In this document: one piece after another, positions 1 to 64,000 of the stretch
Layout of the letters: the number at the start of each line of letters is the position of its first letter
Position numbering within the stretch: the stretch's first letter is position 1
Source of the DNA: Tissierellales bacterium
GTDB lineage: Bacteria > Bacillota > Clostridia > Tissierellales > JASKZW01
DNA: 64,000 bases
Reading direction: 5' to 3'
Assembly: GCA_030152145.1 (NCBI GenBank)
Contig: JASLIL010000025.1
Span: forward strand, 34,528 to 98,527
Translations under genes and position numbers: made by a program
Notes under the pieces: model-generated
The model's database searches: none
Told to the model about the DNA's origin: nothing
What the model saw: the letters and a program-made list of their open reading frames with translations, nothing else

Positions 1-219
1 TATGTAAAGATTACCTATAAACTCATAGTCTAAAAGGACTATTATAAAGATAGCAACAAAGCCTAGTATGGTTGAAAGGATCTGAGCCTTAACCTTAGAG
101 TTTGTTGGAAATGTCAAAGTTGCAGATTTAATCATTACTATTCCATAAATACAAAGTAAGAGGACAGTAAGAATTAATGTGAAATCTAGTCTTTTAAATG
201 ATTTTTTCTTAAAGTTCAA
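1..219 (-). CDS. FtsW/RodA/SpoVE (SEDS) family protein; first 73 codons only, gene runs off the left edge
   Basis: Own translation of the minus strand from TTG at 219 (AGGAG about 9 nt upstream) gives NFKKKSFKRLDFTLILTVLLLCIYGIVMIKSATL... This is a typical RodA/FtsW N-terminus plus first TM helix. The frame stays open to position 1. It is absent from the ORF track because it is truncated. Confidence 0.6.
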   Translation of the reverse strand, partial: MNFKKKSFKRLDFTLILTVLLLCIYGIVMIKSATLTFPTNSKVKAQILSTILGFVAIFIIVLLDYEFIGNLYI

Positions 220-457
220 TTTTAACTACTCCTTTAATTATTGTCCCTATAAATTATATCACATTTTAATAATAAGAGAATAAAACTATGGGATAAAAGT
301 CTAATACTTAATATTTTCCTGGTCTAGGTCCAGATTTACTAAAAAATAGGCCTATAAACCATAAGGGAGTCCTATAGCCTAGGGCCATATGATAAGGAAA
401 AGTAATTAGAAAAAAAGAAAATAAGTGTTACTATATACTTATAGGAGGTATGTGAAT

Positions 458-781
458 ATGAAAATAGGAGTAATTATAGAAACAAAGGAACTGGAAAAAG
501 CTTGGAATGCTTTGAGGTTTGCAGTTACAGCTAAGAAGGATAGGGGCCATGAAGTTAAGGTTTTCTTAATGGGAGAGGCAGTAGAACTAGAAGGCCTAAC
601 AGATGATGTTTACAATACTCAGGAACAGCTTTATAAGTTTAGGGATGCTGGTGGAGAGATATTGGCCTGTGGTACCTGCCTAAAATCAAGGAAGATGGGA
701 GAAACAGAAACTTGCCCAATATCCACTATGATAGATTGTGTGGAACTGGTAGAGTGGGCTGACAAGGTAGTTAACTTTTAA
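458..781 (+). CDS. DsrE/DsrF-like family protein
   Basis: ORF 425..781. AGGAGG at 443-448 favours ATG 458 (MKIGVIIETKE...). The product is about 107 aa and carries the ACGTCLKSR cysteine motif seen in DsrE-family proteins. Confidence 0.6.
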   Translation: MKIGVIIETKELEKAWNALRFAVTAKKDRGHEVKVFLMGEAVELEGLTDDVYNTQEQLYKFRDAGGEILACGTCLKSRKMGETETCPISTMIDCVELVEWADKVVNF

Positions 782-782
782 A

Positions 783-820
783 AAAAGAAACTCTTCTTTT
801 AACGGGGAAGAGTTTCTTTT
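783..820. terminator. Bidirectional stem-loop between convergent genes
   Basis: AAAAGAAACTCTTC (783-796) pairs with GAAGAGTTTCTTTT (807-820). An A-run precedes it and a T-run follows. The right arm overlaps the 3' end of the minus-strand CDS. Confidence 0.6.
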
Positions 821-1524
821 AATTTAGATTCCTTTTCAAGAGTTTTAAGAAGTTTCTCCTGAAAGTCATCATAAAGCTTACTGGATAGCTTTACTATTTC
901 ATTTATTTTATTTCTTTCATTCTTATCATCATGGGGACAAAGGTCTCCCCTTCCCATAGGTAGATTTTCATTTTCAACTACCTTTTTAATAATATCTTCC
1001 TTTATATATAGGAGTGGTCTGATCATATAAAGTTGGTGTTTTTCATTGTAGCCCAGGGGCTTAAAAACCTCAAAACTTTCATTTTTTAAGATATTCAAGA
1101 AAAAAGTATCACAGATATCTGTAAGGTGATGGCCATAGGCCAGCTTATTTGCTCCTAGATTCTTGGCTACAGTTGCCATGGCTCCTCTTTTATAATTAGA
1201 GCATAGGTAGCAAGGGCTCTTACTAGATTTGAAAATCTGATCATAAAGATCAAGTTTCTTATATATAAAGTCTATGGACTCATTTTTGCAAAAGTTTTCA
1301 ACAGAAGAAAGATCCAGCTTAAGGCCTATGTCAATATGGCAGGCTGTTAGCTTAAAATCTAGGTAGGATCTGGTTTGTAGCAATCTCAGTGCATATAGTA
1401 AGAAAATACTATCCTTGCCTCCTGACATACCAACTAGAATATGGTCTCCATTCTCTATGAGCTGGTAGTTATCAACAGCCCTTCTAATATCATTTAAAAA
1501 TAATTTATTATAAGATTTTTTCAT
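799..1524 (-). CDS. ttcA: PP-loop ATPase, TtcA-family tRNA thiolation enzyme
   Basis: 241 aa with the SGGKDS PP-loop motif (VGMSGGKDS), CxxC (CYLCSNYKRG) and a C-terminal CPHD cysteine. GGAGG lies 7 nt upstream of the ATG. Confidence 0.6.
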   Translation of the reverse strand: MKKSYNKLFLNDIRRAVDNYQLIENGDHILVGMSGGKDSIFLLYALRLLQTRSYLDFKLTACHIDIGLKLDLSSVENFCKNESIDFIYKKLDLYDQIFKSSKSPCYLCSNYKRGAMATVAKNLGANKLAYGHHLTDICDTFFLNILKNESFEVFKPLGYNEKHQLYMIRPLLYIKEDIIKKVVENENLPMGRGDLCPHDDKNERNKINEIVKLSSKLYDDFQEKLLKTLEKESKLKETLPR

Positions 1525-1568
1525 ACATCATCCTCCAAAATATATTATACTATAAATAGGAGATGAAA

Positions 1569-2678
1569 ATGAATAAAGAAGAGATTATAAAAAGAGAATG
1601 CAAAAACTTAAAAATAGATTTAGTAGGATTTACTGATGGTAGGCCCTCATATTTTCTAGAGGAAGCCTTAAATAGAAGACTTGAGACTGGCAACTATACT
1701 GAGTTTGAAGACCCTAACACTTCTAAGAAGCTGGATTTAAGAGCTATAGATAGGGACTACAGATCAGCCATAGTAATAGGTCTATCTTACCTAAATGACT
1801 ATAGGGGAGAGACTCTAGAAAACTCTGGCAACCTATCTAGGTCTAGCTGGGGGCAGGACTATCACAGGGTAGTAGGGGATAGGATAGAAAGGTTAATAGA
1901 AAGAGTTGAGGAAATCCTACCAGCTAAATATCAGGGCTTTGTAGACACAGGTCCCTTGGTAGATAGGAATCTAGCCTATGAGGCAGGACTGGGTTTCTAT
2001 GGTAAGAACAATTCTATTATAAATAAGGACTATGGTTCCTTTATATTTATAGGCTATATAGTTACAGACCTTGAGCTTTCCAAATCTTCCAAGGTCCAAG
2101 ATAGCTGTGGAGCCTGCCGAAAGTGTATAGACTATTGTCCTACAGGGGCCCTGGCTGAAAACTATGACTTTAATCCCAGGCTTTGTGTATCCTACCTAAG
2201 TCAGACAAAAAACAAAATACCCTATGATTTAAGGTTGAAAATGGGTAAGAGTATATATGGTTGCGACATTTGCCAGATGGTATGCCCCAGGAACAAAAAT
2301 GCTATAAGACCTAATCATCCAGAGTTTATGCCTTTTAAAACTCAGGGCCAGGTGGATCTAGTAGAGCTTATCCATATGACCAAGGGAGAGTTTAAGGATA
2401 AATATGGGGATATGTCTGGCGCATGGAGGGGGAAAAATGTCTTAGTTAGAAATGCTATTATAGCTCTGGCAAATAAGAGGGATAGGTCTAAGCTTGACTT
2501 ACTTTTAGAACTCTTAAGTCATGACAGCCCTATGATCAGGGAGTATAGTTTGTTTTCTCTAATCTATCTTCATAGATCCTACTTGGAGGTTTTTAAGGAT
2601 AGGGAGGATTTTCTAAGAACTAGGGGCTTGTGGGAGGAATATATGTCTATAGACCAGTATTTTAATAAAAAAATATAG
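1569..2678 (+). CDS. queG: tRNA epoxyqueuosine(34) reductase
   Basis: Contains two 4Fe-4S ferredoxin motifs (CGACRKCIDYCPTGA and CDICQMVCPRN) and a HEAT-like C-terminus. AGGAG at 1558-1562 abuts ATG 1563, so ATG 1569 is the better-spaced start. Confidence 0.85.
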   Translation: MNKEEIIKRECKNLKIDLVGFTDGRPSYFLEEALNRRLETGNYTEFEDPNTSKKLDLRAIDRDYRSAIVIGLSYLNDYRGETLENSGNLSRSSWGQDYHRVVGDRIERLIERVEEILPAKYQGFVDTGPLVDRNLAYEAGLGFYGKNNSIINKDYGSFIFIGYIVTDLELSKSSKVQDSCGACRKCIDYCPTGALAENYDFNPRLCVSYLSQTKNKIPYDLRLKMGKSIYGCDICQMVCPRNKNAIRPNHPEFMPFKTQGQVDLVELIHMTKGEFKDKYGDMSGAWRGKNVLVRNAIIALANKRDRSKLDLLLELLSHDSPMIREYSLFSLIYLHRSYLEVFKDREDFLRTRGLWEEYMSIDQYFNKKI

Positions 2679-2727
2679 TCTTTAATATGTTACAATAAGA
2701 TAAAGATATAAAATAGGAGGGATTTTC

Positions 2728-3918
2728 TTGACTAATAATGTACATGAGTTAAACTATTTAAAGGAAAATATACAGGAACTAAAAGATGATGGTGTATATA
2801 GAGAACTTCCAGTATTGGGTGGACCAAACGATGCAGAGATAAACTTGAATGGTAAGAGCGTTATAAACCTTTCATCCAATAACTACCTAGGATTTGCCAA
2901 TCATCCAAGACTTAAAAAAGCTTCTATAGAAGCTATTGAAAAGTATGGTGTTGGATCAGGAGCAGTTAGAACTATTGTTGGTAATATGCAAATCCATGAG
3001 GAGCTAGAGGAATTACTGGCAGAGTTTAAAAAAGAAGAAGCAGTATTTTTATATCAATCAGGATTTAACTGTAATGCAGGTACTATCCAAGCTATTACAG
3101 GCAAGGGAGACTTGATTATATCTGATGAATTAAATCATGCTTCTATTATAGATGGTACTAGATTATCTAGGGCAGACAAGGCTATTTTCAGACACTCAGA
3201 TATGGATCACCTAGAAGAGATCTTAAGGGAGAGAAGAAAGGACTACAAGAATGTTCTTATAATTACTGATGGTGTTTTCAGTATGGATGGAGACTTGGCT
3301 AAACTTCCAGAGATAGTGGACTTGGCTGAAAAATATGAAGCTATGACCTATGTTGATGATGCCCATGGTTCAGGAGTGCTAGGAGAGAATGGACGTGGAA
3401 CTGTTGACCATTTTGGCCTACATGGTAGAGTGGACTTTATAGTAGGAACTCTTTCAAAGGCTATAGGTGTTATAGGTGGTTATGTAGCAGGTTCTCAAAC
3501 AATGTATGATTGGTTGAATCACAGAGCTAGACCAGTGCTATTTAGTACATCTTTACCACCAGCAGCAGTTGGAGCTATAAAGGAATCTATTACAATTCTT
3601 ATGGAAACTGATGAGTATACAAATAGACTTTGGGACAATGCTAACTACTTTAAAAAGGAATTGGGAGAGTTAGGTTTTGATACAGGCCATAGTGAAACTC
3701 CTATTACCCCAGTTATTATAGGTGATGAAGCTAAGACTATGGAGTTTAGTAGAAGACTACTAGACAAGGGTGTATTTGTTTCTGCTATTATATTCCCAAC
3801 TGTACCTCAGGGAACAGGAAGAGTTAGATGCATGGTTACAGCAGGCCATACTAAGGAGCAATTGGCTAGAGCTGTTAAGGCATTTAAAGAAGTTGGAGAG
3901 GAAATGGAAATATTATAA
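2728..3918 (+). CDS. kbl: Glycine C-acetyltransferase (2-amino-3-ketobutyrate CoA ligase), PLP-dependent
   Basis: 396 aa alpha-oxoamine synthase family protein. Motifs include SNNYLG, DDAHG and the PLP-lysine context TLSKA. TTG start lies 6 nt after AGGAGGG. Confidence 0.8.
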
Positions 3919-3942
3919 AAAAAGGGGTTATCCCCTTTTTTT
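3918..3942 (+). terminator. Rho-independent terminator after kbl
   Basis: AAAAAAGGGG-TTAT-CCCCTTTTTTT. Confidence 0.75.
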
Positions 3943-3963
3943 ATTTACTGAAAAGGTGATGAG

Positions 3964-4245
3964 ATGCTAGTAGGAATTGGAGAAGTGGAGATCTATGTTT
4001 ACCAGGCAGATTCTCTAAAGGAAAAGAGGATGGTTTTAAAGAGCTTAATAGAGAGAATAAAGTCTAGATATAATGTATCCATAGCTGAGGTGGACCATAA
4101 TGATAAGTGGAATAGGGCCCTTATAGGTTTTAGCTATGTGTCCAATGATTCTAGGAAAATAGAAAGCAATATGGCAGCTGTTTTAAACTTTATAGAAAAT
4201 GATTGCCGAGTTGAAATAGTTTATGATAATATAGAAATTGTGTAG
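3964..4245 (+). CDS. DUF503 (YlxP-like) family protein
   Basis: 93 aa. The N-terminus MLVGIGEVEIYVYQADSLKEKRMVLKSLIERIKSRYNVSIAEVD matches the DUF503 pattern. Confidence 0.7.
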   Translation: MLVGIGEVEIYVYQADSLKEKRMVLKSLIERIKSRYNVSIAEVDHNDKWNRALIGFSYVSNDSRKIESNMAAVLNFIENDCRVEIVYDNIEIV

Positions 4246-4253
4246 GTGATAAT

Positions 4254-4898
4254 GTGAAGGGAATATTAAATAAAAAAGATAGGGAAGAAGTTATAAAAAT
4301 ATTACTTGAACTATACCCAGATGCAAAGGCCGAGCTTGATCACAGTAATGAGTTTGAGCTTTTAATTGCTACAATATTGTCAGCACAGTGTACTGATGTT
4401 AGGGTGAACAAGGTAACAAAGGAACTATTTGATAGGGTAAAAACTCCGGAAGAATATTTGGAATTAGGTCAAGAAGAACTAGAGGAACTTATAAGAACTT
4501 GTGGATTCTATAGAAATAAGAGTAAGAATATTCTAGGAACTTGCAAAATGCTAATAGATGAATATGATGGAAAAGTACCAGGTACTTTGGAAGAACTGGT
4601 AAGGCTGCCAGGAGTAGGCAGAAAGACTGCCAATGTAGTCCTAAGCAATGCTTTTGACACTCCAGCCATAGCAGTAGACACCCATGTTTTCAGAGTATCA
4701 AATAGAATAGGACTTGCTAATAGTGATAATGTTTTGGAGACAGAAAAGCAGCTTATGAAAAACATAGATAAAAATATGTGGAGTAAGGCTCATCACTTAA
4801 TCATATTCCATGGGAGACGTATGTGTAAGGCAAGAAAACCTCTTTGTGAAGAATGCCCTTTAACGGAACTTTGTAAGCACTATAAGAAGTCCCGTTAA
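4254..4898 (+). CDS. nth: Endonuclease III
   Basis: HhH-GPD motif (LPGVGRKTANVVL) and C-terminal 4Fe-4S cluster ligands (CKARKPLCEECPLTELC). Confidence 0.9.
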   Translation: MKGILNKKDREEVIKILLELYPDAKAELDHSNEFELLIATILSAQCTDVRVNKVTKELFDRVKTPEEYLELGQEELEELIRTCGFYRNKSKNILGTCKMLIDEYDGKVPGTLEELVRLPGVGRKTANVVLSNAFDTPAIAVDTHVFRVSNRIGLANSDNVLETEKQLMKNIDKNMWSKAHHLIIFHGRRMCKARKPLCEECPLTELCKHYKKSR

Positions 4899-4932
4899 TT
4901 ATATATATAATATAATTAAGAGGAGGTATATC

Positions 4933-6348
4933 ATGGATGAAAAGATAGATGATATGTTAGACGATTCTTTGGACCAGGATGTAGCTAGTAAAAAACAAGG
5001 CTTTTTAAGAAGGATGAGCTTTAAGGGTAAGGCTGCAATAGCGCTATTATTAATACTTTTTATAGGATTAGGAGTAGTTCTTTACCAATTAAATGAAATC
5101 CTAGAAAGTCCCTTGATCTATGAAGGTGTAAAAATAGAAAATATACCAGTAAGTGGAGTAACAAAGGATCAGGCGTCGAAAAAGGTTAAGGATAAGATGG
5201 AGAAGGACATTGACGGCAAGATAATGACCCTGACCTACCATGATAAGGAATACAAGGTAAATATAAGGGAACTAGGCTTTAAGTACGATTATGAAAAAGC
5301 CTTAAAGGAAGCCTACCAACTGGGAAGAAAGGGAAAGCGTATAGATAGGCTTAAGTTTATAAAGGACTTGAAAGATAACCCTGTAAATATAGACCTAGAG
5401 TCTTCCTACGATAAATCTCTAGCCAACAATATAGTGGGACCTATTGAAGCTGAAATAAATAGGGACAAAATAGAGTCAACCTTTAAGTTTAATGGTGGTG
5501 ACTTTATTGTTTCAGATCACCAGGTAGGAAAAGTAGTAAATATAGAAGAGCTAATAGGGCTTATAAACAATAATATATATGATTTAAAACCAATTGAAAT
5601 ACCAGTAGAGGATATACATCCTACTAGGACAAAAGAGCTTCTAACTAGAATTAATGGGGTTATAGGCGATTATAGAACAGCCTTTCCTACCAGTACTCCT
5701 GGCAGAAAGGAAAATATAAGAATATCAGCAGCAGCCATGGAGAAGGATATAATAATGCCAGGTCAAACAGTTTCTTTCAATGACCTGACAGGGCCAAGAA
5801 GTATAGCCAATGGCTACAAGGATTCTACAGTTATAGTAGCAGGGGACTACACATCTGGTGTAGGAGGAGGAGTTTGTCAGACTTCAACTACCTTATATAA
5901 TGCCTTGCTACAGGCAGATATGACCATAGTTCAAAGGTCACCCCACTCTATACCAGCTAAATATGTACCCTATGGTCAGGATGCGGCAGTGGCTTATGGA
6001 TATCTTGATCTAAAATTTAGGAACGACTATGATTTTCCTATATATATAAAGTCCATATATACAGGAAATGAGTTAACTTTTAAGATTTATGGAGATCAAA
6101 ATGCTAAAAACTATTTGGTAAAGATTCAACCGGAAACTGTAGAGGTTATAGAGCCTAAGACAGAGACTATAGTTGATAACTCCTTGGCAGTAGGTCAAAA
6201 GGAAGTTGTTCAATATGGTAGAACAGGCTACAAGGTTCATACCTACAAGTCAAAGGTCAAGAATGGTGAGGTTATATCTAGGGAACTAATAACCAAGGAC
6301 CACTATAAGTCTAGAAATACAGTTTATAGGGTTGGACCAGATGCCTAG
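4933..6348 (+). CDS. VanW family protein with N-terminal membrane anchor
   Basis: 471 aa with one TM helix (AAIALLLILFIGLGVVLY) and a VanW-type core (GGGVCQTSTTLYNA). Confidence 0.8.
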   Translation: MDEKIDDMLDDSLDQDVASKKQGFLRRMSFKGKAAIALLLILFIGLGVVLYQLNEILESPLIYEGVKIENIPVSGVTKDQASKKVKDKMEKDIDGKIMTLTYHDKEYKVNIRELGFKYDYEKALKEAYQLGRKGKRIDRLKFIKDLKDNPVNIDLESSYDKSLANNIVGPIEAEINRDKIESTFKFNGGDFIVSDHQVGKVVNIEELIGLINNNIYDLKPIEIPVEDIHPTRTKELLTRINGVIGDYRTAFPTSTPGRKENIRISAAAMEKDIIMPGQTVSFNDLTGPRSIANGYKDSTVIVAGDYTSGVGGGVCQTSTTLYNALLQADMTIVQRSPHSIPAKYVPYGQDAAVAYGYLDLKFRNDYDFPIYIKSIYTGNELTFKIYGDQNAKNYLVKIQPETVEVIEPKTETIVDNSLAVGQKEVVQYGRTGYKVHTYKSKVKNGEVISRELITKDHYKSRNTVYRVGPDA

Positions 6349-6799
6349 AGTTTTAGTAACTTGGCAGGGCTACAATATAGTCCTCTATATTAATGAAGGA
6401 AAAGTTAAGAGGCTGACTATAAATGAAAACCTAGAAGCTATAGAAGGAATTACAAGAACTGATGAATATGGTTATAGCAAGAGGCTTATAGATTATTTAG
6501 AGAAGAGGTCTAGGTCTATTAATATACCAATTGACTATGAGGCAACAGACTTTCAAAGGAGAGTTTATGAGGCCAGCCTGGCCATACCCTATGGGGAAAC
6601 CAGATCCTATAAGGATATAGCTAGGGCCAGTGGCAGTTCTAGGGCCTACCAGGCAGTAGGTCAGGCCTTAAATAAAAATCCTCTTCCTATTATAATACCT
6701 TGTCATAGGGTTATAGGGGCAGGAGGAAGTTTAGTTGGATATGTCTATGGTAGTCACTTGAAAAGTAAATTAATTTCTATGGAAAGAGAAGGTATATAA
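6341..6799 (+). CDS. ogt: Methylated-DNA--protein-cysteine methyltransferase
   Basis: Active-site motif IPCHRVIG. ATG 6341 overlaps the vanW stop by 8 nt; the ORF-track TTG at 6332 is an alternative start. Confidence 0.85.
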   Translation: MPRVLVTWQGYNIVLYINEGKVKRLTINENLEAIEGITRTDEYGYSKRLIDYLEKRSRSINIPIDYEATDFQRRVYEASLAIPYGETRSYKDIARASGSSRAYQAVGQALNKNPLPIIIPCHRVIGAGGSLVGYVYGSHLKSKLISMEREGI

Positions 6800-6805
6800 A
6801 GACAG

Positions 6806-6828
6806 ACTCCCCTTAGGGGAGTTTGTTT
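6806..6828 (+). terminator. Rho-independent terminator after ogt
   Basis: ACTCCCC-TTA-GGGGAGT followed by TTGTTT. Confidence 0.7.
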
Positions 6829-6923
6829 AATCTTTATAGCTGTTTTCTATAAAAATATAATGAATATTATTAAATATAATGATATAGTAAAATTAAGATG
6901 TATTTACTATTTAGGAGGAAGAT

Positions 6924-7757
6924 ATGAAATATGATTTAATTGCTACTGATTTAGATGGAACTCTCCTAAACAGTCAGCATGAGATATCAAAGGAGAACCT
7001 AAGGCTTCTAGGAGAGGCAAAGAGACAAGGGAAGGAAGTTGTTTTTGCAACTGGCCGAATTTTACCTTCGGCTTTATATAAATTTCAAAAATTAGATTTT
7101 CATAGTTTTATCATAGCCTGTAATGGTGCCATAATAGTGGACACAAAAAGTGCTAGGGTTCTAGACATGACCCCTATAGATAAAACTGTAGCTAAGGAGG
7201 CGATAGAAGTAGCCAAGAATCATAGGATCTATTACCAGTTTTATACTGAAGATAGTATCTATGTGGAAAAGGCAGAACTTTACGGACATGCTTTGGAAAT
7301 ATACAGAGAAATAAGAGAGATCTTTATGGCCCAGGGCGTAAAGATAGTAGAGGTAGATAATCTTTCAGAGACAATAGACAGGGAGAACTTGAATATTTTG
7401 AAGTTTATATATTTCTCAGATAATAAGAGAAAGTTGTCGGAGTTCAGAAAAGATCTAGAGAATCTGAAGGGTGCTAGAGTTGTTAGCTCTATGAAGAACA
7501 ATATAGAGTTGATGGCAGAGGGCGTAGGAAAAGGATATGGTTTAGAAAGACTTTGTAAGTCCCTGAATATGCCTATAGAAAAAACCATAGGCATAGGTGA
7601 TAATGAAAATGATATAGACTTAATAGAGTCAGCGGGCTTAGGCGTGGCCATGGATAATGCAGATCCAGCTATAAAGGAATTTGCAGACCTGGTTACAAGT
7701 AGTAATGATGATAATGGAGTAGGTCTAATTGTTCAAAAATATATGTTAGAAGGATAG
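6924..7757 (+). CDS. Cof-type HAD-IIB family hydrolase
   Basis: N-terminal DLDGTLL motif and C-terminal GDNENDIDL motif. Confidence 0.85.
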   Translation: MKYDLIATDLDGTLLNSQHEISKENLRLLGEAKRQGKEVVFATGRILPSALYKFQKLDFHSFIIACNGAIIVDTKSARVLDMTPIDKTVAKEAIEVAKNHRIYYQFYTEDSIYVEKAELYGHALEIYREIREIFMAQGVKIVEVDNLSETIDRENLNILKFIYFSDNKRKLSEFRKDLENLKGARVVSSMKNNIELMAEGVGKGYGLERLCKSLNMPIEKTIGIGDNENDIDLIESAGLGVAMDNADPAIKEFADLVTSSNDDNGVGLIVQKYMLEG

Positions 7758-7765
7758 TGAGAGTT

Positions 7766-8233
7766 ATGGCAATAAATATAGTTTTAGTGGAGCCAGAAAT
7801 ACCACAAAATACAGGAAATATAGCTAGAACTTGTGCCTTAACAAAGATGAAGCTTCATCTTGTTAGGCCATTGGGATTTAGTGTAGATGATAAGCATCTT
7901 AAAAGAGCGGGCCTTGATTATTGGAATCTAGTTGATATTAGCTACTATGATAATCTAGAGGATTTCTTTAAAAAAAATGAAGGAGGAAGATTTTTCTTCT
8001 CTACTACTAAGGCAAAGAAGCTCTATACAGACTTTAAGTATAAGGAGGATGATTTCTTTATATTTGGCAAGGAAACCAAGGGATTAGATGAGGATTTAAT
8101 CTATAGTCATCTGGACACCTGTATAAAGATCCCTATGATAACTGAAGTTAAAAGATCTTTAAATCTTGCTAACTCTGTAAATATAATAACCTTTGAAGCA
8201 TTGAGACAATTGGATTTTCCCTTTTACAATTAA
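7766..8233 (+). CDS. trmL: tRNA (cytidine/uridine(34)-2'-O)-methyltransferase, SpoU/TrmH family
   Basis: About 155 aa with the pattern INIVLVEPEIPQNTGNIARTC. GTG 7757 is an alternative start. Confidence 0.8.
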   Translation: MAINIVLVEPEIPQNTGNIARTCALTKMKLHLVRPLGFSVDDKHLKRAGLDYWNLVDISYYDNLEDFFKKNEGGRFFFSTTKAKKLYTDFKYKEDDFFIFGKETKGLDEDLIYSHLDTCIKIPMITEVKRSLNLANSVNIITFEALRQLDFPFYN

Positions 8234-8260
8234 AATGAGAGTGATTAAGGAGGGTATTAA

Positions 8261-9868
8261 TTGGAAATTGCTTTACCTGTATTAGGAGGTTTAGGACTTT
8301 TTTTATATGGAATGAACCTAATGGGAGTGGGTCTTGAAAATGCAGCTGGAGAGAAACTTAAGAAGCTGATAGAGATACTTACTAACAATAGGGTGATGGG
8401 TGTTTTAGTTGGTGCTATGGTTACTATGATAATCCAAAGTAGTAGTGCCACAACAGTTATGGTTATAGGTTTTGTTAATGCAGGGCTAATGACCTTACCA
8501 CAGGCTGCAGGAGTTATTATGGGTGCCAACCTTGGTACAACTGTTACATCCCAGCTAATTGCTTTTAATTTAACGGATTATGCACCCTTGGCTATTGCTA
8601 TAGGTGTTGCTATGTGGCTTTTTGCCAAGAGAAAGAAGACAAAGAACTTAGCGGAAATATTCATAGGCTTTGGTATTTTATTTATGGGAATGGACATGAT
8701 GAGTGGTGGACTAGCTCCACTAGCAGATAATCAGTCCTTTAAGGATATTATGGTAAACTTAAATAATCCTATACTGGGAGTAATTGTTGGATTAGGTTTA
8801 ACTACCATACTTCAAAGTAGTAGTGCTTCTATAGGATTACTTCAAGCTCTAGCATCTCAGGGCCTTATTACCCTAGGGATGGCCTTCCCAATCTTATATG
8901 GAGATAATATTGGTACAACGACTACAGCTTTACTATCAAGTATTGGAGCAAATAAGACAGCTAAAAGAGCAGCTGTTATACACTTTCTATTTAACCTAAT
9001 AGGAACTATTCTTTTTGTTACTGTACTTAGAAGGCCAGTAGAGTTTATAGTTATGAAGATCTCACCAACAGATGTTAGAAGACAGATAGCCAACGCTCAT
9101 ACACTTTTTAACTTAGTTAATGTTTTGGTTCAGCTTCCTATAGCCCATCTATTGGTTAAGGCTGCTATAAGACTGGTACCAGGTGATGAGGATGAGGAAC
9201 ATTCAGGAGCAATGTACCTGGATAAGAGAATCATAAGTACACCATCTATAGCCTTGGGACAGGTGGAGAAAGAAGTTATAAGGATGGGCAAGATTGTATC
9301 AGATAACCTTTCTACTTCATCACTGGCCTTTAAGAATAAGGATGAGAAGCTGGTAAATGAAGTTCTTTCTCAGGAGAGGGTTATTAACAGAATAGAAAAG
9401 GATATATTGGAGTATTTAGTAGAACTGTCTAACGCACCACTTTTAGATGATCAAAATACAGAGGTCAACATCCTTATAAATGTAATAAATGATATGGAGA
9501 GGGTTGGAGATCATGCCGAGAATATAGCAGAATTATCACAAATAGCTATAGATGAAAAATTAACTTTCACCAGTGAAGCCCTAGAGGAATTTGATATTAT
9601 ATTTAATAAGACCATAGAGGTATTTAAAAAGGCAACTGAGTCTATAAGAGATCAAGATATGGAGAAAGCTAAAGTAGTACTAGGTTTAGAGGAGGAAATA
9701 GACTCTCTAGAGAAGCACTATAGGGCTAATCATATATATAGACTAAATAAGCATCTTTGTGAGCCAGATTCAGGTGTTATATTTTTAGATATAATTTCAA
9801 ATCTTGAAAGAATATCTGACCACTCATCTAATATGGCTATGTATGTATTGGATAAAAGTATAGTATAA
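8261..9868 (+). CDS. Na/Pi cotransporter family protein with C-terminal PhoU-like repeats
   Basis: 535 aa. Duplicated QSSSATT / QSSSASI motifs lie in TM repeats, and PhoU-like (E/D)RxxDH motifs lie in the cytosolic tail. Confidence 0.85.
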   Translation: MEIALPVLGGLGLFLYGMNLMGVGLENAAGEKLKKLIEILTNNRVMGVLVGAMVTMIIQSSSATTVMVIGFVNAGLMTLPQAAGVIMGANLGTTVTSQLIAFNLTDYAPLAIAIGVAMWLFAKRKKTKNLAEIFIGFGILFMGMDMMSGGLAPLADNQSFKDIMVNLNNPILGVIVGLGLTTILQSSSASIGLLQALASQGLITLGMAFPILYGDNIGTTTTALLSSIGANKTAKRAAVIHFLFNLIGTILFVTVLRRPVEFIVMKISPTDVRRQIANAHTLFNLVNVLVQLPIAHLLVKAAIRLVPGDEDEEHSGAMYLDKRIISTPSIALGQVEKEVIRMGKIVSDNLSTSSLAFKNKDEKLVNEVLSQERVINRIEKDILEYLVELSNAPLLDDQNTEVNILINVINDMERVGDHAENIAELSQIAIDEKLTFTSEALEEFDIIFNKTIEVFKKATESIRDQDMEKAKVVLGLEEEIDSLEKHYRANHIYRLNKHLCEPDSGVIFLDIISNLERISDHSSNMAMYVLDKSIV

Positions 9869-9899
9869 AAACCTTTATTAAAAATCTTTATAAAAGGTA

Positions 9900-9928
9900 T
9901 TGTAATTATATAACTTATATACTATAAT
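9900..9928 (+). promoter_or_regulatory. Sigma-A type promoter driving the glycine riboswitch leader
   Basis: TTGTAA (9900-9905), 17-nt spacer, TATAAT (9923-9928). Confidence 0.55.
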
Positions 9929-9993
9929 GAAATTCCAGAGATAAAGTGTTAAGGAAATATCAAGCAATAGCAATTGAATATTTTCGGATGAAA

Positions 9994-10165
9994 AGAACGG
10001 GAGAGACCGATAGGCGCCGAAGGATTAAGCTATAGTGTTTGCCATATTATAGTGACAATCTCAGGTAAAAAGGACCGTTCTTAGACGAAGCTCTGAAAAG
10101 CTTTTAGCACCGAAGGAGCAATCCTTATAAAAAAGGGGAATCTCTCAGGTTTCAGGACAGAGTGG
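9994..10165 (+). promoter_or_regulatory. Tandem glycine riboswitch (two aptamers)
   Basis: Aptamer 1 has P1 GAACGG (9996-10001) paired with CCGTTC (10075-10080), plus GGGAGAG...GCGCCGAAGGA...CTCAGGTAAAAAGGAC. Aptamer 2 has P1 CTCTG (10091-10095) paired with CAGAG (10158-10162), plus CACCGAAGGAGCAA...CTCTCAGGTTTCAGGACAGAG. Both match the conserved glycine-aptamer core. Confidence 0.85.
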
Positions 10166-10200
10166 AAGGCAAGCTTATTCCCTATGTTCTGTTTTTTTTA
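10155..10200 (+). terminator. Riboswitch expression-platform terminator
   Basis: ACAGAGTG (10157-10164) pairs with TATGTTCTGT (10183-10192) with some G-U pairs, followed by T8. The left arm shares the 3' strand of aptamer-2 P1, as expected for a glycine ON switch. Confidence 0.6.
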
Positions 10201-10240
10201 TGCAAAAAATAAACTTTTTTAAGTTAAAGATAAAACATAG

Positions 10241-10269
10241 TTGAAAGAGTTATTAACTTTGTATATAAT
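10241..10269 (+). promoter_or_regulatory. Second sigma-A type promoter between the riboswitch terminator and trxB
   Basis: TTGAAA (10241-10246), 17-nt spacer, TATAAT (10264-10269). Confidence 0.45.
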
Positions 10270-10391
10270 TGGCATTGGAAGTATACTTAAACTTTAAAGA
10301 TTTTAAAGCACATATTATTTTTCATACAATGCTAATGTATACGGAATTTATATAAAGATATTAAATAACATATCTGTGAGGAGGAAATAAC

Positions 10392-11330
10392 ATGTCAGAA
10401 CTATATGATGTTATTATCATAGGAGAAGGACCTGCAGGATTAGCAGCTGGTCTATATGCATCAAGAGCTAGATTAAAAACTTTAATTATTGAAAAGGAAA
10501 AAGCTGGTGGACAAATCGTTACTACTGATGAAGTAGCTAACTACCCAGGATCAATTGAAAATGCTACAGGACCAACTTTGGTTGCTAGAATGGCAGATCA
10601 AGCTAAGGAATTTGGTGCAGAAAGAATATTAGATACAATATTAGAAGTAGACTTTTCAGATAAGGTTAAAGTTTTAAAAGGTGAAAAAGCTACTTATGAA
10701 GCAAAAACAGTTATAGTTGCAACTGGAGCTAACCCAAGAGCTATTGGGTGTCCAGGTGAAAAAGAATTAGTAGGTAGAGGAGTTTCATATTGTGCAACAT
10801 GTGACGCTGCTTTCTTCGAAGACTTAGAAGTATTCGTAGTAGGTGGAGGAGATACAGCTGTAGAAGAAGGTATGTATCTTGCTAAATTCGCTAGAAAAGT
10901 TACTATAGTTCACAGAAGAGACGAACTAAGAGCAGCTAAATCAATTCAAGAAAAAGCATTTGCTAATGAGAAAATGCACTTTATGTGGGATTCAGTAGTT
11001 ACAGAAGTTAAGGGTGACGGAATTGTTGAGTCAATGGTAGTAGAAAACACTAAAACTGGTGAAAAGACTGAAATCTTCGCAGATGAAGAAGATGGTACTT
11101 TCGGAATCTTCCCATTCATTGGATTTATACCTGCAACAAAATTATTTGATGGTATAATAGATCTAGAGGGTGGATACATTCCTACAGATGCTGATATGAA
11201 AACTAACGTTCCAGGAGTATTTGCAGCAGGAGATGTTAGGGTTAAGTCATTAAGACAGGTAGTTACAGCAACTGCTGATGGAGCTATAGCAGCAGTTCAA
11301 GCTGAAAAATATATAGAAGATAACTTCTAA
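10392..11330 (+). CDS. trxB: Thioredoxin-disulfide reductase (glycine-reductase-associated)
   Basis: FAD motif GEGPAGLAAG, redox-active CATC and NADPH motif GGGDTAVEEG. Confidence 0.9.
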   Translation: MSELYDVIIIGEGPAGLAAGLYASRARLKTLIIEKEKAGGQIVTTDEVANYPGSIENATGPTLVARMADQAKEFGAERILDTILEVDFSDKVKVLKGEKATYEAKTVIVATGANPRAIGCPGEKELVGRGVSYCATCDAAFFEDLEVFVVGGGDTAVEEGMYLAKFARKVTIVHRRDELRAAKSIQEKAFANEKMHFMWDSVVTEVKGDGIVESMVVENTKTGEKTEIFADEEDGTFGIFPFIGFIPATKLFDGIIDLEGGYIPTDADMKTNVPGVFAAGDVRVKSLRQVVTATADGAIAAVQAEKYIEDNF

Positions 11331-11412
11331 GATTTAAAATCTTAAAAGTTTCATTCAAAAAAGAAGTTTTTTTAATAAAAAAAGTTTCAAACAATAACAA
11401 GGAGGTATAATT

Positions 11413-11730
11413 ATGTTAGAACTAGATAGAAAAAATTTTGATGAAGAAGTTACAGAAGCTAGTGGAATAGTACTAGTAGATTACTGGGGACCAACTTGTG
11501 AACCATGTAAAGCTTTAATGCCACATGTACATGCATTAGCTGAAGAGCATGGAGACAAAATCAAATTCTGTTCATTTGATATTACAAAAGGTAGAAGAGT
11601 AGCTATAAAGCAAAAAGTTATGGGATTACCAGCTATCATTATCTACAAAGATGGTGAAGAAGTAGAAAGATTAGCTGAATCTGCAGCTACAGCTACAGCA
11701 GTAAAAGAATTAGTAGAAAAATATATCTAG
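11413..11730 (+). CDS. trxA: Thioredoxin with atypical CEPC active site
   Basis: 105 aa thioredoxin fold. The active site reads YWGPTCEPCK instead of WCGPC. The gene lies between trxB and grdE. Confidence 0.85.
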   Translation: MLELDRKNFDEEVTEASGIVLVDYWGPTCEPCKALMPHVHALAEEHGDKIKFCSFDITKGRRVAIKQKVMGLPAIIIYKDGEEVERLAESAATATAVKELVEKYI

Positions 11731-11758
11731 TTTTTAAGTAATTAGATTAACTTAGTTT

Positions 11759-11803
11759 TTAACTTATGGCCATGTAGGGGCTCTATATGGCCGCGTAAGT
11801 TAA
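11759..11803 (+). other. Long imperfect hairpin in the trxA-grdE spacer
   Basis: TTAACTTA (11759-11766) pairs with TAAGTTAA (11796-11803), and the inner GGCCAT (11768-11773) pairs with ATGGCC (11787-11792). That gives 14 bp in total with no clear U-tract. Confidence 0.5.
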
Positions 11804-11843
11804 TTATAGATAATAGCTTCAAATAAAAGGGGAGGTGAAGTAT

Positions 11844-13130
11844 ATGCGTCTAGATGTAGGCCACGTGCTTATAAATGATGTTCAATTTGGTAATGAAACT
11901 AAAATTGATAATGGTGTTCTATTCATAAACAAACAAGAGATTATTGATCTTGTTATGGAAGACGAACACATTAAGGAAGTAGACGTAGATATTGCAAGAC
12001 CTGGAGAGAGTGTTAGAATAACTCCAGTTAAGGACGTTGTAGAACCAAGAGTTAAGGTTGAAGGTCCAGGAGGAGTATTTCCAGGAATTTTATCAAAGGT
12101 TGATATAGTAGGTTCAGGAAAAACTAATGTTTTAAAAGGTTGTGCTGTTATGACAACTGGTAAAATAGTAGGTTTCCAAGAGGGTATTGTAGATATGAAA
12201 GGCCCAGGAGCTGACTATACTCCATTCTCAAAAACAAATAACATTGTATTGAGATGTGAACCAGTAGATGGTTTAAAACAACACGCTCACGAAAAAGCTG
12301 TTAGATTTGCAGGATTCAAAACAGCTGCTTATGTAGCAGAAGCTGCAAGAGAAATCGAACCTAATACAGTAAGAACTTATGAGGTAGATACTTTACTTGA
12401 AGGAATTAAGAAATATCCAGAACTTCCAAAAGTAGGATATGTACAAATGCTTCAAACACAAGGATTACTTCATGACACTTATGTATATGGTGTAGATGCT
12501 AAGCAAATAGTTCCAACTATAATGTACCCAACTGAAATAATGGACGGTGCTATTGTAAGTGGTAACTGTGTATCAGCTTGTGACAAGAACACAACATTCC
12601 ATCAAATGAATAACCCAGTAATCCATGATTTAATGGATGCACATGGTAAAGATTTAAACTTTGTTGGAGTAATAATTACAAACGAAAACGTATATCTTCA
12701 AGATAAAGAAAGATCATCAAACTGGACTGCTAAATTAGCAGAATATCTAGGATTAGATGCAGTTATAATATCACAAGAAGGATTTGGTAACCCAGATACT
12801 GACTTAATTATGAACTGTACTAAGATCGAAAAGAAAGATATAGATACAGTAATAATTACTGACGAGTATGCAGGTAGAGACGGTGCCAGCCAATCATTAG
12901 CTGACGCTGACATACTAGCAAACGCAGTAGTTACAGGAGGAAACGCTAACGAAGTTATCGAATTACCTCCAATGGATAAAATTATTGGTACTTTAGACTA
13001 TGTTGACATCATCGCTGGTGGATTCGATGGAAGCTTAAAAGAAGACGGCTCAATCGTAGTTGAACTTCAAGCTATCACAGGAGCTACTAACGAAGTTGGA
13101 TTCAACAAAATGTCAGCAAAAGGATTCTAA
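11844..13130 (+). CDS. grdE: Glycine reductase complex protein B proprotein (alpha/beta), GrdE
   Basis: The N-terminus MRLDVGHVLINDVQFG is typical of GrdE. GGGGAGG lies 8 nt upstream of ATG 11844; the ORF-track GTG at 11835 is too close to the RBS. An Asn-Cys self-cleavage context (VSGNCVSACD) is present. Confidence 0.9.
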   Translation: MRLDVGHVLINDVQFGNETKIDNGVLFINKQEIIDLVMEDEHIKEVDVDIARPGESVRITPVKDVVEPRVKVEGPGGVFPGILSKVDIVGSGKTNVLKGCAVMTTGKIVGFQEGIVDMKGPGADYTPFSKTNNIVLRCEPVDGLKQHAHEKAVRFAGFKTAAYVAEAAREIEPNTVRTYEVDTLLEGIKKYPELPKVGYVQMLQTQGLLHDTYVYGVDAKQIVPTIMYPTEIMDGAIVSGNCVSACDKNTTFHQMNNPVIHDLMDAHGKDLNFVGVIITNENVYLQDKERSSNWTAKLAEYLGLDAVIISQEGFGNPDTDLIMNCTKIEKKDIDTVIITDEYAGRDGASQSLADADILANAVVTGGNANEVIELPPMDKIIGTLDYVDIIAGGFDGSLKEDGSIVVELQAITGATNEVGFNKMSAKGF

Positions 13131-13201
13131 TTTAGAAACCAAATAATTGAAACAAAAAACTTATAATTTAAAATAAAAATACGAAAGGATGTGCAGAGAT
13201 A

Positions 13202-13675
13202 ATGTCATTATTTGATTCAAGCAAAAAAGTAATCATTATCGGTGACAGGGACGGTATCCCTGGACCAGCTATGGAAGAATGCATTAAGACTACAGACGCT
13301 GAAGTAGTATTCTCATCTACTGAGTGTTTTGTCTGAACTGCTGCAGGAGCAATGGACTTAGAAAACCAAAAGAGAGTAAAGGAATTAACTGAAAAACACG
13401 GTGCAGAAAACATGATCGTGTTAATCGGTGGAGCTGAAGCAGAAGCTGCAGGATTAGCAGCAGAAACTGTTACAGCTGGAGACCCAACTTTCGCAGGTCC
13501 ATTAGCAGGAGTCCAGTTAGGACTTAAAGTATACCACTGTGTAGAGCCAGAATTCAAAGAGTCAGTTGACGCTGATGTTTATGATGAACAAATCGGAATG
13601 ATGGAAATGGTTCTAGACGTTGAAGATATTGTTGAAGAAGTAAGCGAAATCAGAGAAGAATTCTGTAAATTCTAG
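13202..13675 (+). CDS. grdA: Glycine/sarcosine/betaine reductase complex selenoprotein A
   Basis: Own translation from ATG 13202 gives [56 protein letters not shown]... The in-frame TGA at 13334-13336 is codon 45, within the hallmark CFVUTAAGAMD motif. The ORF track reports only the part after the TGA (13352..13675). Confidence 0.95.
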
Positions 13676-13742
13676 TATCATATATTAGATTAGAATTTCG
13701 ATGATTAATTCCCTATGAAAAATACGGAGAGGGGGGAATCTA

Positions 13743-15056
13743 ATGGGGAAAATTAGAGTTGTCCATTATATAAACCAATTCTTCGCTGGTATCGGTGGAG
13801 AAGAAAAGGCTGACTACAAACCAGAATTAAGAGAAGGTGTAGTTGGACCAGGTATGGCTTTAGACGCTGGCTTTGGTGATGAAGCTGAAATTACTCACAC
13901 AATAATATGTGGAGACAGTTATTTTGGTGAAAACATGGAAGAAGCAGAAGCTGCTGTACTAGAAATGGTAAAAGAAGTAAATCCAGACTTATTTATAGCT
14001 GGACCAGCGTTTAACGCAGGTAGATACGGAGTTGCGTGTGGTACTATTGCAACATCTGTTCAAAATAAATTAGGCATCCCTGTAGTAACAGGAATGTACG
14101 AAGAAAACCCTGGTGCTGATATGTACAAGAAAGACGTATATATAGCATCAACAAGAAATAGTGCTGCAGGTATGAGAAAAGCTGTAAAGGTTATGGTACC
14201 ATTAGCACTTAAAATAGCTAAAGGTGAAGAAATAGGTTCACCAGCTGAAGAAGGATATTTACCAAGAGGTATTAGAAAGAACTTCTTCACAGACAAAAGA
14301 GGATCACAAAGAGCTATCGATATGCTTCTTAAGAAGATTAAAGGTGAAGAGTTCGAAACAGAATTCCCAATGCCTAACTTTGATAGAGTAGATCCTAATC
14401 CAGCAGTTAAAGATATGTCAAAAGCAACTGTTGCTATAGTAACATCAGGTGGTATTGTACCATTTGGTAACCCAGATCACATTGAGTCATCATCAGCTTC
14501 AAAATATGGTGAATACGATATTGAAGGAGTAAATGATTTACTTGAAGGCGAATGGGAAACAGCACACGGTGGTCATGACCCTGTATATGCTAACGAAGAC
14601 GCAGACAGAGTTATTCCAGTTGACGTATTAAGACAAATGGAAAAAGATGGTAGAATAGGTAAACTTCACAGATACTTCTACAGTACTGTAGGTAACGGTA
14701 CTGCAGTAGCAAGCTCAAAAGCTTATGCTGAAGAATTTGCTGCTAAGATGAAGGCTGACGGAGTAGATGCAGTTATCTTGACTTCTACTTGAGGTACTTG
14801 TACACGTTGCGGTGCAACAATGGTTAAAGAAGTTGAGCGTGCAGGAATTCCTGTAGTTCATATCTGTACAGTAGTACCTATTTCATTAACAGTAGGAGCT
14901 AACAGAATTGTTCCAGCTATAGCTATACCTCACCCACTAGGAAATCCAGCCCTAGACCATGGTGAAGAAGTAGCATTAAGACATAAAATAACTGAAACAG
15001 CTCTTCAAGCTCTAGAAACTGAAGTAGACGATCAAACAGTATTTGATGTAAAGTAG
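13743..15056 (+). CDS. grdB: Glycine reductase complex selenoprotein B
   Basis: ORFs 13743..14792 and 14820..15056 are in the same frame and are joined through TGA 14790-14792 (codon 350). The joined sequence reads ...VILTST-U-GTCTRCGATMVKEVERAGIPVVH..., the conserved UxxCxxC GrdB motif. Confidence 0.95.
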
Positions 15057-15072
15057 ATAGACTTTAAAATCC

Positions 15073-15104
15073 AAATGGGTGATAATATTTTTTATCGCCC
15101 ATTT
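15073..15104 (+). other. Hairpin in the grdB-grdC spacer
   Basis: AAATGGGTGAT (15073-15083) pairs with ATCGCCCATTT (15094-15104). That is 11 bp with one G-U pair, and no U-tract follows. Confidence 0.5.
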
Positions 15105-15148
15105 GTAATATGGAAAGGTTTAATCTACATAATTTTGGAGGTGGAATT

Positions 15149-16687
15149 ATGAATTTTCCTGTAGTAAAAGGAACTAGTTATGTATTATTACACGCTGAAG
15201 ACATGGTTATCCATAATGGTACTACCCAGTCAACAGAAAGAGTTACAAACCCAGAATCAGAGTATCTTAAAAAGTTACCAGAACATTTACGTACATTTGA
15301 GGAAGCAGTAAACTATTTACCAAACCAAGTATACATTGGTAATAAGAAGCCAGAAGACCTTAAAGAAGTTGCACAACCATGGTTTGATAAACCATTAGAA
15401 GGTGCAGATAGATTCGGTAAATTTGGTGAAATGATGCCAGAAGACGAATTCATAGGTTTAATCAAAATCGTTGACGCTTTTGACCTAGTTAAATTAACTG
15501 AAGAGTTTACAGCTGAAGTTAAAACTAAATTAGAAGCTCACCCACTAATGACAGAAGAGCTAATTGCTAAACTAAAAAAAGGAGATGCAGTTGCTGATAT
15601 CGAAAAATTAATCGAAGAGCAAGGAGCAGAAGGAATCTTCTTAGATGGCAAAACAGTTGGTTGTGTTAAAAGAGGACATGATGTTGACGTTAACTTAAAT
15701 GCACATGTTTTATTTGAAAACTTAGTATGTAAGGCATCAGGAGTTTTAGCAGGATTAAACCTAGTAGCTAAAAATGACTTTGATCCTAAAGATGTAGAAT
15801 ATGTAATCGAGTGTTCAGAGGAAGCATGTGGAGACATGAACCAAAGAGGTGGAGGTAACTTCGCAAAATCTATAGCTGAGATGGTTGGATTTGAAAATGC
15901 AACTGGTTCAGATACAAGAGGATTCTGTGCAGCTCCAACTCATGCTTTAATCGTAGCTGCTTCATTAGTACAAGCAGGAACATTCAAAAATGTTGTAGTT
16001 ATTTCAGGTGGATCAACTGCAAAATTAGGTATGAATGGTAAGAATCACGTTGAGAAAGACATGCCAATACTAGAAGACGTTGTAGGTGGATTTGCAGTAT
16101 TAATCAGTGAAAATGATGGTGTTAACCCAGTGTTAAGAACTGACATTGTTGGTAGACATACTGTTGGAACTGGTTCATCACCACAAGCAGTTATGGGTGG
16201 ATTAGTTACAAATCCTCTTGAAGAAGCAGGATTAAAAATAATTGACGTAGATAGATTCTCAGTTGAGATGCAAAACCCTGATGTTACAAAACCTGCAGGA
16301 GCAGGAGATGTACCAACAGCTAACTACAAGATGATTGGTGCATTAGGAGTTATGAAAAAACACATTGAGAGATCAGATATCAATGACTTTATACAAAACC
16401 ATGGTATGGAAGGATGGGCTCCAACTCAAGGACATATCCCATCAGGAGTACCTTATTTAGGATTCGCTAGAGAAGATATCTTAGCTGGCGATGTTAAAAG
16501 AGCTATGATTGTTGGTAAAGGTAGTTTATTCTTAGGTAGAATGACTAACTTATTCGACGGGGTATCAATAGTAGTAGAAAATAATCCAGGAAAAGTAGAT
16601 GAGGATAAGGGCGTTTCAGAAGAACAAGTAAGATCACTTGTGGCAGAAGCTATGAGAGATTTCTCTGCTCATTTACTTCAGGATTAG
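15149..16687 (+). CDS. grdC: Glycine reductase complex protein C, beta subunit
   Basis: GGAGGTGG lies 5-6 nt upstream of ATG 15149 (MNFPVVKGTSYVLLH...). The protein has a thiolase/FabH-like fold, and the gene lies between grdB and grdD. Confidence 0.9.
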   Translation: MNFPVVKGTSYVLLHAEDMVIHNGTTQSTERVTNPESEYLKKLPEHLRTFEEAVNYLPNQVYIGNKKPEDLKEVAQPWFDKPLEGADRFGKFGEMMPEDEFIGLIKIVDAFDLVKLTEEFTAEVKTKLEAHPLMTEELIAKLKKGDAVADIEKLIEEQGAEGIFLDGKTVGCVKRGHDVDVNLNAHVLFENLVCKASGVLAGLNLVAKNDFDPKDVEYVIECSEEACGDMNQRGGGNFAKSIAEMVGFENATGSDTRGFCAAPTHALIVAASLVQAGTFKNVVVISGGSTAKLGMNGKNHVEKDMPILEDVVGGFAVLISENDGVNPVLRTDIVGRHTVGTGSSPQAVMGGLVTNPLEEAGLKIIDVDRFSVEMQNPDVTKPAGAGDVPTANYKMIGALGVMKKHIERSDINDFIQNHGMEGWAPTQGHIPSGVPYLGFAREDILAGDVKRAMIVGKGSLFLGRMTNLFDGVSIVVENNPGKVDEDKGVSEEQVRSLVAEAMRDFSAHLLQD

Positions 16688-16698
16688 AGGTGATATAA

Positions 16699-17880
16699 AT
16701 GTCAGATAATAATGTAAAAGAAATGATAGGAAAGGTATTTTCCGACATAGCAGATGCTATGGAAACAGGTCAATTTGGAGGAAAAGTTAGAGTTGCTGTT
16801 ACTACTTTAGGTAGTGAACACGGCGTTGAAAACGTAATCAAAGGTGCTGAAATAGCACAAGAGAAAGATTCTTCAATTGAAGTAGTTTTAATAGGACCAA
16901 AGAGCGATTCAAAATTAACTCAAGTTGTAGTTGAAAATGAAGACGAAGGTTATGCTAGAATGGAAGAGCTTTTAGATAGTAAGGAAATAGATGCATGTGT
17001 TACTATGCACTATAACTTCCCTATAGGAGTATCTACTGTAGGTAGAGTAGTAACTCCTGGAATAGGTAAGGAAATGATTATAGCAACAACTACAGGAACA
17101 ACAGCTCCTCATAGAGTTGAAGCTATGATTAAAAATGGTATCAACGGAATAGCTACAGCTAAGGCTGTTGGTATTGAAAACCCTACTGTTGGTATCTTAA
17201 ATCTTGATGGTGCAAGACAAGTTGAGAGAGCTTTCAATGAGTTAATCTCAAAGGGCTATGAAATAAACTTAACTGAGTCAATGAGAGCTGATGGTGGATG
17301 TGTTATGAGAGGTAATGACTTATTAGCAGGAGTACCAGATGTAATGGTTACTGATACCTTAACAGGTAACATGCTAATGAAGATTTTCTCATCATATACA
17401 ACTGGTGGAAGCTACGAAGCTATGGGTTATGGATATGGACCAGGAATTGGTGAAGGATATGATAGAACTGTTTTAATCATATCTAGAGCATCAGGAGCTC
17501 CAGTTATTGCTAACGCTTTAATCTATGGTGCACAAGTTGCTAGAGGAAATATCCAAGAAATAGCTAAAGATGAGTATAAGAAAGCTAAAAAAGCTGGCTT
17601 AGAATCTATAGTTGCTGAATTAACTAAGGACAATAAAAAAGAAGCTGATACTGAAGAAGTAGTTGCTCCAGAAAAAGAAACAGTTACTGGAACAATTGGC
17701 GGTATCGACATAATGGACCTAGAAGATGCAGTTAGAGTTCTTTGGAAAGAAGGAATCTACGCTGAATCAGGAATGGGATGTACAGGTCCTATGGTAATGG
17801 TTAATGAAGAAAAACTAGAAAATGCTATTTCGATATTAGCTAAGGCAGGGTATGTTGCAGGTCAATCAGATCCTTGCTAG
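16699..17880 (+). CDS. grdD: Glycine reductase complex protein C, alpha subunit
   Basis: 393 aa. It is the last gene of the grd operon, PlsX/Pta-like, and has the C-terminal GMGCTGPMV motif. Confidence 0.9.
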   Translation: MSDNNVKEMIGKVFSDIADAMETGQFGGKVRVAVTTLGSEHGVENVIKGAEIAQEKDSSIEVVLIGPKSDSKLTQVVVENEDEGYARMEELLDSKEIDACVTMHYNFPIGVSTVGRVVTPGIGKEMIIATTTGTTAPHRVEAMIKNGINGIATAKAVGIENPTVGILNLDGARQVERAFNELISKGYEINLTESMRADGGCVMRGNDLLAGVPDVMVTDTLTGNMLMKIFSSYTTGGSYEAMGYGYGPGIGEGYDRTVLIISRASGAPVIANALIYGAQVARGNIQEIAKDEYKKAKKAGLESIVAELTKDNKKEADTEEVVAPEKETVTGTIGGIDIMDLEDAVRVLWKEGIYAESGMGCTGPMVMVNEEKLENAISILAKAGYVAGQSDPC

Positions 17881-17893
17881 GATAGAATATAAT

Positions 17894-17935
17894 GGGGTAA
17901 AGTTCTATTAATAGAGCTTTACCCTTTATTTTTGT
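17894..17935 (+). terminator. Rho-independent terminator of the grd operon
   Basis: GGGGTAAAGTTCTAT-TA-ATAGAGCTTTACCC forms a stem of about 14 bp, followed by TTTATTTTT. Confidence 0.85.
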
Positions 17936-18091
17936 CGAATGAAATAAATTATAAGATAGAATAAGAAAATTGGGGTATTATATATATGATGAAAAGTATA
18001 GCTTTTTCAAAAGATATGATACTATTTTCCTATATATTTACCTAATAAGCCTTATTTTTCAAATTAAAGTATATTATATAGGTATAATAAA

Positions 18092-18120
18092 TTGTAAAAT
18101 ATACCTATATATTATATAAT
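18092..18120 (+). promoter_or_regulatory. Sigma-A type promoter of the BMP ABC transporter operon
   Basis: TTGTAA (18092-18097), 17-nt spacer, TATAAT (18115-18120). Confidence 0.5.
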
Positions 18121-18182
18121 ATTTATGCTAATAGATTAAATATTAGCAAATAACAAATAAGATCAATATAAGAGGAGGATTT

Positions 18183-19289
18183 ATGTTGAAAAAGAGATTA
18201 TTAGCATTATTATTAATTACAGTTTTAGCTTTTGGTTTAGTTGGATGTGGAAATAAAGGTGGAGAAACAACTGATAAACCAGAAACAAATGAAACTGAAG
18301 GTACAGGTGAATCAGAAGAAACATTAGATGGTGAAGAACTAAGTGTAGGTATGGTAACTGACGAAGGTGGAGTTCATGATCAGTCATTCAACCAATCAGC
18401 TTGGGAAGGTTTACAAGAAGCAGAAAAAGACTTAGGCGTTAAAGTAAGGTATGTTGAGTCACAAGATGATGCGGACTTTACACCAAACCTAGAAGAGCTT
18501 CTAGATGGAGAAACAAATCTAATGTGGGGAATTGGATTTAAACTTGCAGACTCAGTATTTGAAGCTGCCACTAATAATCCAGATTACAAATATGCAGTAG
18601 TAGATGCAAGCTTTGATGGTAATGAAGAAGACTATCCAGGAGGAACTCCGGAAAACGCTTTAGGTATTGTATTTAAGGCAGAACAACCATCATTCCTAGT
18701 AGGATATATTGCAGGTAAAATGACAGAGACTGACAAGGTAGGATTCATTGGTGGTATTGAAATCGATGTTATTCAATCATTTGAGTATGGTTACAAGGCA
18801 GGAGTTAAATTTGCTGCTGAAGAACTAGGGAAAAACATTGAAGTATTATCACAATATGCTGAATCATTCTCAGATGCTCCTAAAGGTAAAGCTATAGCTA
18901 ACCAAATGTACAGCCAAGGTGCTGACATTGTATTCCACGCTTCAGGAGATGTTGGAACTGGAGTTATAGAAGCGGCTAAAGAAAATGACAAATGGGTAAT
19001 TGGTGTTGACAAGGATCAAAACTTCCTAGCACCAGACCACGTTTTAACTTCAGCTGTAAAAAGAGTTGACGTAGCTGTATATAATACTGTTAAAGATCTT
19101 AAAGAAGGAAACTTCAAAGGTGGAGAAACTGTTGTTTATACACTTAAAGAAGGCGGAGTTGACATAGCTCCAAGTTCAGACAAACATGTTCCAGCTGATC
19201 TTTTAGAAGAGGTAGAAGCATTAAAGCAAAAGATAATTGATGGAGACATTGAAGTTCCATTTAACGAAGAAACATTCAAAAGCTTCTAA
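18183..19289 (+). CDS. BMP family ABC transporter substrate-binding lipoprotein (nucleoside-type)
   Basis: Lipobox LVGCGN, followed by a Bmp/PnrA-like basic membrane protein domain. Confidence 0.85.
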   Translation: MLKKRLLALLLITVLAFGLVGCGNKGGETTDKPETNETEGTGESEETLDGEELSVGMVTDEGGVHDQSFNQSAWEGLQEAEKDLGVKVRYVESQDDADFTPNLEELLDGETNLMWGIGFKLADSVFEAATNNPDYKYAVVDASFDGNEEDYPGGTPENALGIVFKAEQPSFLVGYIAGKMTETDKVGFIGGIEIDVIQSFEYGYKAGVKFAAEELGKNIEVLSQYAESFSDAPKGKAIANQMYSQGADIVFHASGDVGTGVIEAAKENDKWVIGVDKDQNFLAPDHVLTSAVKRVDVAVYNTVKDLKEGNFKGGETVVYTLKEGGVDIAPSSDKHVPADLLEEVEALKQKIIDGDIEVPFNEETFKSF

Positions 19290-19308
19290 AAATATTATAA
19301 AATAAACT

Positions 19309-19334
19309 ACAGCTCAGGCTAAGGTCTGAGCTGT
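19309..19334 (+). other. Intercistronic stem-loop after the binding-protein gene
   Basis: ACAGCTCAG (19309-19317) pairs with CTGAGCTGT (19326-19334). No T-tract follows, so it probably acts as an mRNA stabiliser or partial terminator. Confidence 0.5.
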
Positions 19335-19361
19335 AAAAGTTTAAGCATAGGAGGTGCTCTC

Positions 19362-20897
19362 TTGAGTAAAAAGAGCTTTGATAAAAAAGTTGTTGAAATG
19401 CGTGGTATAACTAAAAAGTTCGGTGATTTTACTGCTAATAAAAATATAGACTTTACTCTACATAAGGGAGAGGTACACTCTCTTTTAGGTGAGAATGGTG
19501 CAGGAAAATCAACACTTATGAACGTTCTATATGGCCTACATGAGCCTACAGAGGGAAGTATACTTATAAATGGTAAAGAGGTAAACATTACTAATCCAAG
19601 TGTGGCTATAGAGCATGGTATAGGAATGGTTCATCAGCACTTTATGTTGGTGCAAAACTTTACAGTAGTAGAGAATATTATGTTGGGTATGGAGACTGTT
19701 AAAGGCCTTGGAGTAGTAGATAAGGAAGCGGGAAAGAAGAAGGTTATAGAGCTTTCAGAGCAATATGGCTTATATGTTAATCCAGATGAGAAGATAGAGG
19801 ATATATCAGTTGGTATGCAGCAAAGGGTTGAAATTTTAAAGGCACTTTATCGTGGTGCAGATATTTTGATTTTAGATGAACCTACTTCAGTACTTACTCC
19901 TCAAGAAATACATGAATTAATGGAAATAATAAAAAACTTAGCTAACCAAGGAAAAAGTATCATAATAATAACCCATAAGTTAAGGGAGATAAAACAAGTA
20001 GCTGATCACTGTACAGTTATAAGACGTGGTGAAAATGTAGGTACAGTAAATGTTGAAGAAAGTAGCGAAGAGGACCTAGCTTCATTGATGGTTGGTAGAG
20101 AAGTGAGTTTTAAAACTTATAGAAAAGAGCAGGCCTCTGGAGAAAAAATCTTAGATATAAAGAACTTAATCGTCAAAGATAACAGAAAGTTAAATGCAGT
20201 TGACGGACTTAATTTGGAACTTAATAAGGGTGAGATTTTAGGTATTGCAGGCATCGATGGAAATGGACAATCGGAACTGATAGATGCTTTAACAGGGCTT
20301 AGAAAGGTTGAGTCAGGCACTATAACCTTAAATGGGAAAGATATTACAAACGCTAGCCCTAAGGACATTATAAATACAGGTATGAGTAATATTCCAGAAG
20401 ATAGACAAAAAAGAGGGTTAGTACTTCCCTTTACTATTGGAGAAAATATGATATTGGAAAATCATGGTGAAGAGCCTTTTTCTACTAAGGGCAAACTTAA
20501 CCATAAAAATATAAAGGACCATGCTAAGGACTTAATAGAGAAGTTTGATATTAGGCCTAATAACCCAGACTATGTAGCAGGCTCCTTATCAGGAGGAAAT
20601 CAACAAAAGGTTATTTTGGCGAGAGAAATTTACAATGATCCTGATGTATTAATAGCAGCTCAGCCAACTAGGGGACTAGATGTTGGTGCTATAGAATTTA
20701 TTCACGAGTACTTAGTGGAGCAAAGAGATAAGGGCAAGGCTGTGCTTTTAATATCATTTGAGCTTGATGAGATAATGAACCTATCAGATAGAATAGCAGT
20801 TATATTTGATGGTAAGATTTTAGATACAGTAAAGGGCGGCAGTGTAGATGAAAATCAATTAGGATTACTTATGGCAGGAGGGAAGCAAAATGAATAA
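19362..20897 (+). CDS. ABC transporter ATP-binding protein with duplicated ATPase domains
   Basis: Walker A GENGAGKST, with a second half-domain carrying LSGGNQQK. TTG start lies 7 nt after AGGAGG. Confidence 0.9.
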   Translation: MSKKSFDKKVVEMRGITKKFGDFTANKNIDFTLHKGEVHSLLGENGAGKSTLMNVLYGLHEPTEGSILINGKEVNITNPSVAIEHGIGMVHQHFMLVQNFTVVENIMLGMETVKGLGVVDKEAGKKKVIELSEQYGLYVNPDEKIEDISVGMQQRVEILKALYRGADILILDEPTSVLTPQEIHELMEIIKNLANQGKSIIIITHKLREIKQVADHCTVIRRGENVGTVNVEESSEEDLASLMVGREVSFKTYRKEQASGEKILDIKNLIVKDNRKLNAVDGLNLELNKGEILGIAGIDGNGQSELIDALTGLRKVESGTITLNGKDITNASPKDIINTGMSNIPEDRQKRGLVLPFTIGENMILENHGEEPFSTKGKLNHKNIKDHAKDLIEKFDIRPNNPDYVAGSLSGGNQQKVILAREIYNDPDVLIAAQPTRGLDVGAIEFIHEYLVEQRDKGKAVLLISFELDEIMNLSDRIAVIFDGKILDTVKGGSVDENQLGLLMAGGKQNE

Positions 20898-22002
20898 AGA
20901 TAATAGTATTCTAAAGACCCTGTTTTCTATCCTATTAGGATTTTTAGTGGGAGCAATTGTATTGAAGGTTGCAGGTTTTAGTCCTATAGAGGGATATAGA
21001 GTTATTTTTGAAGGTGTATTTGGGAAATCTAAGTATATTTCATGGACTATTATAAAAGCGACTCCCTTAATACTAACAGGGGTTTCAGTTGCCTTCGCTT
21101 TTAAAACAGGATTATTTAATATAGGTGCTGAGGGACAATTTATTATAGGTTCATTGGTAGCTACATTAGTAGGCTTCTTTTTAGACCTTCCGCCGGTAAT
21201 CCATCCGATAGTAGCTATGTTAGCAGGTATGATAGCAGCAGGTATCTGGGCAGGCATTGTAGGATACTTAAAGGCTAAGTTAGAGATAAATGAAGTTATA
21301 AGTAGTATAATGTTAAATTGGGTGGCACTTTATTTAAGTAACTACATTGTCTTTAAGGAAGGATTTAAAAGAGCGGGCAAGGATGCTTCAAATAAAATCA
21401 TGGATTCAGCTAGTATAAATATACTACAGAACTGGAAAGCTTCTGATGCTGGTAAGGCATTCTTAAAGAACAATAAGTTTTTAAAAGGTTTTTTTGATAC
21501 TCCTTTAAATTATGGATTTATAATAGCGATTTTAGCAGCTATATTAATTTGGTATATACTAAAGAATACAACTCTAGGTTATAGACTAAAGGCAGTTGGA
21601 TATAATAAGGAAGCTGCAGAATATGGTGGTATAGATATACAAAGAAACACTGTAACGGCTATGATGATAGCAGGAGCTCTTTCAGGTCTTGCAGGTGCTG
21701 TACATGTTCTAGGTGTAACAAAAGAGGTAGTAGTTCTTTCTGGTATGGCAGGATATGGTTTTGATGGTATGGCAGTGTCACTTATAGCAAGTAATAATCC
21801 ACTGGCTTGTATACCAGCAGCCCTTTTATTTGGTGGTCTTCAGTATGGTGGTACAAAGTTACAGCCAAAACTAGGAGCACCACTGGAAGTAGTAAATATC
21901 ATTATAGGTACCATAATATTCTTTATAGCTATGCCAAAGCTTATGAATAAATTAGCAGGTATTAGAAAGAAGAAAGCTGTAGGTGATAAAAATGTTAAAT
22001 AG
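20890..22002 (+). CDS. ABC transporter permease
   Basis: 370 aa polytopic membrane protein. It overlaps the ATPase gene by 8 nt. Confidence 0.85.
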   Translation: MNKDNSILKTLFSILLGFLVGAIVLKVAGFSPIEGYRVIFEGVFGKSKYISWTIIKATPLILTGVSVAFAFKTGLFNIGAEGQFIIGSLVATLVGFFLDLPPVIHPIVAMLAGMIAAGIWAGIVGYLKAKLEINEVISSIMLNWVALYLSNYIVFKEGFKRAGKDASNKIMDSASINILQNWKASDAGKAFLKNNKFLKGFFDTPLNYGFIIAILAAILIWYILKNTTLGYRLKAVGYNKEAAEYGGIDIQRNTVTAMMIAGALSGLAGAVHVLGVTKEVVVLSGMAGYGFDGMAVSLIASNNPLACIPAALLFGGLQYGGTKLQPKLGAPLEVVNIIIGTIIFFIAMPKLMNKLAGIRKKKAVGDKNVK

Positions 22003-22912
22003 TTTAGGTATTATTTTAGGAAATAGTTTAATGTATTCAGCACCTTTTATCTTTACAGCCCTCGGTGGAGTTATGTCTGAGAATTCAGGGGTTGTAAATA
22101 TAGGGCTAGAAGGCATTATGGCTATGGGATCCTTTGTAGGAGCAGCTGTAGCCTACTTTACAGGAAATCCTTGGGCTGGTTTTTTGGCAGCTGGAGTAGC
22201 AGGTGGACTTTTGGCACTTTTACATGCTATAGCTTGTGTTTCTTTTTCAGCAGATCATGTTGTATCAGGTATAGCTATGAACTTTATAGGGCCAGGTCTT
22301 GCACTTTATCTATGTAAGATTTATTTTGATGGAGCTGCTATGACTCTACCTTTAGATTTTGATAAGAAGATTCCTAGACCGCTTCAAGGAGTATTTTCAA
22401 ATACTTTTTTAAACTCAATATTTAATCAGTATGCAACAGTATATCTTGCTTTTATTCTTGTATTTTTGGTTTGGTTTTTACTTTACAAAACTAGATTAGG
22501 TCTTAGAATAAGAGCTGTTGGAGAGCATCCAAAGGCAGCAGATACTCTGGGTGTAAATGTTTATAGAATTAAGTATTTTGCAGTTATAATGTCAGGTGTA
22601 TTGGCTGGATTTGGTGGAGCAAGCTTAAGTACAGCTATAGTTTCTAACTATAGAGTATCTCTAGTTTCAGGACAAGGCTTTATAGCTCTAGCAGCTATGA
22701 TATTTGGTAATTGGACTCCTCAAGGAGCTTTAGTTGGATGTTTAATATTTGGATTAGCTCAAGGATTAGGAATATTCCTAGCTGGAGGGAAGTTTGCTAT
22801 ATCATCACAGTTTACAGCAATGCTTCCATATATACTAACATTAGTAATACTAGTTTTCTTTGTAGGTAAGAGTAGCGGACCAGCAGCTAATGGACAACCT
22901 TACGAAAAATAG
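21992..22912 (+). CDS. ABC transporter permease
   Basis: Polytopic membrane protein. ATG 21992 follows AGGTGA; the ORF-track GTG at 21983 is an alternative start. Confidence 0.85.
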   Translation: MLNSLGIILGNSLMYSAPFIFTALGGVMSENSGVVNIGLEGIMAMGSFVGAAVAYFTGNPWAGFLAAGVAGGLLALLHAIACVSFSADHVVSGIAMNFIGPGLALYLCKIYFDGAAMTLPLDFDKKIPRPLQGVFSNTFLNSIFNQYATVYLAFILVFLVWFLLYKTRLGLRIRAVGEHPKAADTLGVNVYRIKYFAVIMSGVLAGFGGASLSTAIVSNYRVSLVSGQGFIALAAMIFGNWTPQGALVGCLIFGLAQGLGIFLAGGKFAISSQFTAMLPYILTLVILVFFVGKSSGPAANGQPYEK

Positions 22913-22920
22913 ACTTATAT

Positions 22921-22952
22921 AAAAACCTTTAGTTTAAACTGAAGGTTTTTTG
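22921..22952 (+). terminator. Rho-independent terminator after the ABC operon
   Basis: AAAACCTT (22922-22929) pairs with AAGGTTTT (22942-22949), with the T-run continuing to 22951. Confidence 0.75.
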
Positions 22953-23035
22953 TATATTCTAAATTTTTTTGCTATAATTATATTTATGGTAAAAGCATTT
23001 CTACTAAAATCTTTTATAATTTAGGAGTGAACTTA

Positions 23036-24385
23036 ATGAAACTTGGACATGATTTGACTCTTGAACAAACGCAAAAGCTTATACTAACTCCAGAATTAAA
23101 ACAGGCAATAGAACTCCTACAGTTTACAAATCTAGAACTTAAGGAGTATATTGAAAATGAAATTCAAGAAAATCCTATGTTAGAATTTGAAAACAATAAG
23201 ATAGAATATGAGGATAAGGTTAATTGGAAGGAATACCTAGAGAAACAGAGCTATAGGGACTATTCTCAGGGAGAGAAAAAAGATTATAGTAATTTTGATT
23301 ACTCTAACATGGTAAGTTATAATCCGTCCTTAAAGGAAACACTTTTACTTCAGTTAAATGTTCTGGATATTAGCCTAGAGGATTTGGCTATAGGGCACTT
23401 TATCATAGAGCATATAGATAATAATGGCTATCTAGACAGTTCCATAGAAACCATAAGGGATGATCTTAAAATTTCTGAGGCAAAGATATTGGAAGTTCTA
23501 GAAATGATACAAAAGTTTGAACCAAGTGGAGTTGGTGCCAGAAGCTTAAATGAGTCTTTGGAGATACAGCTTAGGGAGTTAAAGGTTGAAGATGAAAATG
23601 TATACAAGGTAGTCAGGCACCACCTGGAAGATATCGGTAATAATAGACTTATAAAAATATCTAGGGATTTAGGTCTAACTATGGAGGAAACTAAGGAAGT
23701 ATGTAAACTTATAAAAAAATTAAATCCTAAACCAGGTCAGGAATATGGGGGTCATGACAGGGTAAGGTATATTCTTCCTGATGCCAGCATAGATTATGTA
23801 GATGGACAATATATAGTTACAGTCAATGATATAACTGCACCAAGGCTTAATATCAATGAGTTTTATAAAAATATGATAACTCAAGAAAAGGATGAAAATG
23901 CCACTAAATTTTTAAATAAAAAACTTGATTCTGCTATGTGGGTTATAAGAACTATAGAACAAAGAAGAAATACCATATATAAAGTATTAAATGCTATATT
24001 AAAGTTTCAAATAGACTTCTTTGATTATGGAGAGCAACACCTTAAGCCCTTGACTTTAAAAGACATAGCAGATGAGATAGAAATGCATGAGTCTACAGTA
24101 AGTAGGACGACTAACGGCAAATATGTACAAACCCCTAGAGGTTTATTTGAGTTTAAGTACTTCTTCTCCAGCTCTCTATCCTCTTTAGAGGGAGATGTTT
24201 CCTCAAAGAGCATAAAGCATAAGCTTAGAGACATAATTAGTGAGGAGAATAAAAAGAGGCCTTATAGTGATCAAAAACTGGCAGATCTTTTAAATCAAGA
24301 AGGCATAGATATATCTAGAAGAACTGTTGCTAAATATAGGGATGAGATGGAAATCTTATCATCAACTAAGAGAAGGAGATTCTAG
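23036..24385 (+). CDS. rpoN: RNA polymerase sigma-54 factor
   Basis: N-terminal region I (LTLEQTQKLILTPELKQAIELLQ), an HTH, and a C-terminal RpoN box (SRRTVAKYR). ATG 23036 follows TAGGAG. Confidence 0.9.
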   Translation: MKLGHDLTLEQTQKLILTPELKQAIELLQFTNLELKEYIENEIQENPMLEFENNKIEYEDKVNWKEYLEKQSYRDYSQGEKKDYSNFDYSNMVSYNPSLKETLLLQLNVLDISLEDLAIGHFIIEHIDNNGYLDSSIETIRDDLKISEAKILEVLEMIQKFEPSGVGARSLNESLEIQLRELKVEDENVYKVVRHHLEDIGNNRLIKISRDLGLTMEETKEVCKLIKKLNPKPGQEYGGHDRVRYILPDASIDYVDGQYIVTVNDITAPRLNINEFYKNMITQEKDENATKFLNKKLDSAMWVIRTIEQRRNTIYKVLNAILKFQIDFFDYGEQHLKPLTLKDIADEIEMHESTVSRTTNGKYVQTPRGLFEFKYFFSSSLSSLEGDVSSKSIKHKLRDIISEENKKRPYSDQKLADLLNQEGIDISRRTVAKYRDEMEILSSTKRRRF

Positions 24386-24421
24386 GCCAGCCTACAATCT
24401 CCTAATTTATTACTTTTTCTC

Positions 24422-24450
24422 TTGATATATCTATTATTATGGACTATAAT
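24422..24450 (+). promoter_or_regulatory. Sigma-A type promoter upstream of cggR
   Basis: TTGATA (24422-24427), 17-nt spacer, TATAAT (24445-24450). Confidence 0.5.
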
Positions 24451-24487
24451 TGTTTTGTAAGAAGCTATTATATTTTTTTGCTGGTTG

Positions 24488-24525
24488 TGGGACTATAATA
24501 GAACAGTAGGGACAAAAAAGTACCC
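24488..24525 (+). promoter_or_regulatory. Putative CggR operator (tandem GGGAC direct repeats)
   Basis: GGGAC occurs at 24489-24493 and 24509-24513, 20 bp apart. The second copy is followed by N6 and then GTAC. This resembles the CGGGAC-N6-TGTC-N4 tandem operator described for B. subtilis CggR. Confidence 0.4.
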
Positions 24526-24547
24526 TATGGAATTATGAGGTGTAGAT

Positions 24548-25570
24548 ATGGACTTAATAGATATTCAGAAAAAATTAGTTCCAGAACTTACAAAAGTTAT
24601 GGAAAGAAGGTATGAGATCTTAAGACATATATATTTTAATCAGCCAATAGGTAGAAGAACTCTGGCCAATAAGTTAGGCTTAGGTGAGAGAACAGTAAGG
24701 ACAGAGGTGGATGTTTTAAAGGACCAGGGATTGTTAAGTGTTGAATCAGTGGGTATGTATGTTACTGAAGAAGGAAAACAAATAGTATTGGAATTAAAAC
24801 CTTTAATAAGTGATATTAAGGGTATCAGTAAATTAGAATCTAAGATAGAAAGTATACTGGATGTAAATAATGTAATTGTTGTTCCTGGTCATTCAGAAGA
24901 TAGGGATATAACCTTAAGTACCTTAGGAAGAACTGTTGCAGATTATTTGAAGAGTATAGTCAAGGATAATAACATTATAGGAGTTACAGGCGGAACTACT
25001 ATGAGTTATGTTGCAGAAGAGATGCCCTATAAAAAAATAGCTAAGAATCTTTTAATTACACCAGCAAGAGGTGGTTTGGGAGAAAACTTAAGTACCCAAG
25101 CCAATAATGTGGCAGCCAAGTTAGCAGAAAAGCTATCAGCAGATTATAAACTACTTCATATTCAAGATGATCTTGATAGAGATACTTTAGATACAGTTTT
25201 AAAGATACCAGAGATAAAAAATGTTGTAGATATTATAAATAATATGGATATTCTAGTTTTTGGGTTGGGACGTGCAGATGAAATGGCTAGAAGGCGTCAT
25301 CTAGGTCATAAAGTAACAGATGTTTTAAGAGATAGTAATGCAGTAGCGGAAGCCTTTGGATACTTCTTTGATGTTGGCGGGAAAAAAGTTTTAGAATCAT
25401 CAACTATAGGAATATCCTTAGATAAATTCCAGTCTATACCAGAGGTTATTGCTGTGGCAGCAGGGCAGGAGAAGGCAGAGGCTATACTTTCTGTAGCATC
25501 TCTTAGAAAGAATATGACCATTATAATGGATGAAAACGCAGCCTTGAAAATTTTGGATATAGTTAAGTAA
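24548..25570 (+). CDS. cggR: Central glycolytic genes regulator (SorC family)
   Basis: 340 aa with an N-terminal wHTH and a SorC sugar-phosphate-binding domain. It lies immediately upstream of gap. Confidence 0.85.
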   Translation: MDLIDIQKKLVPELTKVMERRYEILRHIYFNQPIGRRTLANKLGLGERTVRTEVDVLKDQGLLSVESVGMYVTEEGKQIVLELKPLISDIKGISKLESKIESILDVNNVIVVPGHSEDRDITLSTLGRTVADYLKSIVKDNNIIGVTGGTTMSYVAEEMPYKKIAKNLLITPARGGLGENLSTQANNVAAKLAEKLSADYKLLHIQDDLDRDTLDTVLKIPEIKNVVDIINNMDILVFGLGRADEMARRRHLGHKVTDVLRDSNAVAEAFGYFFDVGGKKVLESSTIGISLDKFQSIPEVIAVAAGQEKAEAILSVASLRKNMTIIMDENAALKILDIVK

Positions 25571-25623
25571 GGAATCTTACTTAGTATAATAAATCATTTT
25601 AAGAATTTAAGGAGGAATAACTT

Positions 25624-26631
25624 ATGACTGTTAAGGTAGGAGTAAGTGGTTTTGGAAGAATTGGTAGAGATGTTGTTAGATCATATTTTGAAAATGAGGT
25701 AAAGGATTTTGAATTAGTTGCTATAAACGCATCAGGCGACTTAAATACTATGGCACATTTATTTAAATACGATTCACTATACGGAAAATTTGATGGAACT
25801 ATTGAAGTTGTAGAAGATGGATTCCTTATAAATGGGAAAAATGTAAAAGTTGTGGATCACAGAAATCCTTCAGAAATTCCTTGGGGAGAACTAGGAGTAG
25901 ACATAGCTATTGACTCAACAGGAGCTTTCAAAGATAGAGAAGGATTACAAAAACACCTAGATGCAGGAGCTAAGAAAGTTATAATTACTGCACCAGCTAA
26001 GGGTGAAGATATAACAGTTGTTATGGGCGTTAATGACGAAGACTATGATAATGCTAAGCACAACATTATCTCAAATGCATCATGTACTACAAACTGTCTA
26101 GCACCATTCGCTAAAGTTCTTTTAGATGAATTCGGTATAGTAAAGGGTTTAATGACTACAGTTCATGCTTACACAGGTGACCAAAAGTTACTAGACACTA
26201 AACACAAGGACTTAAGACGTGCAAGAGCAGCGGCTGAATCAATAGTACCTACTACAACAGGAGCAGCTAAGGCTGTTGCAAGAGTTATACCTGAGCTAGA
26301 AGGAAAATTAAATGGATTTGCTATGAGAGTTCCTACACCAACAGTATCAGTTGTTGACCTAGTAGTAGAACTTGAAAAAGAAGCTACAGCAGAAGAAGTA
26401 AATGCAGCTCTTAAAAAAGCAAGTGAAGGCAAAATGAAAGGTATTCTAGGATACTCAGATGAACCACTAGTATCAATTGACTACAAGGGTGATGACCGTT
26501 CTTCAATTATAGACGGACTATCAACTATGGTTATTGGAAACATGGTAAAGGTTGTATCATGGTACGATAATGAGTGGGGATACTCACAAAGAGTAGTAGA
26601 CCTTGCTAAATTAGTTGCTAACAACTTATAG
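25624..26631 (+). CDS. gap: Type I glyceraldehyde-3-phosphate dehydrogenase
   Basis: GFGRIGR NAD motif and catalytic [12 protein letters not shown]. Confidence 0.95.
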
Positions 26632-26643
26632 TATGGAAAACTT

Positions 26644-26673
26644 AACCGGTCTAAAATTTTAGACCGGTTTTTT
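26644..26673 (+). terminator. Intra-operon rho-independent terminator between gap and pgk
   Basis: Perfect 26-nt palindrome AACCGGTCTAAAATTTTAGACCGGTT followed by TTTT. Confidence 0.8.
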
Positions 26674-26697
26674 AAAATTGATTAAGAGGTGATATTG

Positions 26698-27891
26698 ATG
26701 TTGAATAAAAAGACTTTAAAGGATCTATCAGTTGATAATAAAAGAGTTTTAGTTAGATGTGACTTTAACGTACCTATGGATGAAAACGGAAATATAACTG
26801 ATGATAGGAGAATAGTTAGCTCCCTGCCAACCATTAAGTACCTGCTAGAAAACAAGGCCAAGGTAATACTTATGTCCCACCTAGGTAGACCAAAGGGAGA
26901 GGCCAATCCTAAGTTCAGCCTAAGAAAAGTTGGGGAGAGACTGTCAGAGCTACTGGAAACTGAGGTTAAGTTTTTAGATGATGACATGGTTTATAGCCAG
27001 GAAGTTAAGGATCAGGTTATGAATATGGAGGCAGGCCAGGTAGTGCTTCTACAGAACACCAGATATAGATCAGAGGAGGAGAAGAAGGAAGATAAGTTCT
27101 CTAAAGATCTAGCCTCTCTTGGAGAGCTTTATGTAAATGATGCCTTTGGAACATCTCATAGAGGTCATGCTTCTAATGTAGGGGTAGCTAGTAACTTGGA
27201 CTCAGCAGTAGGTTTCTTAGTTGAAAAGGAACTGGAGATTATGGGTAAGGCCCTAGAATCACCAGAGAGACCTTTTGTAGCTATCCTAGGTGGTGCAAAG
27301 GTTTCTGATAAGATAGGAGTTATAGAAAATCTAATTGAAAAAGTTGACACTATTATTATAGGTGGAGGAATGGCCTATACCTTCTTTAAGGCAGAGGGAA
27401 AAGAAGTGGGAACTTCTATTTTAGAAGAGGATAAACTGGAAGTAGCCAAGGGAATCTTAGAAAAGGCAGCCAAGAAAAATGTAAAGATCCTTCTACCTGT
27501 AGATGTAGTAGTTGCTAAGGAATTTAAAAATGATACGGAAATAAGGGTTGTAGATGTAGATTCTATACCAGCAGATATGATGGGACTAGATTCTGGACCT
27601 AAAACTATAGAGATTTTCTCAGAGGAGATAAAGAAGGCTAAGACTGTAGTGTGGAATGGACCTATGGGAGTTTTCGAAATGGAAAACTTCAAGAAGGGAA
27701 CTGATGCTATAGCTAGGGCTATGGCAGAGTCAGATGCTATAACTATAGTTGGAGGAGGAGATTCTGCATCAGCTGTGGAAAAGGCAGGCTATGCAGATCA
27801 AATGACTCATATTTCAACTGGTGGTGGAGCTAGCCTAGAACTACTAGAGGGCAAGGTTTTACCTGGTATAGATGCTATTAGTGAAAAATAA
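26698..27891 (+). CDS. pgk: Phosphoglycerate kinase
   Basis: [10 protein letters not shown]...RCDFNVP and SHLGRPKG motifs. ATG 26698 lies 8 nt after AGAGG. Confidence 0.95.
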
Positions 27892-27905
27892 GGAGGACTA
27901 TATAG

Positions 27906-28655
27906 ATGCGTAAGCCAATTATTGCTGGAAACTGGAAGATGAATAAAACTGTTAGGGAAGCGGAAGAGCTAATAAATGAGATTAAAAAAGCTGACCTATC
28001 AGAAGATGTGGAAAAGTTAATATGTGTTCCTTTTATAGCCTTAGATAGGGCTGTAAGTTTGACAGAAGGAACAGATATTAAGGTTGGGGCTCAAAATATG
28101 TACTTTGAAGAAAGTGGAGCCTATACAGGTGAAATTTCACCACTTATGTTAAAGGACCTAGGAGTTGAATACACTATAATAGGTCATTCAGAGAGAAGAC
28201 AATATTTTGGTGACACAGATGAGGTTGTTAATAAAAAAATCAAGGCTAGTATAGCTCATGGAATCAAGCCTATAATCTGTGTTGGAGAATCTCTAGAAGA
28301 AAGAGAAGAAAACAAGGAAGAAGATGTAGTAAAAAATCAACTAGTAGAGGGATTAAAGGGTATAAGTGAAGAGGAGCTTAAGGATCTTGTTATAGCCTAT
28401 GAACCAATTTGGGCTATAGGAACAGGAAAGACAGCTTCCAGCGATGATGCAAACCAAATGTGTGAATTTATTAGGAAGACTATAGCTAAGATGTACTCAG
28501 AAGATTTGGCTAAAAAGCTTAGAATCCAATATGGAGGTAGTGTAAAACCTGCTACTATAAAGGAATTAATGGAGAAGGAAGATGTAGACGGAGCTCTAGT
28601 TGGAGGAGCAAGCCTAGTAGCTGAAGATTTTGTGAGTCTTGTAAATTTCAAGTAG
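27906..28655 (+). CDS. tpiA: Triose-phosphate isomerase
   Basis: AGNWKMN, IGHSERR and AYEPIWAIGTG motifs. Confidence 0.95.
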   Translation: MRKPIIAGNWKMNKTVREAEELINEIKKADLSEDVEKLICVPFIALDRAVSLTEGTDIKVGAQNMYFEESGAYTGEISPLMLKDLGVEYTIIGHSERRQYFGDTDEVVNKKIKASIAHGIKPIICVGESLEEREENKEEDVVKNQLVEGLKGISEEELKDLVIAYEPIWAIGTGKTASSDDANQMCEFIRKTIAKMYSEDLAKKLRIQYGGSVKPATIKELMEKEDVDGALVGGASLVAEDFVSLVNFK

Positions 28656-28664
28656 GTGATTAAT

Positions 28665-30197
28665 ATGAAAAAGAGCCCATTAATGTTGATAGTTTTAGAC
28701 GGATGGGGAAAGGGTATAGACTACGAGGGTAACTCAGTGGTACTAGCTGACACACCAAATTTCAATACCCTGATGAAAACAGCTTCTACAACAACTTTAG
28801 AGGCAAGTGGTATATCTGTTGGACTACCAGAGGGACAAATGGGTAACTCAGAGGTAGGCCATTTAAATATAGGTTCTGGTAGGATCATATACCAGGAGCT
28901 AACAAAAATTGGAAAATCCATAGAAGATGGGGACTTTTTCCATATTCCAGAATTTTTAGAGGCCATAGACCAGGCCAAGGAAAATAAGAAGAAGCTTCAC
29001 CTTTTGGGCCTAATGTCTGATGGAGGAGTTCACAGCCACAACACCCACCTTTATGGTCTTCTAAGTCTTTGCAAGCTAAGGGGCCTAGAAGAAGTCTATG
29101 TTCATGTATTCTTAGATGGCAGGGACGTGGCACCAACTGTAGGCAAGAAACAGGTAAAAGAGCTTGAGGATAAAATGAAGGAACTTGGTGTAGGTAAGAT
29201 AGCCAGTGTATCTGGTAGGTACTATTCTATGGACAGGGATAAGAGATGGGATAGGACCAAGCTTGCCTATGACGCTATAGTTAGGGGTCTTGGAAAAATG
29301 GAAGGCCAGGCTCTAGAGGCTATTGAAAAGTCCTATAAGGAAGGAATTAATGATGAGTTTGTTATTCCTGTGGTAATAGGAGAGGACTTAAAACCAAGAG
29401 CCACTATAGATGATGGTGACTCAGTAATATTCTATAACTTTAGACCAGATAGGGCCAGACAGCTAACCCGTGCCATAGTTGATGAGGACTTTGATGGTTT
29501 TGAAAGGGAAAAGAAGGTCAGAACAAACTTTGTAACCATGACTCAATACGATAAGACTATAGAAAATGTTAAGGTTGCCTTTAAGCCTAAGTCACCAAGG
29601 AATACCCTAGGTGAATATATAAGCAGCCTAGGCCTAAATCAACTTAGAATAGCTGAAACAGAAAAATATGCCCATGTAACATTTTTCTTTAATGGTGGTA
29701 GGGAGGAGCCTTATGAAAATGAAGATAGGGTTTTAGTGCCTTCACCAAAGGTAGCTACCTATGATTTGGCACCAGAAATGAGTGCCGAAGAGGTGAAAAA
29801 CCAAGTTATAGAAAGATTGAATATGGACAAGTATGACCTGATAGTCCTAAACTTTGCCAATCCAGACATGGTGGGACATACAGGAGTAATACCAGCAGCA
29901 ATAAAGGCTGTTGAAACAGTAGATAGGTGTTTAGGTGAGATCTTGGAAGTGTTAAAGGAAAAAAATGGTAGGGCCCTTATAACAGCTGACCATGGTAATG
30001 CAGAAATGCTTTTAAACTATGAGGATGGATCAGTAGTTACAGCCCACACAACCAACAGTGTGCCCCTAATACTATTTAATGAAGACAAGAAGCTGAAAAA
30101 TGGAATACTTGCAGACTTGGCAGCAACTGTACTGGATCTTATGGAGCTAGAGCAGCCAGAGGAAATGACAGGCCAGTCTTTAATTATAGAAGATTAA
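28665..30197 (+). CDS. gpmI: 2,3-bisphosphoglycerate-independent phosphoglycerate mutase
   Basis: LIVLDGWG and MGNSEVGHLNIG motifs. ATG 28665 follows AGGTGA. Confidence 0.95.
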   Translation: MKKSPLMLIVLDGWGKGIDYEGNSVVLADTPNFNTLMKTASTTTLEASGISVGLPEGQMGNSEVGHLNIGSGRIIYQELTKIGKSIEDGDFFHIPEFLEAIDQAKENKKKLHLLGLMSDGGVHSHNTHLYGLLSLCKLRGLEEVYVHVFLDGRDVAPTVGKKQVKELEDKMKELGVGKIASVSGRYYSMDRDKRWDRTKLAYDAIVRGLGKMEGQALEAIEKSYKEGINDEFVIPVVIGEDLKPRATIDDGDSVIFYNFRPDRARQLTRAIVDEDFDGFEREKKVRTNFVTMTQYDKTIENVKVAFKPKSPRNTLGEYISSLGLNQLRIAETEKYAHVTFFFNGGREEPYENEDRVLVPSPKVATYDLAPEMSAEEVKNQVIERLNMDKYDLIVLNFANPDMVGHTGVIPAAIKAVETVDRCLGEILEVLKEKNGRALITADHGNAEMLLNYEDGSVVTAHTTNSVPLILFNEDKKLKNGILADLAATVLDLMELEQPEEMTGQSLIIED

Positions 30198-31511
<1,314 letters not shown>

Positions 31512-31519
31512 AAAATTAA

Positions 31520-31547
31520 GGGCTCTGGTTACCAGTGGCCCTTTTTT
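31520..31547 (+). terminator. Rho-independent terminator after eno
   Basis: GGGCTCTGG / CCAGTGGCCC forms an imperfect stem of about 10 bp, followed by TTTTTT. Confidence 0.7.
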
Positions 31548-31600
31548 ATGTCTAGGGATTTTAAGGGTCCTTTATTTTAGCTTAACCAGGACAGTTTCCT

Positions 31601-31629
31601 TTGATTTTAGCTGGGATTTATGATAAAAT
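31601..31629 (+). promoter_or_regulatory. Sigma-A promoter with extended -10 upstream of secG
   Basis: TTGATT (31601-31606), 17-nt spacer, TG-A-TAAAAT (31621-31629). Confidence 0.45.
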
Positions 31630-31682
31630 ACTAGTGTTAAGTATGATTAGGATAAGAATCCACTAATACAGGAGGTGTGAAT

Positions 31683-31910
31683 ATGGTTACAGTATTTTCA
31701 ATATTATTATTAGTATCAGCTATAACTTTAATAGTTACTGTTTTGATGCAAGAAAGCAGCTCAGAGGGTATGGGAGCTATTGCTGGAGGAGCAGAAACTA
31801 TATGGGGAAAAAATAAATCTAATAGTAAGGATGCTATGTTAGCAAGATTAACAACTATAGCTGCTGTTATATTTATGGTTTCAGCTGTTGCTATAGCTGC
31901 TATTCAATAG
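31683..31910 (+). CDS. secG: Preprotein translocase subunit SecG
   Basis: About 75 aa with two TM helices and a Gly-rich loop (SSSEGMGAIAGGAE). GGAGG lies 7 nt upstream of ATG 31683. Confidence 0.8.
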   Translation: MVTVFSILLLVSAITLIVTVLMQESSSEGMGAIAGGAETIWGKNKSNSKDAMLARLTTIAAVIFMVSAVAIAAIQ

Positions 31911-31965
31911 GAATTATTATTAAAATAATATTTACACTTATGAAAAGTGGAGTTAATAGATATAG

Positions 31966-31992
31966 AACCCCTCAGCTAGAGGGGTTTTATTA
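31966..31992 (+). terminator. Rho-independent terminator after secG
   Basis: AACCCCTC-AGCTA-GAGGGGTT followed by a T-rich run. Confidence 0.75.
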
Positions 31993-32044
31993 TTATATTT
32001 CAAGAAAAATGGGGTAGATATACCTTATGAAAGGAGGAAGGAAG

Positions 32045-34165
32045 ATGGGAATAAAAGAAGCCATATTAAAATTAATGGAAGAGGAAAACTATATAGCACA
32101 GGACCTGGACTCTCTTTTAAAGATCTTTGGATTTACCAGCAAGGGTGATAAAAAAGCCTTTAAAGAAGTTATAAGAGATATGGAAAAAGAGTATGCCATA
32201 GTTAAGGGACCTACAGGTAAATACGACTTGTTGGATCCATCCCAATATATAATGGGAGAACTACAGGGTCATGAAAAGGGCTTTGGTTTTTTAATACCAG
32301 ATGACAAGGAAATAAGAGATATATTTATACCTATAGACTATATGTTAGATGCCTTTAGTGGAGATAGGGTAATGGCAGAAGTCACCAAGGAAAGACAGGA
32401 TGACAGAAGTGCTGAAGGTAGGATCTTAAAGGTTCTTGAAAGAAAAAATGATACCATAGTAGGAACCTTTCAAAAAAGCAAGAATTTTGGTTTTGTAGTA
32501 CCAGATAATAAGAAGATAAACTATGATGTCTTTATACCTAAGTCAGAGATGAAGAAGGCCAAGGAAGGCCAGAAGGTAGTGGCTAAGATTGATGTTTGGC
32601 CTAGGGCTGGAAAAAATCCTGAAGGAAAGATACTGGAGGTTTTAGGTTATCCTAGTGACAAGGGAGTAGACATACTTTCAATAGTGAAGGATATGAGACT
32701 GCCTTATATCTTCCCAGAGGAAGTTAAGAGAGAGATAAAGTCTATACCTGAGGAAGTTAAGGAGGATGACTTAAGGGACAGGGAAGACCTAAGGGACTTA
32801 AAGACCTTTACCATAGATGGCATAGACGCCAAGGACTTGGATGATGCTATTTCCATAGAGCTAAATGACGCTGGAAACTACCTGTTGGGAGTTCATATAG
32901 CAGATGTTAGCCACTATGTGACAAATAAGACAGCTATTGACGATGAAGCCTATATAAGGGGTAACTCAGTTTATCTAATAGATAGGGTTATACCTATGCT
33001 ACCAAGGGAGCTGTCAAATGGTATATGTAGTTTAAATGAGGGAGTGGACAGGCTTACCCTATCAGTTTTTATGGAGATAGACAGGAATGGTAGTGTAAAG
33101 TACCACAAGATAACAGAGGGAGTTATAAGAAGCCAGAGAAGATTGGTTTATGACCATGTATCAGACTTTTTAGAAGGCAAGGGCAGCCACCCAAGTCTTA
33201 TAGATCTAGAGGAAGAAATAGAAAACCTAAGGGATCTGGCAGATATCTTAAGAGAGAAAAGAAGAAAACGTGGCAGCATAGACTTTGATATACCAGAAAC
33301 AGAAATAAAATTAGATGACACGGGCTATCCAGTCCACATAGGACCTAGGGATAGGAGGGTGGCAGATAAGATTATTGAAGAGTGTATGCTAGTTTGCAAC
33401 GAAACAGTAGCAGAGGACATGTATTGGTCTGAACTACCCTTCCTATATAGGATTCACGAAGAACCTGATATGGATAGAATAGCTACCTTTAACAAGTTTA
33501 TCCATAACTTTGGCTACAAGTTAAAGGCAACCCAGGAGGTTCATCCTAAGGAGCTGCAAAAGCTAACAGATGAGGTTAAGGGCAAGAAGGAAGAGGCTCT
33601 TATAAATACTCTTATGTTAAGATCCCTTAAAAAAGCTATCTACACTCCAGAGGATGACATGCACTTTGGACTAGCAGCCCAGTACTACACACACTTTACA
33701 GCACCTATAAGAAGATATGCAGACCTAATAGTTCACAGGATAGTAAAGGACTATGTAAAGGGCAAGCTATCAGCTAGAAAACAGGAAAGTCTAGAGGAAA
33801 GGCTGCCTAAGATAGGGGACCATGTTTCAAAGACAGAGAGAAAGGCTGAGGAAGCAGAAAGAGCTGTAGAAGACTTAAAGATGGCAGAGTATATGTTGGA
33901 TAAAATAGGCCAGGAGTATGAGGGAATAGTATCATCCCTAACTAATTTTGGAATCTTTGTTCAGCTGGAAAATACCATAGAGGGTCTTATTAGATATGAG
34001 TTTTTAAGGGATGACTACTATGTCTTTGATGAGGATAAATATATAGTATATGGTGAGAGAAGTGGCAAGGAATATAGGCTTGGAGATAGGGCAAAAATCA
34101 GAGTTGTAAATGCAGATTTAAATAAGAGAACTATAGATTTTATGTTTGTTAAAGAGGAGGAATAG
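32045..34165 (+). CDS. rnr: Ribonuclease R
   Basis: Cold-shock/OB N-terminal domains, an RNB domain ([13 protein letters not shown]) and a C-terminal S1 domain. AGGAGG lies 7 nt upstream of ATG 32045. Confidence 0.9.
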
Positions 34166-34166
34166 T

Positions 34167-34625
34167 ATGTCAGCTGGAAGAAAGATCATAGCTAGTAATA
34201 GAAAGGCTAGACATGAATTCTTTATAGAGGAAACACTGGAGGCAGGAATAGTTCTAAAGGGGACAGAGGTAAAATCCATAAGACAGGGCAGGGTTAACAT
34301 AAAGGAAGCCTATGCTGTTGTAGAGTCTGGTGAGATTTTCATATACAATATGCACATAAGTCCCTATGATCATGGAAACATTCAAAATGTGGATCCTATA
34401 AGGAAGAGAAAGCTTCTTTTAAACAAGAGAGAAATTGGGAAACTAGCAGGTTTGGTTTCCCAAAAGGGAAAGACCCTAGTACCTCTTAGCATATATTTAA
34501 AAAATGGTTTGGTTAAGGTGGAACTTTCAGTAGCCCAGGGTAAGAAGCTTCATGACAAGAGGGAAACCATAGCCAAGAAAGAAGCTGAAAGAAGGATAGA
34601 AAGAGAAGTCAGAGGCAAGTATTAA
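34167..34625 (+). CDS. smpB: SsrA-binding protein
   Basis: The sequence [22 protein letters not shown]...GTEVKS is typical of SmpB. GAGGAGG lies upstream of ATG 34167. Confidence 0.9.
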
Positions 34626-34627
34626 AC

Positions 34628-34656
34628 TTGACAAAATCCCAAAAGCTTGGTATTAT
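34628..34656 (+). promoter_or_regulatory. ssrA promoter
   Basis: TTGACA (34628-34633), 17-nt spacer, TATTAT (34651-34656) preceded by TGG (extended -10). Confidence 0.6.
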
Positions 34657-34678
34657 TAATAGCTGAAGGATTAGATTA

Positions 34679-35031
34679 GGGGACGAAACTGGCTTCGACG
34701 GGGATTTTGAAGCAGGAGTAGCGGGCCGTTGGGTCAACAACGTTAAAAGGGCAAAACTAAATTAAACGCAGAAGATAATAATTTTGCATTAGCTGCTTAA
34801 TCGCAGCTGATAGTTGCCTACAGACTGCCCACGGACTGTAATGCAACTTCAATTAAGTGGGGACCCGCGCTATGCAAAGCTTTGAGCATAGAACGGAACT
34901 TATGAAGCTACCGAAGATCAGATCCTGTTATTGGGAGCTGGTCCTAGGGAATAAAAAAACAATAACTGCGCTCGGAGAGACTCCTGTGAATAGGTTCTCG
35001 GACGTGGGTTCGACTCCCACCGTCTCCACCA
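34679..35031 (+). ncRNA. ssrA: tmRNA (SsrA), tag peptide AEDNNFALAA
   Basis: The 5' GGGGACGAAACTGGCTTCGACGGGG and the 3' GGACGTGGGTTCGACTCCCACCGTCTCCACCA form the tRNA-like domain. The tag reading frame is GCA GAA GAT AAT AAT TTT GCA TTA GCT GCT TAA at 34768-34800. Confidence 0.95.
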
Positions 35032-35036
35032 TACAT

Positions 35037-35063
35037 ACACTAGCCTAGACTAGTGTTTTTTTT
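35037..35063 (+). terminator. Rho-independent terminator after ssrA
   Basis: ACACTAG-CCTAGA-CTAGTGT followed by T8. Confidence 0.8.
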
Positions 35064-35089
35064 ATTTATAAGTAAATGGAGGAATTAAA

Positions 35090-35605
35090 GTGGACATAAG
35101 GGATATACATAAAGATATATTTGAGTATCTTTACATACTAAAAGATGATGGGCTTTTGTTTATGCCAAGATTGAGAAACAATCAAAATAGACTGGAAGAG
35201 GGTTACTACTTTATAGGAAATGAAGATTATTTACAGGTTAGTTTTTGGGATACAAGAGACCAGAAAGAAAAGGTTCATGCTATTGGCTTTATAGTAGATA
35301 AAGAGGGGAAATCTTCTATTCAATTGGCAGCTAGGGACCAGGAAGACAGAAGGCAGGCCTTTGAAGAGCTGGTAGAAGCCTTAAACCAGAAGTTCAAGCT
35401 TTCCTTTAAGTCTTCTAAGAAGGATGGTCTTTGGCTAGGGGAATTTGAATCCCTAGACTATCTAGACAATCTAGAATATTTTTTAAAGAACTACAAGCCT
35501 TTTATAGATGACTATTTAAAGGATGGGGACTTGGTTAAGTTTATAGACAAGGAAAAGTGCAATAAGGCAGTAGATAGGATCTACGGCATATATTCAGGTA
35601 TTTAA
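35090..35605 (+). CDS. Hypothetical protein (171 aa, soluble, no family recognised)
   Basis: GTG start lies 7 nt after GGAGG. It is monocistronic, sitting between the ssrA terminator and its own terminator. I recognise no motif. Confidence 0.6.
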   Translation: MDIRDIHKDIFEYLYILKDDGLLFMPRLRNNQNRLEEGYYFIGNEDYLQVSFWDTRDQKEKVHAIGFIVDKEGKSSIQLAARDQEDRRQAFEELVEALNQKFKLSFKSSKKDGLWLGEFESLDYLDNLEYFLKNYKPFIDDYLKDGDLVKFIDKEKCNKAVDRIYGIYSGI

Positions 35606-35627
35606 TTTATATTAAATACCTTTTTTA
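35597..35627 (+). terminator. Rho-independent terminator
   Basis: GGTATTTAAT-TTAT-ATTAAATACC followed by TTTTTT. The left arm includes the stop codon. Confidence 0.75.
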
Positions 35628-35680
35628 TTGAAAAAATAGGAGGCTTATACTAGTATCTATACTAGAAAGGAGGAAGCTAG

Positions 35681-37039
35681 TTGAGAAAAAATAAATTAGC
35701 AGAAGAAAATGTAAAAAGACTGCTCTTTCTTTTGGCCCTACCCTCTATTGTTGGCCAATTAGTAAGCTTGGTCTATTCAATAGTAGATAGGATCTACATA
35801 GGTCATATAGAAGAAATAGGAGGAGACGCCCTAACTGGTGTAGGTGTGGCTACACCGCTTTTAATAAGCATCTCGGCCTTCGCCATATTAATAGGGATGG
35901 GAGCCTCTCCAAAGGCCAGTATAAAGCTGGGAGAAGGCAGGGAGGATGAGGCAGAGGAAATTCTTGGAAACTCCTTTGTATTACTGCTTATTCTATCTTT
36001 TTTTCTTAGTATTTTCTTCTACATATATAATGAAAGATTGCTACTGGCTTTTGGGGCTAGTTCAGTTACCCTAGAGTATGGCCTGGACTATATGTCTATC
36101 TACTCTTTGGGCATACCCTTTGTCCTTATATCCTTGGGTTTAAACCCCTTTATAAGTGGCCAGGGATTTTCAAAGGAAAGTATGTTTACCCTGGTTCTAG
36201 GGGCAGTTTTAAATCTTATTCTAGACCCTATATTTATATATGGTCTGGATCTAGGAGTAAAGGGAGCAGCTTTGGCAACCCTTATATCTCAGGGAGTTTC
36301 AGCTCTTTGGGTAGTCTACTTTTTAAGCTATGGCAAGAGTAACTTAAAAATAAAAAGAAAGTATTTTAAGCTTAAGAAAGACCTGGTTATATCTATTTTG
36401 GCCCTGGGAATGTCACCTTTTGTAATGCAGTTTACAGAAAGTTTTATAGCCATAGCCTTCAACAAAAGCCTTCAAAGCTATGGTGGCGATGTAGCTGTAG
36501 GGGCTATGACTATCTTAACTACAGCCATGCAGTTTACATTTTTGCCTCTGGCAGGTATAGCCTATGGAGCCCAGCCCATAATTAGCTATAACTATGGGGC
36601 CAGAAAAAAAGAAAGGGTAAGGGATGCCTTTAAGTATTTGATCATAGCTTCCATGGCCTATAGTAGCTTATTTTGGCTATTTCTAATGGTCTTCCCCAGA
36701 AGTTTTGTCTCCATATTTACTGATAATAGGGAGATAATAGAACTGGGGGTTAAGGGACTGAGAACCTACATGGCAGCTGGATTCTTACTAGGGGCCCAAG
36801 AAGCCTGTCAGCAAACCTTTATAGCTCTTGGAAATGCTAGGACATCCTTATTTTTAGCAGTTTTAAGGAAGCTTTTACTCCTACTACCATCTATACTGAT
36901 CTTACCAAGACTCTTGGAAAATCAGCTGTTGGCTGTATTTTTGGCAGAGCCAATATCAGACCTAATAGCAGTAAGCACTACAGTAATACTTTTTACCAGC
37001 TACTTTAAAAGAGTCCTAAGGGACCTAAGCTTAGATTAA
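35681..37039 (+). CDS. MATE family efflux transporter
   Basis: 452 aa with about 12 TM helices and the N-terminal pattern LFLLALPSIVGQLVSLVYSIVDRIYIG. TTG start follows AGGAGG. Confidence 0.85.
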   Translation: MRKNKLAEENVKRLLFLLALPSIVGQLVSLVYSIVDRIYIGHIEEIGGDALTGVGVATPLLISISAFAILIGMGASPKASIKLGEGREDEAEEILGNSFVLLLILSFFLSIFFYIYNERLLLAFGASSVTLEYGLDYMSIYSLGIPFVLISLGLNPFISGQGFSKESMFTLVLGAVLNLILDPIFIYGLDLGVKGAALATLISQGVSALWVVYFLSYGKSNLKIKRKYFKLKKDLVISILALGMSPFVMQFTESFIAIAFNKSLQSYGGDVAVGAMTILTTAMQFTFLPLAGIAYGAQPIISYNYGARKKERVRDAFKYLIIASMAYSSLFWLFLMVFPRSFVSIFTDNREIIELGVKGLRTYMAAGFLLGAQEACQQTFIALGNARTSLFLAVLRKLLLLLPSILILPRLLENQLLAVFLAEPISDLIAVSTTVILFTSYFKRVLRDLSLD

Positions 37040-37040
37040 A

Positions 37041-37098
37041 AGAACCAATAGCTAGTTTAAAAGCCTCAGTCTTAGATTAGCTATTGGTTCTCATTTTT
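37041..37098. terminator. Bidirectional terminator between convergent genes
   Basis: AGAACCAATAGCTA (37041-37054) pairs with TAGCTATTGGTTCT (37078-37091), followed by CATTTTTT. Confidence 0.7.
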
Positions 37099-37104
37099 TG
37101 TAGT

Positions 37105-37491
37105 CTAGTCTAGCTTTCTTAGGTTATAGCTAAAGCCTACAATTTGATGGGTAAAGATAAGCATGTTTTTAAGTTTAAATTTCTCCTTGCCGCTATAGGG
37201 GCTTATAGTGGCATTTCTTACACTTATAAAGTCCCTGCCAGCCAGGTTTTCCTCAAAATTAAAGATAAAGTCAGGCATAAGATCATCAGTTAGCTCATGA
37301 CAGTCTGTAGTCTTCCTTAAATCCCCCTTAAGATCATTGGTCTCCTGGCCATCTTCTATATAGATGTTGCCAGTTATTAAACCAAAATTAGTAACTATCA
37401 TAAGTTCCTTTATATAGTTAGCCTCCAGATCAACTAGGGCATCATAGGACTTTAGTATAGTTTCCTTTAGATCAATTTGATTTCTATTCAT
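37105..37491 (-). CDS. Hypothetical protein (128 aa, soluble, no family recognised)
   Basis: ATG is preceded by GAGGAGGG. The gene is isolated on the minus strand. I recognise no motif. Confidence 0.55.
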   Translation of the reverse strand: MNRNQIDLKETILKSYDALVDLEANYIKELMIVTNFGLITGNIYIEDGQETNDLKGDLRKTTDCHELTDDLMPDFIFNFEENLAGRDFISVRNATISPYSGKEKFKLKNMLIFTHQIVGFSYNLRKLD

Positions 37492-37729
37492 AAAATCCCT
37501 CCTCTATAGTTTTATACCCTAAAGTTCCAGAAGATAAAAAATCCCTTTTTTTCCCTACTGGGCCTAGGCCCAGCTATATTTGTGGTAAACTATTAGTAGG
37601 AGGCTAGAGAAAGCTTTGTTTTTTACTCTATAAGCCAGATAAAAAAATAGGCTGAGACGGGAGATAGGTATTTTTTTATGGAAGTTTTTGTGCTATCATA
37701 GTATAGATATTTTAATAGGGAGTGATTTT

Positions 37730-38635
37730 ATGGAAAAGATTATTGTGGCATTAGGCGGCAATGCACTAGGCAATGACCCTAAGGAACAAGAAGAACTTAC
37801 AAGACAGACAGCAAGATCTATAGTGGATTTAGTTGAAGCAGGAAAAAAAGTAATTGTAAGCCATGGAAATGGTCCTCAGGTTGGAATGATCAATCAAGCT
37901 TTAGAAGAAAACAGCATACCCTTCCCAGAATGTATAGCCATGAGTCAAGGTTACATAGGCTATCACCTTCAAAAAGCAATACTAGAAGAGCTTAATTTAA
38001 GACAAATCAAGAAAAATGTTTCCACAGTAGTAACACAAGTTTTAATAGACCAAGAAGATCCATCACTTAAGGAACCTAAAAAACCTATAGGTGCTTTTTA
38101 TAGTGAAGAGGAAGCTAAGAAAATAGCCAAGGAAAAATCTTACACTATGAAAAATGATTCAAATAGGGGCTGGAGAAGATTTATATCCTCACCTAAACCC
38201 TTGGATATAGTGGAAATAGACACTATAAGAGACCTATATGAAGAGGGACATATAGTTATAGCAGGTGGTGGCGGTGGAGTACCTGTAGTCCGTGAAGGCC
38301 AGAGGCTAAGGGGAGTATCAGGAGTTATAGACAAGGACTTTACAACGGCTTTAATAGGAGAGCTTTTAGGTGTAGATAGGGTCTTAATCTTAACTGCAGT
38401 TGAAAAGGTAGCCATAAACTTTGGCAAGGAAGACCAGGAAGACTTAAGTGAATTAAGGCTTGAAGATGCCAAGAAATATATAGAGGAAGGTCAGTTTGGC
38501 CTTGGTAGCATGCTACCAAAGATAGAGGCCAGCCTTAAGTTTATAGAGGCTAATCCAGGTAAGAAAGCAATAATAACAGATCTAGAAAATGCTAGAGAGG
38601 CCTTGGAAGGCAGAGCGGGAACAATAATTTATTAG
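37730..38635 (+). CDS. arcC: Carbamate kinase
   Basis: MEKIIVALGGNAL, SHGNGPQVG and GGGGVPV motifs. The ORF-track N-terminal extension from 37688 lacks an RBS. Confidence 0.85.
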   Translation: MEKIIVALGGNALGNDPKEQEELTRQTARSIVDLVEAGKKVIVSHGNGPQVGMINQALEENSIPFPECIAMSQGYIGYHLQKAILEELNLRQIKKNVSTVVTQVLIDQEDPSLKEPKKPIGAFYSEEEAKKIAKEKSYTMKNDSNRGWRRFISSPKPLDIVEIDTIRDLYEEGHIVIAGGGGGVPVVREGQRLRGVSGVIDKDFTTALIGELLGVDRVLILTAVEKVAINFGKEDQEDLSELRLEDAKKYIEEGQFGLGSMLPKIEASLKFIEANPGKKAIITDLENAREALEGRAGTIIY

Positions 38636-38644
38636 GATGGTTTT

Positions 38645-39823
38645 ATGGACAATATAGATTTAAAAAAACAAGTTAGGGCTATTATGCCCTGGATAGTAGA
38701 GGTAAGAAGGGATTTTCACAGAAATCCAGAACTGGGGACCCTTGAGAAAAGGACCCAGGCTAAGATAAAAGAATATTTAGACCAGATGGATATTGAGTAT
38801 GAGACCTACTTTAATACAGGCCTAAAGGCTACTATAAGAGGTAGGGAAGGCTCAAAGACAATAGGCCTAAGGGCAGATATGGATGCCCTACCTATTGAGG
38901 ACAAGAAGGAGCTTTCTTATAGTTCAACTAGGGAAGGGGTTATGCATGGCTGTGGCCATGATGCCCATATGGCCATACTACTGGGTGTGGCCAGGATCCT
39001 AGGGGAAAATAGGCATAGCTTAAGGGGAAATGTAGTTCTTATATTTCAACCAGCAGAGGAAACAGTAGGGGGAGCCAAGCCTATGATAGAAGAGGGAGTT
39101 TTAGAGGATCCCTATGTAGATATTATATATGGCCTCCATGTAGACAATAGTATTCCTGTTGGAAAATTTGGAATAAAGTATGGACAAATGAAGGCTGCAT
39201 CTGATATGGTAGATATCGTTATAGAGGGTAAGAAATCTCATGGAGCCTACCCCCAAGATGGAGTAGATGCTATAGCCATAGCAGGTCAGATTATAGTTAC
39301 CATTCAAAGTTTGGTAAGCAGGAGCCTAGATCCTAGGTCTTCTGGAGTGGTAAGTATAGGAAAAATCAAGGGTGGAGAAGCCAGAAATGTAATATGCGAT
39401 AGGGTGGAGATGGAGGCTATAGTTAGGAGCCTTAATCCTAAGGATAGGAAAACTCTTCTTGAAGGACTGGAAAAAATAGTTTCTAATATAGCTAGTTCTA
39501 TGGGAGGAAAGGGGTATATTATAAACAATGAGGGTTACACAGCCCTTATAAATAATGGACAGGCACTTGATCTAGCCTTGGAAAACATCAAGGATTTATT
39601 TGGAGAAGAAGCTATCTATAATATGCCCTATGTAAGTTTTGGAGTGGAGGACTTTGCTTTTTTCTCAGAAGCAAGGCCAGGAGCCTTTATAAATCTAGGA
39701 ACAGGTAATGAGGAAAAAGAGATTAACTATCAGGGTCATACAGACTTGTTTGATATTGATGAAGAGGGCATCTACTATGGTGTACTTCTCCAACTTAAGA
39801 ATGTTTTTAGTGTATTAAGTTAG
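38645..39823 (+). CDS. M20D family amidohydrolase (Ama/HipO/HyuC-type)
   Basis: RRDFHRNPEL, HGCGHDAH and PAEE motifs. Confidence 0.8.
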   Translation: MDNIDLKKQVRAIMPWIVEVRRDFHRNPELGTLEKRTQAKIKEYLDQMDIEYETYFNTGLKATIRGREGSKTIGLRADMDALPIEDKKELSYSSTREGVMHGCGHDAHMAILLGVARILGENRHSLRGNVVLIFQPAEETVGGAKPMIEEGVLEDPYVDIIYGLHVDNSIPVGKFGIKYGQMKAASDMVDIVIEGKKSHGAYPQDGVDAIAIAGQIIVTIQSLVSRSLDPRSSGVVSIGKIKGGEARNVICDRVEMEAIVRSLNPKDRKTLLEGLEKIVSNIASSMGGKGYIINNEGYTALINNGQALDLALENIKDLFGEEAIYNMPYVSFGVEDFAFFSEARPGAFINLGTGNEEKEINYQGHTDLFDIDEEGIYYGVLLQLKNVFSVLS

Positions 39824-39833
39824 GAGGAATAAT

Positions 39834-41522
39834 ATGGACTTTAAAGAGAAATATAATTATTGGTTAGAGGATGACTTTTTTGATGAGGAAACCAAGAAGG
39901 AGCTGGAATCTATTAAGGATGATCCTAAGGAAATCCAGGAAAGATTCTATCAGGATTTAACATTTGGTACTGCTGGACTAAGAGGAAAATTGGGAGCAGG
40001 AACAAATAGGATGAATAAATATACAGTAGCCCGTGCCAGCCAGGGACTAGCAGAAACTATAGTTAGTCATGGTAGTCATGCTATGGAAAAGGGTGTTGCT
40101 ATAGCCTATGATGTAAGACATAGGTCCAAGGAATTTGCAGAAATAGCTAGTAGGGTTTTGGCTGCCAATGGAGTCAAGGTTTACCTTTTTGATGATATAA
40201 GACCGACCCCAGTTCTTTCATATACAGTAAGAAAGCTTTCAACTATGTCAGGTATTGTTGTAACTGCCAGCCATAATCCAAGAGACTACAATGGCTACAA
40301 GGTTTATTGGGAGGAAGGTTCACAGATTTTAGACAGTGTAGCAGATGATATACTTAAGAATATAAGTAAACTGGACTATAAGGACCTGAAGCTTGTAGAC
40401 CTGGAAGAAGGCCTTTCTAGTGGAAGGATCCAGTATATATCCAGCGAGATAGACCAAGACTATATGGACGATATAGAGAGCTTAAGTATAAATGAAGATA
40501 TAGACAAAGATATAAAAATAGTATATACTCCATTGAATGGAACAGGAAATAAGTTTGTAAGAGAGATCCTAAAAAGAAGGGGCTTTAATAAGGTCTATGT
40601 TGTAGAGGAACAGGAGAATCCTGATCCAGATTTTACTACAGTAGGCTACCCAAATCCAGAGGATGTAAAGGCCTTTGACTACTCTATTAGATTAGGTAAG
40701 AAGGTTAAGGGAGATATACTGATAGCTACAGACCCAGACTGTGATAGATTGGCCTGTATGATTAAAGATGCAGATGATGAATATGTATCCTTAAATGGTA
40801 ATCAGGTGGGAGCACTTCTAGTTCACTATATACTATCTAGTAGGGATAAACTTGGTAGCCTGCCAGATAGGGGCGCTATTGTAAAAAGTATAGTAACAGG
40901 AGATCTTAGCAAGGCTATAGCCAAAAGGTATGGGGTTGAAACTATAGATACACTTACAGGATTTAAGCATATTTGCGGCAAGGCAAATGAATTTGAAAAG
41001 ACCAAGGAATACAACTTTATCTTTGGTTACGAGGAGAGTATAGGATATAATTATGGAACATTTGTGAGAGATAAGGATGGAGTAGTCTCCAGTATGCTAC
41101 TGGCAGAGATGGCAGGCTACTACAGTAGTCTAGACAAGACTATTTTAGATGTACTTGATGAAATATATGAAGAGTATGGTTATTATTTTGACGAATTAAT
41201 GTCAATATCCCTAGTGGGAATAGAAGGCAAAAAGAGAATAGAAAGAATAATGGACAACTTTAGAAAAGAGCCTATAGAGGAAATTGCTGATATAAAGCTT
41301 GTTAAAACTATAGACTATTTACTAGATGAAACGGGAAATCCAAAGTCCAATGTATTGAAATATTACTTTGATGATGAATCATGGTATGCAGTCAGACCTT
41401 CAGGAACAGAACCAAAAATTAAGATATATATATATTCAAAAGACAAAGATGAAAAGGCATCCAGGGAAAAGATATCACAAATAAAAGCTTCAGTTCTAGC
41501 TAGAATTGAATCCATAAAGTAG
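39834..41522 (+). CDS. Phospho-sugar mutase (alpha-phosphoglucomutase/phosphomannomutase family)
   Basis: Active-site TASHNP, with FGTAGLRG and DPDCDR motifs. Confidence 0.85.
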   Translation: MDFKEKYNYWLEDDFFDEETKKELESIKDDPKEIQERFYQDLTFGTAGLRGKLGAGTNRMNKYTVARASQGLAETIVSHGSHAMEKGVAIAYDVRHRSKEFAEIASRVLAANGVKVYLFDDIRPTPVLSYTVRKLSTMSGIVVTASHNPRDYNGYKVYWEEGSQILDSVADDILKNISKLDYKDLKLVDLEEGLSSGRIQYISSEIDQDYMDDIESLSINEDIDKDIKIVYTPLNGTGNKFVREILKRRGFNKVYVVEEQENPDPDFTTVGYPNPEDVKAFDYSIRLGKKVKGDILIATDPDCDRLACMIKDADDEYVSLNGNQVGALLVHYILSSRDKLGSLPDRGAIVKSIVTGDLSKAIAKRYGVETIDTLTGFKHICGKANEFEKTKEYNFIFGYEESIGYNYGTFVRDKDGVVSSMLLAEMAGYYSSLDKTILDVLDEIYEEYGYYFDELMSISLVGIEGKKRIERIMDNFRKEPIEEIADIKLVKTIDYLLDETGNPKSNVLKYYFDDESWYAVRPSGTEPKIKIYIYSKDKDEKASREKISQIKASVLARIESIK

Positions 41523-41529
41523 ATTATAG

Positions 41530-41559
41530 AAACTCTCCTTTGGAGAGTTTTTATTTTTT
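41530..41559 (+). terminator. Rho-independent terminator
   Basis: AAACTCTCC-TTT-GGAGAGTTT followed by TTATTTTTT. Confidence 0.8.
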
Positions 41560-41579
41560 AAAATTAAAGGAGGCAATTT

Positions 41580-42962
41580 ATGGTAAGGAGAATTAGAAGG
41601 AAGGATTTAGATCAAAATTTTTACAAGGCTATGTTGGCTATAGCACTGCCTATAGCCCTACAAAACCTAATAGCATCAAGTATAAACATGCTAGACACAC
41701 TTATGATAACAAGTTTGGGAGAGGCAAGTTTAGCAGCAGTAGGCCTTGCCAATCAGGTATTTTTCTTTTATTCTGTAACTGTATTTGGAATAGCTACAGG
41801 TTCATCTGTATTTATAGCTCAGTTTTGGGGAAAGAGGGATAGGGAAAATATAAAAAGGGTTCTTGGAGTATCTCTAACAGTGGGACTTATTCTTGGAATT
41901 ATATTTACCGTTGCAGCTATAGCTTTTCCAGAAAATATAATGAGGATCTTAAGTAAGGACAAGGAGGTTATAGAGTTAGGTGCAAGGTATTTAAGGCCAG
42001 TTTCCCTTAGCTATATAGTAACAGCTATAGCCTTTATATACGGAGTGTCATCCCGTGCCATAGGTCAGGCTAAAATGCCTATGCTTGTAAGTATTATTTC
42101 TTTTATAACCAATGCTTTTTTCAACTATGCCCTTATTTTTGGTAAGTTTGGATTTCCGGAATTGGGAATAGAGGGAGCAGCTATAGGAACTGTTATAGCA
42201 AGGGTTGTTGAGCTTGGAATAATACTTTATGTAATATATTCTTCAAGGCTTGAAAATCCATTGGCAGCTAACTTTAAGGAACTTTCAGACTGGAATCCTA
42301 ACTTCCTTAAAAAGTACCTAAAGACAACATCACCAGTTATCTTAAACGAGGGACTGTGGGCCCTTGGAAATGTTCTTTACTCCATAGCCTATGCCAAGGC
42401 AGGAGTAGTGGCAGCAGCTGCAGTTCAAATCCTAACTACAGTGCAAAACATATTTATGGTAATGACCAGGGGTGTTGCCAATGCCTGTACCATAATGGTA
42501 GGAAATCAAATTGGGGCAGGAGATGAGGAAAAGGCCAAGATCTACGCTAGAAAATTCCTCATAATATCTGTAAGTCTGGGACTATTACTAGGCTTCCTCC
42601 TTTATGTAAGCCCTAATTATATCCTAAGATTATTTGGGGATATGACAGAGGAACTACACCAAACCAGCAGTAAGCTAATAAAGGTTCTAGGTATATTCTT
42701 TGTAGTAAAGGTCTTTAATGGAACAACAGTAGTTGGTATCCTAAGAGGGGGAGGAGACACTAAGTTTTCAGCCTACCTGGAAATCCTAGCAGTTTGGTTG
42801 GTAGGAGTGCCTATGGCCTATCTAGGGGTTCTAGTGTTTAAGCTACCAGTTCATCTGGTCTTTGCTTCTGTTTTTATGGAAGAGGTTGTAACCTCTATTA
42901 TAGGTTTTAATAGGGTCAAGTCAGGCAAGTGGGTTAAGAATATAATTGACGATATAGAATAA
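41580..42962 (+). CDS. MATE family efflux transporter
   Basis: 460 aa, about 12 TM helices, with the pattern LAIALPIALQNLIASSINMLDTLMI. Confidence 0.85.
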   Translation: MVRRIRRKDLDQNFYKAMLAIALPIALQNLIASSINMLDTLMITSLGEASLAAVGLANQVFFFYSVTVFGIATGSSVFIAQFWGKRDRENIKRVLGVSLTVGLILGIIFTVAAIAFPENIMRILSKDKEVIELGARYLRPVSLSYIVTAIAFIYGVSSRAIGQAKMPMLVSIISFITNAFFNYALIFGKFGFPELGIEGAAIGTVIARVVELGIILYVIYSSRLENPLAANFKELSDWNPNFLKKYLKTTSPVILNEGLWALGNVLYSIAYAKAGVVAAAAVQILTTVQNIFMVMTRGVANACTIMVGNQIGAGDEEKAKIYARKFLIISVSLGLLLGFLLYVSPNYILRLFGDMTEELHQTSSKLIKVLGIFFVVKVFNGTTVVGILRGGGDTKFSAYLEILAVWLVGVPMAYLGVLVFKLPVHLVFASVFMEEVVTSIIGFNRVKSGKWVKNIIDDIE

Positions 42963-42979
42963 ATAAAAAATTAACAATA

Positions 42980-43022
42980 AAAAGCCAGATCCTTTACTTA
43001 AAGGGTATGGCTTTTCTTTTTT
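42980..43022 (+). terminator. Rho-independent terminator (imperfect stem)
   Basis: AAAGCCAGATCCTTT-ACTT-AAAGGGTATGGCTTT followed by TCTTTTTT. Confidence 0.6.
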
Positions 43023-43082
43023 AGATACTTATCCTAGTAATTTGGTAAGGTTTTCACTGGGAAATATCTCTATATATAATGA

Positions 43083-43111
43083 TTGAATTTGACCTTTTTT
43101 TGTGATATATT
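43083..43111 (+). promoter_or_regulatory. Sigma-A promoter upstream of the nfnAB-like gene
   Basis: TTGAAT (43083-43088), 17-nt spacer, TG-A-TATATT (43103-43111). Confidence 0.45.
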
Positions 43112-43202
43112 AAACACTGATAGCGGATATTTATATATAAAGATTATCTATAACAAATTCAAGATAAATATCAAAAAACCTAGTTAGAAGGAGGAAATAC
43201 TA

Positions 43203-45488
43203 ATGTACAAAATAGTTAAAAAAGAGTTGCTAGCACCAAATATATTCTCATTTGACGTGCATGCACCAAGAGTAGCTGAATCAGCACAGCCAGGACAATT
43301 CGTAATTGTTATCGCTGATGAAAAAGGTGAAAGAGTACCTTTAACAATTTGTGATTATGATCTAGAGAGAGGAACAGTAACTATAGTATTACAGGCTATG
43401 GGATGTTCAACTAAGAAAATGGCTGCTTTTGAAGAGGGCGAATACTTTAAAGACTTCGTTGGACCTTTAGGACAACCTTCAGAATACGTTAACGAAGATT
43501 TAGAAGAGCTTAAAAAACAAAGAATCCTGTTTGTAGCAGGTGGAGTTGGAGCAGCACCAGTTTATCCTCAAGTTAAGTGGTTCCATGACCATGGAATGGA
43601 AGTAGACGTAATAGTAGGAGCTAAAACAAAAGATCTTATAATCCTAAAAGAAAAGATCGAATCAGTAGGTAACTTATACATAGCGACAGATGATGGTAGC
43701 TACGGTTTCAATGGTATGGTAACAGGAAAAATTGAAGAACTAGTTAAAGAAGAAGGAATTAAATACGACAAGGTTATATCAGTTGGTCCTATGATCATGA
43801 TGAAGTTCGTATGTAAGCTAACAGAACAGTTAGGAATTCCTACAGTAGTAAGCTTAAACCCTATAATGGTAGACGGTACAGGAATGTGCGGAGCTTGTAG
43901 GGTAACTATAGATGGAGAAACTAAGTTTGCTTGTGTTGACGGACCAGAGTTCGACGGACACAAGGTAGACTTTAACGAAGCACTACAAAGACAAGGACAA
44001 TACAAGTCAGTAGAATGTAAGCAAGAGCCAGTTAATGCTCCAGGATGTAAAGTATCTGAAGCAGCTGAGGAAGCTGAAACAGATCTATCAAAATTAGATA
44101 GAATGACAAGAACTCCTATAGCAGAACAAGATCCTAAAGTTAGAGCTACTAACTTTGAAGAAGTTTGTTTAGGATATACAGAAGAAGAAGCTATGAGAGA
44201 AGCTAAGAGATGCTTAAACTGTAAGAACAAGCCATGTGTTGGTAACTGTCCAGTAAGCATTGATATACCAAGATTCATCCATCATATAGCAGAAGGTGAA
44301 TTTGAGCAAGCTGCACATGTACTAGCAGAATACTCAGCACTTCCAGCAGTATGTGGTAGAGTTTGTCCACAAGAAGAGCAATGTGAACAAAAATGTGTAC
44401 TTGGAATTAAGGGCGAAGCAGTTGCTATAGGTAAACTAGAAAGATTTGCAGCTGACTGGGCTAGAGAAAATGGTGTTAAAGTAGGAGAAAGAAAAGAAAG
44501 CAATGGTCACAAGGTAGCTGTTATAGGTTCAGGTCCAGCAGGAATCACTTGTGCAGGAGAACTTGCTAAAGAAGGATATGACGTAACAATGTTTGAAGCT
44601 CTACATGAGCCAGGTGGAGTATTAGTATATGGTATTCCAGAATTCAGACTTCCTAAGACAAAAGTTGTAAAACATGAAGTTGAAAACTTAAAGAACTTAG
44701 GCGTTAAAATAGAAACTAACGTAATAGTTGGTAGAACTATAAAAGTAGAAGATCTACTAAATAAAGAAGGATTCGAAGCTGTATTTATAGGATCAGGAGC
44801 AGGACTTCCTAAGTTTATGGGAATCCCAGGAGAAAACAGCAACGGTGTATTCTCAGCTAACGAATTCTTAACACGTAACAACCTTATGAAAGCTTTTGAT
44901 GAGTCCACAGATACTCCAATCAAAGTTGGAGAAAAAGTAGCAGTTATCGGTGGAGGTAACGTAGCTATGGACGCAGCTAGAACAGCTTTAAGACTAGGTT
45001 CAGAAGTATATATAGTATACAGAAGAACTCAAGAAGAACTTCCAGCAAGAGTTGAAGAAGTTCATCATGCAATAGCAGAAGGAATCAAATTTGAATTCCT
45101 AACAAGCCCAGTAGAAATCCATGCAGGAGAAGATGGATGGGTAAACAATATCACTTGCCAAAGAATGGAATTAGGCGAGCCTGATGCATCAGGAAGAAGA
45201 AGACCTCAAGTAATTGAAGGTTCAGAATTTGATATTGAAGTAGATACTGTAATCATGGCTCTTGGTACATCACCAAACCCACTAATCCCAGCAACTACTG
45301 AAGGATTAGAGTTAAACCAATGGGATTGTATCGTAGCAGATGAAGAAACAGGAAAAACTTCAAAAGAAGCTGTATTCGCTGGTGGAGACGCTGTAACAGG
45401 AGCTGCTACAGTAATCCTAGCTATGGGTGCAGGTAAAGATGCTGCTAAGGGTATTGATAAATACATCAAAGAAAAGCACAGTAAATAA
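43203..45488 (+). CDS. Fused NfnA-NfnB-type oxidoreductase: PyrK-like FAD/[2Fe-2S] domain plus GltD-like NADPH-dependent domain
   Basis: 761 aa. Residues 1 to about 270 resemble the ferredoxin-NADP reductase/PyrK family (GMCGACRV...FACVDGPEF). Residues from about 300 to 761 resemble the glutamate synthase small subunit (two Cys clusters, GSGPAG and GGGNVAMD dinucleotide motifs). Confidence 0.85.
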   Translation: MYKIVKKELLAPNIFSFDVHAPRVAESAQPGQFVIVIADEKGERVPLTICDYDLERGTVTIVLQAMGCSTKKMAAFEEGEYFKDFVGPLGQPSEYVNEDLEELKKQRILFVAGGVGAAPVYPQVKWFHDHGMEVDVIVGAKTKDLIILKEKIESVGNLYIATDDGSYGFNGMVTGKIEELVKEEGIKYDKVISVGPMIMMKFVCKLTEQLGIPTVVSLNPIMVDGTGMCGACRVTIDGETKFACVDGPEFDGHKVDFNEALQRQGQYKSVECKQEPVNAPGCKVSEAAEEAETDLSKLDRMTRTPIAEQDPKVRATNFEEVCLGYTEEEAMREAKRCLNCKNKPCVGNCPVSIDIPRFIHHIAEGEFEQAAHVLAEYSALPAVCGRVCPQEEQCEQKCVLGIKGEAVAIGKLERFAADWARENGVKVGERKESNGHKVAVIGSGPAGITCAGELAKEGYDVTMFEALHEPGGVLVYGIPEFRLPKTKVVKHEVENLKNLGVKIETNVIVGRTIKVEDLLNKEGFEAVFIGSGAGLPKFMGIPGENSNGVFSANEFLTRNNLMKAFDESTDTPIKVGEKVAVIGGGNVAMDAARTALRLGSEVYIVYRRTQEELPARVEEVHHAIAEGIKFEFLTSPVEIHAGEDGWVNNITCQRMELGEPDASGRRRPQVIEGSEFDIEVDTVIMALGTSPNPLIPATTEGLELNQWDCIVADEETGKTSKEAVFAGGDAVTGAATVILAMGAGKDAAKGIDKYIKEKHSK

Positions 45489-45508
45489 TAAGATAATATA
45501 TGCTAGTA

Positions 45509-45542
45509 AAAGACAGCAAATTTAATTTGCTGTCTTTGTTTT
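45509..45542 (+). terminator. Rho-independent terminator
   Basis: AAGACAGCAAAT-TTA-ATTTGCTGTCTT followed by TGTTTT. Confidence 0.8.
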
Positions 45543-45560
45543 AATGTAAGGGGGTATTGG

Positions 45561-46919
45561 ATGGAAGATAGGAATCTAACTATAAAAACAGTAATAAAGA
45601 CGGCTTGGCCAGTACTGGTGGAGTTATTCTTGGGAACTCTTTTTGGTATGATAGATATGATGATGCTAGGTAGAATAGTAAATCCAAAGGAGGCTGCTGC
45701 AAGTATAGCCTCGGTGGGCATAACAAATCAGATGGTATTTATCACCTTATCTCTAGTTCAAGCCTTAAATGTTGGTGCCACAGCCATGGTAGCTAGGTAT
45801 GTAGGAGGCAACAGAGAAGATGAGATAGAATCTGTTGTAAGGCATGTTCTCCTCCTAACCCAGGCTCTAATAGTATTACCTATGTTGATTCTTGGTCTAA
45901 GATATGGGGAGAATATAATGAAGTTTCTAGGAGCCCAGTCAGACACAATCCAGTATGGTTCCAGGTACTTTAGGATAATAGTAATAGGACTAGTTTTTCA
46001 AGCCTTTAACTTCTCTATGTATGCAGTTTTAAGAGGTTCTGGAGACACAAAAACTCCTATGAACATAAACTTAAGAGTTAACTTTTTAAATGTTATTGGA
46101 AATAGGATACTAATCTACGGCCTAGGATCTATTCCTAGACTGGGAGTATTTGGTGCAGGTCTATCCACAAGCTTTTCACAGCTAGTAGCCTCCCTACTAT
46201 TAATAAAAAAAATATTGAAAAAAGAAACTATTATAAAAATCAATTTAAGGGAAAGATTCCGCTTTAATAAGAACATAATGTATAATCTGGTTAAAATAGG
46301 AATACCAGCATCCTTTGAACAAATAGTTATAAGGGTGGGGATTATAATATTCACAAGAATAGTATCCTCCCTAGGAACAGTAGCCTATGCAACCCATCAA
46401 ATTTGTTTGAATATCCTAAGCCTATCATTTGTAACAGGACAGGCTCTAGGTATAGCCGCCTCCTCCCTAACAGGAAGAAGTCTAGGAGCTGGCAACAAGG
46501 ATATGGCAGAAGAATACATAAAGGTATGTAATAGGATTGGTAGTGTCTTATCTGGTCTTATAGGTCTTATATTCTTTGTCTTTGGCAGCCAGATAATTGG
46601 CCTTTACACTAAGAATCCTGAGGTAATAGCCAGGGGAGCCAAGCTTTTAAAGATCATAGCTCTGGTTCAACCTTTCCAATCATCTCAGCTAGTTACAGCA
46701 GGAGGTCTAAGAGGGGCAGGAGATACGGTATGGCCTCTTATATCCATGATAGTGACCATCTTATTCCTAAGGGTATCAATGGCCAAGCTATTTGTGGAAA
46801 GGCTGGGAATGGGTCTTATAGGGGCCTGGTATGCCATCTTTATAGACCAATCAGTAAGGTGGGCAATTATAAAGTACAGGTTTAAGACCAATAAGTGGAA
46901 AAATGTAAAAATAAGATAG
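45561..46919 (+). CDS. MATE family efflux transporter
   Basis: 452 aa, about 12 TM helices, with the pattern AWPVLVELFLGTLFGMIDMMMLG. Confidence 0.85.
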   Translation: MEDRNLTIKTVIKTAWPVLVELFLGTLFGMIDMMMLGRIVNPKEAAASIASVGITNQMVFITLSLVQALNVGATAMVARYVGGNREDEIESVVRHVLLLTQALIVLPMLILGLRYGENIMKFLGAQSDTIQYGSRYFRIIVIGLVFQAFNFSMYAVLRGSGDTKTPMNINLRVNFLNVIGNRILIYGLGSIPRLGVFGAGLSTSFSQLVASLLLIKKILKKETIIKINLRERFRFNKNIMYNLVKIGIPASFEQIVIRVGIIIFTRIVSSLGTVAYATHQICLNILSLSFVTGQALGIAASSLTGRSLGAGNKDMAEEYIKVCNRIGSVLSGLIGLIFFVFGSQIIGLYTKNPEVIARGAKLLKIIALVQPFQSSQLVTAGGLRGAGDTVWPLISMIVTILFLRVSMAKLFVERLGMGLIGAWYAIFIDQSVRWAIIKYRFKTNKWKNVKIR

Positions 46920-46930
46920 TTTAGTAAAGT

Positions 46931-46961
46931 AAAACACCTAGGCCAGGCCTAGGTGTTTTTA
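46931..46961. terminator. Bidirectional terminator between convergent genes
   Basis: AACACCTAGGCC-A-GGCCTAGGTGTT, flanked by an A-run on one side and a T-run on the other. Confidence 0.8.
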
Positions 46962-46967
46962 TATGGT

Positions 46968-47849
46968 CTAATACTTTAAATACTTATCCTTTAGTTCTTG
47001 ACCTGCCTCTGTAGCAGCCAAACCACCTAGGGCAGTTTCACGTAGGGCAGAAGGCATTGATTGGCCAACATTATACATACTTTCTACAACCTGGTCAAAG
47101 GGCACTAGGGACTTAACTCCAGCCAGGGCCATATCTGCAGAAATTAGGGCATTGTTTACACCAGATGCATTTCTTAGGGCACATGGAAACTCAACAAGTC
47201 CTGCAACTGGGTCGCATACTAGGCCCAAAATATTTATAAGGGCAAAACTAGCAGCATGTAGACACTGTTGAGGACTTCCTCCAAGCATTTCAACTATGGC
47301 AGAAGCAGCCATACTACTAGCAGCACCACACTCAGCCTGACAGCCACCCTCAGCACCTGAAATAGTAGCATTTTTTGCTATTATCTCTCCTATGGCAGCT
47401 GAATTTAAAAGACCATCAATTAGGGTATCACGATCAAGATCAAACCTATTTTTAACAGTCAGCATGGCACTTGGCATAATACCAGAAGCACCAGCAGTCG
47501 GAGCAGCTACTATCCTACCCATGGAAGCATTTACCTCAGATGTAGAAAAAGCCTTGGCCATAGCCTCAACTGATACATCTCCAGAAACAGTCTTGTTGTT
47601 TCTTCTGTACTCCTCCATTTTCCTAGCATTGCCACCAGTCATACCACTAAGGGAGATTATATCCTCCTCTAGTCCAGCTGTAGCAGATGTGAACATGGTC
47701 TCATATACTTCATATACCTGATCTCTTAAGTCCTCTAGGGCAATCTCTGTTTGGATAATCTCCCTTTCAGCAGCTATTTCAGAAATCTTTTTTCCTTTTT
47801 TATCACATAATTCTAAAAGCTCAGATGCCTTATTAAACATTCTAAGCAC
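46968..47849 (-). CDS. sdaAA: L-serine ammonia-lyase, iron-sulfur-dependent, alpha subunit
   Basis: 293 aa with the patterns AAPTAGASGIMP and GAEGGCQAECG. Confidence 0.9.
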   Translation of the reverse strand: MLRMFNKASELLELCDKKGKKISEIAAEREIIQTEIALEDLRDQVYEVYETMFTSATAGLEEDIISLSGMTGGNARKMEEYRRNNKTVSGDVSVEAMAKAFSTSEVNASMGRIVAAPTAGASGIMPSAMLTVKNRFDLDRDTLIDGLLNSAAIGEIIAKNATISGAEGGCQAECGAASSMAASAIVEMLGGSPQQCLHAASFALINILGLVCDPVAGLVEFPCALRNASGVNNALISADMALAGVKSLVPFDQVVESMYNVGQSMPSALRETALGGLAATEAGQELKDKYLKY

Positions 47850-48513
47850 CTCCTTGTGTACTAATGGACATGATGTTTATAATATTAGGTAATTCCTTCA
47901 TTTCCTCAATAGTCTTATCTTCAAAGTTACTATCAACCTCTATAATCATAGTAGCTATATTGTCATCTCTAGTAACCTTCATGTTACCTATGTTAATATC
48001 TGCATTTGAAACAATAGAGCTTATTCTACTTATAGCACCCTTAGAGTCCTTGTACTTAATAAGCACAGTAGGGTATTTTCCAGTAAATTCTATTTCAGCA
48101 CCGTTAATATCACTAATAATTATGTTTCCGCCTCCAATAGACGAACCAATTATGTAGTAATCATCTCTGTCCTTGTATTCAAAAACCATTTTAACAGTAT
48201 TAGGGTGAACATAGCCCAGATCAGCTTCTTTAAAGATCATGGTCAAACCCCTATCCTTTGCGATTTGCAGGGACTCAATAAGATCCTCATCATCTGGTTC
48301 CATCCCCAGAGCACCTGCAACCAAAGCTCTATCAGTACCGTGACCCCTATAGGTCTTGGCAAAAGAACCGTGTAGGTGAAAGGTTATCTTCTCAAATCCA
48401 GGTCTGGCTATTTCCTTAGCCACCTTTCCTAATCTTGCAGCACCAGCTGTATGGGAGCTTGATGGTCCAATCATAGTAGGTCCAAGAATATCAAAAATTC
48501 TATAGTCCTTCAT
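47842..48513 (-). CDS. sdaAB: L-serine ammonia-lyase, iron-sulfur-dependent, beta subunit
   Basis: 223 aa with GPSSSHTAGA and a C-terminal ACT-like domain. It overlaps sdaAA by 8 nt. Confidence 0.9.
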   Translation of the reverse strand: MKDYRIFDILGPTMIGPSSSHTAGAARLGKVAKEIARPGFEKITFHLHGSFAKTYRGHGTDRALVAGALGMEPDDEDLIESLQIAKDRGLTMIFKEADLGYVHPNTVKMVFEYKDRDDYYIIGSSIGGGNIIISDINGAEIEFTGKYPTVLIKYKDSKGAISRISSIVSNADINIGNMKVTRDDNIATMIIEVDSNFEDKTIEEMKELPNIINIMSISTQGGA

Positions 48514-48524
48514 TTTATACCTCC

Positions 48525-48926
48525 TTAGTTATTTTTTCTATCTTTTAATATTATATAAAAGCCTAACAATATGAGTAAAATAGGGCTTAAGCTAAAGATT
48601 TCCTTGAAAAAATATAGAACCTTAGGCCAAACTCTTCTAAATAGAGAGTAAAGACCAAATAAAATCAAAGCTAAGCCAATAAAAACTTTATTATTTGAGT
48701 TTCCCTTGTAGCTAAAATTGTCATAGTAATAATCCGATTCCTCTGGAAGAATTATAGAAGAAACTATATAAAGCAGCATTCCAGGACTTCCAGGTAATAG
48801 TATAAATAGAAGCCAAAAGAGTCTGATCATAGTAGGATCAACACCAAAAGCCTCCCCAATACCGCCGCAAACTCCAGCGATCATTCTATTACTTGTAGAT
48901 CTATACAATTTTCTTTTCATTTCCAA
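48525..48926 (-). CDS. PspC domain-containing membrane protein
   Basis: LYRSTSNRMIAGVCGGIGEAFGVDPTMIRLFWLL matches the PspC N-terminal domain. Additional TM helices follow. Confidence 0.8.
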   Translation of the reverse strand: MEMKRKLYRSTSNRMIAGVCGGIGEAFGVDPTMIRLFWLLFILLPGSPGMLLYIVSSIILPEESDYYYDNFSYKGNSNNKVFIGLALILFGLYSLFRRVWPKVLYFFKEIFSLSPILLILLGFYIILKDRKNN

Positions 48927-49154
48927 GCCCCCTTTACTATATACATAGTATCAAAAACTAGACAGTTTTTAAATAAATAAATTTAAATTCGGGACCAAAT
49001 AAGATTATACCCAAGATAGGAGAGGATTTAAAATAGAAACATCTTATAGGCATCTTCAGGCCTATAAAGCCTGTAGTAAATTTGTAACCAGCCATAATAT
49101 TCACAAGGCCTATAGTTTGTGATAATATAGGTTAAAGGCCTAAAGGAGGTAGAA

Positions 49155-49583
49155 ATGTTTAAATTATTATCAATAGCTTTCAAGTATATATTTATCTTCA
49201 TTATATATGCCTTCTTATTAAGCATAATAAGATTAATATACTTAGATATAAATAATATAGGTAAGACCAATGATTCAAGGGTCTATTTGAAACTGCTAAA
49301 TGTAAAGGAAGAACTGGGATTCAAGGTGTTTGAAAACTATCCATTGGGTCAGGAAGAAACCATAGGAAGAAGCTCTTCAAATACAATAGTAATAAGAGAT
49401 CCCTTTATGTCGAAAAATCATTGCAAGATATATCTTGAGGACAGTAGATACCTTTTAGAAGATCTAAATAGTGCCAATGGTAGCTTCTTAAATGGAGCTA
49501 GACTAGAGGACAGGGAAGGCCTGGACAATGGGGATATAATAAGAATAGGACAAATGGAATTTGTCTTTGTAGAAAAGGATTAG
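49155..49583 (+). CDS. Membrane-anchored FHA domain protein (FhaB/FipA-like)
   Basis: N-terminal TM helix, then an FHA core (IGRSSSNTIVIRDPFMSKNHCKIY...DLNSANGSFLNG). AGGAGG lies upstream of the ATG. Confidence 0.8.
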   Translation: MFKLLSIAFKYIFIFIIYAFLLSIIRLIYLDINNIGKTNDSRVYLKLLNVKEELGFKVFENYPLGQEETIGRSSSNTIVIRDPFMSKNHCKIYLEDSRYLLEDLNSANGSFLNGARLEDREGLDNGDIIRIGQMEFVFVEKD

Positions 49584-49590
49584 TGGTAAA

Positions 49591-50844
49591 ATGTTTAATA
49601 TCTTAAGTGGAAAAGTAAACTACAAAAGGCCGAGAAATTTATTGTTTTTATTTCAAGTACTAGCCATGACCCTTTTATATACTTACGGTCAGGGAAGCGA
49701 TCAACTAGATGAAAAAGCTTTAATAATGGGACTTAGTCTAATAGTCCTTATATACCTATCTAATTTCATAATAAACAAATTTTCCAAGGGCGACAGCTAC
49801 ATATTTCTAATAGTGGCCATGCTTCTAAGCATAGGTCTTATGATGATTTATAGGATTAATCCCAGCCTGGGCACAAGGCAGACCCTTTGGGCAATAATAG
49901 GTATAGTGGCATTTTTCACAACCTATTTTCTCTTAAAAAAACTTTACTTCTTAAAGGATCTAACTATATTTTACGGGGTTGTTTCCATAATACTATTTGT
50001 AATGACCCTTATATTGGCAGATAGAACCAAGGGATCTAAAAACTGGATCAGCATAATGGGCTTTAGGTTTCAGCCAACTGAAATAATAAAGCTAACTATG
50101 ATCTTTATGATAGCTGGCTACTACTCCAATATAGAAAAATTCAAGGAATACAAGTATGCTTCCTACTATTTACTGGGAACCATATATGTTTTTATAGCAT
50201 TTTTATTTCTCCAAAGAGACCTGGGAACAGTCTTGGTTTTTTATGGAATATTTCTCTTTCTGCAATTTATATACGAAGAAGACAGGAAGCTTATAGTTTG
50301 GAATATACTTCTATTCCTCTTAAGTGCAGTTCTGGGAATATTTTTGTTTAACCATGTTAGGGTAAGAATCCTTACCTGGCTGGACCCTTGGACCGATATA
50401 AACAACAAGGGCTACCAAATAACCCAATCTCTCTTTGCCATAGGCACAGGAGGATTTTTTGGTACAGGCTTAGGTCTGGGACATCCAGACTTTATACCAG
50501 AGGTCCACACAGACTTTATATTTTCTGCTATTTGTGAGGAAATGGGAGTCTTTACAGGTATGGGTGTTATAATGCTATTTTTAATCCTGGTCTATAGGGG
50601 TTTTAAGATAGCCATAAAGCAGGAGGATAAGTTTTTTAGAATAGTGGCCCTGGGCATAAGCAGTCTTTTTGCCATCCAGGCCTTTATAATACTGGGAGGG
50701 GTTATGAAGATGATTCCCTTAACTGGTATAACCATACCCTTTGTTAGCTATGGAGGAAGCTCTATGCTATCAAGCTTTATATCTCTGGGGATTCTACAAG
50801 CTACCAGTGAAAATCTAGACTTTCAGGAGGAAGGCCATGAATAA
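49591..50844 (+). CDS. FtsW/RodA/SpoVE (SEDS) family glycosyltransferase
   Basis: 417 aa polytopic protein with the patterns FQPTEIIKL, TDFIFSAICEE and PFVSYGGSS. Confidence 0.85.
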   Translation: MFNILSGKVNYKRPRNLLFLFQVLAMTLLYTYGQGSDQLDEKALIMGLSLIVLIYLSNFIINKFSKGDSYIFLIVAMLLSIGLMMIYRINPSLGTRQTLWAIIGIVAFFTTYFLLKKLYFLKDLTIFYGVVSIILFVMTLILADRTKGSKNWISIMGFRFQPTEIIKLTMIFMIAGYYSNIEKFKEYKYASYYLLGTIYVFIAFLFLQRDLGTVLVFYGIFLFLQFIYEEDRKLIVWNILLFLLSAVLGIFLFNHVRVRILTWLDPWTDINNKGYQITQSLFAIGTGGFFGTGLGLGHPDFIPEVHTDFIFSAICEEMGVFTGMGVIMLFLILVYRGFKIAIKQEDKFFRIVALGISSLFAIQAFIILGGVMKMIPLTGITIPFVSYGGSSMLSSFISLGILQATSENLDFQEEGHE

Positions 50845-52240
50845 AGAAATCAAGAGGATAAAACTAGTGTTGTTCTTGATCTGCCTTATGTTCTTAAGCC
50901 TTGTTCTTTACCTAACCTACTTTCAGGGTTTTAAGGCAGATAAGATAAGTCAAAATAGCTACAATAAAAGACTTTGGATCAATGAGGAGAAAACCAGAAG
51001 GGGAAATATAGAAGATAGGAATGGCCTGGTTTTGGCCCATAGTGAAAAAGATGAAGACAGATACAGGAGGGTATATAATTTTGAAAACCTCTATAGCCAT
51101 ATAATAGGATATAGCTATAGGGAGTTTGGTAAGTCAGGTTTAGAGCTAAACTACAACAATACCCTTTTAAATATAAGTGAGAATTTATCCATAAATGAGA
51201 TTAAAAATCTGGTAGATTCCAGTGGTACAGGTAATAACCTTAGGTTGACAATAGATCATGAAATTCAAAAATACACCAGGGAAAAACTAGAGGGTAGGAA
51301 GGGAGCCATAGTTGTCTCCAATCCTAAAACAGGGGAGATCTACTCTATGGTAAGTCTACCGGACTTTAATCCAGCCAAGCTTAAGGACAACTGGGGATCC
51401 ATAATGGAAAATCCAGACAGTCCTTTTATAAACAGGGCCACCTCTGGTCTCTACCCACCAGGATCTAGCTTTAAGCTAGTAACCAGTCTGGGAATACTAG
51501 AAAATCCAGCCATAGATCAGAACTTTTCCTGTCAGGGAAGTGTTCTTGTAGATGGCTACAATTTAAAGGACTATAGTGGCAAGGCCCATGGAGACATTGA
51601 CCTAGCTCAGGCCCTAACAAAATCATGTAACACCTACTTTGCCAGCAAGTCTCAGGATCTAGGCAAGGATAATTTTTATAAGCTGCTTTCAAGGGCTTAT
51701 ATAGGGAAGGAAATAGATTTTGACCTAGCTACAAAGCCCTCTAGAATAGAGGAGAAGTCCAAGATGGGCAAGACCAGTCTGGCAGCAGCCAGCATAGGTC
51801 AGGGCAAGCTTCTAGTAAGCCCCCTAAACATGAACCTAATAACTGCTGCCATAGCCAATGATGGAGTAATGATGAAGCCCATACTAGTAAAGAATGTTAT
51901 TTCTCCAAGAAATAATGTAATAAAAACAAACAACCCATTGCCTATGTCCACCTTAACAGATAAGGACCTAGCCAATGAGCTTAAAGATATGATGGTAAGT
52001 GTAGTAAACAATGGTACAGGAAAAAATGCACAACTAGGAAACATTCAGGTAGCTGGTAAAACTGGTACTGCAGAAAATGCCTCTGGTAAGAGTCATGCCT
52101 GGTTTACAGGCTTTGCTCCAGCAGAGGACCCTCAAGTGGTAGTAACCGTTATTTTAGAAGAGGATGCTAGCACAGGAGGAAAGACTGCAGCACCAATTGC
52201 TAGAGATATAATCAAGTCAGTAATGGAAAAACATAATTAA
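50837..52240 (+). CDS. Class B penicillin-binding protein (transpeptidase, PBP2/PbpA-like)
   Basis: N-terminal TM anchor plus the SSFK, (S)CN and KTGT transpeptidase motifs. It overlaps the SEDS gene by 8 nt. Confidence 0.85.
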   Translation: MNKEIKRIKLVLFLICLMFLSLVLYLTYFQGFKADKISQNSYNKRLWINEEKTRRGNIEDRNGLVLAHSEKDEDRYRRVYNFENLYSHIIGYSYREFGKSGLELNYNNTLLNISENLSINEIKNLVDSSGTGNNLRLTIDHEIQKYTREKLEGRKGAIVVSNPKTGEIYSMVSLPDFNPAKLKDNWGSIMENPDSPFINRATSGLYPPGSSFKLVTSLGILENPAIDQNFSCQGSVLVDGYNLKDYSGKAHGDIDLAQALTKSCNTYFASKSQDLGKDNFYKLLSRAYIGKEIDFDLATKPSRIEEKSKMGKTSLAAASIGQGKLLVSPLNMNLITAAIANDGVMMKPILVKNVISPRNNVIKTNNPLPMSTLTDKDLANELKDMMVSVVNNGTGKNAQLGNIQVAGKTGTAENASGKSHAWFTGFAPAEDPQVVVTVILEEDASTGGKTAAPIARDIIKSVMEKHN

Positions 52241-52252
52241 GGGGGATTTTAT

Positions 52253-54052
52253 ATGTCTAAGGTACTATATGAAAAGAGAAGTGAAATACCTGAGGAATTT
52301 ACTTGGGATCTTAGTCTTATGTATGCAGATGAAGAAGCTTGGAACAAAGACTATGAGAAAGTAATGAAATTAGCAGATGACTTAGAAGCTTACAAGGGAA
52401 GATTAGATGAATCCAGCCAAACTATGTTTAAGGCCTTGGAGGATAGCCAGGAAATCTATCGCTTGGTCAGCAAACTCTACTCCTATTCTAGTATGAACCT
52501 AGACCAGGACACTAGGGTGGCAGAATCTCAAGCCCTAAAGGACAAGGCTCTAAAGGCCTATGTTTATGTAGAAAACAAGCTGTCCTTCTTTAGCCCAGAA
52601 GTTCTTTCTATGGAAAAAGACAGGCTAGAAGGCTTTTTTGAGGAAAATGAAAAACTAGAGCTTTACAGACAGTCACTTAATAATTTAATAAGACAGAAGG
52701 ATCATGTACTTTCACCAAGAGAGGAAAGTATACTAGCCCAAATGGGTGAGGTAGCAGAAGCATCACAGCAGACCTTTGGAATGTTAAACAATGCTGATAT
52801 AAGCTTCCCTAGCATAAAAGATGAAAATGGAGAGGAAGTTAAGATTACTCATGGTAACTTTATACCTCTAATGAGAAGTGAAGATAGAAGGGTAAGGGAA
52901 GATGCCTTCAAGGCTCTTTATGGCAGCTATGACCAGTTTAAAAACACCTTTGCCCAAACCCTAAGTGGTAACAGTAAATACAATATATTTGAAGCTAAGA
53001 TGAGAAACTTTGAAAGTGCCAGACAGGCTTCATTATTTAAGAACAATGTAGACACTAAGGTATATGACAATCTAATAGACTCAGTTCATGAGAACCTAGA
53101 TGCCATGTATAAGTATATGGATATAAGAAAGAGGGCTCTTGGACTGGAAGAACTTCACATGTATGACATCTACACTCCAATGCTAAAGGACTATCAAATG
53201 GAAGTTGAGTATGAAAAAGCCAAGGACCTGATACTTAAGGGATTAAACCCACTGGGACAGGACTACCTTAAGATAGTAGAGGAAGGCTTTAACAATAGAT
53301 GGATAGATGTTTATGAAAACACTGGAAAAAGATCAGGAGCCTATTCAGGTGGCTGCTATGACTCCAACCCATATATACTTTTAAACTACCAAAATGAGTT
53401 GGACAGTGTTTTTACTACAGCCCATGAAATGGGTCACTCAATCCACAGCTATTTAAGCCGTAAAAACCAAGCTCCAGTATACGGAGGCTACAGTATATTT
53501 GTAGCAGAGGTAGCTTCAACTACTAATGAGGCCCTACTTTTAGACTACCTACTGGAAAATGCAGAAAGTAAGGAAGAAAAACTTTATCTTTTAAACCACC
53601 ATCTAGAACAGTTTAGAAGCACTGTATTTAGACAAACTATGTTTGCAGAATTTGAGAAGATAATATATGAACATGTTGAGGCAGGAGGAAGCTTGACAGC
53701 AGACTACCTATCAAAGGTTTACAAGGAATTAAATGAGCTTTACTATGGTCCAAATATGGTAGTAGATGAGGAAATAGCCTTAGAATGGGCTAGAATACCA
53801 CATTTCTACTATAATTTCTATGTATTCCAATACGCAACAGGTTATTCAGCAGCCATGGCCTTCTCCCAGAAGATATTAAATGAGGGTCAGGAAGCAGTAG
53901 ACAAGTATCTAGGATTCCTAAAGGCAGGTTCATCAGACTACCCTATAAATGTATTGAAAACAGCTGGTGTAGACATGAACACTAAGAAACCAGTAGATGA
54001 TGCCCTTAAGATCTTTAGAAAGTTAGTAGATGAAATGGATAAGTTAATATAG
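52253..54052 (+). CDS. pepF: Oligoendopeptidase F (M3B)
   Basis: 599 aa with the HEMGH zinc motif. Confidence 0.9.
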   Translation: MSKVLYEKRSEIPEEFTWDLSLMYADEEAWNKDYEKVMKLADDLEAYKGRLDESSQTMFKALEDSQEIYRLVSKLYSYSSMNLDQDTRVAESQALKDKALKAYVYVENKLSFFSPEVLSMEKDRLEGFFEENEKLELYRQSLNNLIRQKDHVLSPREESILAQMGEVAEASQQTFGMLNNADISFPSIKDENGEEVKITHGNFIPLMRSEDRRVREDAFKALYGSYDQFKNTFAQTLSGNSKYNIFEAKMRNFESARQASLFKNNVDTKVYDNLIDSVHENLDAMYKYMDIRKRALGLEELHMYDIYTPMLKDYQMEVEYEKAKDLILKGLNPLGQDYLKIVEEGFNNRWIDVYENTGKRSGAYSGGCYDSNPYILLNYQNELDSVFTTAHEMGHSIHSYLSRKNQAPVYGGYSIFVAEVASTTNEALLLDYLLENAESKEEKLYLLNHHLEQFRSTVFRQTMFAEFEKIIYEHVEAGGSLTADYLSKVYKELNELYYGPNMVVDEEIALEWARIPHFYYNFYVFQYATGYSAAMAFSQKILNEGQEAVDKYLGFLKAGSSDYPINVLKTAGVDMNTKKPVDDALKIFRKLVDEMDKLI

Positions 54053-54074
54053 GACTAGGGATTTTAAAAGCTAG

Positions 54075-54122
54075 CAAAAAAAGGACTGGATTCTAGAAAA
54101 ACTAGAACCAGTCCTTTTTTAA
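54075..54122. terminator. Bidirectional terminator between pepF and nadK
   Basis: AAGGACTGGATTCTAG-AAAAA-CTAGAACCAGTCCTT, flanked by an A-run and a T-run. Confidence 0.8.
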
Positions 54123-54127
54123 GAATC

Positions 54128-54940
54128 CTAAAGAAACTTGCTCTTAAGATTCTGCCAGTACATATCCTTATTAAAGTTTAACCTAGATATAGTTTTCTTA
54201 GGTATAGAAAACTCTACCTTGGTAATATTATCATACTTAAACTCTATTCCATCAACTATAACTATAGTTGAGTTCTCATATCTTAACTCAGGCTCAACCC
54301 TAATCTTGATTTCTCCTGGCACTATAGCACTATTACCAAGGGACCTATAGGCCTTTGAATTTATAGGAGACAGGGGAGTAATCTGAAGAGTCTTCAGGGA
54401 AGGGTAGACAACAGAGCCACCACTGGAAAGATTATAGGCTGTACTACCAACTGGGGTAGATATAATCAAGCCATCACCAGAAAAGTTTTCTAGATGATTA
54501 TTATCTATAAAAACCTTTAGGTGGACAACCTTAGACCTAATACCCTTTAAGACTATTTCATTTACACCATAAAGATTAAAGACCTTATTCTTTGTATGTA
54601 CCTTGGCATTAACAAGGAAGATTTCCTCTACAGTATATTTTTTCTTCAAGTAATTATCAATAAACTCATCTATATTCTCAGGCAAGATCTCCTGGAAAAA
54701 TCCTAAATGTCCTGTATTAATACCAATAAATGGTATATTGGTAAATCTATATCTGTGGACAGCCCTTAAAAAAGCTCCGTCCCCACCAACACAAATATTC
54801 AATTCCGCATTATTATCATACTTCTCAGGCAGGTAGAAGCCCTTTGCTTCAAATTTCTCCCTAAGTAATCCTGATGTATTTTGAGAAGGTTTATTATAGT
54901 TGGAAATAATATTTATGGTTCTCTTATTAGAGTTCAACAT
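54128..54940 (-). CDS. nadK: NAD kinase
   Basis: 270 aa with the GGDGAFL motif and the NGHLGF-like context INTGHLGF. Confidence 0.9.
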   Translation of the reverse strand: MLNSNKRTINIISNYNKPSQNTSGLLREKFEAKGFYLPEKYDNNAELNICVGGDGAFLRAVHRYRFTNIPFIGINTGHLGFFQEILPENIDEFIDNYLKKKYTVEEIFLVNAKVHTKNKVFNLYGVNEIVLKGIRSKVVHLKVFIDNNHLENFSGDGLIISTPVGSTAYNLSSGGSVVYPSLKTLQITPLSPINSKAYRSLGNSAIVPGEIKIRVEPELRYENSTIVIVDGIEFKYDNITKVEFSIPKKTISRLNFNKDMYWQNLKSKFL

Positions 54941-55037
54941 AACCCCTCCTAAGGTAAATTAATATACTATATATTATAACATTAAAAGTTAAATCTTTGT
55001 ATCTGTATTGACAATTAGCTTGAACTTTGTAAAAAAC

Positions 55038-55066
55038 TTGATGAAACTAGAAAAAAAGGGTATAAT
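55038..55066 (+). promoter_or_regulatory. Sigma-A type promoter of an orphan noncoding unit
   Basis: TTGATG (55038-55043), 17-nt spacer, TATAAT (55061-55066). Confidence 0.5.
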
Positions 55067-55072
55067 ATAAAT

Positions 55073-55278
55073 ACAATCTACGGTGTACGTTATCTCAAAT
55101 AATTCAACCGACACTTTTAATATACGGGAGTTCGATGTCTGTACTTTAAGAACATGCCTTAACTGGACGTTCAAGATTTATGGCGGAGCACCCACCTCTA
55201 CATGAGGGTTTGAATTAGATGGGAGACGGCATTGTGGATCATACATACTAGAAGAATCCATTAATTTGGATTTTTTTT
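55073..55278 (+). ncRNA. Candidate structured sRNA of about 205 nt with 6S (SsrS)-like rod-plus-bubble architecture
   Basis: No credible ORF is present. The unit is delimited by the promoter above and by an AATCCA/TGGATT hairpin followed by T8 (55255-55278). Hand-folded long-range helices are 55076-55086/55229-55239, 55100-55109/55207-55217, 55131-55141/55164-55174 and 55146-55150/55158-55162. They surround a large internal loop. Family assignment has not been verified. Confidence 0.45.
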
Positions 55279-55308
55279 AAGCCCTATTTCCAGGAGGAAA
55301 TAGGGCTT
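55279..55308. terminator. Strong GC hairpin abutting the stop of the minus-strand ABC operon
   Basis: AAGCCCTATTTCC-AGGA-GGAAATAGGGCTT, a perfect 13-bp stem. The T-run lies on the plus-strand 5' side only, so it is a non-canonical terminator for the minus strand. Confidence 0.55.
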
Positions 55309-55311
55309 AAT

Positions 55312-57306
55312 TTATCTTTTGAAATCTTCCTTATACTGTAGCTTATATAGGTTGTAGTAGATTCCCTGTTTTTGAAGAAGCTCTTGGTGGTTGCCAGCCT
55401 CCTCTATACGGCCCTTGTTTAAGACCATTATCTTGTCGGCACTCTGTATAGTAGAAAGCCTGTGGGCAACAGCTATACTGGTTCTCCCCTTGGTAAGCTT
55501 TCCTAGGGCATCCTGTATAAGAATCTCTGTCTCCGTATCTATGCTGGAAGTAGCCTCATCCAGTATCAATATACTAGGATCGAAGGCCAGGGTTCTAGCA
55601 AAGCTTAGAAGTTGCTTTTCACCACTGGAAAGGGTAGCACCTCTCTCCATAACTTCCTCATCATACTTCTTGGGAAGTCTATCTATAAAGTGATGGGCAT
55701 TTACATACTTGGCTATAGTTTCTATCTCCTCATCGCTAATATCCTGGTTATTAAGTCTTATATTATCCTTGATGCTACCAGAGAACATAAAGACATCCTG
55801 AAGGACAACACCTATATTTTTCCTAAGGGAATACTTATCATAGTCCTTTATATTTACACCATCAATAAGGATCTCACCCTCTTGTATATCATAGAACCTA
55901 GTTATAAGGTTCATAATAGAGGATTTACCAGCCCCAGTAGCTCCAACAAAGGCCACCATCTCACCAGGTTCTATAGTAAAGTTCAAGTCCTTTAAAACCC
56001 AGTTCTCATCATCATAGGAAAACCAAACATTCTTAAACTCTATCTTCCCCTTAAAGGATTGGGCCACAATAGGATCCTCCCTATTCTCTATAAACTCATC
56101 ATGATCCAAGATAGTAAAGATTTTTTCACTAGAGGCCATGGCAGACTGAAGAATATTATACTTTTCAGTTAGGTCCAGTATAGGCTCAAAAAATCTCTGT
56201 AAATAGTCTATAAAGGCAAAGAGTATACCAAAGGGAATAATCCCCCTTAAAACATCCCTACCACCTATAAAGAAAAGTGCAGCCATACCTGAAAACTTTA
56301 TAATCTCTATTATAGGTCTAAAAACTGCATAGGTCTCCACCTCATCCATAGAGGTCTGAAGATACTCCCTGTTAATCTCATCAAATTCCCTAGAAATCTT
56401 ATCCTCCTTCTTAAAGACCTGTATAACCCCCATACCACTAATATTCTCATTTAAAGTAGTATTAATCTTGGCCAGCTGGGTCCTTGACAGCCTGTAAACA
56501 TTCCTTATTTTCTTCCTGAAAAGTATGGAAGTCAAGATTATAAAGGGCAGGAAGACAAGAGACACCAAGGTCAACTTTAGATTTAATCTAAACATTATTA
56601 TAATAACCCCAATAAGAATAAAAACATCCTTAAAAAGATTAATAAGAACACCAGTATACATTTCATTTAGGGACTCTGTATCATTGGTAACCCTAGTAAC
56701 CAGCTTTCCAATAGGGTTTTTGTCAAAGTATGATATGGAAAGATGCTGAATATGAGAGAAAATATCCTTCCTTATACTATAGATTATCTTTTGGCCAGTG
56801 TAGTTTAGGATAAACATCTGTATATAGTTAAATACAAAGACCAAGAAAACCGTTAGGAGGAAGATAAAACTTATTCTCTTTATTCCATCTATATCATACT
56901 GCCTAAAATTCCTGTAGTCCTCCTGACTAAGGTTTTCAGCCAGAGCCTTGTTATCTGGATCTAAAAGAAGGTAGCTTCCATCTTTTTTCTCCAAAACCTT
57001 CTTATTAAAGGAAGCATCTATGTCCACGCCCTCCTTTAAGAGATCCTTCTCCCTAATATAAAGCTTTCCCTTATAGGAAGTAGACCTTATGTCAGGGTAA
57101 GCACCAGCTTCAAATTCATACATAAGAGCCTTATCACCACTTATATAGTCATCTATACTGACCTTAATCAGATAGGGCCTAAGTAGTTCTAGACCAGTTA
57201 CCACAGTCATTAGGACTATAGTTAGAAGAAGGTATTTCCAGTAGGGCCTAGCATAGCCTAGCAATCTTTTCATTAGTTTTATATCAAAACTCTTTTTATC
57301 TTCCAT
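55312..57306 (-). CDS. ABC exporter permease/ATPase subunit, BmrD/YheH-like, with extracellular insertion
   Basis: 664 aa with Walker A GATGAGKSS, Walker B ILILDEATSSID and a deviant signature LSSGEKQ. About 90 extra residues lie between TM1 and TM2. Confidence 0.85.
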   Translation of the reverse strand: MEDKKSFDIKLMKRLLGYARPYWKYLLLTIVLMTVVTGLELLRPYLIKVSIDDYISGDKALMYEFEAGAYPDIRSTSYKGKLYIREKDLLKEGVDIDASFNKKVLEKKDGSYLLLDPDNKALAENLSQEDYRNFRQYDIDGIKRISFIFLLTVFLVFVFNYIQMFILNYTGQKIIYSIRKDIFSHIQHLSISYFDKNPIGKLVTRVTNDTESLNEMYTGVLINLFKDVFILIGVIIIMFRLNLKLTLVSLVFLPFIILTSILFRKKIRNVYRLSRTQLAKINTTLNENISGMGVIQVFKKEDKISREFDEINREYLQTSMDEVETYAVFRPIIEIIKFSGMAALFFIGGRDVLRGIIPFGILFAFIDYLQRFFEPILDLTEKYNILQSAMASSEKIFTILDHDEFIENREDPIVAQSFKGKIEFKNVWFSYDDENWVLKDLNFTIEPGEMVAFVGATGAGKSSIMNLITRFYDIQEGEILIDGVNIKDYDKYSLRKNIGVVLQDVFMFSGSIKDNIRLNNQDISDEEIETIAKYVNAHHFIDRLPKKYDEEVMERGATLSSGEKQLLSFARTLAFDPSILILDEATSSIDTETEILIQDALGKLTKGRTSIAVAHRLSTIQSADKIMVLNKGRIEEAGNHQELLQKQGIYYNLYKLQYKEDFKR

Positions 57307-57307
57307 T

Positions 57308-59086
57308 TTAATCCTCCTCCCCAGAAGCCTTAACCATTTCCTCTAGAAGTTGTTCTTCATGAAGATAGTAGTAGAGACCCTCTTGGTCCCCTAAAAGCTC
57401 CTTGTGGTTGCCGGCCTGAATAATCTCCCCGTCATCTAAGACCAGGATAAGATCGGCATTTTTTATGGTTGAAATCCTATGACTTATTAGAAGCAGGGTC
57501 TTACCAGCCTCTATATTATCTATATTCTCCAAAATCTTTTCCTCTGTATTAGTATCTACACTGGAAAAACTATCATCAAAAATAATAATCTTTGAATCCT
57601 TTACAATTCCACGAGCTATAGACACCCTTTGCTTTTGACCACCAGAAAGGGTAACACCTCTTTCCCCTAAAACTGTATCAAAGCCCTCTGGAAAGTCCAT
57701 AATATTATTATAGACCTCTGAAAACTTAGAAGCAGCCTCAACTTTTTCAAGCTCCATAGGCTGATCCTGGCTAAACTCAATATTTTCCTTTATAGTTCTT
57801 GAAAAAAGAAAGTTATCCTGGGGAACATAGCCTATATGATCCCTAAGACTCCTAAGGCTAAAATCCTTAATATCAATACCATCAATTAGGATTTGACCCT
57901 CATAGTCATCGTAAACCCTAAGAAGAAGTTTAACCAAACTTGTCTTACCACTACCAGTCCTTCCTATTATAGCCAGGGTCTTGTTGGCATCAATCTTAAA
58001 GTTAATATCTTTAAGAGCCTCTACTTCAGCCCTAGGATACTTAAAGGAAACATTTTTAAACTCTATGGAACCATCTATATGGTCTATATCTCTAGCATAC
58101 TCTGTGTCAACTATATCTGGTTTAACATCAAGTATTTCATTTATTCTCTCAAGGGAGGCATTTCCCCTTTGAACTATATTTATAACCCAGCCAATAGCCA
58201 TCATAGGCCATATTAGGACCCCTAGGTAGTTGTTAAAGGCTATAAAGTCACCTAGGCTTATTTCTTCTAAGATAACCATTTGGCTACCATAGATCATAAC
58301 TATAAAGAAGGCTATGGAGGATATAAACTGAACTAGAGGAGGGAACATACCTGAAATCCTAACTAGCTCTAGGTTTTTACTTAGGTTGTCATCATTAACC
58401 TCTAGAAAGTTATCTATAACAAGATCCTCCTGAACAAAGGACTTTATAACTCTGGCTCCAGCAAAACTTTCCTGGGTAATATCTGTAAGCCTAGAAAATG
58501 ACTCCTGTACAATTTTAAACCTCCTGTGTATTAACTTACTAAATCTCTTACCGATTATACTTATAAAAGGCAAAGACACCAGTGATATAAGGGTAAACTT
58601 AAGGTTGGTGGTTTTAACCATAAATATAAGGGTTAAAAGGGCTAGGAAGCTAGCATCGATAACCATCATAATTCCCTGGCCAAAAGTAACCCTAACAGCA
58701 TTAATATCATTTGTGGCATGGGCCATTATATCTCCAGTTTTATTGGTATTGTAGAAATTAGGCGAAAGTGTTAGAAGGTGGTTAAAGAGCTTGTCCCTTA
58801 GGTGGTACTCAAGCCTTCTAGAACTTCCAAATAAGTAGACGCGCCAAAAATATCGGCCAACTGACATGATCAGGCCTAAAACTACTATAATCAGGCTATA
58901 TTTTCCTAGATCCCTAAGGCTTATAGAGCCAGACTGTAGGGCATCTGTTCCCTTCCTAAGAACTTGGGGAACAAAAAGCTGGATAGTATCTACTACAATA
59001 AGGATTAAAATTCCAAGAATATAGTAGCCCTTGTTTTCCCGAAAAAAATCTTCAAGATACTTTAAGTTTTTTCTAAGTTGTCTCAT
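57308..59086 (-). CDS. ABC exporter permease/ATPase subunit, BmrC/YheI-like
   Basis: 592 aa with Walker A GRTGSGKTS and canonical signature LSGGQKQ. Walker B reads IIIFDDSFSSVD, with Asp in place of the catalytic Glu. Confidence 0.85.
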   Translation of the reverse strand: MRQLRKNLKYLEDFFRENKGYYILGILILIVVDTIQLFVPQVLRKGTDALQSGSISLRDLGKYSLIIVVLGLIMSVGRYFWRVYLFGSSRRLEYHLRDKLFNHLLTLSPNFYNTNKTGDIMAHATNDINAVRVTFGQGIMMVIDASFLALLTLIFMVKTTNLKFTLISLVSLPFISIIGKRFSKLIHRRFKIVQESFSRLTDITQESFAGARVIKSFVQEDLVIDNFLEVNDDNLSKNLELVRISGMFPPLVQFISSIAFFIVMIYGSQMVILEEISLGDFIAFNNYLGVLIWPMMAIGWVINIVQRGNASLERINEILDVKPDIVDTEYARDIDHIDGSIEFKNVSFKYPRAEVEALKDINFKIDANKTLAIIGRTGSGKTSLVKLLLRVYDDYEGQILIDGIDIKDFSLRSLRDHIGYVPQDNFLFSRTIKENIEFSQDQPMELEKVEAASKFSEVYNNIMDFPEGFDTVLGERGVTLSGGQKQRVSIARGIVKDSKIIIFDDSFSSVDTNTEEKILENIDNIEAGKTLLLISHRISTIKNADLILVLDDGEIIQAGNHKELLGDQEGLYYYLHEEQLLEEMVKASGEED

Positions 59087-59263
59087 ATGATTCCTCCTTT
59101 ATCTATCTAATCATTATATACAAAAAATTATGAAAACTCAAAATAATAAGGGAGAATGGAAAAGCTTTGGAAATCTTTGCAAATATTTACTAATACTGAT
59201 TATAGCCAATAACATCGGGTATAAAAAGAATATGATAAAACTAATAGAGAGGAGTTTGGGGAA

Positions 59264-59692
59264 ATGAATTTTATTAAAAATATTGAGAAAAAGAGAAAAC
59301 AAAAGGAAATGAAGGACACAGTTAAGAAGGTAGGTGTAGGAGCAGCTATCGGTACAGCAGCAGGGGTTATAACAGGTTTACTCACCGCACCAAAATCAGG
59401 CAAAGAAACTAGAGAAGATATAGCCAAGGCAACAAAGGAAGCAACTGATTCAGCTAAGAAAACTTTAGATGAAACATCAGAAGCTATAAAGGATAAAACT
59501 GATGAGATATCTTCTAATGTAAAAGAGAAGACTGATAAAGTTAAAGATGCAGTTAGAGATAAAGTTGAAGATATGAAAAACAAGGATATGATAGAAGTAG
59601 ATTTATCTAAAAAGGAAGAAGAAGCTAAGGAAGACAAGAAAGATGATAAGAAAGATGACAAGAGAGAAGTTAAAAAAGAGGATAAAAAATAA
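59264..59692 (+). CDS. YtxH domain-containing protein
   Basis: GAAIGTAAGVITGLLTAPKSGKETRED motif, followed by a Lys/Asp/Glu-rich tail. Confidence 0.8.
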   Translation: MNFIKNIEKKRKQKEMKDTVKKVGVGAAIGTAAGVITGLLTAPKSGKETREDIAKATKEATDSAKKTLDETSEAIKDKTDEISSNVKEKTDKVKDAVRDKVEDMKNKDMIEVDLSKKEEEAKEDKKDDKKDDKREVKKEDKK

Positions 59693-59708
59693 TTAGTGGG
59701 TGATATGA

Positions 59709-60179
59709 ATGTCTGCAACGCTAACTGTAGGTGAGCTTTTAACATTTATACTTTGCTTACTTGGTATAGTATTTTTGGGAACCCTAATAGTACTAGTTAG
59801 AAATGCCAGTAAACTAGTTACAGAGGCCAGAATAATGTTTGATACAAATAGGGAGAATCTAAATAGAAGTTTGGAAAATCTTCCGACTATAACCAGCAAT
59901 GTAAATGGCATAACTGAAGATGTAAACAGTATTACTACAGATGTTAAGTTTATAATGGATAACAGTAGTGAAGATCTAACAGAGATAATAGATAATGTCA
60001 ATTCATTTACCGAGGGCTTAGAACATTCTGGTGGAAATGTATTCAATGCTATAGATACAGTTTCAGATAGTGTGTCAGAATCAGCTAATGCCATAGAAAG
60101 TAGTGTAAAAGGAATGTCAGACTATATTGTCTTTGCTATGGATATAGTTGATATAATAAGAAATGGATTAAAAAAATAG
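59709..60179 (+). CDS. DUF948 domain-containing membrane protein
   Basis: N-terminal TM helix followed by coiled repeats (NLNRSLENLPTITSNVNGITEDVNSITTDV), typical of DUF948. Confidence 0.7.
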   Translation: MSATLTVGELLTFILCLLGIVFLGTLIVLVRNASKLVTEARIMFDTNRENLNRSLENLPTITSNVNGITEDVNSITTDVKFIMDNSSEDLTEIIDNVNSFTEGLEHSGGNVFNAIDTVSDSVSESANAIESSVKGMSDYIVFAMDIVDIIRNGLKK

Positions 60180-60211
60180 AGAAAAGAACCTTGAAAAAGG
60201 TTCTTTTCTTA
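60179..60211 (+). terminator. Rho-independent terminator
   Basis: GAGAAAAGAACCTT-GAAA-AAGGTTCTTTTCTT. Confidence 0.8.
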
Positions 60212-60227
60212 GTGTAAGGAGATAATT

Positions 60228-60923
60228 ATGAAGATAATAAGTCATAGGGCCAAGGGCTTTGGACAAATGGAAAACAGCTTAGAGGCCTTTAAGGAAGTGG
60301 CAGGGTCAGATCTAGACGGAGTGGAACTGGATGTCCAGGCCCTAAAAACAGGAGAGCTAGTGGTTTTTCATGATGAGGATTTAAGGAGAATTTTTAAGCT
60401 GGATCTAAGGCTTAAGGACTTGAGTCTTAGGGACTTGGAAAACCTTTCCCTAAGCTATGAGTCAAAGGCAGTGTCTATAGCCAGGTTGGAAGATGTTTTA
60501 CAAGTCTTTAGGGGCAGGGATAAACTTTTAAATATAGAAATAAAGAACAACCTAGAGGACTATCCCCATATAGAGGAGAAGGTCCTGGGGGCCATCTCAG
60601 ACTTTAAGACGGAAAATATCCTCCTGTCCTCCTTTAATCACAATAGCCTAGATAGGTTAAGAAGACTGGAGCCTAGAGTAAGGACAGGGGCCCTCTACTT
60701 TTCAAATATCTATGACCTTTCTGGCTACCTAAATAAACTAGGGGCCTACAGTGCCAACCCCTACTACCTGGCCTTGAAAGATCAGGAGATAGAGGAACTT
60801 AAGAAGGCAAATATAAGAATATTCCCTTTTACAGTAAATAATTCAGCCTATATAAGAAAGTTCAAGGAAATTGGTCTAGATGGTATTATTACTGATAATT
60901 GGGAAAAAGTAAAGAAATTATAG
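60228..60923 (+). CDS. Glycerophosphodiester phosphodiesterase family protein
   Basis: N-terminal IISHRA...ENSLEAF...GVELDV motif of the GDPD family. Confidence 0.8.
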   Translation: MKIISHRAKGFGQMENSLEAFKEVAGSDLDGVELDVQALKTGELVVFHDEDLRRIFKLDLRLKDLSLRDLENLSLSYESKAVSIARLEDVLQVFRGRDKLLNIEIKNNLEDYPHIEEKVLGAISDFKTENILLSSFNHNSLDRLRRLEPRVRTGALYFSNIYDLSGYLNKLGAYSANPYYLALKDQEIEELKKANIRIFPFTVNNSAYIRKFKEIGLDGIITDNWEKVKKL

Positions 60924-60980
60924 TTAAAAAGGGTTATAATAGTTTTAATGTAGAAAATATATGGGAAAGGTTTTGGTAGT

Positions 60981-61868
60981 ATGAAAAAGATAAAAATTAT
61001 ATCAAATCCATCATCAGGTAGACAGAACATACAGAGGGGACTGGATTACTTGGCAACACTCCTCCTAGATGACGGATATATACTGGGGAAATTTAATACA
61101 GCCAAGAAAGATGATGCCATGAATGAGACTATCAAGACATGCAAGGAAGATTGGGATATGATTATTGCCTGTGGAGGAGATGGTACAGTTAATGAGGTAG
61201 CTGCAGGTATAGCCCTAAGTGAAAGAAAGATACCAGTGGCCATACTATCAGCTGGAACAGTTAATGACTTTGCAACTCACATGAATCTTCCAACAGATAT
61301 GGATGAGTTTCATCAGATGATCTTAAATGGCAAGACAACTGTAATAGACCTGGGAAAGGTTAATAATAAATACTTTGTAAACGTAGCAGCCAGTGGCCTT
61401 CTAACAGATGTTGGCTACAAGGTTCAGCCAGAGGCTAAGGCTATATTTGGCAGAATGGCCTACTATGTAGAGGGGTTAAAGGAAATACCTAGACAGACCC
61501 TAAAGCCTATAAGGATGAAGTTTGAATCAGAAGAATACACAAAGGAGGAGGAAGCTCTTTTATTTGTAGTCTCCAATAGTGCTTCTATTGGTGGCTTTAA
61601 GAAGCTAGCTCCAGATGCCAGTGTTTCAGATGGCTACCTAGATGTAGTTATAATAAAGAAGTCTGAGATAGTAGACCTGGCCCAAATCTTTGTAAATATA
61701 TTGAAAGGGGATCATGTAAATCACCCCAATGTTGAATATTTTAAGACCAAGAGTTTAAAGGTTTGGTCAGAAAGAAATTTAACCATAGATATAGACGGGG
61801 AATATGGAGGAAAGCTCCCAGCAGAATTTATAGCTGTCCATCAATCTATGGAGATATTAGTACCTTAA
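60981..61868 (+). CDS. Diacylglycerol/lipid kinase family protein (YegS/BmrU type)
   Basis: NPSSG and GGDGTVNEV motifs. Confidence 0.85.
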   Translation: MKKIKIISNPSSGRQNIQRGLDYLATLLLDDGYILGKFNTAKKDDAMNETIKTCKEDWDMIIACGGDGTVNEVAAGIALSERKIPVAILSAGTVNDFATHMNLPTDMDEFHQMILNGKTTVIDLGKVNNKYFVNVAASGLLTDVGYKVQPEAKAIFGRMAYYVEGLKEIPRQTLKPIRMKFESEEYTKEEEALLFVVSNSASIGGFKKLAPDASVSDGYLDVVIIKKSEIVDLAQIFVNILKGDHVNHPNVEYFKTKSLKVWSERNLTIDIDGEYGGKLPAEFIAVHQSMEILVP

Positions 61869-61879
61869 GGAGGGATAAA

Positions 61880-62881
61880 ATGACAGTGACCATAAAAGAT
61901 GTAGCCAAGCTTGCAGGTGTTTCTATATCAACAGTATCAAGGGTAATAAATAGTTCAAAACCTGTAAGTAATGAAGCAAAACAAAGGGTCATTAAGGCAA
62001 TAGAAGAGCTTGATTATAAACCAAATGAATTGGCAAGAAGTCTAGTTACTAAGAAATCTAACCTGATAGGTGTTATAGTAACAGATATAGGCAAGTCTTA
62101 CATAGCTCAGGCAGTAAGAGGTATAGAGGAAGTGGGTAGGATGTATAAATATGATATTCTTCTTTCCAGCAGCTATGATGATATAAATACAGAGATGAAA
62201 TATATAGACATTTTAAAGAATAAGCAGGTGGAAGGACTTATAATAATATCAGAAAGTTTTGACAAGAGGGTAATTGAAAAACTGGAAGACCTAAAAACAC
62301 CCTACAGCTACCTTAATAGGTATATAAATGACAGTCAACACATAAAGGTCAGTATAGACTATGAGGACACCAGCTATAAGCTTAGCAATCTTTTGGTGGA
62401 AAATAAGTATAAAAAACCCCTCTATATATATAACTCCAAGGAGGAAAATTCTGTTGAAAAAAATAAGATAAGAGGCTATAGAAAGGCCCTGTCATCTTAT
62501 GACCTAGAGGCCAGCACTCTTTACATAGAGGGTAAAAAGTCCAAGGACATCTACGACCAAGGGGACTTTATAATGGAGAAGATTAAGGAAAAATCCATAG
62601 ATTCCCTTTACTTCTGTCAGGATGAACTGGCCATAGGATTTTTAAACTACTGTTATGACAGGGGCATATCTGTACCAGAGGAAATTGGAGTAGTGGGATT
62701 TGGAGGGACAGACACCCATGACTACAGACCAAAGTTGACAACAATTATGTCACCTTTTTATGATATAGGGGCTGTAGCCATGAGAAAGATAGTAAAGGAA
62801 ATAGACAGCCAGGAGATAAATCAGGATATAATAAAGCTGCCAGTACAGATAAAGGCAGGTCAAAGCATAAAAATAAGGTAA
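61880..62881 (+). CDS. LacI family transcriptional regulator
   Basis: N-terminal HTH VTIKDVAKLAGVSISTVSRVIN. GGAGGG lies 7 nt upstream of ATG 61880. The ORF-track extension from 61763 overlaps the kinase gene. Confidence 0.85.
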   Translation: MTVTIKDVAKLAGVSISTVSRVINSSKPVSNEAKQRVIKAIEELDYKPNELARSLVTKKSNLIGVIVTDIGKSYIAQAVRGIEEVGRMYKYDILLSSSYDDINTEMKYIDILKNKQVEGLIIISESFDKRVIEKLEDLKTPYSYLNRYINDSQHIKVSIDYEDTSYKLSNLLVENKYKKPLYIYNSKEENSVEKNKIRGYRKALSSYDLEASTLYIEGKKSKDIYDQGDFIMEKIKEKSIDSLYFCQDELAIGFLNYCYDRGISVPEEIGVVGFGGTDTHDYRPKLTTIMSPFYDIGAVAMRKIVKEIDSQEINQDIIKLPVQIKAGQSIKIR

Positions 62882-62894
62882 AAGAGGGATAAAC

Positions 62895-64000
62895 TTGTTA
62901 GGGGAACTAGTAAAAGCATTTATTTTGATATTTGTAGCAGAAATGGGGGATAAGACCCAGATAATAGCCATGACCTTTGCCACCCAGTATTTGGTTAGGG
63001 AGGTACTTTTGGGAGTGGGTATAGGAGTATTTTTTAACCATGGACTGGCAATTCTTTTGGGAAGGTACTTAAATAGACTCTTTCCCTTGGATAAGATACA
63101 GCTAGCAGCAGGCCTACTTTTCTTGGCCTTTGGATTTCTAGCACTTAGGGATGAAGATGATGAGGAAGAGGGGGAAAGGAAGAAGTTTGGCCCCATACTT
63201 ACAGTAGCACTGGCATTTTTTGTAGGGGAATTGGGAGATAAGACTCAGCTAACAGCTATGACACTTTCTGCTGAGGGAAACTATCCCCTATTTATACTTA
63301 TAGGTACAACTCTAGGCATGATAGCCACCAGTAGTCTGGGTATATTTGTAGGCAAGAAGATAGGAGACAAGATACCAGATTTTTATGTAAAGATAGTATC
63401 CTCTATGGTCTTTGTATTCTTTGGTTCCTTGAAGATAATATCCCAACTACCAAAGGCCTATGTAAACAGCATAAGTATACTGGTCTATATCTTGGTAGTA
63501 GTAGGTCTAGAAGCCTACTTGATAATAAGACTTAAGAGATCAAGAACTGGTAAATCTCAAATTCAAAAGGCAGCAGAAAGACTATATCAGCAAACAGAGC
63601 TTATATCAAAAGCCCTGGAAGATATTTGCCTGGGAGAAGAGAGTTGTGGAAATTGTCAGGGAACTGGGTGTATAATAGGATATACAAAGTATATTCTGAA
63701 AAATGCCAGAGACAATGAAAATTACTTTGTAAAAAGACAGGCCATGGATTTTTCAAAGCTAGACAAGAAATCCTTTGATAGGAACAAACTTATAGATGCC
63801 CTGGTACTTATAGTAAGAGACTACAGTGAATATGGCCATGTGGAAGATGATAGCTTTATAGTAAATGATGTTAGGCACTATCTAGAGTACCTGCTCTTTA
63901 AGGAAGAGGTAGATTACAGGAATCTAGATGATTATATAGAAAAACTAGGCTCCCTTGATCAGGAGCTAGCAAGTATTATTAAGGCTAAAGTATATGATTA
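62895..64000 (+). CDS. UPF0016 (GDT1/TMEM165) family cation transporter with a long Cys-rich C-terminal extension; 3' end beyond the window
   Basis: Own translation from TTG 62895 (AGAGGG upstream) gives LGELVKAFILIFVAEMGDKTQ... and a second repeat FFVGELGDKTQ. These are the two ExGDKT motifs of UPF0016. The frame stays open to position 64000, and it is absent from the ORF track because no stop is reached. Confidence 0.75.
   Translation, partial: MLGELVKAFILIFVAEMGDKTQIIAMTFATQYLVREVLLGVGIGVFFNHGLAILLGRYLNRLFPLDKIQLAAGLLFLAFGFLALRDEDDEEEGERKKFGPILTVALAFFVGELGDKTQLTAMTLSAEGNYPLFILIGTTLGMIATSSLGIFVGKKIGDKIPDFYVKIVSSMVFVFFGSLKIISQLPKAYVNSISILVYILVVVGLEAYLIIRLKRSRTGKSQIQKAAERLYQQTELISKALEDICLGEESCGNCQGTGCIIGYTKYILKNARDNENYFVKRQAMDFSKLDKKSFDRNKLIDALVLIVRDYSEYGHVEDDSFIVNDVRHYLEYLLFKEEVDYRNLDDYIEKLGSLDQELASIIKAKVYD

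Follow-up and report, generated by a model that had tools for sequence, protein, structure and literature searches.

The 371-bp intergenic gap at positions 54941-55311 of the window (the whole stretch of 64,000 nucleotides analysed here) is flanked by two minus-strand genes, nadK and the last gene of a two-gene ABC exporter operon, and both the gene calls and the Pfam matches agree with the initial annotation on its limits and neighbours. Just past the stop codon of the exporter gene lies a hairpin, after which the minus strand continues with A8 and has no U-tract. The gene-level features of the locus are as follows.

54128-54940, minus strand: NAD kinase gene (nadK), Pfam NAD_kinase and NAD_kinase_C
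54941-55311: intergenic gap, 371 bp
54989-55174, minus strand: antisense ORF of 61 aa, no Pfam match
55083-55205, plus strand: sense ORF of 40 aa, no Pfam match
55312-57306, minus strand: ABC exporter gene, Pfam ABC_membrane and ABC_tran

The initial annotation had described the gap as lacking any credible ORF, the 61-aa antisense ORF being the only one, and had proposed in it a promoter-to-terminator unit for a 6S-like RNA of about 205 nt. The first statement holds in its main part, as neither ORF is conserved or matches Pfam, but the antisense ORF is not the only one, since the 40-aa sense ORF is also present. No conserved ORF was found inside the RNA in 12 homologues (see below), where the strand, position and length of the ORFs vary and one homologue (L070) has no ORF of at least 25 aa; both small ORFs were rejected as genes.

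The signals that would define a transcript from this gap all lie on the plus strand.

55038-55043, plus strand: -35 hexamer TTGATG (promoter scan)
55061-55066, plus strand: -10 hexamer TATAAT (promoter scan), invariant in 13 of 13 copies
55251-55278, plus strand: first intrinsic terminator, an AU-rich hairpin with the core AAUCCA/UGGAUU (from 55255) followed by U8
55277-55320, plus strand: second hairpin (55277-55310) with a T-rich tail, 15 pairs, -23.4 kcal/mol (terminator scan, ViennaRNA)

The promoter scan agrees with the initial annotation in placing TTGATG-N17-TATAAT at 55038-55066, where it matches 10 of the 12 consensus positions. Promoter-like hexamers are common in this AT-rich spacer (4 found, 2.8 expected); an upstream TTGnnn-N17-TATAAT is present in all 13 genome copies, that is, in the window and the 12 homologues. 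From the usual spacing, transcription is predicted to start near 55073. Both hairpins that had been noted downstream are there, and both are longer than first described: ViennaRNA lengthens the stem of the AATCCA/TGGATT hairpin with T8 (noted at 55255-55278) to 55251-55260/55267-55276 (-9.9 kcal/mol, U-tract at 55271-55278), and the second hairpin, first described as a perfect 13-bp one, has 15 pairs. The AU-rich first terminator contains too few G-C pairs to be called by the terminator scan. A hairpin with a U-tract, built from different stem sequences, occurs at the same place in nine of the 12 genome homologues, while in the three copies that lack it convergent genes end within a few bases of the RNA. 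The second hairpin looks better suited to the plus-strand RNA than to the adjoining exporter operon and is predicted to serve the former as a backup terminator. Taken together, these sequence signals (promoter in 13 of 13 copies, terminator in 10 of 13) point to an independent small transcript of about 160-210 nt, and in the window the predicted primary transcript extends from about 55073 to 55271-55278 (approximately 206 nt).

The scan of the whole window with Rfam 15 at gathering thresholds identified a match to the 6S/SsrS family (RF00013) at 55072-55244 on the plus strand, with 72.1 bits (E = 2.8e-12) against a gathering score of 46.4 bits. The match covers model positions 1-187 of 187 and is not truncated; the 6S core comprises 173 nt and starts 6 nt past the -10 hexamer, where a transcript from this promoter is expected to begin. 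The proposed 6S-like RNA thus coincides in strand and place with a full-length family member. The initial annotation had considered another large Firmicutes RNA, for instance the raiA motif, or an undescribed one to be equally possible, but with permissive filters and E <= 1 only 6S was found in 54900-55400 and no other Rfam family. A permissive scan of the 64 kb (E <= 0.1) revealed no second 6S copy.

Scored with the same model, E. coli ssrS (NC_000913.3, 3055983-3056165) reaches 139.8 bits, and the 72 bits of the window RNA are well below this value, as expected for a distant lineage. Around the bubble, the sequence blocks diagnostic of 6S RNA, namely CCGA (5' side), the GGG/CCC pairs, and CACCCACCU and GGGU..GAA (3' side), each fall on their E. 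coli counterparts position for position. Across the 13 genome copies the segments CCGAC, GGG/CCC, ACCCACCU and GGGU.UGAAUUA are invariant or nearly so and occupy the same model columns as in E. coli. We consider it highly probable that the gap holds ssrS, the gene for 6S RNA, of a Tissierellia-type Firmicute. It is an ordinary, canonical 6S gene, a feature of a known kind that is called by standard Rfam-based annotation and is unsurprising in a Firmicute.

Other RNA elements lie elsewhere in the window. In the region 9984-16687 (plus strand), a tandem glycine riboswitch (9988-10162) is located ahead of a glycine reductase operon, which contains genes for a thioredoxin reductase-like protein (10392-11330), thioredoxin (11413-11730), the Gly_reductase component B subunits (11835-13130) and GrdB (13743-15107); the grdB frame includes an in-frame TGA at 14790-14792 with a SECIS_4 element directly after it (14793-14830). 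A plus-strand trans-translation cluster (32027-35031) comprises RNase R (32027-34165), SmpB (34146-34625) and tmRNA (34679-35031, 191.9 bits); a weaker match to a permuted-tmRNA family (34645-34800) overlaps the tmRNA and most likely represents the same gene.

Homologues of the RNA were sought near nadK. A protein search with nadK gave 80 loci from Tissierellia and related genomes (among them Tissierella, Gudongella, Soehngenia and Schnuerera), in which a sequence profile detected 12 full-length homologues of the RNA and five more truncated by the end of the locus; without exception they are encoded on the other strand than nadK. Two of the 12 independently pass the Rfam 6S threshold (68.3 and 67.8 bits). 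The reference-genome and metagenome collections yielded no near-identical sequence; the closest nadK protein (Tissierella) reaches 74% identity and the closest 6S about 75%. A pattern scan of metagenome contigs added 72 loci, mostly from bioreactor and digester samples, with 46 distinct full-length sequences, bringing the relatives to 58. These contigs were picked by an exact pattern in the bubble-flanking segments, so that the invariance of those segments among them is partly by construction; the covariation evidence comes from the closing stem and the terminal arm, which lie outside the pattern.

Two alignments were made with MAFFT, which takes no account of structure, one of 13 sequences (the window and the 12 genome homologues; mean column identity 72%) and one of 59 sequences (the window and all 58 relatives). 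From the smaller alignment RNAalifold recovered a closed rod with compensatory changes in 28 of 50 pairs; 94.9% of the cells were paired, versus 39-46% when the 3' partners were slid by 1-3 columns, and none of 500 column shuffles reached the observed value on any measure. The larger one yielded the same structure, with 27 of 48 pairs compensatory and 95.7% of cells paired versus 37-45% in the slid versions, and here, too, the observed values were reached by 0 of 500 shuffles. The long-range helices covary strongly, and conservation extends to the body of the RNA itself rather than being restricted to the nadK promoter and the exporter terminator. Folding is specific to the strand as well: the plus-strand fold has -49.3 kcal/mol (z = -3.53; 0 of 200 shuffles as good), whereas its reverse complement gives z = -0.59. 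The closed rod with a central bubble postulated in the initial annotation is thereby recovered, with the following elements.

55076-55096/55221-55239, plus strand: closing stem, RNAalifold helix 1 of the 13-sequence alignment, 19 pairs, 9 compensatory, 93.5% paired
55100-55109/55206-55217, plus strand: P2 (downstream) helix beside the bubble, helices 2 and 3, 100% and 94.9% paired and almost invariant in the 13 sequences
55110-55125, plus strand: 5' side of the bubble, about 16 nt, unpaired in the Rfam consensus, the minimum-energy fold and RNAalifold
55126-55193, plus strand: terminal arm, helices 4-7 in both alignments (55126-55133/55186-55193, 55139-55146/55176-55183, 55150-55153/55169-55172 and 55157-55158/55165-55166)
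55159-55164, plus strand: apical loop at the tip of the terminal arm
55194-55205, plus strand: 3' side of the bubble, about 12 nt
55195-55198/55204-55207, plus strand: small hairpin in the 3' side of the bubble (minimum-energy fold)

The P2 helix consists of 55100-55106 paired with 55211-55217 (UAAUUCA/UGAAUUA) and of C55108 and C55109 paired with G55207 and G55206 (CC/GG), its 5' strand being aligned to model positions 34-42. In the terminal arm compensatory changes were observed in 8 of 8 pairs of helix 5 and in 4 of 4 pairs of helix 6. The small bubble hairpin is predicted in 13 of 13 copies, whether the RNA is free or its template is blocked, and in the 59-sequence consensus; its outer pairs are invariant, so that it carries no covariation signal.

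Three outer long-range helices had been drawn by eye, and these are borne out, with covariation support for 55076-55096/55221-55239 and 55100-55106/55211-55217. The inner part of that drawing has to be replaced. Its arm (55131-55141/55164-55174 and 55146-55150/55158-55162) is only 61.8% paired in the 13 sequences, a value reached by 447 of 500 shuffles, and its bubble (55110-55130 opposite 55175-55206) is oversized and results from a wrong register. As the conserved inner arm lies at 55126-55193, the bubble is reduced to about 16 nt (55110-55125) opposite about 12 nt (55194-55205).

The gene order around the RNA differs between the window and most of its relatives. In most relatives carrying 6S near nadK, a pseudouridine synthase gene (rluD-like, PF00849) lies upstream of 6S on the same strand and divergent from nadK, and in many of them (the loci compared include L048, L036 and L055) a convergent gene for a PHP-domain protein (PF02811) separates 6S from the ABC exporter. 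No homologue of either protein was found in the whole 64 kb of the window, so that 6S lies directly between nadK and the exporter; nadK is also directly upstream of 6S in two relatives, L063 and L077. This suggests that a local deletion or rearrangement removed the flanking genes and spared 6S with its own promoter. The window and its homologues have in common the upstream, divergent nadK and the downstream, convergent ABC exporter, which supports orthology. Strict synteny of nadK and 6S was rejected, as 6S lies within 3 kb at only 17 of the 80 nadK loci (12 full-length, five truncated by the end of the locus).

To locate the template start, E. coli ssrS and the window were aligned to the same RF00013 model. 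The known product-RNA start in E. coli 6S, U44, corresponds in this alignment to model position 45 and to C55112 of the window, and a C occupies template position +1 in the window as well as in 12/13 homologues. The product RNA predicted from the sequence would be G-initiated, 5'-GUCGGUUGAAUUAU.

The window RNA has in common with E. coli ssrS, and with RF00013 in general, the full-length match, the closing stem, the central bubble, the terminal arm and the conserved bubble-flanking blocks, as well as the organization as a stand-alone gene of about 170-200 nt with its own promoter and terminator. It differs from E. coli 6S in being AT-rich, in its lower score (72 vs 140 bits), in the template +1 base (C instead of U) and in its gene neighbours, nadK and the ABC exporter in place of the order zapA-ssrS-fau. 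Moreover, while a 9-bp hairpin appears in the 3' side of the E. coli bubble only after product-RNA synthesis (PMC8876501), the short bubble hairpin of the window RNA is predicted already in the free RNA.

In the latter respect the window RNA resembles 6S-1 (bsrA) of B. subtilis, whose free RNA, unlike that of E. coli 6S, already carries a hairpin on the 3' side of its bubble (PMC8876501). The sigma-A polymerase of B. subtilis needs a GTP start for efficient synthesis of product RNA, and the product RNAs of 6S-1 and 6S-2 start with GTP and ATP, respectively (PMC3753640). Judged by these published features, the window RNA is like 6S-1 in its Firmicute host, its predicted G start and its 3'-side bubble hairpin; both also have an AU-rich product RNA of about 14 nt, by prediction in the case of the window. 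The C at template +1, and with it the predicted GTP-initiated product RNA, is read from the alignment, and the pre-formed hairpin comes from the predicted folds. When the 14-nt template is blocked, the minimum-energy folds of the 13 copies do not contain the central bubble collapse helix of 6S-1; by eye, a weak pairing of UUUAAU with AUUAGA can be sketched. With 6S-2 (bsrB) the window RNA has the family and the overall rod in common, but 6S-2 has an A-initiated product RNA and a less structured bubble (PMC3753640, PMC8876501), in contrast to the C template (G start) and the structured 3' side of the bubble predicted here. The predicted G start and the bubble hairpin place the window RNA nearer to 6S-1 than to 6S-2 or E. 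coli 6S, and by these predictions it looks like a 6S RNA of the 6S-1 type.

6S RNA is widespread in bacteria. According to published accounts (PMC8876501, PMC3299989), it holds back RNA polymerase by binding the housekeeping holoenzyme in the manner of an open promoter, and it is freed when the enzyme copies a short product RNA. We infer the functional steps for the window RNA, namely polymerase binding and product-RNA synthesis, from its membership in the family. The sigma-A housekeeping promoter at 55038-55066 would drive the plus-strand transcript, with the hairpin at 55277-55310 as a backstop for termination. In the stationary phase the rod with its bubble would imitate an open promoter and fill the active site of the sigma-A holoenzyme, and this occupation would damp housekeeping transcription. 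During outgrowth, as NTP levels rise, the polymerase would be able to transcribe the bubble's 5' side together with the neighbouring helix. It would begin opposite C55112, so that the short product RNA may be expected to start with 5'-GUCGGUUGAAUU, complementary to 55099-55112; the 5' strand of P2 (55100-55109) is predicted to be unwound and copied into it. The hybrid between product RNA and 6S would then refold the RNA and free the polymerase.

Several other explanations of the locus were weighed against a 6S gene. The RNA might be structured and 6S-like in shape and yet have another function, either as some other polymerase-binding RNA or as an undescribed Firmicutes sRNA. The 72-bit score, moderate when set against that of E. 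coli, leaves some room for this, and further polymerase-binding RNAs are known, such as Ms1 of actinobacteria, a structured RNA of similar size (PMC11077062). However, Ms1 belongs to a different family, only 6S matched the gap in Rfam, the match is full-length and above the curated threshold, and the bubble-side blocks follow those of E. coli position by position; we regard another function as very unlikely. Slightly less likely still is a decayed or inactive 6S copy, left as a relic when a rearrangement eliminated the flanking pseudouridine synthase and PHP genes. The window does lack both neighbours found in the relatives, but its copy retains an intact promoter and terminator, every helix and the invariant blocks beside the bubble, the 64 kb contains no second 6S at E <= 0.1, and in L063 and L077, too, nadK is directly upstream of 6S.

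Two further readings have almost no weight left. Both the 61-aa antisense and the 40-aa sense ORF exist and could in principle represent a small protein gene; neither is matched by Pfam or conserved in the 12 homologues, and substitutions on one side of a helix are matched on the other, as expected for an RNA but not for codons. The fold could also have arisen by chance in a spacer that holds just the nadK promoter and the exporter terminator, given the AT-richness of the spacer and the frequency of promoter-like hexamers in it. The z-score of -3.5 on one strand only argues against this, and the RNA body is conserved with compensatory changes even at loci where further genes lie between it and both nadK and the exporter; a chance fold is refuted by the RF00013 match together with the covariation in 13 and 59 sequences. 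Within the 6S family, the RNAs of the Tissierellia clade have an invariant 14-nt segment in common, UAAUUCAACCGACA, and a predicted product RNA that is unusually AU-rich. It is conceivable, though improbable, that they form a distinct subtype in which the release of polymerase differs in detail from that of E. coli 6S and 6S-1, represented here also without the usual flanking pseudouridine synthase and PHP genes.

We know of no experimental work on 6S RNA in Tissierellia. The seemingly empty gap of 371 bp between nadK and the ABC exporter is explained by a standard gene for a housekeeping regulatory RNA, and the value of the finding lies mainly in annotation. It opens no new question and adds to the 6S family one sequence and 58 distinct relatives with good covariation, all from the Tissierellia.
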